A DNA stretch of 64,000 nt from Promethearchaeota archaeon Loki_b32 (lineage in GTDB: Archaea; Asgardarchaeota; Lokiarchaeia; Sigyniarchaeales; SOKP01): assembly GCA_005223125.1 (NCBI GenBank), contig NJBH01000012.1, positions 41,074-105,073 on the forward strand, given 5' to 3'. Position 1 is the first letter of the stretch; every line of letters starts with the position of its first letter. Below the pieces are notes generated by a model. That model searched no databases. It saw only the letters and a list, made by a program, of their open reading frames with translations, and was not told the DNA's origin. Of the stretch, positions 1 to 64,000 are shown piece by piece. The position numbers and the translations under genes are program-made.

Positions 1-281
1 ATTAGAAGCATAGGTCTTCTGCCAAATTTATCACTTAATCTTCCCCATATAGGGGCAGAAAAAAGTGTAAATACAGCATTTGTAGCAAGAAGCAATCCAA
101 TAACTAAAGGTGTAGTATTGTAAGTTTTTATCAGGGAGGGTAAATAAGGGATGATTATATAAAAACCTAAAATATCAATGAAAAGCCCAAACCATAAAGC
201 GCTTAATTCAGGGTATTTTTTTTTAGCTGATCTACCAGAATTTTCTTTACTCTTTAAAATGTCATTAGCTTTTTGTTTCAT
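1..281 (-). CDS. MFS transporter, TetA/DHA1-like (5' part; runs off the window edge)
   Basis: Manual translation from ATG at 281: MKQKANDILK...LWFGLFIDILGFYIIIPYLP...PIWGRLSDKFGRRPMLL; contains MFS motif A (GRLSDKFGRRP). Not in the ORF track. Confidence 0.85.
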   Translation of the reverse strand, partial: MKQKANDILKSKENSGRSAKKKYPELSALWFGLFIDILGFYIIIPYLPSLIKTYNTTPLVIGLLLATNAVFTLFSAPIWGRLSDKFGRRPMLL

Positions 282-371
282 ATTGATGTTTAAAAAAGAA
301 TCTATATTAACTGTAAATCGGAAAATATCGAATCCTTTTTAAAATTATTATTAATAAAAAAAAATATTGAA

Positions 372-1220
372 CTAGATTTTTCTTCCTTTTAAAAAATCTA
401 TCATCATTTGGTTAATTTCTGGAGCTTTTTCTTGAGGAGAAGCATGCCCTACTCCTTCAAGTACAATAAATTTGCTATTTGAAATACCTTCATGAATTTT
501 CAGATTTACTAATTTTGGCATTTGTCGATCTTTTTCTGCACAGATAATTAGCGTTTCAGAATTTATTAAATGTAGCCTCTCTAAGACATTATGTGTACCG
601 AGTGCATGAGTTTGATTTCTAATATCTTGTGGAGTTGCTGGATTAGTTGTACTTTTTTTAATTAAATCTTCTGCTGAAAATAATCCGTGGAACTTCTTCT
701 TAGGGTCTTCCTTCATTAATTTTAAAAAATTACGTGAAAATCCCATTTTTGCGGCATCAAAGAAAGTTTTAACCGGATCTTTTAATCTTGCTTCATATCT
801 AGCAATTTGTCCATTTTTATAGAGTTCTAATCCAGATTTTTCTTCAGGCCAAGCAGCTGTAGTGTTTATTAAAATTAATTTATTAACCCTTTCAGGATAT
901 TTAATCGCAAAATGTTGAGCAATCATGCCACCCACAGACCATCCTATGATGTGCGCTTTCTCAATTTTTAAAAAGTCCATCAATCCTCTAGTATCATCAG
1001 CAAATAGTTCCATAGTGTATGGTGTATTAGGTCTATCAGATTTTCCTGATCCTCGATTATCGAATCTTACTACTCTGAAATATTGAGATAATGGTTCAAA
1101 TTGACAAATCCATTCCTCTTTAGTAACCCCAAATCCATGGATTAAGGCAACTGGATCGCCCTCTCCTTGAACTTCATAACAAATTTTTATTCCATTAACG
1201 TCGGCAAAGAATTCAGTCAT
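372..1220 (-). CDS. alpha/beta hydrolase
   Basis: HGFG oxyanion motif, DNRGSGKS, nucleophile elbow GWSVGG, C-terminal GH. Confidence 0.9.
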   Translation of the reverse strand: MTEFFADVNGIKICYEVQGEGDPVALIHGFGVTKEEWICQFEPLSQYFRVVRFDNRGSGKSDRPNTPYTMELFADDTRGLMDFLKIEKAHIIGWSVGGMIAQHFAIKYPERVNKLILINTTAAWPEEKSGLELYKNGQIARYEARLKDPVKTFFDAAKMGFSRNFLKLMKEDPKKKFHGLFSAEDLIKKSTTNPATPQDIRNQTHALGTHNVLERLHLINSETLIICAEKDRQMPKLVNLKIHEGISNSKFIVLEGVGHASPQEKAPEINQMMIDFLKGRKI

Positions 1221-1326
1221 AACTATTAAAAATATGGAATGAAAATAAGTATTATCATAAATTAATTTTAAGAATTATAATGTCTTTAATTAAATACTTG
1301 AAATAAATAGAACATAGGGAAAGCTT

Positions 1327-2091
1327 ATGATAGAAAATAAAGTATTAATTCAAAGTACTACCAGAAGTGATCTTCATGGGATTCTATATATGCACAGTAT
1401 AGATGCAAAAAAAACCTCAATTCTAATAATGTGTCATGGTTTTCTGGGGGATAAATATGAATGGGGGCATTTTCCAGAATTAGCTAAAGCTTGTAATAAA
1501 GAGGGAATCGATGGACTTATTTTTGATTTTACGGGTTCTGGAGAAAATGAAAGAGTACCTATAACATTATCCAAACAAATTGAGGATTTAGAATCAGTAT
1601 ATAAATGGGGGCAAAATGAAGGCTATGGCAATATTGCTGTATTGGGATTATCATTGGGAGGTCTTACAGTACTAGGAGCTAATCTACCAGGGATTAAAAC
1701 ATATATTTTTTGGGCACCAGTTTTATTTCTTCATACTACTGATGATCAAGCCGACTGGTTCAAGGATTTAAACAAAGGTCCAGTAGAAATTCCATCAACT
1801 ATAGAGGGAAGACCTGTGATCATCGATATGAGTTATATGACAGATTTTGCAAAATTTCGAGTAAAAAATCATTTAAAGAAGTTGGATTACCCCGTATTAA
1901 TTATACAAGGAACTTCCGATGAAACAGTACCATATGAATTAACAAGAAAAGCTTTTAATTTCATACCAAATAAGGATAAAAACAAGCTTTTAGAAATTGA
2001 AAATGCGACTCACGACATCGAAGGGGAACATCTAAAAGAATTTATAAAGCATACAATCAATTGGTTGAAATTCTATTTAGGCGGAAATTGA
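1327..2091 (+). CDS. alpha/beta hydrolase (esterase/peptidase S9-like)
   Basis: CHGF, FDFTGSGE, GLSLGG, GTSDETVP, ATH triad motifs. Confidence 0.85.
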   Translation: MIENKVLIQSTTRSDLHGILYMHSIDAKKTSILIMCHGFLGDKYEWGHFPELAKACNKEGIDGLIFDFTGSGENERVPITLSKQIEDLESVYKWGQNEGYGNIAVLGLSLGGLTVLGANLPGIKTYIFWAPVLFLHTTDDQADWFKDLNKGPVEIPSTIEGRPVIIDMSYMTDFAKFRVKNHLKKLDYPVLIIQGTSDETVPYELTRKAFNFIPNKDKNKLLEIENATHDIEGEHLKEFIKHTINWLKFYLGGN

Positions 2092-2928
2092 TTTCTCTAA
2101 AAAATCTATAATTGCTTCATTAACATTGGGAGCATTTTCTAAAGGAAACCAGTGGCTTCCACTAAACATCTTCAATTTACTATTCTGTATTATCTCTTTC
2201 ATTTGATTGGCTATCGATTTTGGCGTAAATCTATCTTTTTCCCCACACATTATTAAGGTTTCATTTTTAATTTCCTTTAATCGATCCAAAGTATCATGTT
2301 GTCCCATAGCATTAGCCATATTTATAATATCTGTAGTTTTCATAGGATCAACTTTTCCCCTTTCTATAAGTTCTTCAGTAGATATGATTCCATGAAGTTT
2401 ATTTTTAGGATCTTCTCTCATTGAATTCAAGAATTTACGTGTAAGCCTAAGCTTCATTTTGCTATAGAATGTTTCTATAGGATTTTTTAACATTGCTTCA
2501 TATAATTCAATCTGATTCTTTTTCCAAAGCTCTAATCCACTGAGATCTCTAGACCAACTTGGTAAAGTTGCCATTAGAATTAATTTATCTACATAATCGG
2601 GGTATTTTAAACAGAAATTCATTGAAATCATTCCACCAAAAGAATGACCTACTAAATATGCTTTTTTAATATTTAAAACATCCATTAATCCTCTGAGGTC
2701 TTCTACATACATTTCCATAGTATAGAGGTGATTAGGGCGATCGGATTTTCCAACCCCTCTTAGGTCGAAATAGATAATTTGATATCTCTTTGCTAATTCT
2801 TGAATTTGACCAATCCAAAATTCTTTACTAGTGCCAAATCCATGAACTAAAAATACTGGTTTTCCTTTCCCATGCAATTTATAGCAGATTTTTAATCCAT
2901 TAACATTTGTAAATAAATTTTCACTCAT
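2077..2928 (-). CDS. alpha/beta hydrolase, paralog of 372..1220
   Basis: HGFG, DLRGVGKSDRP, GHSFGG; colinear with 372..1220. Confidence 0.9.
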   Translation of the reverse strand: MSENLFTNVNGLKICYKLHGKGKPVFLVHGFGTSKEFWIGQIQELAKRYQIIYFDLRGVGKSDRPNHLYTMEMYVEDLRGLMDVLNIKKAYLVGHSFGGMISMNFCLKYPDYVDKLILMATLPSWSRDLSGLELWKKNQIELYEAMLKNPIETFYSKMKLRLTRKFLNSMREDPKNKLHGIISTEELIERGKVDPMKTTDIINMANAMGQHDTLDRLKEIKNETLIMCGEKDRFTPKSIANQMKEIIQNSKLKMFSGSHWFPLENAPNVNEAIIDFLEKSISA

Positions 2929-3003
2929 ATTAGTAATTCAATACTTGAAGAATTTTAAAACTACATCTTAATTGAATTTGTGAAAAAAATTCATGAAAAA
3001 AAA

Positions 3004-4047
3004 TTAAATGATACAAATTGGAAATCCACAAAACTTACAATTTCCGTCAGAATCTAAATAAGACTCTTTAATACCTAAAATTTTTCTTTTTATGACTAAT
3101 TTAGAGCATTTGGGGCAATAGGTATTATCATAATCTGTAGTAGGTAAATTCCCAAGATATACATATTTCAATCCAACGTCCTTTGCGATATCATAAGCAT
3201 TATATAGAAGTTCTAAGGGTGTTGGGTCAGAAAGTCCGTAATTTTGTGATTTATAATGAGGAAAGAATCGACTTATATGATATGGTGTAAATTCACCTAA
3301 TTCATTAAAAATCCGTTTAGAGCGTTTCCTAATGATTTCATCCTCAGAATTAAATCCTTGGATTAATAATGTTGTAATCTCTACATGAACACCTAATATT
3401 TTTGCTAACTTCGCATTTCTCCATACTTTTTCTACATCAATGCCACAATATTTCTCAACCATATCAGAATCTCCTTTTATATCTATATTCATTGCATCGA
3501 GACCAGCATCTACTAAGTCTTTTAAAACTTCTTCTGTCATATAGCCATTTGTAACATATGTATTGTATAAGCCATTCTCTTTTGCTAGTTTAAAAACTTC
3601 TAATGAATATTCAAACAATAATGTAGGTTCATTAAAAGAAATTGAGGTTCCATCACACTTTCTGTTTAGAGCAATCTCAATAAGTTTCTTAGGAGAAAGA
3701 AATTCGTCAGAGGTCGCAAACTGGCTAGCTCTAAAAGCATTTGTTTTTGAAAGATGGTGATTTTGACACCAAAAACATGCAAAATTACAGCCATAAGTCC
3801 CTGCTGTTATTGCAGTACTTCCAGGATGAAAATGATATAGTGGTTTCTTCTCTATAGGGTTAAATGATAAAGCAGGTATCAATCCATAAACAACAGAATA
3901 TATTTCTCCCTCTTTATTAGTTCGTGATTGGCAAAATCCAGACTTTCTATTTGAAATTTTGCATTTCCTCTCACAAATGAGACATTGTGAGAAATTCTCA
4001 TCAATTTTTCGCTGATGTTTAGCTCTTATTGTGAAGTCTGAATTCAT
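3004..4047 (-). CDS. amrS: AmmeMemoRadiSam-type radical SAM enzyme (PflA-like)
   Basis: N-terminal CxxC..C..C, PIEKKPLYHFHPG, CNFACFWC radical SAM motif, C-terminal CPKC/CKFC. Confidence 0.85.
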   Translation of the reverse strand: MNSDFTIRAKHQRKIDENFSQCLICERKCKISNRKSGFCQSRTNKEGEIYSVVYGLIPALSFNPIEKKPLYHFHPGSTAITAGTYGCNFACFWCQNHHLSKTNAFRASQFATSDEFLSPKKLIEIALNRKCDGTSISFNEPTLLFEYSLEVFKLAKENGLYNTYVTNGYMTEEVLKDLVDAGLDAMNIDIKGDSDMVEKYCGIDVEKVWRNAKLAKILGVHVEITTLLIQGFNSEDEIIRKRSKRIFNELGEFTPYHISRFFPHYKSQNYGLSDPTPLELLYNAYDIAKDVGLKYVYLGNLPTTDYDNTYCPKCSKLVIKRKILGIKESYLDSDGNCKFCGFPICII

Positions 4048-4113
4048 ATGGACTCATTATTAATTTTGGCAATATCTTTTATGATTTTATTATTTTGAAT
4101 TATCTACTCTTTA

Positions 4114-5475
4114 TTAACGTGTTTTCATAAGAGGTATAATTAATCGAAAAAACCAAGAGTAAAACTTTCTAATAAATGAAATATTAAATAAAATCCTCAT
4201 AAATTTTAAGAGAATTTGTCTTTTAGGTTTGAAAGTACTGAAATTCTTATCATATTTTAGATCTTTAATAAAGAAATTTTTCTTAAAAATAGAAAGCAAT
4301 AGAGAATAAGATATGATTGCTATAATATCCCAAGCACGTTTTATGTGATCTTTTGGGTAATTAAGTTTTTCTCCCATTGATAGTCTTACAACTTCAATAA
4401 TATGGAAGATATCAATTTTACTTCCTAAAAGTTCCCGAGTAGCCCATAAAAAATAAATACATCCACTACAATACGAAATTAATGCTTGAGCACCGGTTTC
4501 TTCAGCTTCTCTAAACTTTTTCACTCCTTCTGAGATAATATCAAAAGGTAAAGCTATATTTTTAACCCAAGACGCTCCAGCGCCAAATCCACAGCATAAG
4601 GCGTCTTTTTTAATATGCCGCATTTCAATAATATTGCATCCACATTTGTTTAATATCTTTCTTGGTTTGTCCCAATATTTTCCGCCTAAAACTTTAGAAA
4701 AACAATTATCATGTATAGTTACATTCATATTAAGCTGATTAGGTAGATTTATTTCACCTGAATCGATATTTTCAATTAGCCAATCATGGAAATTTATAAG
4801 ATCGCGGTTATGTTCGACTCCCATTTCTTTGGGATGAACATTGTTGAACATATATTCAACAGTATCTAATAAAGCAACAATCCTTTTTACATTCCAACCA
4901 TCAAAATCTTTTTTTGTTTGATTAGCAATTTCTTTTACAACGTCTAAATAGCCTCCTTGATATAAATAAGCTCCTCCTTCCCAGTGATCAATCAAATCTA
5001 TGGGCTTAAAATATTCCAATAATTTACTTCCTCCTATAATAAATGGAAATAAATGAGTATAACTCCCAATCAACAAAACTGTATCTTCCTGTTTAGGGAC
5101 ATTATACATCCATTTATGGATCCATTTTTTTTCTGTATTGGAAAGAAATAAATTGAGGAGTTGCCAGAGATTTGGTTCTTCAGTAGGGCACACAAACCTA
5201 TAAAGAGGTGGTGCTCCTCTTTTTTTATATATTTTATTCCATCTTTCAAGAATTAATTGGTAGGGATTAGCTTGATTTGGACAATATAAATTACATGAAA
5301 AACATGTATTACATTTATTTAGCACGTACTTACTTTCTTTCCCTTTAATTAAATTTATGATTTCCTGTTTTGCTTTTTCTAAAGGTAAATGTAGAACAGG
5401 GCATAAATGAAAACATAATCCACATGAATCGCATAAATCTTCTTTAAAAAAACGATATTTAGTATTTTGAAACAA
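4114..5475 (-). CDS. Fe-S oxidoreductase, HdrD/GlpC-like (CCG domain)
   Basis: Two CxxCxxCxxxCP motifs; HDNC...CCGFGAG...YCSGC; hydrophobic/basic C-terminal tail. Confidence 0.8.
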   Translation of the reverse strand: MFQNTKYRFFKEDLCDSCGLCFHLCPVLHLPLEKAKQEIINLIKGKESKYVLNKCNTCFSCNLYCPNQANPYQLILERWNKIYKKRGAPPLYRFVCPTEEPNLWQLLNLFLSNTEKKWIHKWMYNVPKQEDTVLLIGSYTHLFPFIIGGSKLLEYFKPIDLIDHWEGGAYLYQGGYLDVVKEIANQTKKDFDGWNVKRIVALLDTVEYMFNNVHPKEMGVEHNRDLINFHDWLIENIDSGEINLPNQLNMNVTIHDNCFSKVLGGKYWDKPRKILNKCGCNIIEMRHIKKDALCCGFGAGASWVKNIALPFDIISEGVKKFREAEETGAQALISYCSGCIYFLWATRELLGSKIDIFHIIEVVRLSMGEKLNYPKDHIKRAWDIIAIISYSLLLSIFKKNFFIKDLKYDKNFSTFKPKRQILLKFMRILFNISFIRKFYSWFFRLIIPLMKTR

Positions 5476-5666
5476 AATTGTTTACCCTAGAGTTTAGTCA
5501 ATCTTTATTCAGTTTTTAGTTTAATTTGTAAATTATACTACTATTTTGCTTTTTATATTCTTAAATATTATTATATTTTGAAAATTGATTGGTGATTAAA
5601 TTTAAATAATTTTATCACCTTCTTTTTAACAGTTTAAAATAATAACTTAAAAATTTGCGAAATTAA

Positions 5667-5993
5667 ATGCAAGACACAGTTGGAATAATAAAAATACTAA
5701 AAGAATTTAAAGTTAGACTTCAAAATTTATATGGAGATAAATTTTCGAGCCTAATATTATATGGTTCTTATGCAAGAGGAGAATTTATTGAAGATTCAGA
5801 TATAGATTTGGCAATAATTCTAAAAGGAGAGATATCTCCCTTCAAAGAAATCGATAGAATGAGTGAAATCACGTATGATCTCGTTTTAAAATATGATATT
5901 TTAATATCAATTCACCCCGTATCAGAGGAACGCTATTTATTGATGAAAACTCCATTTTTAATGAATATAAGAGAAGAAGGTATTCAAATATGA
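5667..5993 (+). CDS. MNT minimal nucleotidyltransferase (antitoxin-type)
   Basis: GS-x10-DID motif (GSYARGEFIEDSDID); overlaps the next gene by 4 nt (ATGA). Confidence 0.9.
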   Translation: MQDTVGIIKILKEFKVRLQNLYGDKFSSLILYGSYARGEFIEDSDIDLAIILKGEISPFKEIDRMSEITYDLVLKYDILISIHPVSEERYLLMKTPFLMNIREEGIQI

Positions 5994-6382
5994 GTGAAAT
6001 TAATATTAAACCATTAATTGAAAAAGCAAAGAAATTTATGAAAAGTGCTAAACTATTGCTCGATGTTGATGATTTTGATAGTTCGGCTTCAAGGATTTAT
6101 TATGCAATGCATTACATGGTTGAAGCATTGTTATTAACTAAAAATCTGAGAATAAAAAGCCACAGAGGATTGATTTCTATCTTCGGAAGGGAGTTTATTA
6201 AAACCAAAATTTTGCCTAAAGAAGTAGGTAGACAACTTAAAGATGCATTTGATAAAAGGCAAATTGGCGATTATGAAATATCTGTGAAGATTAATAAAAA
6301 AGATATTGAAGAACTACTAAAAATTGGACAAAGATTCATTGAAAAACTAATGGATTATTTAGTAGAAAATAATTTCCTTTAA
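5990..6382 (+). CDS. HEPN domain protein (UPF0332-like)
   Basis: SRIYYAM, KSHRG, RQIGDY motifs; translationally coupled to MNT. Confidence 0.85.
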   Translation: MSEINIKPLIEKAKKFMKSAKLLLDVDDFDSSASRIYYAMHYMVEALLLTKNLRIKSHRGLISIFGREFIKTKILPKEVGRQLKDAFDKRQIGDYEISVKINKKDIEELLKIGQRFIEKLMDYLVENNFL

Positions 6383-6478
6383 ACATCATATCACCGCATT
6401 TTATTATTTCAGTATCTATAATCTAATTCTTTTAAGAGTGAAAAATATTGGGAATTTTCCTTTTAGTTATCTGGAAAA

Positions 6479-7294
6479 TTAAGGGGCAATAATTAGAATT
6501 ATAATATAAACAAGCATTAAATTACCCAAGATAATTCCAATGTCTTTTAAAGATGTCTTTCCATATAAATTAGTCCTAGGTTTTCTGTAGATATACATAA
6601 TTCCCAATGGAAAAAAAACTATCGGTATAAATATCCAATACGGCGTAATAATAAAGGAAAGTATTGCTATAAGTAATGAAACTATACACGCAATCCAAAT
6701 TACTAATTGAGATGTTTTAGGTTTTAATTTTGCTAGAGAATCTCCATCAATCATTTCATGAACCATTTGCCCTGTAAATGCTACTGCTATTATAGTTGCT
6801 AATATTAATGACTCATACAACTCCATATAGGGAAAGATATTCATGAAATTATCCCTCGCTTTTATTTTAACCATAAAATATGGTAGAATTATATGAGAGA
6901 CTCCTAAAATAATATGATTAATAATGACAAGCTTTTTGAACATACAATAGAAAACAACCATAAATACAATTATTGCTAGGTAGAATCCTAGAATCGGATT
7001 CACTAATATATCATTCATGAAACACATAGTTCCTAGCATAAAACTTGCGATGGCAAGAACGGCAATTTCCTTTCTGCCATATCCTTTCACTCTTTCCAGA
7101 GTTTCTTTTTCATTCGGATCTTTCATGTCAATGACATCATTGAGAGTGTTTCCCGTTATTGCATAAAAAGCAAAACCCGCTAATATCCAAATGTGAGATA
7201 CTATATCATATCCGTTCAAATATATACATAATAAGCAAGGGATTATTACAGAAAAAATATATTCAACCCGAAGAAGTTTAAATCCCTTACTCAT
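6479..7294 (-). CDS. UbiA-family prenyltransferase-like membrane protein
   Basis: About 8 hydrophobic helices; NDVID Asp-rich motif; second acidic motif HEMIDGD. Confidence 0.7.
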   Translation of the reverse strand: MSKGFKLLRVEYIFSVIIPCLLCIYLNGYDIVSHIWILAGFAFYAITGNTLNDVIDMKDPNEKETLERVKGYGRKEIAVLAIASFMLGTMCFMNDILVNPILGFYLAIIVFMVVFYCMFKKLVIINHIILGVSHIILPYFMVKIKARDNFMNIFPYMELYESLILATIIAVAFTGQMVHEMIDGDSLAKLKPKTSQLVIWIACIVSLLIAILSFIITPYWIFIPIVFFPLGIMYIYRKPRTNLYGKTSLKDIGIILGNLMLVYIIILIIAP

Positions 7295-7454
7295 GAAAAT
7301 ATTACCTTAAAATATTGTATTCAAAGATATTTTTAATTATCCTTAAAATGATTTAAAATTTTAGAGAGAAAACCATAATATTATTTTGATTTATTGAATC
7401 ATAAAGTAATGAAAGTTTATGGTTATTTTTTAAAGTTTAAATTCATATAATATC

Positions 7455-7862
7455 ATGCGAAAAATTATGTTTGATTATGACGAATACAATAGATGGATGA
7501 ATGAAGCAGAAAATACATTCAAGTCTGCAATTGTGGATAAGGAAAATGGATTTTATAATTGGTGTTGTTTTAAGTGCCATCAAGCTTCTGAATTCGCATT
7601 AAAAGGATTACTATATGGTTTAGGATTAACTCCTTTTGGCCATTCATTGACTAAAATGACCAATGATTTAAAAGACCAAAAAATAGATATTGCATTAATA
7701 TTAACTTCTTGTAAAAAACTTGATTTACATTACATTCCTTCACGATATCCCAATGCACATCCTACAGGGTCTCCATTTGAATATCATGATAAAAATATTG
7801 CTGAAGAAGCCATAACAAATGCTAAAAAAATAATGGATCTCGTTAAAGGTATTAAAAAATGA
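7455..7862 (+). CDS. HEPN domain protein
   Basis: HQASEFALKG, GHSL, YIPSRYPNAH (R-x4-H). Confidence 0.9.
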   Translation: MRKIMFDYDEYNRWMNEAENTFKSAIVDKENGFYNWCCFKCHQASEFALKGLLYGLGLTPFGHSLTKMTNDLKDQKIDIALILTSCKKLDLHYIPSRYPNAHPTGSPFEYHDKNIAEEAITNAKKIMDLVKGIKK

Positions 7863-8284
7863 AGAAAAACTTAAAATCCATTAATAAGGGTATTAAAAAA
7901 TTTTGTCAGAATATTATTAAAGTAATGCAACCGAACTGTATAATACTCTATGGATCCTTAGCTAGGGGGGATTTTAACGAGCGAAGTGATGTTGATGTAA
8001 TAGTAATATCATCAAAACTTCCTAAAAATTATTATAAAAGAGCAGAATTGCTTTTTAATATGGTTGAGACATTAGATCCTATCGAACCTCTTGGTTTTAC
8101 TCCTGATGAATTTATTAACATGATAAAAAATAGACATTGTACAAGTTTATTTGCGATGAAAGAAGGTAAAGCTTTGTATGGTAAGAAATATTTCTTATTT
8201 TTAAAGGGAATTCATGAAAAAATTATAAATCAATATAAAATAATCAAGGGACATTCATCTTGGATTCCTGAATCAATAAAATAA
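7859..8284 (+). CDS. MNT minimal nucleotidyltransferase
   Basis: GS-x10-DVD (GSLARGDFNERSDVD); 4-nt overlap with HEPN. Confidence 0.9.
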   Translation: MKKNLKSINKGIKKFCQNIIKVMQPNCIILYGSLARGDFNERSDVDVIVISSKLPKNYYKRAELLFNMVETLDPIEPLGFTPDEFINMIKNRHCTSLFAMKEGKALYGKKYFLFLKGIHEKIINQYKIIKGHSSWIPESIK

Positions 8285-8416
8285 TAAATATTTGGTTTCC
8301 TGCAATACTGAATATAGAGACATTATCTTGTACTTTGGATAAATTGCACTTCTTTCTTTTTTTTTTCTCAACAATAAGATGTAAAATAACTACATTATGG
8401 TTTCTTTAGCAATTTT

Positions 8417-9523
8417 TCACTTTCTAATTACCCAAATACTATTACCACCCTCTTTTATAAATTCTGCTCTCGTAAAGGGTGTTGAGTCAATGAATTCTTT
8501 AAAACTTTTTTCATTATAAAAATTTGCAAAACGCGCTTCAAGAAATTTGTGTAATACATCGAAAAGCAATAATTTTTGTCTTGGTGCAAAAGTGTCTGGA
8601 ATCATACTCTCTCCAACGAGCAAAATTCCATCGTCTTTTAATAAAGAATATAGGCTATTAAAGATGCTTGATCGGTAATTTACATCATGATCCATCTCAT
8701 GAAGGACTTGATTTAGTGTTATCAAATCAAATTTTTTTATGCTAATTTTTGCATATTCATTAATCGGGATTTCATGAATTTCAATCCTATCATCCCAGTT
8801 ATTTTCCTTTACCATTTTTTTCGCAAAATCTATAGCAATAGGATCGATATCAATCCCAACAAATTGTACTTTTTCATATTTCTTTGCCCATACTTGAAGG
8901 TTGTATCCATATCCACAGCCTGCCTCTAGTACTGTACCTCCATTTTGTAGTTTTTCACAAAATTCTTTATAATTTGTTGAGAATAATCTCTCTATTAATG
9001 TACCAAATCTTGCACTCATCCGATTTATATCATGAATCACCTCATCAGTAAATTCAAAATTGGGTACAACTCCATCTTGTTTAAAAGCATCAAGAATTAA
9101 TTCTTGGTATGGTGCGAGATAATAAAAAGCCCCTAACGGATCCCCAATATAAGCCGGTTGATTACGATTGATTAATAACTCATATACATATGGTGCAGTT
9201 CTTAAACATCTTTCACAAGAATCATCGATTTCCAATAAACCACACTCAAGAGCAGTGTGTGCCCACGCATCTACATAATTTCGTTCTAGGTTTAATTTTT
9301 CAGAAACTTCATTAATTGTAAAAGTAACTGAAGATATCTTTTCAGTATTAGACTTACTTTTAGCTTTTTCTTGAAGATAATCTAAAATTCCTACTCTTCT
9401 TCCTAAACCAAATATAAGAACAGTTAGAAAGCCATAAAGGCTTTTTATCAGAAATTTTTTCATCTGATCTTTCATTGTAATTTCATCATTATTATTTTTT
9501 TTTTCTGAAATTGCTTTCACCAA
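8417..9523 (-). CDS. Class I SAM-dependent methyltransferase with N-terminal wHTH-like domain
   Basis: VLEAGCGYG motif I, GIDID, FDLITLNQVLHE, LKDDG. Confidence 0.85.
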   Translation of the reverse strand: MVKAISEKKNNNDEITMKDQMKKFLIKSLYGFLTVLIFGLGRRVGILDYLQEKAKSKSNTEKISSVTFTINEVSEKLNLERNYVDAWAHTALECGLLEIDDSCERCLRTAPYVYELLINRNQPAYIGDPLGAFYYLAPYQELILDAFKQDGVVPNFEFTDEVIHDINRMSARFGTLIERLFSTNYKEFCEKLQNGGTVLEAGCGYGYNLQVWAKKYEKVQFVGIDIDPIAIDFAKKMVKENNWDDRIEIHEIPINEYAKISIKKFDLITLNQVLHEMDHDVNYRSSIFNSLYSLLKDDGILLVGESMIPDTFAPRQKLLLFDVLHKFLEARFANFYNEKSFKEFIDSTPFTRAEFIKEGGNSIWVIRK

Positions 9524-9587
9524 TATATTCTCTTTTTGGATAAAATAACAGATATGAATAATAAGAGATTTGAAAAAGTTATGGTAT

Positions 9588-9818
9588 TTAACTTTCTCTA
9601 AGAGTTATAACCTCATCCGGTAAAAATGAATTCAAGATATCACTTATTATCCTATTATCTTCTATTGGAATGCCTCTAATCACAAATTCAGATTTCTTAA
9701 GAGGATCCACTTTCCAATCGAATTCAGTTAGAAGATAACGTTTGATATCGATAAATTTATCTTCTGGTTCTATCATAAAATCATCCATTAGTTTCTCGAG
9801 GTCTTTGACTTTTACCAT
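9588..9818 (-). CDS. Ubiquitin-like (beta-grasp) protein without C-terminal GG
   Basis: 76 aa; manual alignment to ubiquitin: VKDL/VKTL, IEPEDKFIDIK/VEPSDTIENVK, FVIRGIPIEDNRIISD/LIFAGKQLEDGRTLSD. Confidence 0.6.
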   Translation of the reverse strand: MVKVKDLEKLMDDFMIEPEDKFIDIKRYLLTEFDWKVDPLKKSEFVIRGIPIEDNRIISDILNSFLPDEVITLRES

Positions 9819-9924
9819 TTTCTTTCTCCAAATTTATTTTTTAATTTGAATGAGATAAGAATTTTTAATGTGTATTCAATAAAAATTTAAGTTTCAAAAT
9901 TTATAAAGTTTTAAAAATCATTAC

Positions 9925-10719
9925 CTAAAAATACATTCTAATTGCTAAGCCCATCAACACAGCTGCGACTAAAAATTGTAAATAACTTCTAGGAATTTTT
10001 CCAGAAATTTTTGCCCCAAAAATGGAGCCTGAAATCGCCCCTACTCCAATTAAAATTCCAAATAAATAGTTTATTTGACCTATAATACTTTTAGCTATAG
10101 TATTATATATTGCTGTGAAGAATATTATCCCTGTAGATATTGCTGTGGCATTATGAATGGGATATAAAAGAATAATATGAAGAGAAGGAGTATTGATAAT
10201 ACCCCCTCCAATTCCTAATAAATTAGCGGTAAACCCTGCCAAAAAAAATAAGGGTATTGACTTTCTGAGATTAGTTTGATAGTCATGATTATGCAGCATA
10301 AAATTATTTTCAAATTCTTCTTGAGATAGATTAATCCTTCTAGATTTAAGTGCTTTATATGCCATGTTTGTTCCAGCTATTAGTAATGTTGTAGCAAATA
10401 TCATTTTTAAAATATTTTCATCTAAATCAACGAAAGTGAATAATACCGTACTCACAAAGCTTCCTAAAATCGAAAATGAAGAAAAAATAGCAACTTGTTT
10501 AATATGCAGTCTTTCTTCTTTGAAATAAATTAAAAATCCTGCCCCAGAAGAAATTAATATTATGAAAACAGAAGTATCTACAGCGACGTTTATTGGAATA
10601 AAAAAAAGAAGAACTAATGTGCTTACAAAAAAAACTCCACCCCCTATACCAACAATAGAGCTTATGGTTCCGAAAAGAAATCCTGCTATTAATAGGATAA
10701 TAACTACGACAGTATCCAT
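9925..10719 (-). CDS. TauE/SafE family (TSUP) transporter
   Basis: Two repeats of GIGGG within transmembrane helices. Confidence 0.9.
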   Translation of the reverse strand: MDTVVVIILLIAGFLFGTISSIVGIGGGVFFVSTLVLLFFIPINVAVDTSVFIILISSGAGFLIYFKEERLHIKQVAIFSSFSILGSFVSTVLFTFVDLDENILKMIFATTLLIAGTNMAYKALKSRRINLSQEEFENNFMLHNHDYQTNLRKSIPLFFLAGFTANLLGIGGGIINTPSLHIILLYPIHNATAISTGIIFFTAIYNTIAKSIIGQINYLFGILIGVGAISGSIFGAKISGKIPRSYLQFLVAAVLMGLAIRMYF

Positions 10720-11019
10720 ATAATGTGAAATACCTTAAGCTATTATTAGTTTTCTAAAAATTAAGGCCTAATTGATGAAAAATTTAGTCTCATGTTAATC
10801 ATCATTCCCTAACTTCAACTTATTGAAATGATGATGATTAATAACATTTAATTTTATAAAAAATTAAAATTATCTATTTATCTTTATTATAAGAGACTTC
10901 TTAAATTATAATTGCTTCTTAAGAAATCTAACTTCTAAATAGAATAATAATATATTATTAAGACAAGATTAAAATTATAGATAAATTATTATAAAATAAA
11001 ATTCACTTCTCTCCTAAAT

Positions 11020-11409
11020 ATGCCCGATTCTGACAACGATAAATTTGTTTTAAAGCTTGTACCGTGTTCTCGTTGTGGAAACCCTTTTATGATTAAAAAT
11101 AATCAAAAAAATTCGGGCGAAATATTTTGTGATAATTGTATAAAATTAGAACAAAGAAAAAAGCAATTAGCTTCCTCTGTACTTGAATCTCAGAAAGAAA
11201 TTAAAACTTCTATTAAAGAATATGAAAATAAATTAGAATCAGCAGATTCACCAGATACAAAAAAAGCTTATTATGAAAAAATCAAAAAACAGTCTGAAAT
11301 TTTGACTAAATCGGTTGAGCTCCTCAAAAAAATTGAAGAAACTAATAATGAGAAATATATCGAAGAATACAAACGACTATTCGAAAAAATGAAAAAGGAA
11401 AGTTCATAA
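11020..11409 (+). CDS. Zinc-finger (CxxC...CxxC) plus coiled-coil protein
   Basis: CSRC...CDNC followed by a K/E-rich helical region. Confidence 0.65.
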   Translation: MPDSDNDKFVLKLVPCSRCGNPFMIKNNQKNSGEIFCDNCIKLEQRKKQLASSVLESQKEIKTSIKEYENKLESADSPDTKKAYYEKIKKQSEILTKSVELLKKIEETNNEKYIEEYKRLFEKMKKESS

Positions 11410-11428
11410 AAGATCCTTGTAATAACCA

Positions 11429-12190
11429 TTATTTCTTTATAAAAATTAAACCTATATTTCGGATTCTATTTGTAGAATTATATTTAGCATCTAATTTCAT
11501 GAACTTAGAAAGAATATTGACAATAACATTCCAAAACTTTCGGAACACAATATTGGATTCATATTTATTTCTCAAGTTTATAAGATTCTGTTCTATTTTT
11601 TTTGGATTCGTGGATTGAATGTCTGCAATCATCATCAATCTACCATATACACCAAAAGTTTTGAGATTAATTAGATTGAATTTATTGAAACTGTTAATAA
11701 TTTGGCTTATTTCATAACGTCTGTAATGACCTATTATTATATCTTGTGTTGTGTAATATTTCATTCTGTGAGGTACTGTTATTACAGCTATCCCATTTTT
11801 CTTCAGAATCCTGCTTATTTCTGATACAGCTAATTTATCATCTCTAATATGTTCTAACACATCAAGAACACTTACAAAATCAAAAGTCTCTTCTCTATAG
11901 GGTAATTTTACTAGATCGCCGCACATAGGATGCCATGTTTTTCCATCTGTATATTGCGTTAAAGGAAGGCTGGCAATATCAAAAAAAGATTTGTGTTTAA
12001 TATTATCTAAAAAAGAGAGAATAGAATTTCCAGATGAACCAAGGTCAATACCACATAAGAATTTTCTTTTTGTGTTAATATTATCTTTCAAAAGATCAAA
12101 TTTACATCTTATTCCAGGAGATAAATAATATTCTGATAATGTTCTAAAAGAAAAATTCTTATGCTCATCGTAAAAATCCTTGATTCTCAA
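11429..12190 (-). CDS. Class I SAM-dependent methyltransferase (type 11)
   Basis: GDLVKLPY..TFDFVSVLDVLEHI, RILKKNG, VP...GHYRRY. Confidence 0.85.
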   Translation of the reverse strand: MRIKDFYDEHKNFSFRTLSEYYLSPGIRCKFDLLKDNINTKRKFLCGIDLGSSGNSILSFLDNIKHKSFFDIASLPLTQYTDGKTWHPMCGDLVKLPYREETFDFVSVLDVLEHIRDDKLAVSEISRILKKNGIAVITVPHRMKYYTTQDIIIGHYRRYEISQIINSFNKFNLINLKTFGVYGRLMMIADIQSTNPKKIEQNLINLRNKYESNIVFRKFWNVIVNILSKFMKLDAKYNSTNRIRNIGLIFIKK

Positions 12191-12280
12191 AATAGTGTGG
12201 TCATTAAATTTATTACTATATTTAAAAAAAGTGTAATATTAAAATTAAACATCGATTAACTTAAAAAAATTATTTTAAAA

Positions 12281-12688
12281 ATGATTCAGCTTAGTGTATA
12301 TTTGGAAGATAGACCAGGCGAACTTGCTAATTTTATTAAACTTTTAATGGATAATAAAATTTTTATACGAGCTCTAACTGTGGCAAAAACAAGTGAATAT
12401 GGGTTAATATTAATTTTGGTCGATAATCCTGAAAAATGTATTAATCTTTTGGAAGACAGAGATTTCCTCTTATCTACTACTGATGTAATTGCTGTTAGAT
12501 TAAATGATCGTCCTTATGCTTTATACGAAATTCCAAAGACATTAGGCGAAAATGATATCAATATTGATTACTTTTATTCTACTTTAATAAAAGATGAATC
12601 TATGCTTATTTTACGTGTTGAAGATACGATAATAGAAGAAGCTATAAATCTCCTTGAGAAAACGGGATTTCCTATAGTTGAAAAATAG
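12281..12688 (+). CDS. Tandem ACT-domain protein
   Basis: QLSVYLEDRPGEL...IRAL and DRP...ENDINIDYFY, typical of double-ACT proteins. Confidence 0.85.
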   Translation: MIQLSVYLEDRPGELANFIKLLMDNKIFIRALTVAKTSEYGLILILVDNPEKCINLLEDRDFLLSTTDVIAVRLNDRPYALYEIPKTLGENDINIDYFYSTLIKDESMLILRVEDTIIEEAINLLEKTGFPIVEK

Positions 12689-12825
12689 AAATTAATTTAA
12701 GATTCTTAAGTATTTTCTCCCATTTTATTCCCAATTAAATTGATATTTTAATTGAATAATAAAACTTAAGAATTTTACGTAATTTAAAGGTATACAGTTA
12801 AATTAGTAACAATAAGGTAAGAAAC

Positions 12826-14010
12826 ATGAGTATTAAGTTTACTGAAGAACAAGAGATGATCCGTGAATCGGTAAGAGAATTTGCGCAAAGTAAAATTGCG
12901 CCAATAGCTCTTCAAATGGAAGAGACTAAGGAAATTCCGAGAGATGTCGTCAAAGGAATGGCAGAATTAGGACTTATGACGTGTACTGCAGATGAAAAGT
13001 ATGGTGGCGCTGGATTAGATGCTGTAAGTGCTGGTGTTATCGCAGAAGAATTAGCAAAAGCAGATTGTACTGGTTCTACATGTGTATATTACTTGGTTCC
13101 CGCATCATGGGGTTTTCTTTTGAATAAATACGGAACAGAAGAAGCAAAACAAGAGATATTCCCTAAAACTGTCTCGGGAGAGTGGTTTCTTGGAATAGCT
13201 ACAACTGAAAGTGATGCTGGTTCTGATGTAGGAGCTACTAAGACAACAATAAAACCAGATGGAGATGGATTTGTTGTGAACGGTGAAAAAATGTATATTA
13301 GTGGAGTAAGAGAGGCAGTTACGCATGGGGGGGGACATATCACAATTGCCCATCAAACTCCTGAGCGTGGGACAAGGGGTATGACTACATTTTATTTACC
13401 ATTAACAGCTGAAGGAATTACTCCTACTTATATAGACGACTTAGGTAGAGAGGGGATTTCATGTGGTGGTTTCAGTATAGATAATGTAAAAATCCCTAAA
13501 CATTATATATTAGGAGAAGAAAACAAAGGATTCTATATACTCCATGAAGGATATGAATATGCAAGGGCATTAATTTCTGTTATTTGCGCATCCGCCGGTT
13601 TAAAATCGTTAGAAAACGGAATGAATTATATTAAAGAACGAAAATCCTTTGGAAAACCTTTAGCACAATACCAAGAAATTAACTTTAGATTAGCTGAACA
13701 TTATACAAAATTGAATATGCTAAGGGATTTGGGTTATAAAGCTTTAAAAACTATTGATTTAGAACAAGCAGGCAAGGTAGGTAGATTCGAAACAAGCAAT
13801 ATTGTGGCTCAAGCGAAAATGTTCTGCTCAGATTGGGCTTGCGAAGCAATAAATGATGTCATGCAGTGGCAGGGTGCTTTTGGATATTCACGAGAATGCC
13901 CTGATCAAGCTGCATGGAGAGCTGTTAGATCATTCTCACTTGCAGAAGGAACCAAAGAAATAATGAAGATGATTGTAGCAAGAGAACTACTTGGTAAGAA
14001 ACAATATTAA
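12826..14010 (+). CDS. Acyl-CoA dehydrogenase
   Basis: TESDAGSD, VNGEKMYIS, RKSFGKPL, GAFGY...AEGTKEIM (catalytic Glu position). Confidence 0.95.
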   Translation: MSIKFTEEQEMIRESVREFAQSKIAPIALQMEETKEIPRDVVKGMAELGLMTCTADEKYGGAGLDAVSAGVIAEELAKADCTGSTCVYYLVPASWGFLLNKYGTEEAKQEIFPKTVSGEWFLGIATTESDAGSDVGATKTTIKPDGDGFVVNGEKMYISGVREAVTHGGGHITIAHQTPERGTRGMTTFYLPLTAEGITPTYIDDLGREGISCGGFSIDNVKIPKHYILGEENKGFYILHEGYEYARALISVICASAGLKSLENGMNYIKERKSFGKPLAQYQEINFRLAEHYTKLNMLRDLGYKALKTIDLEQAGKVGRFETSNIVAQAKMFCSDWACEAINDVMQWQGAFGYSRECPDQAAWRAVRSFSLAEGTKEIMKMIVARELLGKKQY

Positions 14011-14099
14011 TTAACTTTTTTTTATATTTTTAATATTACTATTTAACTCTTATAAGATTGAGATTGATTTTATTATCATAATTTAATTTTGATGAAACT

Positions 14100-14888
14100 A
14101 TGAGATTTATCGTATGTGTAAAACAAGTTCCTGACACAACTGAAGTTAAGATAGATCCTGAGACTAACACCTTGATAAGAGAGGGTGTACCCAGCATTTT
14201 AAATCCTTTTGATCAGTTTGCTCTTGAAGAGGCAATTAAAATTAAACAAGAAGGTGATGAGATTATCGTGATTTCTATGGGTCCACCTCAAGCTAAAAAA
14301 GCTTTATTGAAGTGTCTCGCATTAGGAGCAGATAAAGCAATCTTGCTTAGTGATAGAATATTTGCTGGAGCTGATACTTGGGCGACTTCCTATACTCTTA
14401 CTCGGTGTATCAAAAAAATTGGTGATTTTAATATTATATTTTGTGGTTTACAAGCCATTGATGGAGATACCGCCCAAGTAGGTCCCGAAATTGCAGCTCA
14501 ATTAGGGATTCCACAGATAACATATTGTGAAAGTGTTGAAAAATTAGAAGGTAAAAAATTAACAGCAAAAGTTCAAACAGATGATGGGTACAAAATTGTA
14601 GAAACAAGACTTCCTATACTTATAACTGGAATTACTCCATCTTCATTTGAGCCAACAAACCCCCCCATGATGAGTATAATGAAAGCAAATAAAAAACCAT
14701 TTTCTACATGGGATGCTAATGAGCTTGGGGGTAGTAAGGATAATTATGGATTGAATGGTTCATTAACTGAAGTTATTAAAGTTTATTCCCCACCGGCACG
14801 ACAGCAGGGTGTTGTTATTGATGAGGAAACTGCTGAAACAGCGGTTCAAAAATTAATCGATTTATTATCTAAAGATAAGGTGATTTAG
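14100..14888 (+). CDS. etfB: Electron transfer flavoprotein beta subunit
   Basis: VCVKQVPD, NPFD, GADTWAT, QAIDGDTAQVGP. Confidence 0.95.
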   Translation: MRFIVCVKQVPDTTEVKIDPETNTLIREGVPSILNPFDQFALEEAIKIKQEGDEIIVISMGPPQAKKALLKCLALGADKAILLSDRIFAGADTWATSYTLTRCIKKIGDFNIIFCGLQAIDGDTAQVGPEIAAQLGIPQITYCESVEKLEGKKLTAKVQTDDGYKIVETRLPILITGITPSSFEPTNPPMMSIMKANKKPFSTWDANELGGSKDNYGLNGSLTEVIKVYSPPARQQGVVIDEETAETAVQKLIDLLSKDKVI

Positions 14889-14889
14889 T

Positions 14890-16083
14890 TTGATAAATGT
14901 AGATAAGGAAAAGTGTACTGGATGTGAATTATGTGAAAAAGCATGTCCATTTGGAGCAATAACAATTGTAGAAAAAATTGCAGTAATCGGAGATGAATGC
15001 ACTCTTTGTGGTGCTTGTGTCGATCAATGTAATGTGGGGGCAATTACAATTCAACGGAAAAAAATTGAAGATATTGACTTATCGCGGTATCAAGATATAT
15101 GGATCGTTGCTGAGATAAAAGACGACAAGGTTAGAAATGTATCTTTTGAGTTGTTAGGTAAGGCAAAAGAACTTGCAGATGAATTAAAACAAAAAGTTTG
15201 TGTCTTACTTTTAGGAGATAATGTAAAAAAATTCGCTCAAGATTTTTCAAACCGAGGGGCTAACAGAATATATATAGCTGAACATGAAGCTCTTAAAGAT
15301 TATTATACTGAAACTTATTCTTCTGTGGTTACTGGTATAATCTCAAAATACAAACCAAATATTGTTCTATATCCCGCAACTATAAATGGAAGGGATTTAG
15401 CGCCAAGAGTGGCTGCTACTCTTGAGTTAGGGCTTACTGCCGACTGTACTGGGTTATCTATACACGATGGCTTATTATTACAAACAAGACCTGCGTTTGG
15501 TGGAAACATAATGGCAGATATTATTTGTCCTGCTACACGCCCACAAATGGCAACAGTTAGACCTAATGTTATGGAAATGGCATCAATCCAAGACAGTAAT
15601 AATGCAGAAATCATTGATATACCTGTAAATATAGATCTTCAAGGAGTGAAGGTAAAAACTAAAGAAGTAATCAGTGAAACTGCTTCTGAGTGTGGTATTC
15701 CCGTTTGCGAAGCAGATACTATTGTATCTGGAGGAAGAGGGGTAGGTAGTAAGGAGAATTTTAAATTAATTGAGGATTTAGCTAAAGTTTTAAATGCAGC
15801 TGTGGGAGCAAGTAGAGCTGCAGTGGACTTGGGATGGATTCCAAAATCACAACAAGTAGGACAAAGTGGAACCACAGTCTCTCCAAAGATTTACATCGCA
15901 TGTGGAATATCAGGGACAATCCAACATTTAGTTGGAATGAAAAGTAGTGATATAATTATTGCGATAAATAAAGATCCTGAAGCTACGATATTTAACGTAG
16001 CAAATTATGGAATTGTAGGCGATTTGTGCGAAGTTGTACCATTATTAACGAAAGCTTTAAAGAAAAAATTATGTGAAGATTAA
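14890..16083 (+). CDS. etfA: ETF alpha subunit with N-terminal 2x[4Fe-4S] ferredoxin domain
   Basis: CxxCxxCxxxCP and CxxCxxCxxxC; GLTADCT, QTRPAFGG, GGRG, QVGQSG, GISGTIQH. Confidence 0.95.
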   Translation: MINVDKEKCTGCELCEKACPFGAITIVEKIAVIGDECTLCGACVDQCNVGAITIQRKKIEDIDLSRYQDIWIVAEIKDDKVRNVSFELLGKAKELADELKQKVCVLLLGDNVKKFAQDFSNRGANRIYIAEHEALKDYYTETYSSVVTGIISKYKPNIVLYPATINGRDLAPRVAATLELGLTADCTGLSIHDGLLLQTRPAFGGNIMADIICPATRPQMATVRPNVMEMASIQDSNNAEIIDIPVNIDLQGVKVKTKEVISETASECGIPVCEADTIVSGGRGVGSKENFKLIEDLAKVLNAAVGASRAAVDLGWIPKSQQVGQSGTTVSPKIYIACGISGTIQHLVGMKSSDIIIAINKDPEATIFNVANYGIVGDLCEVVPLLTKALKKKLCED

Positions 16084-16144
16084 TAAAAAATTTTTTTATC
16101 AAGTCTTTTTTAAATTAAGTTTTTTTCGAATCTGAATGTAATTT

Positions 16145-16348
16145 GTGTTGGTGAAAGCCCATTTTACAGAAGCTATTAATAAGCTTGAAAAATACATGTC
16201 TAGAGAAGAAGCCGAAAAGTTTTGGCAAATTATGAATGAGTGGGCGAAATGGGTGAAAATTACTCTTAACCCAGAACGAATGGCATCGTGTGATTATGAT
16301 AAAGATGATAAATGGCAAGAACTGCTAAATAAAATGGGATGGGAGTGA
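16145..16348 (+). pseudogene. Short ORF, probably the C-terminal remnant of a PNPOx/PPOX-like flavin-binding protein
   Basis: LEKY...WVKITLNPERMASCDY resembles the last strands of PNPOx-fold proteins; no N-terminal half present. Confidence 0.35.
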
Positions 16349-16349
16349 A

Positions 16350-18893
16350 TTAAAAAAGATCATCATCAAGATCCTCATTACCTTCTGGGAATCTTCCGAA
16401 TTCTAGCATGAATTGTTGAAGTAATTCACTCTCTCTTTTTGTGTACATCGGATCTTCATCATAATCAAAATAACAAGCTTTCGAATTTGTTAACAATTGT
16501 TCTTCCAATCCTAAACGTAAATTAGGGGTTCCTTGTATTAAGATTATTTCTTGATTCTCATTTAAGATTTGAATAGCACCCTCAGTTTCGGGTACATTTT
16601 GTATATTTTCAGAAGTTAGTTCTATCCATTTTTGAGGCGGGAGTTCTACAGCTGAGATTTCAAAACGTAAATCACATCTTAAACATCTATTAGCTTCTTC
16701 TAGAGCTAAATTTTCATCAAAACCCAGTTCAATTTCACTAAAACTACTTTGGCGTTCTTTTAGTGATAAGAGTGGCATTTGTACACGTGGTTTATCATAA
16801 AAACTTTCATCACGTCCCAACCAAGGGTTTGGAGTATCAGGTTCAACAAATAAATCTTCTATTTCGCAATTTCCTCCTAAATATCTATCAATTGAAGAAG
16901 CAGCCTTTCGTCCCATTTCAATTGCATCTACTATAGAACTAGGACTACTTGTAACTTCACCACCAGCAAATATACCCGGAATATTCGTCTCTAATGTTCT
17001 CTCTTTTGTTTGAATTAATCCTCCGGTGGAAATTTTGATTTGACTTTCACTTCCTAAAAGAGATAAATCAGGGATTTGCCCTATAGCCATTATTACCATT
17101 TCGGTTTTAATAGATTTTGTATTGGTTTCGTCAAATATGGGACTAAATAAGTTATTAACATCAAATACCGAATCACAATGGATAAGTTCAATTTCAGAGA
17201 CCTCACCATTCGAGTCAATAACCCTTTTCGGTCCCCATGAACAATTAAGCGTGATGCCTTCGTCTATCGCTTTCTGAATCTCCCATTCATGTGCTGGCAT
17301 GTCTTCTCTGCACTCTAGGCAAGCCAATTGTACCTCTTTAGCTCCTAATCTTTTAGCTGTTAAAGCTACATCAACAGCTACATTACCTCCACCGATCACA
17401 ATGACATTATCGGTTACCTTAACTTCTTCACCAAGATTAACTTTTTTAAGAAAATCTAGACCCCAGAGGATATTTTGTAAATTGGAACCCTCTACATTAA
17501 GCTTTTTAGTATTTTGAGCACCAATCGCCAAAAAAGTAGCATCAAAACCCTTTTCAACTAAATCATCAAGTGTTAAGTGTTCTCCTATAACCTTATCTGT
17601 TTGAATATCAATTCCCAGGCTTAATATATAGTCAAGATCTTTTTGAAGGACGGTTCTTGGTAATCGATATTCAGGAATTCCTACTCTTAACATACCTCCT
17701 ATATAGGAATTAGTTTCAAAAACAGTAACCAAATGTCCAAGTCTTCTCAAATAATATGCTACTGTGAGACCTGAAGGACCAGAGCCTACTACAGCTATCT
17801 TTTTCCCTGTTGAAGAACCTATTTTTAATTTAGGTTTCCATAATTCATTATCATAATCCATTGCAAAACGTTTTAGTGCACAGATAGCAATAGGATCATT
17901 AAGTTGGTTTCGACGGCATTCAAGTTCACAATCATGAAAACAAACTCTTCCTAGAACTGAAGGAAATGGCGTTTTTTCTCGGACGACTGCTGCTGCTTCA
18001 GCATACTTTTTCTCTGAAATGAATCGAATATATCGTGGTACATTAATGCCTAATGGACATGCTTCTCTACAAGGAACAAGCAGTTTTTCACGTTCAGCCC
18101 AAAGGATATCTTTATCTGTAAGTGCTCCTGTTGGACAAACTTCAATACAAGCTCCACAAAATTTACAACCCGATTCCTTGAGTGAAGGTGCAAGACTCCC
18201 TACTATGGTTTCTCCATTTGAATAAACAAATCCTAACGCTTCGATACCACGAACATCTTTACAAACTCTAACGCATCTAGTACATCCGATACATAACTCG
18301 TAATTTCGGATAAAAAGTGGTTCATCTTCAATAATCACACGTCCTTGGGGTTTATAACGTGAAGTATCTTCTCGAATTCCAATATATTCTGCAACTTTTT
18401 GTAATTCGCATCGTCCTATTATTGGACAACATCTTTCATCTACGGGAACATTAGGTGAACATGGCTCACGAGGGCAACCTTCGCGTTGCGCACAAATTAA
18501 ACATGCATGAGGATGCTTTGAAAGTATAGTCACCAACTTTTCTCGACGTAAGGCTTGAATCTCTGGTGAATCAGTTGAAATTTTCATCCCTTCTTCTATA
18601 ATCGTACTACAAGATGTCTGTAATCCTTCATTTCCTTCTATTTTTACAACACATAGTTGACATCCCTGATGTTCTTGGGGTGAATTACCTGATTTATCAT
18701 TTTCGAATTTATTTTTTCCTTGGAAAACATGATCAGTCGGCTTCAATCCTACCAGAGTCGGTAAATCGGGGTGAGCACAAAGACTAGGGATATAAACTCC
18801 TGCTTTTAAAGACGCTTCTAAAATTGTACTCCCTTTCTTAGCTTCAACTTTTGTTCCATCAATTGTGATTGTATTTGTTTCCATATTAAACAC
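16350..18893 (-). CDS. bzdV: BzdV-like NAD(P)H:ferredoxin oxidoreductase (NuoG-like Fe-S + GltD-like FAD domain + C-terminal extra domain)
   Basis: IPSLC 2Fe-2S domain, several CxxCxxC motifs, PCREACP, GSGPSG, GMLRVGIPEYRLP, GGGNVA, EANRCLRC; located at the end of the bzd cluster. Confidence 0.75.
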   Translation of the reverse strand: MFNMETNTITIDGTKVEAKKGSTILEASLKAGVYIPSLCAHPDLPTLVGLKPTDHVFQGKNKFENDKSGNSPQEHQGCQLCVVKIEGNEGLQTSCSTIIEEGMKISTDSPEIQALRREKLVTILSKHPHACLICAQREGCPREPCSPNVPVDERCCPIIGRCELQKVAEYIGIREDTSRYKPQGRVIIEDEPLFIRNYELCIGCTRCVRVCKDVRGIEALGFVYSNGETIVGSLAPSLKESGCKFCGACIEVCPTGALTDKDILWAEREKLLVPCREACPLGINVPRYIRFISEKKYAEAAAVVREKTPFPSVLGRVCFHDCELECRRNQLNDPIAICALKRFAMDYDNELWKPKLKIGSSTGKKIAVVGSGPSGLTVAYYLRRLGHLVTVFETNSYIGGMLRVGIPEYRLPRTVLQKDLDYILSLGIDIQTDKVIGEHLTLDDLVEKGFDATFLAIGAQNTKKLNVEGSNLQNILWGLDFLKKVNLGEEVKVTDNVIVIGGGNVAVDVALTAKRLGAKEVQLACLECREDMPAHEWEIQKAIDEGITLNCSWGPKRVIDSNGEVSEIELIHCDSVFDVNNLFSPIFDETNTKSIKTEMVIMAIGQIPDLSLLGSESQIKISTGGLIQTKERTLETNIPGIFAGGEVTSSPSSIVDAIEMGRKAASSIDRYLGGNCEIEDLFVEPDTPNPWLGRDESFYDKPRVQMPLLSLKERQSSFSEIELGFDENLALEEANRCLRCDLRFEISAVELPPQKWIELTSENIQNVPETEGAIQILNENQEIILIQGTPNLRLGLEEQLLTNSKACYFDYDEDPMYTKRESELLQQFMLEFGRFPEGNEDLDDDLF

Positions 18894-19127
18894 TCTCTAA
18901 ATATAATTAACCATAAAATTAATTACTTTTTTTCCCCATAATATTAATTTTTAATTGTTTCATTTCGTTTCTCGAAAGAACTTCAGTATATAAGGATCAA
19001 TTTTTACTATTTGATAAGAATTTCGAGAAAAAAAAGATGAATATTTTCATAAAGAATTATAAGAGTGTAAACACGATTTTATAATAAAACCATACAATCA
19101 ACTTAATAAATAATGTGAGCTAAACTA

Positions 19128-20531
19128 ATGAACAGATTTTTAGATGAGAATTTTCTTTTACAAACAGAAACGGCAAGGAAACTTTATCACGAGTACGCAG
19201 AAAGGATGCCTATTTTTGATTATCATTGTCATCTACCTGTGAAAGATATTGCTAATGATATCTGTTTTGATAACCTAAGTCAAGCATGGCTAGCTGGAGA
19301 TCATTATAAATGGCGTTTGATGCGCAGTAATGGCATAGCTGAGAAATTCTGTACTGGTGATGCTACCGATTATGAAAAATTTGAAAAATGGGCAGAAACA
19401 GTTCCATTAGCAATCCGCAATCCATTGTATCACTGGACTCATTTGGAACTTCAAAGATATTTTAATATAAGTGATTTATTAAGCCCAAAGACATGTAAAA
19501 ATATTTACGATCATTGTTCAAGGATGCTTCAATCGCCAGAATTCTCAGTTCGGAATTTACTACTTAAAATGAATGTAAAACTTATCTGTACAACAGATGA
19601 TCCAATTGATTCTTTGGATTATCATAAAAAAATTAAGGATGATGGCTTTAGGGTTAAAGTTCTTCCTACTTTCAGACCAGACAAGGCTATGGCTGTAAAT
19701 AACAGTGCTGGATATAACAATTATATTTCCAAATTAAGAGGAATCTCTGGAATTGATATAAAAAATTTTACAAGTTTGATGGAAGCATTAGAAATTCGTC
19801 ATAAATATTTTCATGATAGGGGTTGTCGAGTTGCCGACCATGGAATCTTGTCTTTCTATGCTGAAAGTTATACAGATGTGGAAATAGAAAAAATAACTAA
19901 TAAGGTTCTTTTAGGGAGAGAACTATCTGAGATGGAAATTTCTAAATTTAAATCTGCATTTCTCTATGAAATTGCTAGATTAAATCATAAACGTGGGTGG
20001 GTACAACAGTTTCATGTTGGAGCACTTCGTAATATTAACACTCGATTATTCAACGAACTTGGACCTGATATTGGATGTGATTCGATAGGTGATCGCAACT
20101 ATGGAGAAGAAATGGCTAGATTTTTAGATAAACTTGATCAATCACAAGAGCTTACAAAAACTATACTGTATAATTTGAATCCTCGAGACAATGAATTAAT
20201 TGCAGCTATGACTGGTAATTTTCAAGATGGATCTTTTCCCGGCAAAATGCAATTTGGTCCCAGTTGGTGGTTTTTAGATCAAATTGATGGGATGACCAAA
20301 CAAATTAATAATCTCTCTAATTTTGGATTGTTGGGGCGTTTTATTGGCATGACTACGGATTCTCGAAGCTTTTTATCATTTCCAAGGCATGAATATTTTC
20401 GTAGAATATTATGCAATTTGATCGGAGCGGATGTTGAAAATGGAGAAATTCCCTCTGATATGAACTTAATTGGAGATGTAATTGAAAATATATGTTATAA
20501 TAATGCGGTTAATTATTTTAAATTATTGTAG
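19128..20531 (+). CDS. uxaC: Glucuronate (uronate) isomerase
   Basis: DYHCHL, DHYKWR, NPLYHWTHLEL, TTDDP, WWFLD, TDSRSFLSFPRHEYFRR. Confidence 0.97.
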   Translation: MNRFLDENFLLQTETARKLYHEYAERMPIFDYHCHLPVKDIANDICFDNLSQAWLAGDHYKWRLMRSNGIAEKFCTGDATDYEKFEKWAETVPLAIRNPLYHWTHLELQRYFNISDLLSPKTCKNIYDHCSRMLQSPEFSVRNLLLKMNVKLICTTDDPIDSLDYHKKIKDDGFRVKVLPTFRPDKAMAVNNSAGYNNYISKLRGISGIDIKNFTSLMEALEIRHKYFHDRGCRVADHGILSFYAESYTDVEIEKITNKVLLGRELSEMEISKFKSAFLYEIARLNHKRGWVQQFHVGALRNINTRLFNELGPDIGCDSIGDRNYGEEMARFLDKLDQSQELTKTILYNLNPRDNELIAAMTGNFQDGSFPGKMQFGPSWWFLDQIDGMTKQINNLSNFGLLGRFIGMTTDSRSFLSFPRHEYFRRILCNLIGADVENGEIPSDMNLIGDVIENICYNNAVNYFKLL

Positions 20532-20576
20532 TTATATCGAATTTAAAAAATAAGTAAAAAAGAAAGGATCTTTATC

Positions 20577-20867
20577 TTACCAAGAATGAGTTATTGCTCC
20601 AAGTTCACAGACTTTTACACATGGTAATTCTTTTTCTTCACCACTAGGTTTACAAGGAGCACATGAGTACTTTATCTTCTTGCGGTGTTCATCAGAAACG
20701 GTTGCAATAATTTCATCACCTAAAGGATCTAATTCATCTTCTGCCATTTCAAGAACTCCAGCGGGGCATACTTCTACACATTTACCACATGAATTACATA
20801 AATCCGTATCAATAGTAATAAAATATTCTCCTGAACCATCCTTATAACCATAGTTTGCCTTTGCCAT
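20577..20867 (-). CDS. bzdM: Benzoyl-CoA reductase-associated 2x[4Fe-4S] ferredoxin
   Basis: ANYGYKDGSGEYFITIDTD, CNSCGKCVEVCP, IKYSCAPCKP..PCVKVC..AITHSW; directly downstream of bzdQ. Confidence 0.85.
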   Translation of the reverse strand: MAKANYGYKDGSGEYFITIDTDLCNSCGKCVEVCPAGVLEMAEDELDPLGDEIIATVSDEHRKKIKYSCAPCKPSGEEKELPCVKVCELGAITHSW

Positions 20868-20905
20868 TTATTTCCCTTTATTTTTAATTAATTATTAAAA
20901 TAAAT

Positions 20906-21793
20906 CTAAGATTTTTTACGTTCTTTTTCAACAAGAGCTTTAGCAAACAAAGCGGCGCCAATTGCTCCTGCAAGTTGGGGGTCAATACTAGGTTCTGGAG
21001 CTTTGAGTTTCAACTCATCTTCGATTCTCTTTACAACTCCAATATTTTTAGCGATACCTCCAGTTATGGCAAACTTCTCTTCTATTCCAAGTCGTAATAA
21101 CAGTGTTACAACACGATGTGCCATAGCTGAACAATATGCTGCTAAGACTTTTTCTTTTGGCCAACCTTTTCTAAGCAATCCAACGGCTTCTGATTTGGCA
21201 AATACTACACAAGTACTACTAACTGGTTCAGGTTCTTCTTCAACCTCTAAGGACATTTTTCCTACATCATTAATGTGTACTTGAAGCAAATCTGCAAAAA
21301 CTTCCATCCCTCTACCTGTTCCTGCTGCACATTTGTCATTCATGAGGAAAGCAGTTACTTTACCGCGTTGATCACAGCGTATTGCTTTACAATCTTGACC
21401 ACCCATATCTAACACAGTCCTTATCTCAGGACCGTAAATAAAGTTTGCACCTCGTGCATGACAAGCTATTTCTGTAATTGCTCGTTTTGCGAACGAAACA
21501 TTAACTCTTCCATATCCTGTTCCAACAATATATTGAATTTTATCTAAAGATAATCCCGTTCCATCAAGTGCCCAATCCATAGCATTATTAGCGCTATCTG
21601 GACTATCACTACCAGTTCGCATACTTGAATAACAATAAATTTTCCCATCAACCATTATTACTGCTTGGGTACTGACTGAGCCAACGTCTACGCCAGCCGA
21701 TATAATATCAACATCTTTCCAATTAAGATCGGGGTTAGTATAACGTGATTCGGTCCATCTCCAATATTCTTTATTTGATTCTGCATTTGACAT
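20906..21793 (-). CDS. bzdQ: Benzoyl-CoA reductase, Bzd-type, subunit Q (ASKHA ATPase)
   Basis: EYWRW N-terminus, GVDVGSVS, TEIACHARG, DMGGQD, NDKCAAGTG, STCVVFAKSE; ATG at 21793 follows GGAGG. Confidence 0.92.
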   Translation of the reverse strand: MSNAESNKEYWRWTESRYTNPDLNWKDVDIISAGVDVGSVSTQAVIMVDGKIYCYSSMRTGSDSPDSANNAMDWALDGTGLSLDKIQYIVGTGYGRVNVSFAKRAITEIACHARGANFIYGPEIRTVLDMGGQDCKAIRCDQRGKVTAFLMNDKCAAGTGRGMEVFADLLQVHINDVGKMSLEVEEEPEPVSSTCVVFAKSEAVGLLRKGWPKEKVLAAYCSAMAHRVVTLLLRLGIEEKFAITGGIAKNIGVVKRIEDELKLKAPEPSIDPQLAGAIGAALFAKALVEKERKKS

Positions 21794-21794
21794 A

Positions 21795-22583
21795 TTAATA
21801 ACCTCCAATTTTATCTTGCGCTACAAGCGCAGCTCCTAAAGCACTCACATATTCTGGAGCTACCCCATCTTTTGGTACTAAGAGCCCAAAACCTAAGTTT
21901 CTGTTCATTGAATCAACAAATCCAATATTATTCGCAACTCCGCCTATCAATGCGACATCTTTCTCAATACCTATTTGACGTACCATACTCGTGTTTCTAT
22001 CCGCAATTGCGTCATGAACAGCTCGAATAATGTCTTCTTTAAGAGTTTTTTGGTGAATTAAGGACACTACCTCTGATTCTGCAAAAATTGTACATTGTGC
22101 GTTTATAGGAATTTGTTTTGCTGATTTTAAAGATAATTCTCCCATATTTTCGATATCTACTTCTAATGCTCTTGACATAGCTTCTATAAATGCACCTGCT
22201 CCCGCCGCACATTTTTCATTTATTCCAAAATCTTTAACTTTTCCTTTATCATCGATTTTTATTACTAATCCTTCTTCTGCTCCGATATCAATTATAGTAC
22301 GAGCTGAAGGGAAGATAGAATAAGTACCCCGAGCATCTGCCGTTATCGTAGTGATTGTATTATGGGAAAACTTAATTGCTTCCATCCCTGCTCCTGTAGC
22401 AGTAATATGTTCAATTTCTTCACGTTTAATTCCTGCTTTTTCTAGAGCACTCTTTAATGCTTGTTCTGCTGATTCTTCTTGGTCAAAACCACTTAATACA
22501 GAAGCTGTTGATAAAACAACACCTTCTTTTACAATACATACTTTTGTATTTTTTGAGCCACAATCAATTCCAGCTGTTATCAT
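21795..22583 (-). CDS. bzdP: Benzoyl-CoA reductase, Bzd-type, subunit P (ASKHA ATPase)
   Basis: GIDCGS, DIGAEE, NEKCAAGAG, NAQCTIFAESEVVSL. Confidence 0.9.
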   Translation of the reverse strand: MITAGIDCGSKNTKVCIVKEGVVLSTASVLSGFDQEESAEQALKSALEKAGIKREEIEHITATGAGMEAIKFSHNTITTITADARGTYSIFPSARTIIDIGAEEGLVIKIDDKGKVKDFGINEKCAAGAGAFIEAMSRALEVDIENMGELSLKSAKQIPINAQCTIFAESEVVSLIHQKTLKEDIIRAVHDAIADRNTSMVRQIGIEKDVALIGGVANNIGFVDSMNRNLGFGLLVPKDGVAPEYVSALGAALVAQDKIGGY

Positions 22584-22630
22584 ATTAAACCATTTTTCAT
22601 TTTTTGTTTTAAATCATTATTTTTTTAAAT

Positions 22631-23110
22631 TTAATTATTAACATCATTGAATTTTAATCGATTTAGCAAGAGGACTAATATTAAATCGAAAATCATTAAA
22701 ATTGGGATAGGAAAGATTATAACAAATAAATTATCTCCATCTGAATTCCTAATAAATATTCTAGGTATAGATAATACTAAAGGAACTATCTCACTAATAA
22801 TACCAATTAAAAAAAATTGTATTTTATTATATTTACCAACAATTAGTAGTAAAACATATATTACAAAGACAAGTCTAAAAAAAACAAATTCAAAATAATA
22901 AAGAAATGCACTGAAAAATCTTACTGAATACCATGCAGGGCTAAGAGGAACTTCCCATATCATTGAAACAATACTGTTTGGGCCCTGTGGAGCAAGATCT
23001 ATCATAATACCGAAAGGAAGTAAGAAAACTCCCAGAATTGTTAAAACACCAATTATTATTAATATATATCTTTTCATGAGATTATTTCTTATCATGTATT
23101 TTTTTTCCAA
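22631..23110 (-). CDS. Hypothetical membrane protein (about 4 TM)
   Basis: Four hydrophobic stretches; same strand and tightly packed between bzdO and bzdP. Confidence 0.7.
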   Translation of the reverse strand: MEKKYMIRNNLMKRYILIIIGVLTILGVFLLPFGIMIDLAPQGPNSIVSMIWEVPLSPAWYSVRFFSAFLYYFEFVFFRLVFVIYVLLLIVGKYNKIQFFLIGIISEIVPLVLSIPRIFIRNSDGDNLFVIIFPIPILMIFDLILVLLLNRLKFNDVNN

Positions 23111-23121
23111 TATTACTCTAT

Positions 23122-24438
23122 TTATTTCAAATCAATTTTTTCTATCTCTAATGATTCCATAAAAGCATCTACACGCTTCATAGTTCGCTCAAGATCGAAT
23201 TCTCTCTCATCTCCCATGTTTCCTTCAAATGGCATTGTTGGAATCCCAGATTGTTGAATCGCTAAACGATTTTCCGCAATTCCAAGACTTAATCCTTCAC
23301 ATCCCCTATTAAAATGAAGAAAAACTCCATCTAGTTTCCATTCATTGGCGATCCGAATCATCATATCAGATTTGAGTTTTGGATGGTAAAAGTGTTGCCA
23401 TTCTGGTTTACTCAAATTCCAATCTGCGAGAGCTCGTAGTGCTTCATCTCGATTAGTTATCTCAATATCAGGAATCGTCTTTGGACCCCAGGAACCATCT
23501 TCTTTATCTTCCCATAATCCTATAAGGCCAAAAGTGTAAAGACTCCCTATAGAAACGCAACCATAATGCTCTAAATAGCGAAAAATTCTTAAAAAAGCCC
23601 ATGGAGGTTGAGTATCCGTCATAATTCGACATCGCTCATTTCCAACAGCAGCTATGCCTCTCTCGACACGATCCTTTACTTCTGGATATAGCTCTTTTTC
23701 ATAGAAATCTGCTGCCCATTGAGCTGATTTTCTTAACGTCCCCAAAACATATAAAGAATACATAGATTTCTCGTCTAAAGGAGCAGGGATTGCTTTATTA
23801 AGTTCACATATTGCAGCCCAATAATGGCATGATCGGAATTCATTTTTAACTGCTTTAATTAAGAGTTCATCATCATAATCTCTTCCTGTGATCTTTTCAA
23901 GCCATTTAATTCCATCATGCATCTGACCAACAATATAGTTGATCTTATGTTCTGTTCGTTCTTCATATGGACCTACTGAAACATCAATTGAAAACATTGG
24001 AATCCCTCCTTCGAGGTCACTTGCTACTTGATACCACTTAGCATGGGAACAACAAATATGATCTTGCCAGATGAAATCAGGCTTGGGAAATTCTTCGGAG
24101 AATTGTGGCCACGCATATTTATTTATAAGAATAGATCCCCAATAATTTCGCATATAAGAACAGAGATCTCGTGCAAACCCCTTTGCTTCAGCTGCTTCCT
24201 GACATTCTAAGGCTAATTTATCATTGAATGCAACAGTAGCACCATAAGGTTCTCCCGTCAATGAATATATATCCTCTCCTAAACCAGCAGGAATTGCATC
24301 AAAACTCCATGCACCTCCGGCCCATCGGAGTCCACCCTTATCATGAGCCTCAGCAAAATCTCTATAATAATTCTCTCTGAGAATTTTAGCATTATTCCAA
24401 CACTTTAATGGTTCCATTGGATATTTTGTTTCTGTCAT
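23122..24438 (-). CDS. bzdO: Benzoyl-CoA reductase, Bzd-type, subunit O
   Basis: [47 protein letters not shown]. Confidence 0.93.
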
Positions 24439-24449
24439 TTTTATACCTC

Positions 24450-25589
24450 CTAAAAAAGATCCTCCTCTCTTAATATTTCTAAAAACGCCTCAACACGCGT
24501 TTTAAATTGACCAATTGGTACGGTAACATCAAATTCAAGGAATATTGTAGGAACTCCAACATCATTCTCTAAGGCTTTCTTGATTGCAGGGGTGTCCAAT
24601 TCGTGTGGGTCGCAAAACTTCATTTGCATAACGATAGCTCCTTGTATATCATATTCCTTTGCTAATTTAACAATGTGGTCTACCCGTGTTCTTTCAGGCC
24701 AGTCTTTGCTCGGACAGGGTATACGTTTTACATATCGTTCTGCGATTGATGCTAATGCATCTCCATTTGTATTTACTTCTTCATAAAAATATCGAGTACC
24801 AGTACAATGTTCATCAATAACAATTCTCGAACCTAAATCCTCAACCATGGCTATAAATTTAGTATCATCGTCCTCAGAGCCTAATATCATAAGTCGTTCA
24901 CCAGGTTCATCTAAACTTCTTGAGGGAAGCTTTTCTAAAAGTTCTACTAAAGCTTTATTATGTTCTCGTTTATCAACCATCTGGGAAGATACTACCATAA
25001 TCATTGCTTCAAGCCCCGTCAATGGTGGATTTGGCTGTTTTCTAAGCTCATATACTTGCTGTAAAAGCCGTCTATTAGTATTCATAATCTCAATTCCTCG
25101 TTTGAGATCCTCTTCAGTAATTTCTTTTCCTGTCCATTCTTCAACTGCTTTCTTGAATTCTTTTAGCTCCTCTGTTAAATAAGGAATCGCTCGAGGGCTC
25201 TGAATGTGCATTGGATGTGTTAAATAATATGTAAAGTCCACAGGAATATGAAGATCCCAGCTAGTAAAAGTTTGTCTAATATGGAGACAACTTTGAGCAA
25301 TTGTAATTCCATCTAGATAATCAAATCTACCCTTTAATCCCTGCGCTAAACAATCACGGCAGAAAGGGCAAAACATAGCAAAAATATGCGGTTCAGAGAC
25401 ATCTTGTGGCTCGTGACTACCCAATATCCTTACTGGTAGAATATCAGCAGCATAGAGGATTTCTTCAGGTACATATGTACAGAAAGTTCCTATTACTTTA
25501 CCACCAGTACGTTCTTTCCATTTTTTCGCATATTCATGACGGTTTTCATACCAGTCTTTAAATTGTTCAAACACACTTATTGCCTCCAT
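24450..25589 (-). CDS. bzdN: Benzoyl-CoA reductase, Bzd-type, subunit N
   Basis: [50 protein letters not shown]. Confidence 0.93.
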
Positions 25590-25698
25590 TTATACTGATT
25601 CTATAATAATTATCATAATAAACCATTTTAATTCAAATATCCCCTTGATTCATTCTATTTTGGAAAGTTAAAAGTAAATTAAAAATTTTATTAAACCT

Positions 25699-26745
25699 CT
25701 ATTTTTGACATAATATTAATATCCTAATTCCTTCTCCCTTACGCATAACTTCAAAAGCTTCATTTATTTCTGAAAGTGGGAATTTGTGGGTAATTAACGG
25801 TTTAAGCTGAAGTGAACCATTTTTTACCAAGTCTATAATATGTGGATAATCAACGGGACGGCAACCAAGGCTTCCCATTATTTCCATTTCTCGAAACATT
25901 ACACGACCGATATCGAACCCATCCCAACGTTTGGGTGAATATCCTACAGCAACCAGACGACCTCCAGTTCGCAAACTATTAAATGCTTGTTTCATTGTTG
26001 CGGGATGTCCAATTGCTTCAAATGCTATATCTGCTCCACCTCTTGTTATTTTTCGAATAGCTCCAACAATTTCTCTCTCATCCATACCTTTTGCTAAAAC
26101 AGTTTCTACAGCTCCAATTTGTTTAGCAATCTCTAGCTTTTTTGGGATAATATCGACAGCTATAGGCAAACCACCTGCAGCTTTTACATTTTGCACCACA
26201 TTCAAACCAATCCCACCACAACCTATAACAACTACCCAATCGCCAGGTCTTACTTGACCTCGATTTTTTACAGCATGATAAGGTGTTGAGACTGCATCTG
26301 AAATGATACAACTTTCTTCTAATGACATTTCAGTGGGGAGGTGGACTACATCTTTTATAGGAACCTTAATTTGTTCTGCAAATCCCCCATCAATATGATT
26401 ACCAAGCATTATTTGATTAAGACATATATTTTCTCTACCAGTTCTACAATTAACACAATAACCACAGGAAAGCACAGCGGGAATAATAACATGATCCCCT
26501 TCTTTGAAGGTACTTACATCATCACTTACATCTTTAATACGTCCTGAGATTTCATGCCCTAAAATAAGAGGTGGCTGTTTAACTGTTGGTACACCATGTT
26601 CTAAATAACCAAAATCAGTATGACAAACACCACATGCTTCTATTTCTATTATAGTTTGACCCATTTCACCAGAAATATTTGGGTCAGGATAATTATCATC
26701 TAGTTTTAAAGGCTCCTTAACCTTTTCAAAAACTGCTGCTTTCAT
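25699..26745 (-). CDS. had: 6-hydroxycyclohex-1-ene-1-carbonyl-CoA dehydrogenase (Zn-dependent MDR)
   Basis: CGVCHTD..YL..GVPT, GHE, PAVLSCGYCVNC, DAVSTPY, SLGC; context next to bzdN. Confidence 0.88.
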   Translation of the reverse strand: MKAAVFEKVKEPLKLDDNYPDPNISGEMGQTIIEIEACGVCHTDFGYLEHGVPTVKQPPLILGHEISGRIKDVSDDVSTFKEGDHVIIPAVLSCGYCVNCRTGRENICLNQIMLGNHIDGGFAEQIKVPIKDVVHLPTEMSLEESCIISDAVSTPYHAVKNRGQVRPGDWVVVIGCGGIGLNVVQNVKAAGGLPIAVDIIPKKLEIAKQIGAVETVLAKGMDEREIVGAIRKITRGGADIAFEAIGHPATMKQAFNSLRTGGRLVAVGYSPKRWDGFDIGRVMFREMEIMGSLGCRPVDYPHIIDLVKNGSLQLKPLITHKFPLSEINEAFEVMRKGEGIRILILCQK

Positions 26746-26813
26746 CTTAAATTCCTACAATTTGTTTTATTTTTATTATAATTTAAACCTAATTCTTATT
26801 AAATTTAATTAAA

Positions 26814-27581
26814 TTAACGATTCTGCCAATTGGGTGACCGTTTCTCTAAGAATGCTTGTAAACCTTCATTCGCATCATGCGTAGACATTAATTCTTTAAG
26901 ATAAAATTCTTCGATTTCATCTAATTGCGTATCAAAATCGATTCCTAAAGCTTTGTTGAATGCTTTTTTAGTGTATTGTAAAATAATGGCGCTGATATCA
27001 TTAAAAGATTCAATAAATTTAGTAAAATCCTGCTCATATGATTCAAGTGGGAAAATATGATTAGAAATCCCAAGTCTATATGCCTCATCAGCATCAATTA
27101 TATCACCTAGCATGATAAGTTCAAAAGCCTTTTTATTTCCAATGATTTGGGGAAAAGCCAATACGGCAATGGGTGGAATTACACCTACTTTTATTTCGGG
27201 TTGCCCAAATTTTGCTTTATCTGAGGTGAGTACAATATCACAGAATATGGCAATTTCACAACCTCCACCAAGAGCAGCTCCTTTAATGCTTGCAATTGTT
27301 GGACATTTTAGTTTATTAAGCTTTCTGAAAATTCCATGAAATTCCTTTATCATTTTGGGGGCTTTATCACCCATATGATCATCAATATCAACTCCCGCTG
27401 AAAATGCTTTTCCATTATGATCAAAAATTACTGCCTTTAATGATTGATCTTCGAGAAAACCTTCAAGAGCTTTATTAATCTGCTCCATCATACCTATTGT
27501 TAAGATATTTAATGGACCATTGTTGAATATTATCTTTCCAATATTATTGGTTTTTTCGACTATAATTAAATCATTTATCAA
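26814..27581 (-). CDS. dch: Cyclohexa-1,5-dienecarbonyl-CoA hydratase
   Basis: Crotonase motifs FSAGVDI..H, ALGGGCE, GQPEIKVGV; lies between oah and had. Confidence 0.85.
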   Translation of the reverse strand: MINDLIIVEKTNNIGKIIFNNGPLNILTIGMMEQINKALEGFLEDQSLKAVIFDHNGKAFSAGVDIDDHMGDKAPKMIKEFHGIFRKLNKLKCPTIASIKGAALGGGCEIAIFCDIVLTSDKAKFGQPEIKVGVIPPIAVLAFPQIIGNKKAFELIMLGDIIDADEAYRLGISNHIFPLESYEQDFTKFIESFNDISAIILQYTKKAFNKALGIDFDTQLDEIEEFYLKELMSTHDANEGLQAFLEKRSPNWQNR

Positions 27582-27669
27582 TTTATATCATCCAATATAG
27601 CTATTATTTTCTTTTATACTACTTCTTTCCTATTTTTTCTAAAATAAAAAAAATTTTATATTTATACTA

Positions 27670-28638
27670 TTATTCGAGTTTAGCTCCACATTTACCACAA
27701 AACTTGAAATCAGAAGGTATATTCTTAGCTTGGCATGAAGGGCATGTCACGGAAGGTGGTCCCCATAAAAATTCGGGATGAGGACTTTCTCGTACACCTC
27801 TATAGTTTGGAGGGCGTTTTTCTACAAATGCAGACATTCCTTCAAGTGGCTCCCATGAAGTATAATGAATTGACAACCAATCTTTTGCATGTCCAATTGT
27901 TTGGTGCCAAACAAAATCTTTCCAGAAATTAACTTGTTGTTTTGTATACCTCATACATTCTGGGAATTTATCAATAAGCTTCTGACAATATTTATCAATT
28001 TCATCATCTAATTCTGCATATGGTACAACAGAATTTACTAAACCCCATTCTAATGCTTTTTCTGCTGAGATTGGTTCACACAGAAATAAGATTTCTCTTG
28101 CTCGGCGATCACCAACTATAATGGGTAACCATTGAGTAGCACCACCACAAGCAACAGATCCTACTCTTGTCCCTACTTGTTGAATAGTGGCATGATCTGC
28201 AGCTACAGCTAAATCACAAGCCATTTGCCATTCATTACCACCGCCAGCAACGATACCATTAATTCTAGCTATAGTAGGTTTACCGATATTACGGAAAATA
28301 TCATGAGCTTCTTGAAAAATACACATCCATTTCCAATATTCAGCAGGTTGGACGGTAAATCTCTCTCTATACTCTTTTACATCGCCTCCCGTACAAAAAG
28401 CTTTATCTCCTGCTCCTGTTAAGATTATAACTGCAACTTTATTATCCCACGCGGCATCATGAAAAGCCTCAATCATTTCCATTAATGTAAGGGTTGAATA
28501 TGCATTGTATACTTCTGGGCGATTAATTGTGACAGTTGCTTTCCAATCTTTCTTTTCATAAAGTATTTCTTTAAAATCAAATTCTTTTGGATCCTTAGGA
28601 GTAAAATTTGGTTCTTTTGTATAAGTCATTACTATCAC
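27670..28638 (-). CDS. oah: 6-oxocyclohex-1-ene-1-carbonyl-CoA hydrolase (ring opening) with C-terminal zinc ribbon
   Basis: YNAY, AFCTGG, GGNE..MACDL, GGATQWLP, FPEC..YTK; C-terminal CPSC...FCGKCG. Confidence 0.85.
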   Translation of the reverse strand: MIVMTYTKEPNFTPKDPKEFDFKEILYEKKDWKATVTINRPEVYNAYSTLTLMEMIEAFHDAAWDNKVAVIILTGAGDKAFCTGGDVKEYRERFTVQPAEYWKWMCIFQEAHDIFRNIGKPTIARINGIVAGGGNEWQMACDLAVAADHATIQQVGTRVGSVACGGATQWLPIIVGDRRAREILFLCEPISAEKALEWGLVNSVVPYAELDDEIDKYCQKLIDKFPECMRYTKQQVNFWKDFVWHQTIGHAKDWLSIHYTSWEPLEGMSAFVEKRPPNYRGVRESPHPEFLWGPPSVTCPSCQAKNIPSDFKFCGKCGAKLE

Positions 28639-28728
28639 ATCTATACTTGATTTTTTTGATTTCTTTTATTTTTATTATTATTCTTAGATAATTTTACAAA
28701 TTAATTTAAAATTTGTTAATAGAAAACG

Positions 28729-28826
28729 TTTAGTGGGAATAAAATTCCACTAAAAGCGTATTTCAGATGGAATATGAAAAAGAGTAAGATTTAAACTGAA
28801 CATTAACATAATATCTAATGTTAGAT
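28729..28826. promoter_or_regulatory. Inverted repeats in the divergent promoter region of the oah-dch-had-bzd operon
   Basis: TTTAGTGGGAAT-aaa-ATTCCACTAAA (28729-28754); AACATTA-n10-TAATGTT (28799-28822); ATCTAA-tg-TTAGAT (28813-28826). Confidence 0.45.
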
Positions 28827-28861
28827 TCGAAAAAGAAAATAAAGAATGAGACAGAATAACT

Positions 28862-29143
28862 GTGGTTTCAGAAAAAGAAAAAAGTGAAGAAAATAAGGAT
28901 CTAAATGTTCCACCTAGAGGAAAAGAATGGGAGAGGGGATTCACAGTCGAAGAAAATAGAGTAGCTGAATATGTAGAATTGTATGAGTCAATTGGTTATG
29001 AAGTACGCGTTGAGTCTGCTACCCCTGATGACCAGGAGGAGTGTCAAACATGTTTTAAAACTGATTTTGATAATTTACGAACAATCTATATAAAGCGAAA
29101 AGAAAATAGAGAAAATGAAAAGGATCTAGAAGAATTAATGTAG
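28862..29143 (+). CDS. Small CxxC protein, divergent from the bzd operon
   Basis: WERGFTVEENRVAEYVELYESIGYEVRVE...CQTC...RTIY; composition looks like a real protein. Confidence 0.75.
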   Translation: MVSEKEKSEENKDLNVPPRGKEWERGFTVEENRVAEYVELYESIGYEVRVESATPDDQEECQTCFKTDFDNLRTIYIKRKENRENEKDLEELM

Positions 29144-29154
29144 TTTAACTTGAA

Positions 29155-30411
29155 TTATACATCAAAAGCCCATTCTCCCTTTCGCATGATTGCTTCAACC
29201 GTACCATCTTCAATAATTCCATCAACATCCATCTCTCCTGAGCCAATCATAAAATCGATATGGGTAAGACTAATGTTTCCCCCGGCAGTCATAAATTCTT
29301 CATCAGACATCTTGTCGCCATTTTCTAAGCAAGGTTTATAAGCCTTTCCAAGAGCAATATGACAAGAAGCGTTCTCATCGATTAATACATTATAAAAGAG
29401 TAAATTAGATTGTGAGATGGGTGAACTATGCGGCACTAGTGCAATTTCACCTAAATAACTTGCGCCTTCATCTATTTCAAATACTTTATCCAACATTTCT
29501 TTACCTTTTTTAGCAGTTGCACTTACTACACGTCCCTTAGAAAAAGTCAAAGTAAAATCCTCAATTATAATACTAAGAGGGAGGGGTTTTGTAGCAGTTA
29601 CAATTCCTTCTGTCATATCTCTATGAGGTACGGTAGCGATCTCCTCTGTAGGTATATTTGGAATAAAATCAATCCCATTCTGTGATTTTTCACGACCTCC
29701 AACCCAAATATGCCCTTTAGGTAAGCCAATCGTTAAATCAGTACCTGGACCATTCAATTTCAAAGCTGTATACTGTTTATGATTTAAATATTTGGACCTT
29801 GCGAGGAGTTGGTTAACATGATCATTCCAAGCTAAAACTGGGTCTTTTTGCTTCACGCGACAGATATCAAATATTTTATCCCATAATTTGGCTTTTCGGT
29901 TGTTAGGAGGGAGATCAGGGAAGACTTTATTGGCCCATCCCTCAACAGGTGCGGAAATTATTACCCAATTCGTCACATTTTTCATAATTAATTCACTAAC
30001 AGGCTTATAGTGTTTTAAAGCTGTCCGTTCTACAATTGTCATTAGTTCGAGATCTTGATCAATTAGTAAATCGGGATCAAAGGCATCTATAGTAAGTTTA
30101 GCATCACCTTTTTGTGTGAACTCTAGAGACGCATCTCTTCTCCATGTTGAAAATTCTTCAAAAGAATCCCGAGATGCATGTTGAAGCCTTATTAAATATA
30201 ATTGAGGATCATTCCAAAATACTTCAACAAATCTAGCACCTATTTGATATGCCTTCCTCACAAGTAATCTGACAAATGGGGCTAATTCAAAAATAGGTGT
30301 ACTAAAATCAAAAGGTTGAATTAATAACCGTTGCCCTGGTTGTAAATTAAGACCTACTTTTAAAATTACTTCAGCATACTTTTCTAAATTCTGTTCAAAT
30401 TCTGATGACAT
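29155..30411 (-). CDS. Aminopeptidase, M29 (AmpS/AmpT) family, copy 1
   Basis: NIPTEE, GEIALV, DENASCHIALGKAY, HIDFM. Confidence 0.95.
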   Translation of the reverse strand: MSSEFEQNLEKYAEVILKVGLNLQPGQRLLIQPFDFSTPIFELAPFVRLLVRKAYQIGARFVEVFWNDPQLYLIRLQHASRDSFEEFSTWRRDASLEFTQKGDAKLTIDAFDPDLLIDQDLELMTIVERTALKHYKPVSELIMKNVTNWVIISAPVEGWANKVFPDLPPNNRKAKLWDKIFDICRVKQKDPVLAWNDHVNQLLARSKYLNHKQYTALKLNGPGTDLTIGLPKGHIWVGGREKSQNGIDFIPNIPTEEIATVPHRDMTEGIVTATKPLPLSIIIEDFTLTFSKGRVVSATAKKGKEMLDKVFEIDEGASYLGEIALVPHSSPISQSNLLFYNVLIDENASCHIALGKAYKPCLENGDKMSDEEFMTAGGNISLTHIDFMIGSGEMDVDGIIEDGTVEAIMRKGEWAFDV

Positions 30412-30482
30412 TGGATTTTCATTTAAATTTTTGAATTTAATTAATTATACTGGATTATATTTACTATATTAAAGTTTTACAT
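30412..30482 (-). promoter_or_regulatory. Conserved ~70-bp upstream region repeated before each M29 gene (also ~31764-31835 and ~33127-33196)
   Basis: Minus strand TGTAAAAC(T/A)TT(A/T)A..TAGTAA...AATCCA...AAAAATTTAAA.GAA.ATCCAATG in all three copies; BRE/TATA-like. Confidence 0.7.
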
Positions 30483-30497
30483 TTCAACTATTTCAAG

Positions 30498-31763
30498 TTA
30501 TACCTTAAAAGCCCATTCTCCATTTCGCATTATTGGTTCAAATGTACCATCTTCAGTAATTCCATCAACGTCCATTTCACCTGAGCCTATCATGAAATCA
30601 ATGTGGATAAGGCTTAGATTGCCCCCAACTCCTGCAAAGTCATCATCTGACATTTCCTCCCCATTCTCAAGATTGAATTTCCTCGCTCTCCCAAATGCAA
30701 CATGAATGGCCGCATTTTCATCGATAAGAGTATTATAAAAAAGCAAATCAGATTGTGATATGGGTGAACTATGCGGAACTAGTGCTATTTCACCAAGATA
30801 CCGGGCTCCGTTATCCGTTTCAAGTGTTTTAAGCAAAAAATCTGCACCCTTTTTTGCCTTTACTTCAATTATTCTTCCTTCAGAGAATTTTAGTCTGAAA
30901 TCTTCAATTATTACACCCCCATAATAGAGTGGTTTAGTGCTTGACACAATCCCTTCAGTTTTATCTTTATGGGGTATAGTGAAAATCTCCTCAGTTGGCA
31001 TATTAGGTGTAAAATTAATCCCATTTTGAGTAGTAGTGATTCCACCTACCCATTTATGGCCTTTAGGTAAACCGATTGTTAAATCTGTTCCAGGAGCAAT
31101 CAATTTTAATTCATTATATTTTTTACTATTTAGATAGTCTTTTCTTTTACCAAGCTGGTCGATATGATCTCGCCACGCGGAAATAGGATCTTTTTCCTTA
31201 ACCCGACAAATTTCAAAAATAGAATCCCAAAGTTTAGCTTTTCGACTTTTTTTAGGGAAAGTTGGGAAGACTTTATTTGCCCATCCATCAGTTGCTCCTG
31301 AAGCTGCTAACCAGTTCATTGCATTCTTAGAAATTAAATCAGATAGAGGCTTTACATGCTTGAAAAATGTTTGCTGAAATTTTGTAATTAATTGGGGATC
31401 TTGCTCACGAAGTAACTCAGGGTCAGAACTAACAATAACAAGGTCTGCATCCCCAGCTTCACCAATTTTAACTTCTGCATCAATTCTCCATTTCGGAAAT
31501 ACTTCGAAGGAGTCTTTAGGGGCATGTTGGAATCTGATTAACCGCAATTGATCATCACCCCACATCACATCAACCAATCTAGCACCAATTTGATAAGCTT
31601 CTTTGGCAATCAATCGCACTAAGGGAGCAAATTCTAAGGGTGTGCCATCATTACTCAAAGTGAGTCCACCTATAAGTAACCGTTGTCCAGGTTGAAGATT
31701 TAATCCTACTTTAACGATAACTTTAGCATACTTTTTTAAATTTTGCTCAAATTCTGAAGACAT
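30498..31763 (-). CDS. Aminopeptidase, M29 family, copy 2 (conserved Tyr replaced)
   Basis: NMPTEE, GEIALV, DENAAIHVAFGRAR, HIDFM. Confidence 0.95.
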   Translation of the reverse strand: MSSEFEQNLKKYAKVIVKVGLNLQPGQRLLIGGLTLSNDGTPLEFAPLVRLIAKEAYQIGARLVDVMWGDDQLRLIRFQHAPKDSFEVFPKWRIDAEVKIGEAGDADLVIVSSDPELLREQDPQLITKFQQTFFKHVKPLSDLISKNAMNWLAASGATDGWANKVFPTFPKKSRKAKLWDSIFEICRVKEKDPISAWRDHIDQLGKRKDYLNSKKYNELKLIAPGTDLTIGLPKGHKWVGGITTTQNGINFTPNMPTEEIFTIPHKDKTEGIVSSTKPLYYGGVIIEDFRLKFSEGRIIEVKAKKGADFLLKTLETDNGARYLGEIALVPHSSPISQSDLLFYNTLIDENAAIHVAFGRARKFNLENGEEMSDDDFAGVGGNLSLIHIDFMIGSGEMDVDGITEDGTFEPIMRNGEWAFKV

Positions 31764-31860
31764 TGGATTTTCCTTTAAATTTTTAATTTTGATTAATACT
31801 GTTAGATTATATTTATTATATTAATGTTTTACATTTTGGAAGTTCTAACAAGAATTCAAA

Positions 31861-33126
31861 TTATACCTCAAAAGCCCATTCTCCCTTCCTCATAATTGGT
31901 TCAGCATTTCCATTATCTAATATTCCGTCAACATCCATTTCCCCTGAACCAAACATACAATCAATATGAATAAGGCTATTATTACCACCTAGGGCTGCAA
32001 ATTCTTTATCAGATAAAGTTTCGCCACCCTTAAAACTAAATTTATAACCTCGACCCAAAGCAATATGATTTGAAGCATTTTCATCAAGGAGAATATTATA
32101 GTAGAGTAATCCTGATTGTGAGATAGGTGAGCTGTGTGGAACAAGAGCAATTTCCCCTAAATAACTTGCACCTTCGTCTGTTTCAATTAAGTTACGTAGT
32201 AAATCTTCACCCTTTTTAGCAACAACTTCCACAATCTTTCCTTTAGAAAAAGTGAGTGTATAATTCTCTACTAAGCTTCCACTATAGTAAAGTGGTTTTG
32301 TACCTTTTACAACACCTTCAGTTTTATCTTTATGAGGTATTGTAAATACTTCTTCTGTTGGAATATTTGCTGTAAAATCGATACCATTTTGACTAGTCAT
32401 AGAACCACTATGCCACATATGCCCTTTTGGTAAACCTATTGTTAAATCTGTCCCAGTTGCAGTAAATTTTAATGACATATATTCCTTTTGGTTAAGATAA
32501 TTACTTCTAGAAGCAAGTTGATTTACATGATCTTGCCAAGCAGAAACAGGATCTTTATGTTTTATACGACAAATATCAAAGATTATATCCCAAAATTTAT
32601 CTTTTCGCTTATCTGGTGGGATATCGGGAAAAACTTTATCAACCCATCCATCTATAGGAGCAGTGATGACTGCCCAGTTCATTGTATTTTGTACAACTAA
32701 ATCCATGATAGGTGCCATGTGCTTAAAAAATGTCTGTTGCGAAATATTTACTAATTTAGGATCTTCATTAATCAGCAAATCAGGATTCTCTGCGTATATA
32801 ACGAGTATTGCATCTCCAGATTTACCTATATCATGTACTAAATCGGTTCTCCATGAAGGAAACTCCTCAAATGAATCCTTAGGGGCATATTTATATCTTA
32901 ATAGCTGTAATTGATAGTCAATCCACATGACATCCACAAATCTAGCACCTACTTTATAAGCTTTAGCTACAATCAATCTCACTAATGGGGCTAATTCAAT
33001 AGGAGCATAAGTATCTGAGAATATAGGTGCCCCGATTAACAAATGCTGCCCAGATTGTAAATTAAGCCCTACTTTAATGATTACATCGGCATATTTGTCC
33101 AAATTCAGTTCAAATTCTGAAGACAT
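31861..33126 (-). CDS. Aminopeptidase, M29 family, copy 3
   Basis: NIPTEE, GEIALV, DENASNHIALGRGY, HIDCM. Confidence 0.95.
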   Translation of the reverse strand: MSSEFELNLDKYADVIIKVGLNLQSGQHLLIGAPIFSDTYAPIELAPLVRLIVAKAYKVGARFVDVMWIDYQLQLLRYKYAPKDSFEEFPSWRTDLVHDIGKSGDAILVIYAENPDLLINEDPKLVNISQQTFFKHMAPIMDLVVQNTMNWAVITAPIDGWVDKVFPDIPPDKRKDKFWDIIFDICRIKHKDPVSAWQDHVNQLASRSNYLNQKEYMSLKFTATGTDLTIGLPKGHMWHSGSMTSQNGIDFTANIPTEEVFTIPHKDKTEGVVKGTKPLYYSGSLVENYTLTFSKGKIVEVVAKKGEDLLRNLIETDEGASYLGEIALVPHSSPISQSGLLYYNILLDENASNHIALGRGYKFSFKGGETLSDKEFAALGGNNSLIHIDCMFGSGEMDVDGILDNGNAEPIMRKGEWAFEV

Positions 33127-33354
33127 TGGATATTCATTTAAATTTTTGAATTTAATTAATATTATTGGATTTTATTACTATTTAAAAGTTTTACAATTAT
33201 CGAATTGATTTTAAAATATAGGAATTAAAAGCTTATACTTCATCTTTTTTTGATATTTTAACTTCAAGTCTTGATTCTTAATCGTTGTATTTTTAGATAT
33301 GTTTAATATGATTTTTAGTCAATATTTTTATCTATTTTTTCATTAGATTAATTT

Positions 33355-33795
33355 ATGTCGAAAACAGAAATCGTTAAATTTGATGACTATAGTGAGGGAG
33401 ATTCGGCCTCTTGTAGTAAGACTATTACTGAAGCAGATGTAATCTTATTTGCAGGCATCAGTGGAGATTTCAATCCTCTTCATGTGAATGAGCAATTTGC
33501 AAAAACCCAAATGTTTGGTACACGGGTAGTGCATGGTGCTTTCAGTTCAGCATTAATTTCAGCAGTACTTGGTGTTCATTTATTTGGTCCAGGAGCCCTT
33601 TATGCTTCACAAAAGGTAGTATTTAAAAAACCAGTATATATTGGAGATACATTAACTGCAGTTGCAACAATAACAAAGAAATACACTAAAGAAGGTAAAA
33701 GTGGAACACTACAATTTCTAGATGTAGAAACAAAAGTATTGAACCAAAAAGATGAAGTTGTTACAGACGGAGAAGCCCAAGTACTAGTCATGTAA
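33355..33795 (+). CDS. MaoC/PhaJ-like (R)-enoyl-CoA hydratase
   Basis: FAGISGDFNPLH...HG, FKKPVYIGDTL. Confidence 0.92.
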   Translation: MSKTEIVKFDDYSEGDSASCSKTITEADVILFAGISGDFNPLHVNEQFAKTQMFGTRVVHGAFSSALISAVLGVHLFGPGALYASQKVVFKKPVYIGDTLTAVATITKKYTKEGKSGTLQFLDVETKVLNQKDEVVTDGEAQVLVM

Positions 33796-33940
33796 CATTT
33801 TTTTTTCTTTTTTCATATTTTAACAATGCGTTTTTTCTTTCATTTCATTTTATTTTTTTTTTATTTCGCCCCTCAGCTCTTTGAGCAAATGTTTTCGAAA
33901 AATTTTTTGTATTTGCTTTATTTTTTTTAAATGGTATGAA

Positions 33941-35077
33941 ATGTCAGAAAAAGTCGAAGATCGAATAAAAGAACTAGAAGAACGATTGGCTTCCACCAAG
34001 GTAAACAAAGCTACACAAAAAAGTATAAATTTCATTAAAGCACAACTAGCCAAACTCCGCGAAGATTTGATTCGCATTGCCAGTTCTAAAAAAGGAGGTG
34101 GCGGTGGCTTTGGAATAAAAAAATCTGGAGATGCTCAGGTATCTTTTATTGGATATCCTTCAGTAGGAAAATCTTCCTTACTTAACTTGCTTACCGGAGG
34201 GAAAACTCATTCTAAAGTAGCAGCGTACGAGTTTACAACGGTAACAGCTATACCCGGTATGATGAATATTGAAGATGCTAAAATACAGCTTATTGATTTG
34301 CCAGGGGTAATTTTAGGTGCAGCTACAGGAAAAGGACGTGGTAAGGAAGTGTTGGGGGCAGTAAGGACTGCTGAGTTAATTTTAATTATTATATGTTTTC
34401 GTCAAGATGGAACTATTAATATCACAGACTTAGATTTAATTAGAAAAGAATTAAATGACGCTGGGATTCGGTTAAACACTCAACCCCCACGGATTCAGAT
34501 AAAGGAACGAAACCAAGGAGGTATACATTTCACATATAATGGGAATCAATTAATGGATACAGAAGAAGTTAAATCTTTAATGAATGATTTGAAAATTCGT
34601 AATGCGGGTGTTTACTTCGCCGAACCTGACATTATCCCAGATCAATTAATAGATTTCGTTTTAGGTAATCGAGTTTATACAAGAGAATTTGTTGTCATAA
34701 ATAAATCTGATTTAATGGAAGCTCCAATTCCCCCTGAAAAGATTACAGAAGCAATTGGTCATGAACATTGGGTTATGGTCTCAGCGAAAAATAAAGAAAA
34801 TATTAATACGCTTAAGCATAATATCTTCATGGAGCTGAATTTAATACGAGTGTTTTTGAAGCCACCAAGACAGGAAGCTGATATGAATGAGCCAATAATT
34901 CTTCACCGGGGCGATACACTAAAGAAACTCTGTCGTAAAATTCACAAACGATTCATAAGCGATTATCGCTACTCGTTAGTATGGGGTAAATCTGCTAAGC
35001 ACCCCGGTCAAAAATTTGATAACCTAGATCACGTAGTTGAGGATGGTGACATAATTTCAATTTATCTGAAGCGATAG
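33941..35077 (+). CDS. DRG (OBG-family) GTPase with TGS domain
   Basis: NKAT...LKA-like N-terminus, GYPSVGKS, AYEFTT, DLPG, NKSD, VWGKSAKHPGQ; ATG at 33941 preferred to the TTG at 33881. Confidence 0.93.
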   Translation: MSEKVEDRIKELEERLASTKVNKATQKSINFIKAQLAKLREDLIRIASSKKGGGGGFGIKKSGDAQVSFIGYPSVGKSSLLNLLTGGKTHSKVAAYEFTTVTAIPGMMNIEDAKIQLIDLPGVILGAATGKGRGKEVLGAVRTAELILIIICFRQDGTINITDLDLIRKELNDAGIRLNTQPPRIQIKERNQGGIHFTYNGNQLMDTEEVKSLMNDLKIRNAGVYFAEPDIIPDQLIDFVLGNRVYTREFVVINKSDLMEAPIPPEKITEAIGHEHWVMVSAKNKENINTLKHNIFMELNLIRVFLKPPRQEADMNEPIILHRGDTLKKLCRKIHKRFISDYRYSLVWGKSAKHPGQKFDNLDHVVEDGDIISIYLKR

Positions 35078-35582
35078 TAGGAATGAAGAATTTAAATCTT
35101 TAAAATCAACAAAATTAGAGAAGAATTATTCTATTCATTAATTTCTTTATTAATTAAACTTTTAAAATGTTATATTAAAACTTAATACTAATGTCAGTAA
35201 ATCTTGTTAATGGAAATATTGATATTAGTAGAAAAGCTGAAACATTAATATATTAAACAATAAAAGATATTCATTTTTTCATCGTTTTAAGTTCATAAAA
35301 AAATAAAAAAATAAGAGTTTGATGGGAAATATTAATAGAATTAGAAAAAAATCAAAAATAAAAAAAAAGTTATATATGTACACATCATTTTTAAGAGGGA
35401 TGGACTCTATATCAAATCAAGCTGGACCATTAATGTATTCAAAGATGGATGAACTAGCTATTAAGTTAGGGATTTCTAAAGAGGAGCGAATTTCTTCGTA
35501 AAAATATTAAAAAAAGCCCCTTTTTTTATTTCTGAATATAAACTTTAACGTGTCATAATATTCCAGAACAAAATCTAAAGTT

Positions 35583-35687
35583 TTCCTATAAGTAAGGGAA
35601 AAGGAAAAATTTTATTTGTATCTTAGATGTTTAAAATAAGATTAAGATATTTTTAGAAATCATTCTGAGTCAATATAACTGAGCATT
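35583..35687 (+). promoter_or_regulatory. Duplicated promoter/operator element, copy A
   Basis: Colinear with 37885-37988; 21-bp identical core TTAGATGTTTAAAATAAGATT at 35623-35643. Confidence 0.7.
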
Positions 35688-35753
35688 TCAAATTTAGACA
35701 ATAAATCTTTTCTATCAATTCTTTTTTAAATCATAGATTCTTATATCAAACTC

Positions 35754-36479
35754 ATGAAAAAGCAATATTTAAGCGAAATTATGGATCATCCTCTTTTGGG
35801 AAAATTACTTCCTGTTGATTTTAGCCCTTTAAAGACATGCTCCTTTAACTGTTATTATTGTAGTCTAGGAAAAACTACTAAAATAACTATGGAACGGGAG
35901 GAATTTTATCCAGTTAAAGATGTTTTTCAGGAAGTTGATTCATATATACAACAAAATGACTCTCCTGATACGATCATCCTTACAGGAAGCGGTGAACCTG
36001 CATTATATTCGAAATTTGGAGAATTAGCACGAAAAATCAAAGAGAAATATCCTTCCATTACGATAACAGCATATTCAAATGCGTCTTTGTTGACTGATCC
36101 TGAAGTACGAAAAGATTTTTGTGAATGTGATGTAATGCAATTCAATTTAAATGCTGTTAACGCTGAAGAATTCCGAAAATTAAATAGACACCATGGTAAT
36201 GTAAGAATTGAGGATGTTCTTGAAGGAATGAAGAAATTTAAAACTGAGTTTAATAAACCAATCTGGATTCATTCTATTTTTGGTAATAATTTTAATATCT
36301 CCGAAGAAAACATTATCGGATTGCGAGATTTTATAGCTGAATTCAAACCAGAAAAATATATTATTCGGAAATTTGAAATAGAAAATGATGTGAAACCATT
36401 AAGTAATAAAACTATCAATTTCATTAAATCTCATATGGATTCTTTAGATTGTGAATGTAAATACATGGGATTTGATTAA
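35754..36479 (+). CDS. Radical SAM protein (TYW1-like Fe-S oxidoreductase family)
   Basis: KTCSFNCYYCSLG, TGSGEP, SNASLL. Confidence 0.85.
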   Translation: MKKQYLSEIMDHPLLGKLLPVDFSPLKTCSFNCYYCSLGKTTKITMEREEFYPVKDVFQEVDSYIQQNDSPDTIILTGSGEPALYSKFGELARKIKEKYPSITITAYSNASLLTDPEVRKDFCECDVMQFNLNAVNAEEFRKLNRHHGNVRIEDVLEGMKKFKTEFNKPIWIHSIFGNNFNISEENIIGLRDFIAEFKPEKYIIRKFEIENDVKPLSNKTINFIKSHMDSLDCECKYMGFD

Positions 36480-36523
36480 TGAGAATCATAGACTCATTTT
36501 TCAGAATTTGTACAGTTATAAAA

Positions 36524-37801
36524 TCAATTTTGCGGGAAAAACAAAACAGTTGGAACTAAATTTCCTTTAAGAGACAATCTCTCATTTTTTGCGAGATTTA
36601 CTAGTTTGGATGCTAAATAATTTATTGATTGTTCGGCAGAATCAAGATTAAATAGGTTTCTATATTTAGAATCATCTGGATTTGATAGAACTGTTTTTTG
36701 CCAATTCAAGCCTAAAGCATTTGCCTGTAATTGTAACCCTGCAAGTGCCATCCCTGCTTCAATCTCAGCCCAATATTTTAGATTCATAACTTTATGCATA
36801 AATCCAGCACAGGGTTTCTTTCTATCTATACATAATAGAATAGCATAATTGGAGAAATTAATGCCAAGTTCCTTTTCAATTTCGCCTTTAGAACTATCTG
36901 AAGTATAATATTGAAGAAAATGATCATAAGTTATCTTTTCATTCACACTAGTCCATCTATTTAACGCAGAATATCCAACAGGATTATATATATATGATCC
37001 TTTTGGTAGGTTAGCAAGGTCCTCTACAATAACTATTGGATAAACAGCATAACCAGCGCATCCGGAAGCATGAACTCTACCATAACCGTTTTTCTCTAAA
37101 GCATCTCTATTTCCATGAGTCGCATGGTCATTTTCTCCTTGACAAGCCCATAATAATTGAGAGATTTCATGTAAATTCGTATAATTTGGGGTTTTTTTAT
37201 CTGTTTGATTAAAGATAGCAGTATCTAATGGTACTCCTTCATATCGATTTTTATAAATCAAGCGATCTTTGTAGCATGATGGAGTGTCGAGTAATACAGT
37301 ACCTTCCTCAACTTCTTTTTGAATAGGTTTTGAGGTATCCTCTACTAATTCTCGTCGATCTCGTTCTCGAACTGCTACTGAATAAAAAAAGACATGATTT
37401 TGATTGAGTTCAGTATTAATTAGTTTATTATATTTTTTCGGAGCTCTTGCACGTTGTGACACTCCAAGCCCCATACTTTCCACTTTTAATGAGAGATATT
37501 GCCAAATAAGCCCTACATCGATTAATTCATTTAACGCAATTGATTCTTTCCAAATCAATTCCGGATAGAGCTCCATTGAATATTGAGTTTTTTCTTTACC
37601 TGTAATTAGCGTTAAATCTTCATCTTTATACGAATATATTCCACCCGAAGATTCTTCTCCATCGGGCAGTACTACAAATAAAGATTTTGAAGGTGCCGCT
37701 TGGTTGGTCGATTTACAAATATTTAGGATTTCCCCTTTCGATAAAGTTCGACCCTCCCCAGAGCAGTCTTTACGACTTGCTAAACATTCTTGTAAACTCA
37801 T
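36524..37801 (-). CDS. Nitroreductase/SagB-ThcOx-fold protein with two tandem domains
   Basis: ISQLLWACQG, RVHASGCAGYAVYPIVIV, EAGMALAGLQLQANALGL; a degenerate N-terminal copy (SRKDC...VGLIWQYLSLKVESMGLG). Confidence 0.6.
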   Translation of the reverse strand: MSLQECLASRKDCSGEGRTLSKGEILNICKSTNQAAPSKSLFVVLPDGEESSGGIYSYKDEDLTLITGKEKTQYSMELYPELIWKESIALNELIDVGLIWQYLSLKVESMGLGVSQRARAPKKYNKLINTELNQNHVFFYSVAVRERDRRELVEDTSKPIQKEVEEGTVLLDTPSCYKDRLIYKNRYEGVPLDTAIFNQTDKKTPNYTNLHEISQLLWACQGENDHATHGNRDALEKNGYGRVHASGCAGYAVYPIVIVEDLANLPKGSYIYNPVGYSALNRWTSVNEKITYDHFLQYYTSDSSKGEIEKELGINFSNYAILLCIDRKKPCAGFMHKVMNLKYWAEIEAGMALAGLQLQANALGLNWQKTVLSNPDDSKYRNLFNLDSAEQSINYLASKLVNLAKNERLSLKGNLVPTVLFFPQN

Positions 37802-37884
37802 TTTTAATTCAATTTTTTATCTATTTAACTGTACTTAGACATTTATTTCAAATTAAATTTGTGATAAGTAATTTTCTAATAAAA

Positions 37885-37988
37885 TTCCCATAAATATGGG
37901 AAAAGGTAAAATTTTTTATGTAATTTAGATGTTTAAAATAAGATTGAAATTTTATGAAATCGTTCTCAGTCATTAGAACCGAGAAATT
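37885..37988 (+). promoter_or_regulatory. Duplicated promoter/operator element, copy B
   Basis: Perfect IR TTCCCATA-aa-TATGGGAA (37885-37902); 21-bp core at 37925-37945; IR TTCTCAGT...ACCGAGAA (37963-37985). Confidence 0.7.
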
Positions 37989-38029
37989 ATTAATTTAAAT
38001 GAAAAGATATATGAAAGGAGGAATACTGT

Positions 38030-39610
38030 ATGACTTGGCTTAATCTTGGTGAAATTGTAAATGTTAATGCATATAAATATCCAAACAAACTTGCTCTGAA
38101 AGATGCAAGGCGTCAATTAACATTTGAAGAATTAAATGAAAGAACTAATAAACTTGCCAATGGAATTCTTAAAAATGGGATAAAAAAGGGGGATAAGATA
38201 GCTATATTATCTAATAATTCGATAGAGTTTATGGAAATTTATGTTGCAGCCGCGAAAGGAGGATTTATAATCGTTCCTTTAAATTTTCGCTTACATCCAG
38301 ATGATATTTCTTTTATAATTAATAATTCGGATGCAAAATGGTTATTCGTAGAATCCCGATTCCGTGAAGCAACGGAAAAAATATGGTTAAGAGCTAAAGA
38401 ATTAGGATTTGAAAATGTTGAACGTGTCTTGATTGACGATGAACCAGCAAAAAGTTGGAAATTTTTTGAAGATATTGTAGAAATGGGAGAAAACTCTTAT
38501 CCTTTAATCAAAATTAAGCCTGAAGATACGTGGATTATTCTATATACATCAGGTACAACTGGGAAACCTAAAGGTGTAATCCGTTCACATCGTTCTTATA
38601 TAGCATTTTTCTTAATTAATGGAGTTGAATTTTCCTTTACACCCCAGGATTATGGGATGATCCTGATGCCGCTCTCTCATGTAAATTCTACATTCTATTC
38701 ATTTGTCTTTATATATATAGGAGCACCAGTTTATATCCATATCGAGTATAACTTTGATCCAGAGGAAATTTTAAAGATAATTGATCAAGAGAAAATAACT
38801 TTTACTTCTATGATACCTACTCATTATAATTTGATATTAAGTCTTCCTGAGGAAGTAAAACAAAAGTATGATCTTAGTTCTGTAACGTCATTATTGACTT
38901 CTTCCGCGCCTGCTACTAAGCAAATGAAATTAGATGTAATGAATCTCTTTATTAAAACAAAACTCTTTGAAGCTTATGGTTCAACAGAAGCAGGGCTTGT
39001 AACTCTCCTTAGACCTGAAGATCAAATGAATAAGTTAGGTTCAATTGGAAAAGAGTGTATTGGAACAGATTGTATAAAGCTTTTAGATGAAGACGGAAAT
39101 CCAGTTCCTATAGGAGACATTGGAGAACTGTATTCCCGTGGCCCACAAATGTTTGATGAATATTACAAATTACCAGAAAAAACTAAAGATTCTTTTAAAG
39201 GAGAATTTTTCAGTGCTGGTGATATGGGTAAAAAAGACGAAGAAGGGTTTTATACGCTCGTAGATAGAAAAGCAAACATGCTTATCTCTGGTGGAGAACA
39301 TGTTTATCCATCTGAAGTTGAAAAAGTTCTTGTTTCACATCCGTCGGTTATTGAATGCGCTGTAATCGGTTTACAAGATTACAAGTGGGGTGAAAAAGTC
39401 ACAGCAGTTTGTATTTTAAATAAAGAAATAGTACCTTCCGATGAAATAACTAAAGAACTCCGTCAATATTGCGATGATAAGTTAGCAAGATTTAAAATCC
39501 CAAAAGATGTTTTATACATTAATTCAGATGAGATGCCTAGAACTGGTTCTGGAAAAGTTATTCACCGATTATTAAGAGAACGATTTAATAAGCAAATTAA
39601 TAATGAATAA
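38030..39610 (+). CDS. Acyl/aryl-CoA ligase (AMP-forming)
   Basis: YTSGTTGKPKG, YGSTE, GDMG, DRKANMLISGGEHVYPSEVE, PRTGSGK. Confidence 0.92.
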   Translation: MTWLNLGEIVNVNAYKYPNKLALKDARRQLTFEELNERTNKLANGILKNGIKKGDKIAILSNNSIEFMEIYVAAAKGGFIIVPLNFRLHPDDISFIINNSDAKWLFVESRFREATEKIWLRAKELGFENVERVLIDDEPAKSWKFFEDIVEMGENSYPLIKIKPEDTWIILYTSGTTGKPKGVIRSHRSYIAFFLINGVEFSFTPQDYGMILMPLSHVNSTFYSFVFIYIGAPVYIHIEYNFDPEEILKIIDQEKITFTSMIPTHYNLILSLPEEVKQKYDLSSVTSLLTSSAPATKQMKLDVMNLFIKTKLFEAYGSTEAGLVTLLRPEDQMNKLGSIGKECIGTDCIKLLDEDGNPVPIGDIGELYSRGPQMFDEYYKLPEKTKDSFKGEFFSAGDMGKKDEEGFYTLVDRKANMLISGGEHVYPSEVEKVLVSHPSVIECAVIGLQDYKWGEKVTAVCILNKEIVPSDEITKELRQYCDDKLARFKIPKDVLYINSDEMPRTGSGKVIHRLLRERFNKQINNE

Positions 39611-39657
39611 GAAATTATCAAAATAACAATTAAGAAATAAATTAGGTTGTTAAAAAA

Positions 39658-40866
39658 ATGTCTTTTAAAAAAGCTTACATACCTTATGGACAATACTGGA
39701 GTACTCCTTTTTCAAGGTGGCAAATGAGTTTTCAAAATCTCCATGCTATAAAGTTTGCAGCAGATATAACGACACGCTTTTTAAATGAAAGGGAAATTTC
39801 TCCTAATGACTTTGATGAACTCATATTTGGTATTACAATTCCGCAACTCTATTGTTTCTATGGAGGACCTTGGTTAGCTAGCATGATTGGAGCTGAACAT
39901 GTTACCGGACCTATGATCAGTCAAGCATGTGCTACAGGAACTAATACTATTTCTATCGCGGCTCAGAATATTGAAACAGGAACAAATAAAAATGTACTTG
40001 TAGTAACCGCAGATCGATGTTCTAATGGGCCTCATCTTGTGTATCCGAACCCTCAAGCACCAGGTAGCACGGTGGATGCAGAAAGCTGGGTATGGGATAA
40101 TTTTGGTCGAGATCCATTTGCTAAGAATTCGATGATACAAACTGCTGAAAATGTAGTTAAAGAAGTGGGGATTACTAAAAAGGAACAAGATGAAGTTACT
40201 TTGTTACGTTATAATCAATATCAAGATTCTATGAAAGATAATAGAGCTTTTCAAAAGAAATATATGATAGATCCTATCGAAGTTAAAGATCGGTCTGGAA
40301 GAAAAGTACTTGCAACAGTAGAAGGAGATGAGGGGATATATCCAACCACAATGGAAGGATTATTAAAACTTAGACCAGTACTTCCAGAAGGTACAGTTAC
40401 TTATGGAACTCAAACACATCCAGGAGATGCTAATTGCGGTGTAATTGTCGCTACAAAAGAAAAGGCAGATCAATTAAGGAAAAGAGACGATGTTGAGATT
40501 AGGATTGTATCTTATGGAGAACATAAAACAAAGAAAGGATATATGGCAATGGCGATAGTTCCAGCCGCAAAAAAAGCTTTGGACAATGCCGAGATTACAA
40601 TAAAAGATGTATCAGTTATTAAAACACATAACCCTTTTGCAGTTAATGATGTATATTTCTGTAGAGAGATGGATATCGAATGGAAAGATATGAACAATTA
40701 CGGAAGCTCACTTATATATGGTCATCCTCAAGCACCTACAATGATGAGAATTATTATCGAATTAATAGAAGAATTGGTGGAGAAGGGAGGAGGAATCGGT
40801 TTAGCCGACGGGTGTGCTGCTGGGGATACTGGTGCAGCTCTGGTTTTGGAAGTTAAAGTAGAATGA
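39658..40866 (+). CDS. Thiolase (acetyl-CoA acyltransferase family)
   Basis: QACATG, HNPF, YGHPQ, GCAAGDTG. Confidence 0.88.
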   Translation: MSFKKAYIPYGQYWSTPFSRWQMSFQNLHAIKFAADITTRFLNEREISPNDFDELIFGITIPQLYCFYGGPWLASMIGAEHVTGPMISQACATGTNTISIAAQNIETGTNKNVLVVTADRCSNGPHLVYPNPQAPGSTVDAESWVWDNFGRDPFAKNSMIQTAENVVKEVGITKKEQDEVTLLRYNQYQDSMKDNRAFQKKYMIDPIEVKDRSGRKVLATVEGDEGIYPTTMEGLLKLRPVLPEGTVTYGTQTHPGDANCGVIVATKEKADQLRKRDDVEIRIVSYGEHKTKKGYMAMAIVPAAKKALDNAEITIKDVSVIKTHNPFAVNDVYFCREMDIEWKDMNNYGSSLIYGHPQAPTMMRIIIELIEELVEKGGGIGLADGCAAGDTGAALVLEVKVE

Positions 40867-40927
40867 CTTAAAATCTTATTATTTATTTTTTTAAAAATAG
40901 AATTTAAACAATAGGAAAGTATGTTTA

Positions 40928-42154
40928 ATGCTTAGAAAGAAAATAGAAGCATCAAAAGAATTAAACAAATTAATGTCTGATTATTATCATGAGTTAGATC
41001 ATGCCTCCAAAGTAAGTGATAAAAAGGTTGCGTGGTGTTCTAGTGTTGGTCCTGCGGAAATCTTAAGAAGCTTAGATTTTGAGGTTTATTTCCCAGAAAA
41101 TCATAGTGCTATGTTAGGATCTTCTAGAATGGCCACAGAATTAATTCCTTATGCTAATGCGATAGGATATTCCCCTGAGATTTGCTCTTACCTTACTGCT
41201 GACATTGGTGCGTATTTAAAACAAGTAACTCCATTATCAAAAGCTTTTACTGATATCACAAGTGTCCCAAAACCTGATGTGTTGGTATTTAATACAAATC
41301 AATGTAGAGAGGTTCAAGATTGGTTTGATTGGTATGCTAATGAATTTAAAGTTCCATTAATGGGTATATCTACACCCAGAACTGTGAGTGAAGTTACAAA
41401 TGCACATATTATATTTATAGCACAACAGATGGAAGAGCTTATTGAACAATTAGAACAAATTTCAATTACAAAATTTGATCTTAATAAACTGAAAGAGATT
41501 GTATCACTCTCACGTGAATGCTCTGAACTTTGGAAAAAAGTGTTAGAAACAGCAGCTACTATACCTTCACCTTTTACCTTCTTTGATGGAACTATTCATA
41601 TGGGACCTGCTGTAGTTATGAGAGGGACTCAACAAGCTGTAGATTATTATAAGATTCTATTAGCAGAATTACAAGACAGAGTAAAAAATCACATTGGAGC
41701 AGTAGATAGTGAGCGTTTTAGACTTTATTGGGAAGGAATGCCTATTTGGGGAAGACTGAGACACTATTCTGAATTATTTGCAAGCCTTAAAGCATGTGTT
41801 GTTGCATCAACTTATTGTAATAGTTGGATTTTTTCTGCTTTTGATGAAAAAGATCCTTTTAGAAGTATGGCAAAAGCATATACTGAACTGTTCATCGTAC
41901 GTTCTGATGAATATAAAGAAGAATATCTAAAAGAAATGGTAGACTTCTTTAAAATTGATGGTGTTATTTTCCACGATGCAAAGACATGCCCACACAATAC
42001 TAACTCCCGGTATGGTATGCCCCAAAGACTCGAAAAAGAAATGAAAGTGCCGAATTTAGTAATAAATGGAGATTTAAACGATTTAAGATGCCTTTCAGAT
42101 GATCAATCGAGAACTAGTATCGAAGCCTTTATTGAACAACTGGAAGAAAGTTAA
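40928..42154 (+). CDS. 2-hydroxyacyl-CoA dehydratase / BCR-family D-component subunit
   Basis: FPENH, ICSY, NQC, WEGMPIW, HDAKTC, GDLND. Confidence 0.85.
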   Translation: MLRKKIEASKELNKLMSDYYHELDHASKVSDKKVAWCSSVGPAEILRSLDFEVYFPENHSAMLGSSRMATELIPYANAIGYSPEICSYLTADIGAYLKQVTPLSKAFTDITSVPKPDVLVFNTNQCREVQDWFDWYANEFKVPLMGISTPRTVSEVTNAHIIFIAQQMEELIEQLEQISITKFDLNKLKEIVSLSRECSELWKKVLETAATIPSPFTFFDGTIHMGPAVVMRGTQQAVDYYKILLAELQDRVKNHIGAVDSERFRLYWEGMPIWGRLRHYSELFASLKACVVASTYCNSWIFSAFDEKDPFRSMAKAYTELFIVRSDEYKEEYLKEMVDFFKIDGVIFHDAKTCPHNTNSRYGMPQRLEKEMKVPNLVINGDLNDLRCLSDDQSRTSIEAFIEQLEES

Positions 42155-42235
42155 AAGAAATTCAGTTTGAGAAAAAAATAAAACATTTTTAAATAATCAT
42201 TAATAAGAAAATTTGAAAGAAAGAGCAAGAAAAAA

Positions 42236-42706
42236 ATGGTAGATAAGATTAAAGCTATTGAAATAAAGAATTATATTGGGAAAGAATTTAGCACAAAATG
42301 GTATCAAGTTACCCAAGAAGCTATCAATAAATTTGCAGATCTTACACAAGACCACCAATTTATTCATATCAACCCTGAAAGAGCAAAAAGATCACTTTAT
42401 GGAGAAACAGTCGCTCATGGTTTTTTTGTTTTATCTATGCTAGGTTTCTTTACTTTACAAGATGGAGAGAAAGACTCCATGCAATTTTATGTAACAGATG
42501 CCAAATCAATCGTTAATTATGGATTTGATAAAATAAGGTTTATCTCTGCTGTTCCAGTTGGTTCTTATATTCGAGATGTTACTCACATTTCAAAAGTCGA
42601 ATTAGTCAAAAAAGGAATGAAATTTACTTCACACCATATAATTGAAATTAAAGGTCAAGACAAGCCTGCTGTTGTCGCAGATTGGATTAACCTGCTCGTC
42701 CTATAA
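42236..42706 (+). CDS. MaoC/NodN-like dehydratase
   Basis: FADLTQDHQFIH, AHGF, VNYGFDKIRF. Confidence 0.92.
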   Translation: MVDKIKAIEIKNYIGKEFSTKWYQVTQEAINKFADLTQDHQFIHINPERAKRSLYGETVAHGFFVLSMLGFFTLQDGEKDSMQFYVTDAKSIVNYGFDKIRFISAVPVGSYIRDVTHISKVELVKKGMKFTSHHIIEIKGQDKPAVVADWINLLVL

Positions 42707-42872
42707 CTCATTATTGCAGACTTGATAATCCTTCTTTTGTTAAAGGGTTATCTCCAATAATTTCTTACATTCTCGGCAATACATCGAAATTTATATTTTA
42801 TGGAGATCATATTTATAATTTCATTTATTTAGTTTATTTTATACTATGATGATTTATTTTTGGTGATGATAC

Positions 42873-43700
42873 TTGATTATTGATGGTCATGTTCATATCT
42901 GTGGTCCTCCATTAAATCAGGAATATATAAAAACTCCTTTAGCAAACGGATCATTAATTACTTTACCATTTAAAAGAGCTGATTGCTCTGTAGATCGCCT
43001 TCTACAGGCCATGGATACTCACAATATTGATATGGCTCTTGTTAATGCATTCCCTGGAGCGGTAACTAACGAGCAACTGTCACAAATAATAAAGGAACAC
43101 AAGGAAAGGTTAAAAGGTTTCGCTTGGATAGATAATCCCTTAAATGAAAGTAATTCTGCGAGGGAGTTAGAGAAAGCATTTACTAAATTAGATCTTAGAG
43201 GTCTTAAACTTAACCCTGGGACACAGCAATTTAGTCCCGCTGATCCTAAGGTTTATCCACTCATTAAAAAAGCTACTGAGCTAAAGATCCCAATCTTTAT
43301 TCACATGTATCCATGGCCTCTCGACGCCTTTGAATATACCAAGCCTGAGCATATATATACATTGAAAAAGCATGTACCTGATGCAATAATCTTAATTGGT
43401 CATACGGCATATCAACATTTTATGGATCTATTACCTCTTATGTCTTATCCTGGAATATATGTTGAGACTTCATTTGGGCTTGAGATGATAGCAGATTTAT
43501 ATGGTGTCAAATTTGCAGAAAGATTTATCCGTAGAATTGGCATTGATAAGGTTGTCTATGGTTCAGACTGGATGGGCACTCAAGATGGGAAAGAAAGAAT
43601 TGTAGATAATAACTTTAGTATATTTGATAAAATGAATCTTACAAAAGAAGAGAAAGCTAAAATCCTAGGAGAAAATATTAGAAACGTTATGGAATTATAA
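42873..43700 (+). CDS. Amidohydrolase 2 family protein
   Basis: IDGHVH, GLKLNP, PIFIH, GH, YGSDW. Confidence 0.88.
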   Translation: MIIDGHVHICGPPLNQEYIKTPLANGSLITLPFKRADCSVDRLLQAMDTHNIDMALVNAFPGAVTNEQLSQIIKEHKERLKGFAWIDNPLNESNSARELEKAFTKLDLRGLKLNPGTQQFSPADPKVYPLIKKATELKIPIFIHMYPWPLDAFEYTKPEHIYTLKKHVPDAIILIGHTAYQHFMDLLPLMSYPGIYVETSFGLEMIADLYGVKFAERFIRRIGIDKVVYGSDWMGTQDGKERIVDNNFSIFDKMNLTKEEKAKILGENIRNVMEL

Positions 43701-43728
43701 CATAACTTAACTAATAGTTTTAAATTAA

Positions 43729-44085
43729 TCAGTTCGAAATTATTTCGTGCAATATATTTTCAATTTTTAATTTTTCCAATGAGTCTGGACTTAGAATATA
43801 AGCTTTTTCTTTATTTTTTTCTTCAACTACTATCATTCCAGATGATTTTATTCTATTTTTAATATGATTTTTCTTATCTTTTATAGCTACATTCAATATC
43901 GAGGTCAACTGATTGTATTGTTTTTCACTAATTTCCTTTTTAGTATAATTTCCCCCATTGTAAACTCCACTTGAGCTAAATAAGGGTTTCACGGGTATAA
44001 ATTCAATGAATCTATCTCTTATAATATATTGATTACCATTTCCATCGAGATAATTATAAATTTTCTGAGAAGAACTTAGAACCAT
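43729..44085 (-). CDS. Hypothetical protein
   Basis: Likely ATG at 44085 just after the SAMP stop; YLDGNGNQY...PVKP..SSSGVYNGG. Confidence 0.65.
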   Translation of the reverse strand: MVLSSSQKIYNYLDGNGNQYIIRDRFIEFIPVKPLFSSSGVYNGGNYTKKEISEKQYNQLTSILNVAIKDKKNHIKNRIKSSGMIVVEEKNKEKAYILSPDSLEKLKIENILHEIISN

Positions 44086-44089
44086 CTTA

Positions 44090-44371
44090 TTATCCTCCAA
44101 CAAGAGGAGGAGAGATAACAATTTCGTCCCCATCTTTTAATTTCGTGTCTAATTCTTCTAAGAACATATAATTTCTTCCATTCACTAGGATTACAACATG
44201 AGTCTCTAAATTTCCTTGTGATTTAACAAAGTTTTTCCTAATTTTCTTTCCATAGGTACTCATGAATTGATCGATGACCTCTCCTAATGTTTCAACATCA
44301 GTATAATTGATATGTGTTAATCCAACATCAGTTGAAAATATAGTCATTAATTTTAGAACCACATTTGCCAT
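44090..44371 (-). CDS. MoaD/ThiS/SAMP-type sulfur carrier (ubiquitin-like)
   Basis: ILVNGRN...LKDGDEIVISPPLVGG with C-terminal GG. Confidence 0.92.
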   Translation of the reverse strand: MANVVLKLMTIFSTDVGLTHINYTDVETLGEVIDQFMSTYGKKIRKNFVKSQGNLETHVVILVNGRNYMFLEELDTKLKDGDEIVISPPLVGG

Positions 44372-44541
44372 TAAATCTTTAATATTCTAATGGTGTTAAA
44401 AATTTTATCCAATAGAATTATTAAGTTTAATCATAAGGTTAAAAATTATTTTTAATCTTTCCTAATCTAGAAGAAAAGTATTTTTTACTTTACTAGATAA
44501 GTTAAATACACTATTACAAAATACTCATCGTAAGTGAAATT

Positions 44542-46092
44542 ATGAATCCCAAAGATGAAATCATCGAACAATTAAAACAGATGATCAATGAAAATCAAGT
44601 TCTAACAGATTTAGTAGACCTGTATGTATATTCTTTTGAGAAAATATTTCTAAACCAACTTTACCCAAAACCTGATGTTGTGGTTAGAACTTCTTCTATA
44701 AAAGAAGAGACAGACGTTTTAAAATTAGGTGAGAGGGAGAATGTTGTAGTAATTAAAAGAGGCCATGAGATTTTATCTCGTGATATCAATTCCTCTGATA
44801 TGATTATCTTATTAGATAATGTGGAGATTCCATCTCTTGAAAGTTGTACTGAGGAAATAGGAGGAAAAAAAGGCCTTATTAAAGATTTTCATGAATTAAT
44901 AAGAAGTGGACATGGAACCTATAGGAATTTTGCGTTAGCTGTTCAAAACTTACTATTTGGAAAAACACTAAGCAAATGTCAAAATTGTATCACTTGTACA
45001 GGGTATTGTACAGTATCTCCTTCTTTTAATGGGATAGAAACTTGGTCATCAAAAGGAAGAATGCTTATAGCTAAGGGAATAATGAAAGGAGAACTAGCGT
45101 TCTCAGAAAAAATTATTGATACGTTATATACTTGTACAAAATGTGGACTTTGTTATGCTCAATGTTTCCAGGATTTGGAGTTTCATGAAGCAATACTTTA
45201 TTTAAGACATATTATAGCTGAAAAGAATTTAACTCCACAGATTTTTCGTACAACAGCTAATAACATTTTTGAACATGGAGATCCTGCCGCAATACCAGTT
45301 AATCGGCGTTTATCACGATTAAAAAATATTACTAATTTGAATTTACCACAAAAAGCGAATATTCTTTGTTGGTTAGGGTGTACAGTAGCAACACGAACTC
45401 CAAAAACCGCCGAGGCTTTTATAAATATATTAAACCGGGGTAATAATGAATTTACGATGTTAGGGAAAAATGAAGGGTGTTGTGGCTATGTATTAATAAC
45501 ATCTGGATTATGGGAAGAAGCCAAAAAAGTTGCAATAGAAACAATTGAAAGGATTGAAAAGACCGAAGCGGAAATTTTAGTGACTCCTTGTTCTGGCTGC
45601 TACTACACTTTTACACGGCTTTATCCTGAAATTCTTGATGTCAATTTACCATGTAAAATCCTCCATAGTTCTCAATTTCTTGAAAAAAAGATAAAAAATG
45701 AAAAAATTAAACTTAAACCTATGGAATTAAATGTTTCTTATCATGATCCTTGCTCCCTCGGAAGACATAGTAAGGTTTATGACCCACCACGTAATGTATT
45801 GAAGGCAATACCTAATCTTAATCTTATTGAGATGCCATTGAATAGAGAGTGTGCACGATGTTGTGGAGGTGGAGGTGGACTTTGGACATTTAATAATCAA
45901 GTAAGTTTAGAAACGACTCAAACAAGGTTAAAAGAAGACTTAATCCCTACAAATGTTAATATTTTAACAACAGCTTGCCCACAATGCCAGCTAAATTTCC
46001 GTTTTGCAGCTCGCACGAAAAATCTTGCGTCTAATTCATTTAAGATCTATGACATAACAGAAATATTTGAAAAAGCTATGCAATTTGAATAA
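44542..46092 (+). CDS. GlcF/HdrD-like Fe-S protein (2 CCG domains) with a vestigial GlcD-like N-terminus
   Basis: CxxCxxCxxxC twice, GC...CCG...CSGC, HDPC...CCGGGGG...CPQC; N-terminal DLYVYSFE...PDVVVR. Confidence 0.8.
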   Translation: MNPKDEIIEQLKQMINENQVLTDLVDLYVYSFEKIFLNQLYPKPDVVVRTSSIKEETDVLKLGERENVVVIKRGHEILSRDINSSDMIILLDNVEIPSLESCTEEIGGKKGLIKDFHELIRSGHGTYRNFALAVQNLLFGKTLSKCQNCITCTGYCTVSPSFNGIETWSSKGRMLIAKGIMKGELAFSEKIIDTLYTCTKCGLCYAQCFQDLEFHEAILYLRHIIAEKNLTPQIFRTTANNIFEHGDPAAIPVNRRLSRLKNITNLNLPQKANILCWLGCTVATRTPKTAEAFINILNRGNNEFTMLGKNEGCCGYVLITSGLWEEAKKVAIETIERIEKTEAEILVTPCSGCYYTFTRLYPEILDVNLPCKILHSSQFLEKKIKNEKIKLKPMELNVSYHDPCSLGRHSKVYDPPRNVLKAIPNLNLIEMPLNRECARCCGGGGGLWTFNNQVSLETTQTRLKEDLIPTNVNILTTACPQCQLNFRFAARTKNLASNSFKIYDITEIFEKAMQFE

Positions 46093-46099
46093 ACTCCTA

Positions 46100-46255
46100 T
46101 TATTTTGCCAAACCCCTAACTTTTGGTTGGCCTGGCCATGGCCATGAGATTCTATATTTAATATTACAGTGAGGACAAGTAGCCTCTTTGACATTTGGTT
46201 GAACAGGAAAACGTTCAAGACAATTCAAACACCTACATTTAGTTTCTTCACTCAT
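46100..46255 (-). CDS. Small zinc-finger peptide (51 aa), missed by the ORF track
   Basis: MSEETKCRCLNCLERFPVQPNVKEATCPHCNIKYRISWPWPGQPKVRGLAK; GAGGAG upstream of the ATG. Confidence 0.75.
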   Translation of the reverse strand: MSEETKCRCLNCLERFPVQPNVKEATCPHCNIKYRISWPWPGQPKVRGLAK

Positions 46256-46591
46256 ACATAGGTCTCCTCTTACTTTAAAATACCAAATAATATTAATGGT
46301 TTAGAAGGATTCAATAATAGGTATGAAATAATTTTAATTGTTAATTTATTGTTAAAAGCGGTCTATTATATTATTCTAAAGTAATTTACTACTTATTAGT
46401 TTACGTTGAAATATTTAAATCTAATGGATAATTTAAATAAAAAGTAAAACTTTTTAATTTTTCAACTGAATACTAGTATTAAAATTGCTTCTGAGTTCAA
46501 TTCTGTTGCTTAAGTGGGCACATATTCCCATCGCACTAAAACGCCTAGTGATTCGTAATGAAATAAAATCAAGAGTTAGAGGTGGAATATT

Positions 46592-48481
46592 ATAGTTTGG
46601 AATAAAAAAATAGCTTATATTGATTTAAGTACTGGAGAAATAACAAAAAAACAGATTCCAAAATCAATTCGACAACAATTTTTAGGTGGTAGAGGTATAA
46701 ATATGTATCTTCTATACAATCACCTCGTACCTGGAATTGATCCTTTAAGCCTTGAAAACGTGTTGCTTGTAGGTGCGGGATTACTTACAGGAATTCCCGC
46801 ACTTGGAAGTGGAAGATGTGATATAGCAGCAAAATCACCTATCACTGGTGCAATTGGCGACTCAAATATCGGAGGTTTTTTTGCACCGGAAATGAGAATG
46901 GCTGGATTTGATCATCTTGTAATAACAGGAAAAGCAGAGAAACCTAGTTATCTTTGGATACATGATGGTGAAATAGAAATATTAGATGCTAGCCATCTTT
47001 GGGGAAAAGACACGTTTGAAACACAAACCTTAATCCGTTCGGATCATGGAGATGAAGAAATAAAATCTTTAGTTATCGGCCAAGCAGGTGAAAATCTTGT
47101 TCGTTTTGCTAATGTTAGAACTGGCATGAAAAATTCTGCAGGACGTACCGGTATGGGATGTGTTATGGGTTCAAAGAATCTAAAGGCTATAGCTGCTCGT
47201 GGAACATTGGATGTTGAATTTACCCATCCAGATCAATTGCTAACTTACTGTAAAGAAATGATCGATATGGTTATGAAAAATCGGTATTCAAGAGCAGCAT
47301 CAAAGTGGGGTACTTTGATTATATATAGCACTACAAATACCACAGGATTAATTCGAACAAGAAACTTTCAATTAAACCAGCTAGAGCAGGGATGGGATAT
47401 TGAACCTGAAGAAATGGATAAGTATACAATTGGTATGTCGGGTTGTTATGGATGCCCTGTCAGCTGTCGACATCGGTATACATTGAAAGAGGGATCTTTT
47501 GCCCCTATTTTTGCTGAAGGTCCGGAATACACTTCGCTTGGTGCGTTTGGTACTATGGTAGATTGTAAGAAAATGGAAACAATTTTAGTAGCAAATCATC
47601 TCGTTAATAAGTATGGTATAGATACGTTAGAAACTGGAGGACTTATAGCTTGGGCAATGGAACTCTATGAAAAGGGTATAATTACCGAAAAAATGACAGA
47701 TGGACTACGACTCGAATGGGGTAATGAAGAAGTTGTGTTTGAACTTATTAGAAAAATTTCTCAAAGGGAAGGATTTGGGAGCGTACTTGCTGATGGATTT
47801 AAAAATGCAATAGCAAAGATAGGAAATGAATCTGAATATTATGCTATTAAAGTAAAGGGAATGAGCAATTTACATTCAGATGAACGTCCAACTCCAAGTT
47901 TAGCTTTAGGTATCGCCACATCGACAAGAGGAGCTGATCATTTAAGAAGTCGACCAGCTATCGATCTTTATGGCTTACCAGAAGATTTCTTAGAAGAAAT
48001 ATATGGTGGTTCTATGTCATCAGATTATAGATCTTATAAAGGGAAAAGTCGCATGGTTTGGTGGCAAGAGCTTTTATACGCAGTTACAGATTCATTGGGG
48101 ACATGTAAATTTCAGACGGTTTTTTTGGCAGTTCATGCTCCAAAATGGGAGGAATATTCAAAACTAATCTATTTAGTTTCTGGAATGCAATATTCGATCC
48201 CCCAACTTATGGATATAGGAGAGAGAATTTACACTATTGAAAGAATGTTTAATATTAGAGAGGGATTTTCAAGAAAGGATGATGCTCTACCCGAACGCTA
48301 CTTTGAGGAAGCTACACCTATAGGACTTCCAAGAGTAAAAGGTCTAAAAATTGATAGAGAAAAATTTGAAAAAATGCTTGATGAGTATTATACCCTTCAT
48401 GGGTGGGATAATAATGGGGTTCCTACAAATAAAATCCTTCAAAAACTTGGAATTGAACGAGAACCATCTCAAATTATTTAA
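46592..48481 (+). CDS. aor: Aldehyde:ferredoxin oxidoreductase (W-pterin AOR family); true start upstream of the ORF call
   Basis: In-frame extension IVWNKKIAYIDLSTGE...FLGGRGIN; KSPITG, GRTGMGCVMGSKNLKA, CYGCPVSC, EGPEY, RGADH. Confidence 0.92.
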   Translation: MVWNKKIAYIDLSTGEITKKQIPKSIRQQFLGGRGINMYLLYNHLVPGIDPLSLENVLLVGAGLLTGIPALGSGRCDIAAKSPITGAIGDSNIGGFFAPEMRMAGFDHLVITGKAEKPSYLWIHDGEIEILDASHLWGKDTFETQTLIRSDHGDEEIKSLVIGQAGENLVRFANVRTGMKNSAGRTGMGCVMGSKNLKAIAARGTLDVEFTHPDQLLTYCKEMIDMVMKNRYSRAASKWGTLIIYSTTNTTGLIRTRNFQLNQLEQGWDIEPEEMDKYTIGMSGCYGCPVSCRHRYTLKEGSFAPIFAEGPEYTSLGAFGTMVDCKKMETILVANHLVNKYGIDTLETGGLIAWAMELYEKGIITEKMTDGLRLEWGNEEVVFELIRKISQREGFGSVLADGFKNAIAKIGNESEYYAIKVKGMSNLHSDERPTPSLALGIATSTRGADHLRSRPAIDLYGLPEDFLEEIYGGSMSSDYRSYKGKSRMVWWQELLYAVTDSLGTCKFQTVFLAVHAPKWEEYSKLIYLVSGMQYSIPQLMDIGERIYTIERMFNIREGFSRKDDALPERYFEEATPIGLPRVKGLKIDREKFEKMLDEYYTLHGWDNNGVPTNKILQKLGIEREPSQII

Positions 48482-48496
48482 AACGAGGTAAATAAA

Positions 48497-48985
48497 ATGC
48501 AAAAAATATTATTTGTCGATCCAGAAAAATGTACTGGATGTAGACTCTGTGAGATTGCATGTTCTCTTCATCATGAAAAGGTTAGTAATCCCTCTCGAGC
48601 AAGAATTCAAATTGTAAAATGGGAAAATGCTGGCTTATTTATACCCATGATTTGTCAACAATGCGAAACGCCTATTTGCGAAATTGTTTGTCCAATGGGT
48701 GCAATAAGTAGAGATGAAAAGACCGGTGCTATGCTTATCAATAAAGAATTATGTGTTGGATGTAAACTATGTGTAATGTTCTGTCCACTTGGGGGAGTAG
48801 GAATTGATAAGAATAGAAAAATTTTAAAGTGCGACCTTTGTGATGGCGATCCTTTATGTGTGAAATATTGTATTCCTGGTGCTCTTCAATTTATGGATGC
48901 AAATGTTATTAATATAAAAAAAAGAAGAATAGCAGCAGAAAAATTATCAGAATTGATGAAAAAATTGTTAGAAGTATCTTTATAA
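48497..48985 (+). CDS. 4x[4Fe-4S] electron-transfer subunit of AOR
   Basis: CTGCRLCEIAC, CQQCETPICEIVCP, CVGCKLCVMFCP, CDLCDGDPLCVKYC. Confidence 0.92.
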   Translation: MQKILFVDPEKCTGCRLCEIACSLHHEKVSNPSRARIQIVKWENAGLFIPMICQQCETPICEIVCPMGAISRDEKTGAMLINKELCVGCKLCVMFCPLGGVGIDKNRKILKCDLCDGDPLCVKYCIPGALQFMDANVINIKKRRIAAEKLSELMKKLLEVSL

Positions 48986-49017
48986 AAAAATATATGATTT
49001 ATTTAAGAGGGTTAAAC

Positions 49018-49965
49018 ATGGTAGAGAAAATAAATTTTGGTATTATTGGTGTCGGACCAACTGGAGGAATTATGGCTGCTTATCTTGCTAAAGAAGGTTA
49101 TAACGTAGTTTTGGTCGACATAAATAGAAATCATATGGATGCTATAAAAAAGAAGGGACTTACGATAACGAATCTTAAAAAATTTAAGACAAAATTTCCA
49201 AAAAAGAATATTTGTTATTCTATAGATGAGCTTCAAAATAAGAAAGTTGATACTTTATTTATTGCTGTAAAAGCATCCCATCTTAAGGAAATTTTACCAC
49301 AAATAAAAAAAGTTGTAGAACCTGGAACTACTTTAATTAGCTTACAAAATGGTTTTGATACAGAGGAACTTATTGCAGAATATGTGGGAGAAGAGAACTC
49401 TTTACGTGTAGTTGTTAACTATGCCGGAAATGTATTGGAGGATGGAATCATAAGAATGTCATTTTTTAATCCTCCGAATTATTTGGGTGTTTTAACGACT
49501 AACGCTGAAGAAAAAGCCAAAAATTTAGCAGAAATTATCAATAAAACCGGTTTAGAAACTATTTTTACTCCAGATATTAAAAAATATGAATGGACTAAAT
49601 GCATACTTAACTCAATAAGCCCCGTTTGTGTAACGACTCGAACAACAATGAAACAAACCTTGAGTATGGAAGGAACAAGAAAAATTTGTAGAGAAATACT
49701 ACGTGAAGGAATAGAAGTTGCACGAGTACGTGGTATTAACCTCGAACCAGATTTTTTAGAGAAGAGTATGGACTATCTGGATAAGGCAGGACACCATAGA
49801 GTTTCAATGGAAGCCGATATAGAGGCAGGTATTCCTTCAGAAATTGGATTTCTCAATGGTAAAATAGTAGAATATGGAAAAATTGAAGGGATTGAAACAC
49901 CTTATAATAAAATATTTGTCTCTTTAATTAAAGGATGCGAATTACCTCCTATAAATCGTGATTAA
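49018..49965 (+). CDS. panE: Ketopantoate reductase family (PanE/ApbA); possibly a 2-hydroxyacid dehydrogenase
   Basis: GVGPTG, AVKA, LQNG, WTK..LN, SM..D....SEI..LNG. Confidence 0.8.
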   Translation: MVEKINFGIIGVGPTGGIMAAYLAKEGYNVVLVDINRNHMDAIKKKGLTITNLKKFKTKFPKKNICYSIDELQNKKVDTLFIAVKASHLKEILPQIKKVVEPGTTLISLQNGFDTEELIAEYVGEENSLRVVVNYAGNVLEDGIIRMSFFNPPNYLGVLTTNAEEKAKNLAEIINKTGLETIFTPDIKKYEWTKCILNSISPVCVTTRTTMKQTLSMEGTRKICREILREGIEVARVRGINLEPDFLEKSMDYLDKAGHHRVSMEADIEAGIPSEIGFLNGKIVEYGKIEGIETPYNKIFVSLIKGCELPPINRD

Positions 49966-50009
49966 ATCATAATTTACTTACAGTGAAATTATAGGGATGA
50001 AAGTTAAGA

Positions 50010-50822
50010 ATGAGTAAGAATTTGTCGACTTCAATTTCTTTTTTTGTTGGACTCGATGTGGGAACTTCATATGTAAAATCAGTACTTATTGATAATAATA
50101 AAGAGATTTTAAGCTCATTTGTTAAACGTACTGGTACTTCTATAGAGAATTCAAGTAAGACTGCTTTTGAAGAAGTTCTTTCAGGTGCATCATTATCTAG
50201 ATCTTCTATAAAACATATTACAGCGACAGGTTATGGAAAAAGTAAGGTTTCATTTGCTGATAGTAATAAAACTGAAATTAGTTGTCATGCAAAAGGAGCT
50301 TATCATTATTTTCCCAAGAAGATTACAGTTATTGATATTGGAGGGCAAGATACAAAGGTTATTAAGCTTGATGAGAAAGGAAAAATAGTTAGATTCAAAA
50401 TGAATAGAAAGTGCGCTGCAGGAACAGGAGCTTTTATTGAAGAGATTGCTTATCGGCTTGATCTCCCTCTAAAAGAATTAAATAACTTAGCAGCAAAATC
50501 TACTTTAAATGCACCTCTTGCAAGTTTTTGCACTGTTTTTGCTAAAACCGAAATTCTTACTCGTATAAAAGATGGTGAAAAAGTAGAGGATATGATAAAA
50601 AGTGCCTTTGATTCAGTTATTAGGAGAATAATTGAGATGGCTGTCCTAGAAGGTTCAATAGTTCTTACGGGTGGGCTTATAGCTCACAATCGTATCATTG
50701 GGGTAATTCTAAAAAAGGAAATAAATGCGGATATTTTGATTCCACCTCACCCACAATTAATAGGAGCAATAGGAGCAGCGCATTTTGCATTAGAAAGTTA
50801 TGTTTTAGAAATAAATCAATAA
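50010..50822 (+). CDS. 2-hydroxyacyl-CoA dehydratase activator (HgdC/FldI-type ASKHA ATPase)
   Basis: GLDVGT, TGYG, EISCHAKG, DIGGQD, NRKCAAGTG, SFCTVFA. Confidence 0.9.
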   Translation: MSKNLSTSISFFVGLDVGTSYVKSVLIDNNKEILSSFVKRTGTSIENSSKTAFEEVLSGASLSRSSIKHITATGYGKSKVSFADSNKTEISCHAKGAYHYFPKKITVIDIGGQDTKVIKLDEKGKIVRFKMNRKCAAGTGAFIEEIAYRLDLPLKELNNLAAKSTLNAPLASFCTVFAKTEILTRIKDGEKVEDMIKSAFDSVIRRIIEMAVLEGSIVLTGGLIAHNRIIGVILKKEINADILIPPHPQLIGAIGAAHFALESYVLEINQ

Positions 50823-50864
50823 ATTTCAAAAAAAATATAGAGTTTTATTAGTTTTAAGGAAATT

Positions 50865-51392
50865 CTAGCTTATTACTCTCCCAAGATCTTTTCTAGCTTT
50901 TTTGGTTTCTTCATTTGTAATATAGAATCCAATAAAATAGGCGATTAAAACAAGACAGAAAAATATTATTGCTGATAAATAAAACCATCGTCCAAATTGC
51001 CCCATAACATCCATGATTATCCATTTCATTAACCACATAGCTGCCCCGCCACCTACGACAAATATGATATCAAATAAGGCATTAAGGAAGGAATCTTTCC
51101 TATTCTCATATTTTAAGCCTAATCTCCATAATATCGTATTTTCTATCAATTCCCAAAATATAGCAACAACAAGAACGAAAATCGATACATAATACCATGG
51201 CATAGCTGCCGGGCCAATTAAAAGTTCCCAAATAGTTATAATTAATGAGAAAATAGCAAAAGCCGCAATTCCAAAGGCAATATGGCCCCAACTATAATAA
51301 TCCCAAGGTGAGCGCCCTACATAGTCTTCAAGAAGTCCGATAAACGGTACATAATGTTTTTTTTCAGAATCTTCACTCGACATATTAAACAC
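50865..51392 (-). CDS. Membrane protein with a putative intramembrane metal-binding motif
   Basis: About 4 TM; D..SWGH...WELIE...DS..N...D pattern as in VanZ/YjdF-like proteins. Confidence 0.6.
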   Translation of the reverse strand: MFNMSSEDSEKKHYVPFIGLLEDYVGRSPWDYYSWGHIAFGIAAFAIFSLIITIWELLIGPAAMPWYYVSIFVLVVAIFWELIENTILWRLGLKYENRKDSFLNALFDIIFVVGGGAAMWLMKWIIMDVMGQFGRWFYLSAIIFFCLVLIAYFIGFYITNEETKKARKDLGRVIS

Positions 51393-51638
51393 AATTTTAC
51401 TTTTTTAAAAAGATTTCTAACGTCTTAATAATATAACAACAGTACATTTAATTAATAAATTTAAGTGATATTATTAGGGGTTAATTTTTTTACATTTTAT
51501 TAAAGATTTGATGTGTGAAATTTACTTATCAAGTCAACTAATTTTTAAAATTTGATTAAATATGTGGAAAATTATACCAGATGATTTAAATATACAATTT
51601 ACTAATTATTAGCTTACAGATCATTTTTTTGATCATTT

Positions 51639-51654
51639 AAAAAAAAAAAAAAAA
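51639..51654 (+). repeat. A16 homopolymer tract upstream of the surface protein gene
   Basis: 16 consecutive A ending 11 nt before the ATG at 51666. Confidence 0.85.
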
Positions 51655-51665
51655 CAGGAAGAAAC

Positions 51666-54600
51666 ATGAAATCAAAAAACAAAAAATTTATTGTTATTTT
51701 AACTATTTCGACATTTTTCTTGTTAAATGCTTTAGCCTTAATTAATGGGCTAGCTAAGACTATAGACGGTAAAGATGCAACCTTTAATCTTGATAAAGAA
51801 GATCCTTTAGGTCCTGAAGGTTATGGCGCAATAATTCCATCTCCTAATACAATGGGTAGAATATCAATTGATGGATCAAATCAAGGGAAGTTCACACTAA
51901 TGGATTGGTTAGGAGGATCAACTGGTTATGAAGAAATAGTAAGCTACTCAGGTGAAGATATTTCTCTTTACTATCCCACATATTTAGATGATTATATCTC
52001 TGATAGTTATACAAAAACCGATATTAATCCATGGTTAGATATTAGTTGGTTAAATATATCTGCATATAATGCTGAGGCTGAAACTTTATCTCCTTTCACT
52101 TTAAATTCTGTGTTTGATTACTACGTTTTAGGAGAGGGAGGTTCTTTAAATGCCCCTGCCAATAATGAACATCCATTACAAATCGATGTTATTGTTAAAA
52201 GTGGAGGTCCTAAAGTGCTTCAATTTGATTGGTTAATGGCTGATCCTACAGCAGCTTCATACGACTACTATTTAATTTCTCCTTCAGGAATTTATATGGA
52301 TACTAATTGTTATGAAGAACCAATAGCACACACAATAAGTTCTGGAACAGAATTGTTCAACATTTTGATATTTACAGCTTCTGAAATAGGTACATATCGT
52401 TTACTTTTTGATGTGGATCACACTGACCCTAGTTCTTTATATTTGGAGTTTTTAGATACCCAGATTTCATCGTTACCTACTGGTACGGTAAAATTTGCGG
52501 GGAATAGTGATGGAATTTTAAGTATTGAAGAAGGAAGTTATGCTGATTGGCAATCACAATGGTTTAGAATTAGCGGTAAAAAAGGAGATCTCTTTACTTT
52601 AGACTTATTTGAAGATTATGCTACAGGTGATGAACCTATTATAGATATCTGGACTCCGTGTGGAAATGGCTACCTTCTCGATTCAGGTAAAGTTATGGGA
52701 AGCCACGAGATTTATTTTCCTAAAAGCGGTGCAGCTTACATATCTTTTACAGATATAATTTTTGGTGATTGGTATAGATATTCATTATTCTTGAGCAAAA
52801 TAGAGACTGTCCAGTATACACTTGGAGAGAACCTAACCACCTTCATGCTTTCAAATGAAGAAAGAAAGGCTATAGAATTTTCACTCCGAGAAGATTCAAT
52901 TGTTCGATTTAATTATACAAGTCTAGCTCCTGAATTTCCAGAGATTTATGCATTTACTGCCGCTAAACGTTTTATTTATCGTGATTCAAGCGAGTTTGAA
53001 TGTTTTGATATTAATATGAGACTCATGGAAAGAACCTTCGGGTCGACTACTTTCTATTACCATTACATGCCCGCAGGAACCTATAGAGCTATAATAAAAA
53101 ATACAGTTGCAGGTGTGGACGGAGTTTTCCAAATTACCTCTAAGGTATATGATTGGGCAGATGAATCAGTTCCCGTAAATAATTTATCTTCTCCATACTT
53201 ATATCCTTCTGAATTAATCACTCTTGAGTTTGGGGCTGATGATTATTTTCCAAGTATCAAAGATCCTATTGGTATTGATATACAACTCCCTGAAATCGGT
53301 CAATTCATATTAAATACGACAATTTGGGCTTCAGATAACCCTGAGACTGCTACAGGCTTTCCTTCATATCTATATATGTATAACTCAACAGGTCCAGCAG
53401 ATTATTATAGTTTTGGTTACCCACAACCTGTATTTTCACTTGACGGTGATTCTACAGTAGGAGATTTCTTATACATCGGATCCCCAACAAGATGGGCAGG
53501 GATGGCATTTGATTTTTCAGTCCTTGGAGCTAGTGGAACAATGGAACCGTATGTTTACAACGGTGGATGGCAGTTAATATCGGAAGATAGCGATGGTACT
53601 AGTGAGCTCACTGCGGATGGTACAATAGAATTTGATATAACCGATTCCGACTTTACGGGATGGGATCTAGGAACTGGAGGTCTTATTATAGATCCTGCCA
53701 TTACTGAGGCTGATTATTATTGGATGAGATTAGAATGTACCGGAGATTACAGTGTTGGAACTGTACCTATTATACAACAATTAACACTACTAAATAATAC
53801 AATCGAAGGAAATGTATTCTTCAGACTCCTTGGAGAGACTGGTTATGAGTACGCTGATTATTTGGGCACTGGAGGTATTACCCAACCAAGTACTGAAACA
53901 GGGTTAGAAGTAAATTTAGATGATGATTTAGGTAGTTCATTTAATTGGGAAGACAGAGATAGTTATATTGTTAGAGGTTCATATCCTTTAATTATTGGAA
54001 TGGAAGAACGAACATACAAATTAATTATCCTTCCAGAATCATGGGATTATGAAGGAACAGTCAGGATTCAATTCGCAATCGAAGATTATTGGGGGTATCA
54101 CCATCAAGAAACTTACGATATTCCTACAATATCCCCTACTCCAAGTCTTCATGCAATCGATATAACAAACTACACTCTTAGTGGCTATTCTAATTTAACT
54201 GGGCCATACAATAATTACGGATTAACGACACAATACGACCATACTGAAACAACTCTAGGATTTGCTGGCGATGTGAGTTATTTTGCTCTACATTGTCATG
54301 GAAATGCTTATCAGTGGACACAATTAATCGTGACTATGCAAGGTGTAAGTAATTATGAACTCTATTTAATACAAGATCTTCCATGGATTACTAACGGTGG
54401 TCCAAATATGGAAGTAGCAACTATTGATACAAATGTTGGTGTCAATAGAACTTTTGAATTTGGTGTCTTTAATGAAGATTTTATTTTGTTATTTCAAGTC
54501 GAGGATGTTGCTGTAGATATCAAGTTTTATATTTCATTAAGCCAGTATGATACCGAAACACTTTTAACACTCGATAAAAAAGCATCTTATACACCACCAA

Positions 54601-54713
54601 TAGATATAATTTTAGTTTTAGCAATTGTTATACCTGCTGCTGTCGGAGGAGCTATCGTTGTAGTATATGTCTTGAAGAAGAAAGGTAAAATTTTAACAAA
54701 ACGTCCATCGTAA
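51666..54713 (+). CDS. Large secreted, C-terminally anchored surface (glyco)protein
   Basis: Basic + hydrophobic signal peptide; acidic beta-rich body; many N-x-S/T sequons (NIS, NLT, NYT, NTT, NST, NRT); C-terminal TM followed by KKKGK tail. Confidence 0.85.
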   Translation: MKSKNKKFIVILTISTFFLLNALALINGLAKTIDGKDATFNLDKEDPLGPEGYGAIIPSPNTMGRISIDGSNQGKFTLMDWLGGSTGYEEIVSYSGEDISLYYPTYLDDYISDSYTKTDINPWLDISWLNISAYNAEAETLSPFTLNSVFDYYVLGEGGSLNAPANNEHPLQIDVIVKSGGPKVLQFDWLMADPTAASYDYYLISPSGIYMDTNCYEEPIAHTISSGTELFNILIFTASEIGTYRLLFDVDHTDPSSLYLEFLDTQISSLPTGTVKFAGNSDGILSIEEGSYADWQSQWFRISGKKGDLFTLDLFEDYATGDEPIIDIWTPCGNGYLLDSGKVMGSHEIYFPKSGAAYISFTDIIFGDWYRYSLFLSKIETVQYTLGENLTTFMLSNEERKAIEFSLREDSIVRFNYTSLAPEFPEIYAFTAAKRFIYRDSSEFECFDINMRLMERTFGSTTFYYHYMPAGTYRAIIKNTVAGVDGVFQITSKVYDWADESVPVNNLSSPYLYPSELITLEFGADDYFPSIKDPIGIDIQLPEIGQFILNTTIWASDNPETATGFPSYLYMYNSTGPADYYSFGYPQPVFSLDGDSTVGDFLYIGSPTRWAGMAFDFSVLGASGTMEPYVYNGGWQLISEDSDGTSELTADGTIEFDITDSDFTGWDLGTGGLIIDPAITEADYYWMRLECTGDYSVGTVPIIQQLTLLNNTIEGNVFFRLLGETGYEYADYLGTGGITQPSTETGLEVNLDDDLGSSFNWEDRDSYIVRGSYPLIIGMEERTYKLIILPESWDYEGTVRIQFAIEDYWGYHHQETYDIPTISPTPSLHAIDITNYTLSGYSNLTGPYNNYGLTTQYDHTETTLGFAGDVSYFALHCHGNAYQWTQLIVTMQGVSNYELYLIQDLPWITNGGPNMEVATIDTNVGVNRTFEFGVFNEDFILLFQVEDVAVDIKFYISLSQYDTETLLTLDKKASYTPPIDIILVLAIVIPAAVGGAIVVVYVLKKKGKILTKRPS

Positions 54714-55673
54714 ATTCGAATAACTAATTATCTCTTTTTTTTATTTTTTTACTTTCTATTATCTTTAAAATTCCAAAGAATTTTATAATTAATAGGCTAT
54801 TAGTTTCAAGATTTTCAAATAATCTTAAAAAAAGGATTGAATTTTTTGTTTTCATTTTATGAATTTATTATACTTACATTAATCCTTGGCATGTTAAAGA
54901 ACCGCTTGTTGGTAGTCTCAAATTTGATTAATGTATTCTTTAGAAATTTATCATAATATTTCTATACATTAGGAACTTTATTCGTCTATTATTATAATAA
55001 TCTTAGTATTGAAATTTAGAAAAGTGAGAAAACTTTAAGTATTTTGCATTATAAATTACAGAGAAATACGTCTCTTGGTTGTTATATTAGCATTTCACCC
55101 TTATTAAGAACTTAATAAAATTGTAAATTATTTTATTAAAACCATGTTGATCAAAACTTTGTTGTAAAATTCGGACTATAATTTTAAAAAAAATTCGTTT
55201 ATTATCCCAAAATTTTATTTTTAAATTTTTTTTTCCATTTAATTCATGGACTATTTTAGCTTTTATCTTTAAAATAAGGATGTAAGAAAGAAGATACAAA
55301 TTTTAAGCATCATTATTGTATCCTTCCAATTATATTTACGGATTAATGGAACAGAACGTTCATAAAATTGAGGTAAGATTTATTAGGATGGGTGACTAAA
55401 TACATATTAGAAAGAAATTTATTTTTTTTCTGGTAGTGGAATGTTTTTTTTTAGGCCATAATATTTATTCCTCCACGAATAAACTAAGATGGCATTCCAT
55501 TACACCCTTTTTTTTATAATTTGTTAACGACCGAGAATTTTAATACTTTTCATCAAATTCATAAAATGAGTTACTTAAATTTCCTAAAAATTAGATTCTA
55601 ATTTCTATGGTTCTTCAAAATTTACTCCAGATTTTAATTTCTTAAATTCCTCGATGAGGAATGGAATAAAAAT

Positions 55674-56873
55674 TTATTGTTCAGATTTTGTTTTTTTTAT
55701 TTCTTCTATTAATGCCGGAATAATTTCATGAAGATCTCCAACTATACCATAATGAGCCCAATTAAAGATTGGTGCATTTGGATCTTTATTTATTGCAACG
55801 ATAATGCCAGAATTTTGCATACCTACAAGATGTTGAATAGCCCCAGAAATTCCGCAAGCAATATACAATTTTGGAGATACAGTTTTACCTGTTTGACCTA
55901 TTTGTCTATCTGGATCTAACCAATTTAATTCAACAGTTATTCTCGACCCTCCCAGTTCAGCGTCCAAAACTTCTGCTAGTTCTTCTATAATTCGAAACTT
56001 TTCTTTGGAGCCGACACCACGCCCACCAGCAACAATAAATTTGGCATCCTCAAGATTCACACTATTCCGAGTTTTACTTATTACTTTTACTATTTTTAAA
56101 ACTGAATCTTTCTCTTTAAATTCGTACTCAAGTTTCCTAATGTTTACATTTTTTTTTACCTTCTCGGGCATTTTGAAAATGCCAGCTCTTACAGTTGCCA
56201 TTTGTGGTCTGCTAGAAGGTGTTCTAATAGTTGCCATAATAGCACCACCATATGTTGGGCGAGTTTGAAGTAGATTTCTAGTTTCAAGATTTATCTCTAA
56301 TCCCGTACAATCTGCAGTTAAACCTGCACTGAGTCTTTTTGCCACTCTTGGAGCAAAATCTCTACCGGTAGGGGTAGCCCCAATTAATATAATTTCAGGT
56401 TTGTTTTCTAACACTAATTCTGTAATTACTTTTGTATATAAATCTGAATAATAATCCTTCAATATCGGGGATTTAATATAGATGATCTCATCCATCCCAT
56501 ATAGGCTAAATTCTTCTAATTTATCATCGAAATCCGTACCCAATATAACAAGAGACAAATTTACTTGTAATAAATCTGCCAATTCTCGTCCTTTACATAG
56601 TAGTTGTAATGATACGTTATGAATTTTTTTTTTGTAATGTTCTGCTACAACCCAAACTCCTTTGAATTGGGAAATATCTATTTTTTGAGCTTTAACGTCA
56701 TCCCGGTCTAATGAAATCGCTTCTTCAGGACAGACCTCTACGCATGCACCACAAAGATTACAGTTTGGTAAAACGAATGCTATATTGTTATCTAATTCAA
56801 TAGCTCCATAGATGCAGCTCTCCATACAGCTAGCGCAACCAGTACATAATTCTTCATCAATTATAATGCTCAA
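55674..56873 (-). CDS. etfA: ETF alpha subunit with N-terminal ferredoxin domain (second copy)
   Basis: CTGCASCMESC, CNLCGACVEVCP, GLTADCT, QTRPTYGG, GISGAIQH. Confidence 0.95.
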   Translation of the reverse strand: MSIIIDEELCTGCASCMESCIYGAIELDNNIAFVLPNCNLCGACVEVCPEEAISLDRDDVKAQKIDISQFKGVWVVAEHYKKKIHNVSLQLLCKGRELADLLQVNLSLVILGTDFDDKLEEFSLYGMDEIIYIKSPILKDYYSDLYTKVITELVLENKPEIILIGATPTGRDFAPRVAKRLSAGLTADCTGLEINLETRNLLQTRPTYGGAIMATIRTPSSRPQMATVRAGIFKMPEKVKKNVNIRKLEYEFKEKDSVLKIVKVISKTRNSVNLEDAKFIVAGGRGVGSKEKFRIIEELAEVLDAELGGSRITVELNWLDPDRQIGQTGKTVSPKLYIACGISGAIQHLVGMQNSGIIVAINKDPNAPIFNWAHYGIVGDLHEIIPALIEEIKKTKSEQ

Positions 56874-56886
56874 ATGAATAGTCCTC

Positions 56887-57693
56887 TTAGAAAATTTTGT
56901 CCTCTTTTAAATGTTGACATAACTTTTGAACTACTTCTTCATTGGACCCTACTAACATGATGGGGTTTACCCTTCTTTTAGGAATGAAAATTTTCCTAAC
57001 TTCAGTCATAGAACCATTTAAACCAATTTTAGATTTGTCTGCATTTAATGTATTGGAATCAAGATATGTTAGTCTTGCTTTTTCATAGGCTTTCATAATT
57101 CCCGCTATACTAGGATATCTAGGTTTATTTATATCATTTAATACAGAAATTAAAGCTGGTAGTTGTGTTTCAATGATGACAATCTCTGTAGCTCTAAATT
57201 TTCGTTCTGCAACAATTTTGTCTTCACTCAATTCGATATTCAGTACATACGTTATTTGCGGAATTCCTAATTCTTCTGCTAATTCTGGAGGTACTTGTCC
57301 AGTATCTCCATCTATTGCTTGTGCACCACAAATTATAAGATATTTTTCTTCAGAATTAGATTCTTTTAATATCTTTTTAATAGCTAAACTAAGAGTGTGG
57401 GATGTAGCTAACGTATCTGCCCCCGCAAAAGCTCTATCGGTTAATAATACTCCCTTATCTACACCCATGGCTAAAACTTCACGTAATATTTCTTCTGCTT
57501 GAGGGGGTCCCATGCTCAAAGCTATAACTTCCAATTTATGCTTTTCCTTCAACATTAAAGCTAATTCAATAGCATTTCGATCATTAGGATTAATTATAGA
57601 CAAAACACCTTCTCTTACAAGTGTATTTGTGTTTGGGTCGATTTTTACCTCTGAAACTCCCGGGACTTGTTTAATACACACAAAAATTTTCAA
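56887..57693 (-). CDS. etfB: ETF beta subunit (second copy)
   Basis: VCIKQVP, GADTLATS, QAIDGDTGQV. Confidence 0.95.
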   Translation of the reverse strand: MKIFVCIKQVPGVSEVKIDPNTNTLVREGVLSIINPNDRNAIELALMLKEKHKLEVIALSMGPPQAEEILREVLAMGVDKGVLLTDRAFAGADTLATSHTLSLAIKKILKESNSEEKYLIICGAQAIDGDTGQVPPELAEELGIPQITYVLNIELSEDKIVAERKFRATEIVIIETQLPALISVLNDINKPRYPSIAGIMKAYEKARLTYLDSNTLNADKSKIGLNGSMTEVRKIFIPKRRVNPIMLVGSNEEVVQKLCQHLKEDKIF

Positions 57694-57819
57694 TCCGAAA
57701 TCACTACCTTATTAGTTCAACTCAAAAATCATATAACTTCTTTTAAAACGAATAAAAAATTCTAGCAAAATAAATTTTCCGATAACAAAATAAAAAATTA
57801 TGAAAATATTTAATTTTTG

Positions 57820-60800
57820 TTATTCATCATGTTTTAAAATTCCTATTTTAATTAAATGATTAACCATTATTGTTATAGTTCTTCTATCAAATGGGACGTG
57901 CGGATCTTTTGATAATAGAGTAATATTTGTTTTTTCTTTATTAATATAATTCTCAATTAATATCTTGTTTAAGAAGATTAGATTATTTAAATACTGATAA
58001 GTTGGTTGATTATATTTAGGACTGTTAAGAAGCCAAGTCATTATTATTAAATCTTGATTTTCGAATTCTTGTTTTAATAGCTTAATCATTTTGGTCTCAG
58101 AAATTTTATTTTTATATTCCATTAAGATTCTACAGATTATTTCATTAAGAAGATTACGCAACTCATTTGGAAAGACACGGATCTGATTATCCTCATTTAT
58201 TCCAATTCTCATTTTTGGGTTCTCATTTAGCCATTTTTGATAATCAAGATTTTTTTCTTCAAAAAATTTTTTTAGATGTGTTGTAATTGTCTGTCTATGT
58301 GGTATGTTAACTACTCCTTGATCTATCAAATATTCAACAATTCTAAGTGTAGATCTAAGTTTTTCATATAAAACCTTTAAACGTTCAGCCCTAGATTTAT
58401 CATACATATATTTCTCGAGCTCTAAGACTTTTGAAATCGTTTTGTTGATTAAATCGATATCTATACTAATACCTAATGTTTTTTCGCATGTATTTTTTAA
58501 AAATAAAGCACTTTTCTTTGAATAATTAAATACTTTTTTGTTATTTTGCTTTAACCATGATTTTATTTTATTGCGTATTATTTGCTGTTCAGATTCAGAA
58601 GAATTTAGGTAAATTAATTTTGAAGCGATCCAAATTCGCCTTAAAGGTTCTTTTAATTTCTCAGGTTTGCAGATTTGGAAAAACCTTACAATAGAATCTT
58701 TTTTTGCTATATCAACTCTCCAAGCAAATCTCTTTTCATCATATCTAATTGTTGGCGATGGTATTATATCTAATGCCAAACTCATTCTATAGAAATCCTC
58801 AACTAATGTTTTAGAGCAATTTTGAAATGATAATCGTATGGCTCTTTTATTATCTATATTTATGCTGCCATCAGTATCAAATAAGCCTTTTAAACACCTA
58901 ATAATGAAAGATTTATTTTTGAATATAAGATCAGGAACTCCTACTTGATTTTTTACTTTATTTCCAACTTTTAAACCTAAATTTACCAGAGTTTTAATAA
59001 TTAATTTACTATATACTCTTAGACTAATTCCTTTCCCTTTATGTTTGCTTATCTTAATTTCTCTATTAAGTAGAGTTTCCATTAAAATTTTTACATAGGA
59101 CACGTATTTAGGGTCATCTATGCGATTTAATGATATATCTAATTGATTTTGATAATTTTTAGAAAACAAATTACCATCTCCTAGCAGAATACCTATTAGT
59201 TCTGAAGTTAAATCATTTTCTCCTAAATTTAAAACTAGATCTGTAGTATTTAAAAAATTTTGTATCATAAGTTTCTTAACTGCTAAATCAAAATCCCAAC
59301 CCCATTTAATATATTTTTGTGTGTTTTGTCTAAAATCATTTCCTAATAAAGAAATCAAATCTTCTGTTGGAAGTTTGCTCAATACCGATATAAGCTGCTC
59401 CTTATCATCCTCATCAAGCTTATCTTTTTTGATAGTCTTAAGGATTAATGATTTTTCATTTAGTCTCAAGGTTGCATTCTTATATAAATTCTCCTTTAAA
59501 ATCTCCTTCCAATTTTCTTTAGCTTGCTCTCTCGAAACTCTTTCTATGTTAGAATTTTCAATTTTTTTGAGTTTTTTTAATTTTTGAGCAAGATATTTGA
59601 CAAATTTTACTCGTTCATCTTGAATACGGTATTCAAACCAACCAATATTGTTATTATAGAAATTTCTAAATGTACGTAAGTTGTCAAAGAGATCATCCTG
59701 TATTTCATTCAGATCTTTAATTAATTCTTCAATTTCCCGTATTTTTTTTTCTGATAAAATCTCCTTTCCTAATAATTGGTTTAATCTTCTGACAACTTTT
59801 CTAAATTCTCGATATTTTCTAATTTTCTCAATAAGTTCTTTTCTAATCTCTTTAGGAATCTCTTTCTCATCAGCCTCATTTATCCATGTTTCTAATAAGT
59901 TTTCCCAATCTTCAATAGGTTCTTCTTTCTCCTCAGTTTCTTGATCTTTTTGTTTTTCCTGTTCTGATTTTACGTTTGATTTTAGCCATTCATCAAATCC
60001 TTTAGTTATTTTCTCTTTGTATAAAGGTCTTTTTCCAGTTTCCAGATAGTATCTATTTTTAAGTTCATCGGGAATTTTCTGCTCACAATCTTTTTCATCT
60101 TTTGGTTTGCCTTGTTGCTCTTCATTTTTTACTTTATTAAGTTCATTTTCTTGATTTTCCTTTTTCAATAGTTTCTTTTCAATCTCTTTTTTAGTTTCTT
60201 TTTCTTTTTCTTGGCTTTTTAATTCTGGTTTTAGCAAAAGAATAGTACTTTGATCAGATCTTTGTCTATTAATACTTTTATTATCTGATCCAGAATCTTT
60301 TTTTTGAATATGTGTTTTTTTTGTCTTTCTTGGCATTTTTTTCTCAATCCTTTTTTGTTCTCTTCTATTTACTGTAGCGGTCGTGCCCTCAAATGATTTT
60401 TTATCACTATAACTTGAAGAAAAGTTGTCAGCCATGACTAAGGTTCGATTCCCCTTTTGAATTGTTTCCGAGTAAGATTCAGTTGTACTTTCATCAATGC
60501 TTTCATAGTTTTTCTCTTGTTTAGATTCCTGTTCTGGAGAACTAATGGGTTCTTGTTCTGGTTCCTCAATAGGTTGATTTTCAGGTTCTATAGGTTCAAA
60601 AGTACCTTCAGGGACTTCAATTTCTGGAATTTCACCACCTGCTAATTCTTCTGGTGATGCCCACTCTGGCACGATTTCTGGATCAGGCTCTTCTATTGGT
60701 TCCTCAAGGGGTTGACTTTCAGGTTCTTCTATTGGTTCAAAAGTATCTTCAGGAACATCTATTCCAGGGATTTCACCTCCCGCTAATTCCTCTGGTGATG

Positions 60801-61203
60801 CCCATTCTGGTACGATTTCTGGATCTGGTTCTTGATCTGGTTCCTCAGTAGGTTCATTTTCTGGTTGTTGCTCAGCGGGGGATAAGTCTGTTTCTGTTCC
60901 TTCTCTACCAATATTAGATTCAAAATCATTTTCATTATCACTATCAGAGGATTGGCTTTCTGGTGTAAAACTATCATTTTGCCAATCATAATCTTCATTT
61001 GGATCGAAATTATCTTCCCAATTATAATCTTCATCTGGATCGAAATTATCTTCCCAATTATAGTCTTCATCCGGATCATAGTCACTCCCCCAATCGTAAT
61101 CCTCATCAGGATCAAATTCTCCATCATCAAATTCTTCATCTGGATCAGTATCTGGATTATGTTCGGGCTCATCCTCATCGTATTCATCACCGGATTCACT
61201 AAT
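57820..61203 (-). CDS. ~1127-aa protein: acidic tandem-repeat N-terminus, helical linker, double-motif LAGLIDADG endonuclease, HTH-like C-terminus
   Basis: Frame is open 177 codons upstream of the track's GTG (60672) to ATT at 61203, 7 nt after GAGGAG; LAGLIDADG motifs ELIGILLGDG and CLKGLFDTDG. Confidence 0.75.
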   Translation of the reverse strand: MSESGDEYDEDEPEHNPDTDPDEEFDDGEFDPDEDYDWGSDYDPDEDYNWEDNFDPDEDYNWEDNFDPNEDYDWQNDSFTPESQSSDSDNENDFESNIGREGTETDLSPAEQQPENEPTEEPDQEPDPEIVPEWASPEELAGGEIPGIDVPEDTFEPIEEPESQPLEEPIEEPDPEIVPEWASPEELAGGEIPEIEVPEGTFEPIEPENQPIEEPEQEPISSPEQESKQEKNYESIDESTTESYSETIQKGNRTLVMADNFSSSYSDKKSFEGTTATVNRREQKRIEKKMPRKTKKTHIQKKDSGSDNKSINRQRSDQSTILLLKPELKSQEKEKETKKEIEKKLLKKENQENELNKVKNEEQQGKPKDEKDCEQKIPDELKNRYYLETGKRPLYKEKITKGFDEWLKSNVKSEQEKQKDQETEEKEEPIEDWENLLETWINEADEKEIPKEIRKELIEKIRKYREFRKVVRRLNQLLGKEILSEKKIREIEELIKDLNEIQDDLFDNLRTFRNFYNNNIGWFEYRIQDERVKFVKYLAQKLKKLKKIENSNIERVSREQAKENWKEILKENLYKNATLRLNEKSLILKTIKKDKLDEDDKEQLISVLSKLPTEDLISLLGNDFRQNTQKYIKWGWDFDLAVKKLMIQNFLNTTDLVLNLGENDLTSELIGILLGDGNLFSKNYQNQLDISLNRIDDPKYVSYVKILMETLLNREIKISKHKGKGISLRVYSKLIIKTLVNLGLKVGNKVKNQVGVPDLIFKNKSFIIRCLKGLFDTDGSINIDNKRAIRLSFQNCSKTLVEDFYRMSLALDIIPSPTIRYDEKRFAWRVDIAKKDSIVRFFQICKPEKLKEPLRRIWIASKLIYLNSSESEQQIIRNKIKSWLKQNNKKVFNYSKKSALFLKNTCEKTLGISIDIDLINKTISKVLELEKYMYDKSRAERLKVLYEKLRSTLRIVEYLIDQGVVNIPHRQTITTHLKKFFEEKNLDYQKWLNENPKMRIGINEDNQIRVFPNELRNLLNEIICRILMEYKNKISETKMIKLLKQEFENQDLIIMTWLLNSPKYNQPTYQYLNNLIFLNKILIENYINKEKTNITLLSKDPHVPFDRRTITIMVNHLIKIGILKHDE
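60548..60831 (-). repeat. 141-bp coding repeat x2 (47 aa, EPDPEIVPEWASPEELAGGEIP...)
   Basis: VPEWASPEELAGGEIP starts at both 60813 and 60672. Confidence 0.9.
60973..61116 (-). repeat. 36-bp coding tandem repeat x4 ([FY]DP[DN]EDY[DN]Wxxx)
   Basis: FDPDEDYDWGSD/YDPDEDYNWEDN/FDPDEDYNWEDN/FDPNEDYDWQND. Confidence 0.9.
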
Positions 61204-61246
61204 AGATAATCTCCTCTAAGATTATAATTATAAGAGTAATTTTTAT

Positions 61247-63388
61247 TCAATTTTTTTCTTTAAGTTTTGAGGAGTCCCCATCTAATTTATCCATAATTAA
61301 ATTAGAGTCTAATTTCAAAGAATTCCCGCAAGCACTACAGAAATTATCATAAGGATTTATCGAATTTTTGCATAAAGGACACACATTCTCAAATGTACTT
61401 ACAGAATGATTTAGAATTGTTTTATAATTGAAATCCATTGTATATATTGCAAACTTTCGCCCATTTACACCATCGATAACTATTGCATTTCTATTTCCTA
61501 ACATAGTTAAGCTATCTTGTTCTTCTACATTGTTGGTAAACAACTTACTGCAAGATTGTGCAGTTCTAAACAAAATAAGAATACTTGGAAGTGAATAGAT
61601 TGATTCGAATAATTCAGACGGCTTTTGAGCTGTAAGAATTAATGATATTCCACGACTCCTAAAAGCCTCTAGAAAATCAGAGAGAATTTCTTCTAAAAAA
61701 TATTGAGAAATAAACTCATCATCATTAGAGGCTTTAGTAGCAGGTTTTTTTGCAATTGCGCCAATTTCATCTAGCATGATTACATTTTTCAATATATTAG
61801 TTCTAATTTGAGGAAAAAAGATCCTTATCATTTGAAAAATCAGATTGATCAATAATTTTTTAATAAATTCATTACATATGGATTCAGAGAGATCTATAAA
61901 TACATTTTTACCATTCATCCATTCTATAAACCAGAATGGTTTAATAGAAGGCAATCTTGTTATTTGATCTAAAGTTGGAGATGATGTCCATCTTATGGCT
62001 CGGTTTTTTATAGCGTTTATAATATTCATTTGATATTTTTTATGGTATTGATGTTTTTCAAACCAATTCAGAAGCTTTCCAAATAATTTTTCTAAAGAAA
62101 CTGGAACCTCTTGGTTCTTTTCGAAATACTTAAGCATGGCATTGTACATTACGATGTCAACTGGTTGCTTTAATCCAAGAGATGAGCTTAGCAATGCTGC
62201 TAATTGTTCAAAAGTAACTTCGATGTTTTTCCCCTTAAAAAAATAGGGGACTCTAAAGTCTGGATCTCCATATTTTAAGTTAATATCTAAATTATACTGT
62301 ATATCCTCATCTTCCTTTTTTAAACTTATAATTAAAACACCACAATTAGGGGTTTTTATTGAGATTTCATGCTGTAAATGGTTTAAGAATGTAGTTTTTC
62401 CAGAACCACTTTTTCCACTAATAAATGCGTGATGAACCAAATCATTCTTTGAAATTGTAATTTTCTTATGAGTTATAGTTCCTCTACTAATATAATATCC
62501 AAGAAATAACTCGTTTTTACTAAGTTTCCTTGAAAAATTCACATTTTCGTTATGTACCTTTATAGCTTTATTAAGAAGGAAGTATTCAGGAATGCTGAAA
62601 TCAATCGCTTTTGGATTTACAAACCCTGGAATCCTATCTTCTAGAATTAAATCTTTAATACCAGTGTAGAATCTCCCTGTATCAGCACCAAGAACATTTT
62701 TCCAAAAGACTCTCCCATTTAATATTTGTTCCCATGTGTCTTTTAGTGTTTGTTTAAGTGTCGCCCTTTCACCATCTATATTTTTTATATCTGATGTTAA
62801 ATATTGTAAGTGTCCTTTTAGTTCTGCTTTTTGATCTTTAATATCTATTTTATTTTCGAATTTTGGAACAATTGAAATATAAATTTTTATTTTAAAATCT
62901 TCTTCTAATTTATATTCTTTTTCTAATTCTGTTCCTTTAATTTCCCCTATAATAGAATCATCTGCTTGCCATAATATATAAATTTTAATTATGTGCTTTT
63001 TATTAAAAGTAAAAAGATTGACAACTTTTTGGAATAGATTAATTTTTTTATGGAAGAAGGGTTTAGGGAGAATTAACTCAAATATTAGCTTCTGTTTATT
63101 TAATTGTTTGAAATCTATTGGCTTTACTTTAACATCTCCAGACAAACCCGGATAAACTTCTTTTAAATAATCCAAAAAATGAAAACCATCTTGAATTGCT
63201 TGCTCTTTTGATTCTGCTTTTAAAAAAAATTTCCATGAGAAATAATCCTCCTCAATTGTAAACTTTGTTCCATATACACGACCATCAACAAAAGGATTGC
63301 ATAACCATGAAGAATCATCTTCATTTTTATTTTTCATATTTGGGACTTGATTGATTTTTATAATGGTAAGGTAAAATTCAGGTTTCAA
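61247..63388 (-). CDS. HerA/FtsK/VirB4-like P-loop ATPase (DUF87-type) with an unknown N-terminal domain and a C-terminal zinc ribbon
   Basis: HAFISGKSGSGKTT Walker A, NVFIDLS, VIMLDE Walker B, FRSRGISLILTAQKPS; CPLC...FCSACG; GAGGTG before the TTG. Confidence 0.85.
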   Translation of the reverse strand: MKPEFYLTIIKINQVPNMKNKNEDDSSWLCNPFVDGRVYGTKFTIEEDYFSWKFFLKAESKEQAIQDGFHFLDYLKEVYPGLSGDVKVKPIDFKQLNKQKLIFELILPKPFFHKKINLFQKVVNLFTFNKKHIIKIYILWQADDSIIGEIKGTELEKEYKLEEDFKIKIYISIVPKFENKIDIKDQKAELKGHLQYLTSDIKNIDGERATLKQTLKDTWEQILNGRVFWKNVLGADTGRFYTGIKDLILEDRIPGFVNPKAIDFSIPEYFLLNKAIKVHNENVNFSRKLSKNELFLGYYISRGTITHKKITISKNDLVHHAFISGKSGSGKTTFLNHLQHEISIKTPNCGVLIISLKKEDEDIQYNLDINLKYGDPDFRVPYFFKGKNIEVTFEQLAALLSSSLGLKQPVDIVMYNAMLKYFEKNQEVPVSLEKLFGKLLNWFEKHQYHKKYQMNIINAIKNRAIRWTSSPTLDQITRLPSIKPFWFIEWMNGKNVFIDLSESICNEFIKKLLINLIFQMIRIFFPQIRTNILKNVIMLDEIGAIAKKPATKASNDDEFISQYFLEEILSDFLEAFRSRGISLILTAQKPSELFESIYSLPSILILFRTAQSCSKLFTNNVEEQDSLTMLGNRNAIVIDGVNGRKFAIYTMDFNYKTILNHSVSTFENVCPLCKNSINPYDNFCSACGNSLKLDSNLIMDKLDGDSSKLKEKN

Positions 63389-63456
63389 TTCTTACACCTC
63401 TTTTTTAAAATTTTTAATTTTTTTACTTGGAATTGCATAATGGCATAACAAACTAA

Positions 63457-63567
63457 CTAATTTAAATCCATATTTTTAAAAGGTTCAGGGAGATATTTTA
63501 ATAGCAAATATGAGACTAATATTGAAAACAGCAAAAATCCTATGATTATGGGTATTTCCTCAAACAT
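63457..63567 (-). CDS. 36-aa single-TM peptide, missed by the ORF track
   Basis: MFEEIPIIIGFLLFSILVSYLLLKYLPEPFKNMDLN*; 68 nt upstream of the ATPase on the same strand. Confidence 0.55.
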   Translation of the reverse strand: MFEEIPIIIGFLLFSILVSYLLLKYLPEPFKNMDLN

Positions 63568-64000
63568 TTTTTTCTCATTTCAACTAATCATTTAAAATTC
63601 ACTTAACTTAATTTAGATCATTTAGTTATATTTAAAAAAAAAGTCAAGTTAAGAATTAAAATAAAAAAAATATTCTTAAATCTCAATTTGAGAAAATGTT
63701 ATAACATAAAAGGAAGATACGTAGTAAAAAAAAACTTCTTTTAATCCCATAAAGAAAATTGTATTTCAACATGAAAGTAGTCGATAATTCAGAAATGAAT
63801 AGTACAAATCAAAATAATAAATTTAATTTTATTTTTAGATTGAATTAATGTTATTTTAGTTATCTTAAAATTAATCATACTTAAGATAATTAAATACACT
63901 CCTTTTTCATATAATTATTAAAAATGTAGTTAATTATAAATGAGATTCCTATATAAGTAATTTCGATTCTCTTTTCCTTTTTATTCTCAGGATTTTTATA

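Follow-up and report, generated by a model that had tools for sequence, protein, structure and literature searches.

The homing endonucleases that we know of are encoded by lone genes, and they encounter empty alleles only through phage co-infection, mating or the fusion of organelles. When free-standing, such enzymes cut far from their own insertion and co-convert the DNA in between, and an intron without an ORF can protect the target (PMC2988022). In fungal mitochondria, mobile ORFs bring replacement gene ends, as in Allomyces atp6 and in Glomus (PMC3630166). Archaeal BHB introns are removed by EndA, and one archaeal coding sequence is known to hold such an intron, cbf5 of Crenarchaeota (PMC7714728). 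For the tRNA introns of Asgard archaea, a 2026 preprint gives no general route of arrival (10.64898/2026.10.13.758758).

Here we describe a cassette of Lokiarchaeia in which a LAGLIDADG nuclease is the tip of a giant protein encoded beside a HerA/VirB4-superfamily ATPase. Since the data fit the patterns of free-standing homing, of fungal replacement ends and of BHB introns, we read the cassette, with a probability of roughly 0.7, as a homing-type selfish element that combines a site-bound tip with an exchangeable motor carrier. The window, that is the whole stretch of DNA analysed (64,000 nt), is the end of contig C67 of the host genome (G000; 4.13 Mb, 30% GC, 71 contigs), and the cassette runs on past the contig end. 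Homologues with names indicate Promethearchaeia, or Lokiarchaeia, as the group of the host.

The ATPase and the giant protein

The preliminary description of this DNA reported three co-oriented frames with gaps of 68 and 43 nt; the frames were found with exactly this spacing, all on the minus strand (Table 1). The 713-aa HerA/VirB4-like ATPase with intact Walker motifs that it proposed is likewise confirmed by motifs, Pfam, fold and 33 homologues. The protein comprises an alpha/beta N-domain of about 290 aa, Walker A (GKSGSGKT, aa 325-332), Walker B (MLDE, aa 540-541), an arginine finger, an FRSRG..AQ motif and a Cys4 zinc ribbon. The motif positions are invariant or nearly so among the homologues, and dN/dS is 0.14-0.15. 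In the AF2 model (pLDDT 82) the predicted fold is VirB4- and HerA-like, the top Foldseek matches being VirB4/TrwK (8e-15) and HerA (2e-14).

Table 1. Positions of the cassette features and of the host flank in the window
Feature	Position	Strand	Evidence
Host flank etfB-etfA	55674..57693	-	acd immediately upstream in empty alleles
Right end of insertion, at the stop codon of the giant	57815..57822	.	4 filled and 14 empty alleles aligned
Site-specific tip: LAGLIDADG domain with two motifs, followed by a helical tail of ~270 aa	57820..59247	-	Pfam; dN/dS
LAGLIDADG Asp residues D676 and D778	59176-59178 (D676); 58870-58872 (D778)	-	
Conserved all-helical core, aa 379-652	59248..60069	-	alignments; DNA homology of sister carriers ends here
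Hyperacidic disordered leader, aa 1-250	60454..61203	-	12-aa and 47-aa repeats, copy number varies
Ribosome-binding site (GGAG) and start codon (ATT) of the giant	61201..61214	-	spacing in about 8 homologues; ATG in L032
HerA/VirB4-superfamily ATPase, 713 aa	61247..63388	-	Pfam DUF87/TrwB; AF2; Foldseek; dN/dS
3' tail left from the deleted protease gene; makes up the "68-nt gap"	63393..63475	-	blastn against protease 3' ends of L072, L073 and C4
Stump of M50-like HExxH membrane protease gene (pseudogene)	63457..63567	-	homology to intact copies

The frame of the giant protein has 1131 codons from stop to stop and gives 1127 aa from an ATT start at 61203, 7 nt after a GGAG. This start is supported by about 8 homologues that share the spacing and by an ATG at the equivalent place in the L032 orthologue. 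The leader contains 38% D+E and has a net charge of -92, and its DNA is repetitive (36 bp x3.8 and 141 bp x2.3). The end of the core is marked by a KWGWD motif, which is also the point where tips are exchanged; a fold search with the core gave no match at E<=0.001, and the Atlas no core match. The tip, with a net charge of +27, is a nuclease domain of a homing family (Pfam LAGLIDADG_3, E 1.7e-9) with its catalytic residues intact, so the earlier statement that both motifs of a giant of about 1127 aa keep their acidic positions stands. Its dN/dS, measured against carrier-deleted copies of the tip (L153, L154), is 0.17-0.24. An intein was also considered, and was rejected because the window giant has no Hint splicing domain match in Pfam.

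The protease remnant

The remaining gene of the preliminary description, a 36-aa transmembrane micropeptide, does not stand as a gene of its own but is the out-of-frame remnant of a 234-aa M50-like protease gene, of which codons 1-33 are joined to the last ~80 nt. Alignment to the closest relative, L072 (positions 9390-9914), which has a 234-aa gene at this position, and to an intact copy on contig C4 of 230 aa, to whose N-terminus the stump is 79% identical, shows a deletion of about 520 bp. The protease is dead in the window copy. An intact orthologue matches Pfam Peptidase_M50 (E 1.1e-4), and intact orthologues carry HExxH and PSxxD motifs.

Insertion between acd and etfB

In empty relatives, 24 at this site, acd lies directly upstream of etfB and the two are contiguous. 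The host, L072, G076 and G078 all have the insertion at one and the same base, the stop codon of the giant, and in the window host sequence resumes 0 nt after it. In G076 and G078, internal deletions have brought the acd flank next to tip and etfB, and what remains of the left end is 133 bp or about 1 kb. The forms make a deletion series (G000 > L154 > L153), and the single-gene nucleases at this site are deletion products of a larger cassette. The acd-etfB element is a multi-gene cassette and not a compact single-gene element.

On contig C60 of the host, which begins with the acd flank, acd is followed by a gene with a CDC48-N domain, a TPR gene and the start of a membrane pseudo-ATPase cut by the contig end. 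From L153 and L154, C60 and C67 are probably the two halves of one element; no contig bridges them, and the left flank of L072 is a different one. The acd intron described below sits on C60, outside the window.

Inserts and replaced gene ends beside cassettes

The conserved MG-E-IYEGT codons of acd are interrupted by a 30-nt insert with an in-frame TAG (C60, about 2428-2457), present in 3/3 filled and 0/24 empty alleles. At boundaries that restore the frame, it is predicted to fold as a relaxed BHB, with a stem of 9 bp, a central helix that has 3 of 4 pairs and a G-A mismatch, and an exon helix of 4 bp. This geometry occurs in 0.04% of random coding 30-mers, the alleles show compensatory G-U changes, and the insert looks like a BHB-like intron. 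Read-through of the TAG was rejected, given that the reading frame is lost with the sister inserts, which measure 28, 31, 32 and 34 nt. The one RNA run has no coverage of the acd insert. The last exon of acd is foreign, because it is 95-96% identical among filled alleles and only 79% identical to close empty ones, the upstream exon being at the background of 86-89%. The occupied acd allele is altered at a nearby conserved site and its flank is co-converted, the contig join being presumed for the host.

Inserts of 28-34 nt interrupt PFK, TldD-like, LeuRS, MoxR-like, Elf1-like and other genes (names assigned from motifs) beside other cassettes. Nine of the 10 insert-bearing loci have one insert within 700 nt of a cassette end, a zone that makes up 9% of the aligned coding DNA; for independent sites the figure is 8/9. 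The binomial P of 4e-9 is overstated, as two loci are one site and the genomes are kin, a kinship by which all counts given here overstate independence. A genome-wide BHB scan was noisy (530 raw hits), and only cases that restore a motif were used. At the PFK site, 9 alleles have the intron, only 2 of these 9 have an adjacent nuclease, and 1 nuclease is present without the intron; this pattern fits introns that outlive their nucleases, and it weakens a one-to-one rule. The host has four other intron candidates, none with a nuclease nearby.

Elsewhere it is the gene end that differs. On the nuclease side, the DLDH gene ends in a variant tail, and the far side of the element holds a tail that matches the empty allele. 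Similar replaced 3' ends with a displaced copy were found at SMC, at a GlpD-like gene and at one more site.

In the homing reading, the LAGLIDADG tip most likely cuts the conserved end of intron-less acd, in the MG-E-IYEGT codons. Repair from an occupied allele would then copy in the cassette, the 30-nt BHB-like intron that breaks the target, and the new last exon, and the tRNA-splicing endonuclease of the host would restore the acd mRNA. At other sites, the element would instead supply the host gene with a recoded 3' end.

Exchange of tips between carriers

Past the core, the giants end in two LAGLIDADG types, tandem HNH, a Zn ribbon with a PD-(D/E)xK-like domain (a label read from motifs, not a Pfam match), GIY-YIG, HTH arrays, TFIIB-like, DEDD exonuclease or Hint-LAGLIDADG domains, and some have no assigned domain. 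The tip families match homing-endonuclease families (PMC6083498). Several tips (HTH arrays, TFIIB-like, DEDD exonuclease and the unassigned ones) are not recognisable endonucleases. Cores that are 79-89% identical bear unrelated tips: the core of L055 (HNH) is 83% identical to that of L103 (LAGLIDADG), and that of L033 (HNH) 79% identical to that of L091 (LAGLIDADG). The DNA of sister cores is 89% identical up to the core end, and then has no match. Conversely, L033 and L104 have HNH tip and site in common, with cores only 42% identical. Tips more than 55% identical have the same downstream host gene at 6/6 testable sites (etfB, DLDH, SMC, GlpD-like, PFK and the L108/L112 site).

This sharing of sites, together with the different tips on sister cores, shows that tips are bound to sites and that carriers are exchanged between them. 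The comparison of the window with L072 gives the same pattern, with dS of 0.35-0.49 in ATPase and leader vs. 0.00-0.03 in core and tip. Carriers reach new sites by recombination with other tips at the core end, and they are often deleted later, which leaves a free-standing nuclease.

The preliminary description had suggested a polymorphic-toxin-like effector, with a conserved leader and an exchangeable C-terminal nuclease. This architecture is borne out, with a fixed swap point and many tip families; the toxin itself, an ATPase-exported giant that kills neighbours and to which occupied cells are immune through an altered target or a blocking leader, we consider quite unlikely. It could draw on the conserved N-terminus, on the Hint-containing tips of L036 and L115 and on the fact that FtsK/HerA ATPases drive the export of T7SS toxins (PMC3482391). 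However, host-homologous sequence is back within 350 nt of the giant stop in 31/42 loci, so that there is no space for an immunity gene, and cassettes usually lack one. Moreover, the tips follow chromosomal sites and not strains and are tied to protective edits of the neighbour gene, carrier-less tips are still under selection, and the toxin survey, within its first 300,000 characters, makes no mention of LAGLIDADG.

Distribution of the cassette and role of the carrier

The unit, in the order M50 protease and/or membrane pseudo-ATPase, ATPase, giant, occurs at many unrelated sites in one family of Promethearchaeia. The ATPase profile matches 59/135 genomes of the host family, with fragments and membrane-anchored relatives counted; the giant core is present in 16/68 host-family genomes and in 0/232 other genomes drawn from the phylum. 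The ATPase is directly followed by a giant with acidic leader in 23 loci, which establishes the pairing as conserved, and directly preceded by an M50 gene in 17 and by a membrane protein of ~1280 aa in 6. The latter, which has no Walker motifs and a weak HerA-domain match, is the membrane pseudo-ATPase. A separate search for related loci matched one contig of 2.2 kb. Empty sites, many occupied ones and several copies per genome, with up to 10 giants in one, agree with the earlier suggestion of a mobile module. No integrase, transposase or relaxase was recognised in the complete cassettes (L085, L105, L110, L113), and for this reason an integrative/conjugative element or a transposon was rejected.

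The motor genes might instead be T4SS/Ced-like passengers, decaying remnants of a transfer element that were fused to resident homing nucleases and have no role in homing. Deeper relatives of the ATPase are indeed membrane-anchored and lie near a VirB11/FlaI-like ATPase (L044-L047), deleted forms are common, and the protease is dead in the window and has HKxxH in place of HExxH in L072. (A fusion of M50 and ATPase in the 900-aa membrane-anchored ATPases was rejected, the hhalign probability being 0.3%.) On the other hand, the ATPase is under purifying selection and nearly all of 17 proteases retain HExxH. Since, in addition, gene order is constant across the deep ATPase tree and one genome carries near-identical carriers (L085/L089, 94.6%) at two sites, the carrier is unlikely to be debris, even though the window copy has lost its protease, and we hold this explanation to be unlikely.

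An anti-virus motor-nuclease, which had also been put forward, would resemble HerA-DUF4297 or Nezha and appears very improbable. A HerA-fold ATPase does lie beside a nuclease, HerA structures from defence systems are among the fold matches, and L072 is close to NurA and Argonaute genes. PADLOC, though, gave weak generic matches for the ATPase only and none for the giant, which is no convincing model; the cassettes are inserted in housekeeping operons with a protective edit of the neighbour gene, and the nuclease class is sequence-specific.

Under the homing reading, the carrier would consist of the M50-like protease and/or membrane pseudo-ATPase, the HerA/VirB4 ATPase, the acidic leader and the core, and its job is the least certain part. 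We put first, at about half of the remaining weight, an export of the nuclease to a neighbouring cell: the membrane-linked motor might grip the polyanionic leader and move the nuclease, with or without DNA, and the protease might remove the leader, which would also mask the basic nuclease. The membrane partners of the motor suggest transport, and a polyanionic leader would suit a HerA/VirB4 motor that translocates DNA through its pore, and could cover the basic tip. No recognisable pilin, VirB6/CedA or relaxase was found in the cassette, but since archaeal conjugative plasmids are also without recognisable relaxase or pilin (PMC9905601), this is compatible with a transfer role. As second choice, an intracellular motor may extend resection, so that the 6-12 kb cassette is co-converted. 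The most extended version, a self-delivering homing element whose protease and motor export a leader-tagged, auto-inhibited nuclease, with its DNA or alone, to neighbouring Asgard cells, and which gains target specificities through tip exchange and seeds protein-coding genes with tRNA-type introns, is tentative and, on balance, doubtful.

Comparison with known systems

The literature search returned no paper on this cassette or on introns in Asgard coding sequences, most subscription journals lying outside its scope; the design of a motor and protease under selection with unrelated nucleases on one scaffold is absent from the literature searched. In Lokiarchaeia, at least one pair of "free-standing nuclease and micro-intron" arose by deletion from a far larger cassette, and the cassette offers a testable route by which the closest archaeal kin of eukaryotes could gain introns in mRNA. 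Every tip has a predicted target flagged by an intron or a recoded gene end, so about 60 nucleases are directly assayable.

As in phage homing (T4 seg/mob, and F-CphI with the psbA intron; PMC2988022), an intergenic nuclease lies beside conserved genes with a co-converted flank, and, as in collaborative homing, the presumed cut is hundreds of bases or more away, with an ORF-less intron at the presumed target. Unlike the phage systems, the cassette is chromosomal and archaeal, the micro-intron is of BHB type and not group I, and the nuclease is the tip of a protein of 1100-2400 aa with a co-encoded ATPase and protease, unrelated tips sharing one carrier. With the fungal mobile ORFs it has in common the foreign C-terminal exon and the native-like end displaced across the element (DLDH and GlpD-like sites), whereas the fungal elements are single small ORFs without motor, protease or modular giant. 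Like the cbf5 intron, the acd insert is small, BHB-shaped and placed in a coding sequence from which it has to be excised; it differs in the G-A mismatch of the predicted central helix and its relaxed motif, and no linked nuclease cassette is reported for cbf5. As for T7SS polymorphic toxins (PMC3482391), an ATPase gene neighbours the gene of a long protein whose N-part is conserved and whose nuclease end can be swapped, but the cassette has no immunity gene and no WXG/LXG domain, and its tips are tied to chromosomal sites. Ced/Ted DNA import and VirB4 (PMC9905601) offer an archaeal VirB4/HerA-like ATPase with membrane partners, whereas the cassette is without recognisable VirB6/CedA or pilin and is multi-copy and mobile, as opposed to a single host locus.

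The homing layer belongs to a known kind, found here in a new setting, and the carrier is the part that is not known elsewhere. What is new is that carrier and nuclease-intron pairs are one family, that nucleases of unrelated classes replace one another at one fixed position, and that the lone nuclease at acd-etfB derives by deletion from the cassette.

Cassette copies and their flanks

The genome of the window (G000) contains a second cassette, L174, with an intact M50 protease gene, a pseudo-ATPase split into two frames (821 and 484 aa), an ATPase that is 40% identical and a giant of 1467 aa whose tip is Zn-ribbon/PD-(D/E)xK-like; the epimerase-like gene 3' of this cassette is broken into two frames. 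The giants, in the window and among its homologues, typically start at ATT (also ATA) behind a strong RBS, and are therefore truncated by gene callers.

In L072, the closest relative, NurA, Argonaute-like and SBBP genes occupy the left flank in place of acd, which reflects either a rearrangement between cassette copies or a misassembly. The window also encodes a protein of 1015 aa, probably secreted and anchored at its C-terminus, for which no Pfam match was found.

Inserts and nucleases outside the cassettes

Further BHB-shaped inserts of 28-30 nt were observed in G000, none of them within 5 kb of a nuclease gene. Excising them either merges two frames or recreates a known motif (EF-2 AHIDHGKT, CTP synthase, ribosomal L11). 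At the compared locus L094, one leucyl-tRNA synthetase gene, directly 3' of a giant bearing a DEDD exonuclease tip, carries four inserts of 28-34 nt. Lone nuclease genes akin to the tips of the giants are present on six contigs of G000.

Features of G000 (C, contigs) and of compared loci (L)
Feature	Location	Coordinates	Remarks
Second cassette, L174	C4	74000-94855	
Giant RBS and start codon	window	61201-61214	
1015-aa protein	window	51666-54713	
Left flank	L072	1-9046	
BHB-shaped insert	C3	~75803	
BHB-shaped insert	C66	~7882	
BHB-shaped insert	C57	~12437	
BHB-shaped insert	C36	~188606	
Leucyl-tRNA synthetase inserts	L094	5283-6160	
Lone nuclease	C56	2988-3776	adjoins tRNA-like gene containing 30-nt insert
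Lone nuclease	C48	139488-141122	HNH; at thermosome site also used by L055 and L119
Lone nuclease	C21	146728-147714	
Lone nuclease	C44	61599-63479	
Lone nuclease	C57	28739-29647	
Lone nuclease	C6	78985-81372	
Hint + LAGLIDADG protein	L036	10511-12640	
Hint + LAGLIDADG protein	L115	5727-7940	
Membrane-anchored ATPase locus	C61	97487-101644	

Related architectures

Two acidic-leader proteins terminate in a Hint + LAGLIDADG unit, followed by little or no C-extein. A sister ATPase clade (L039, L041, L042, L088) has a GIY-YIG-like protein of ~690 aa upstream and no downstream giant, and a thermosome gene precedes the unit every time. Finally, in L044-L047 and on C61, a membrane-anchored ATPase of ~900 aa is accompanied by membrane proteins of ~520 aa and by a second, VirB11/FlaI-like ATPase, possibly representing an Asgard transfer or pilus locus.
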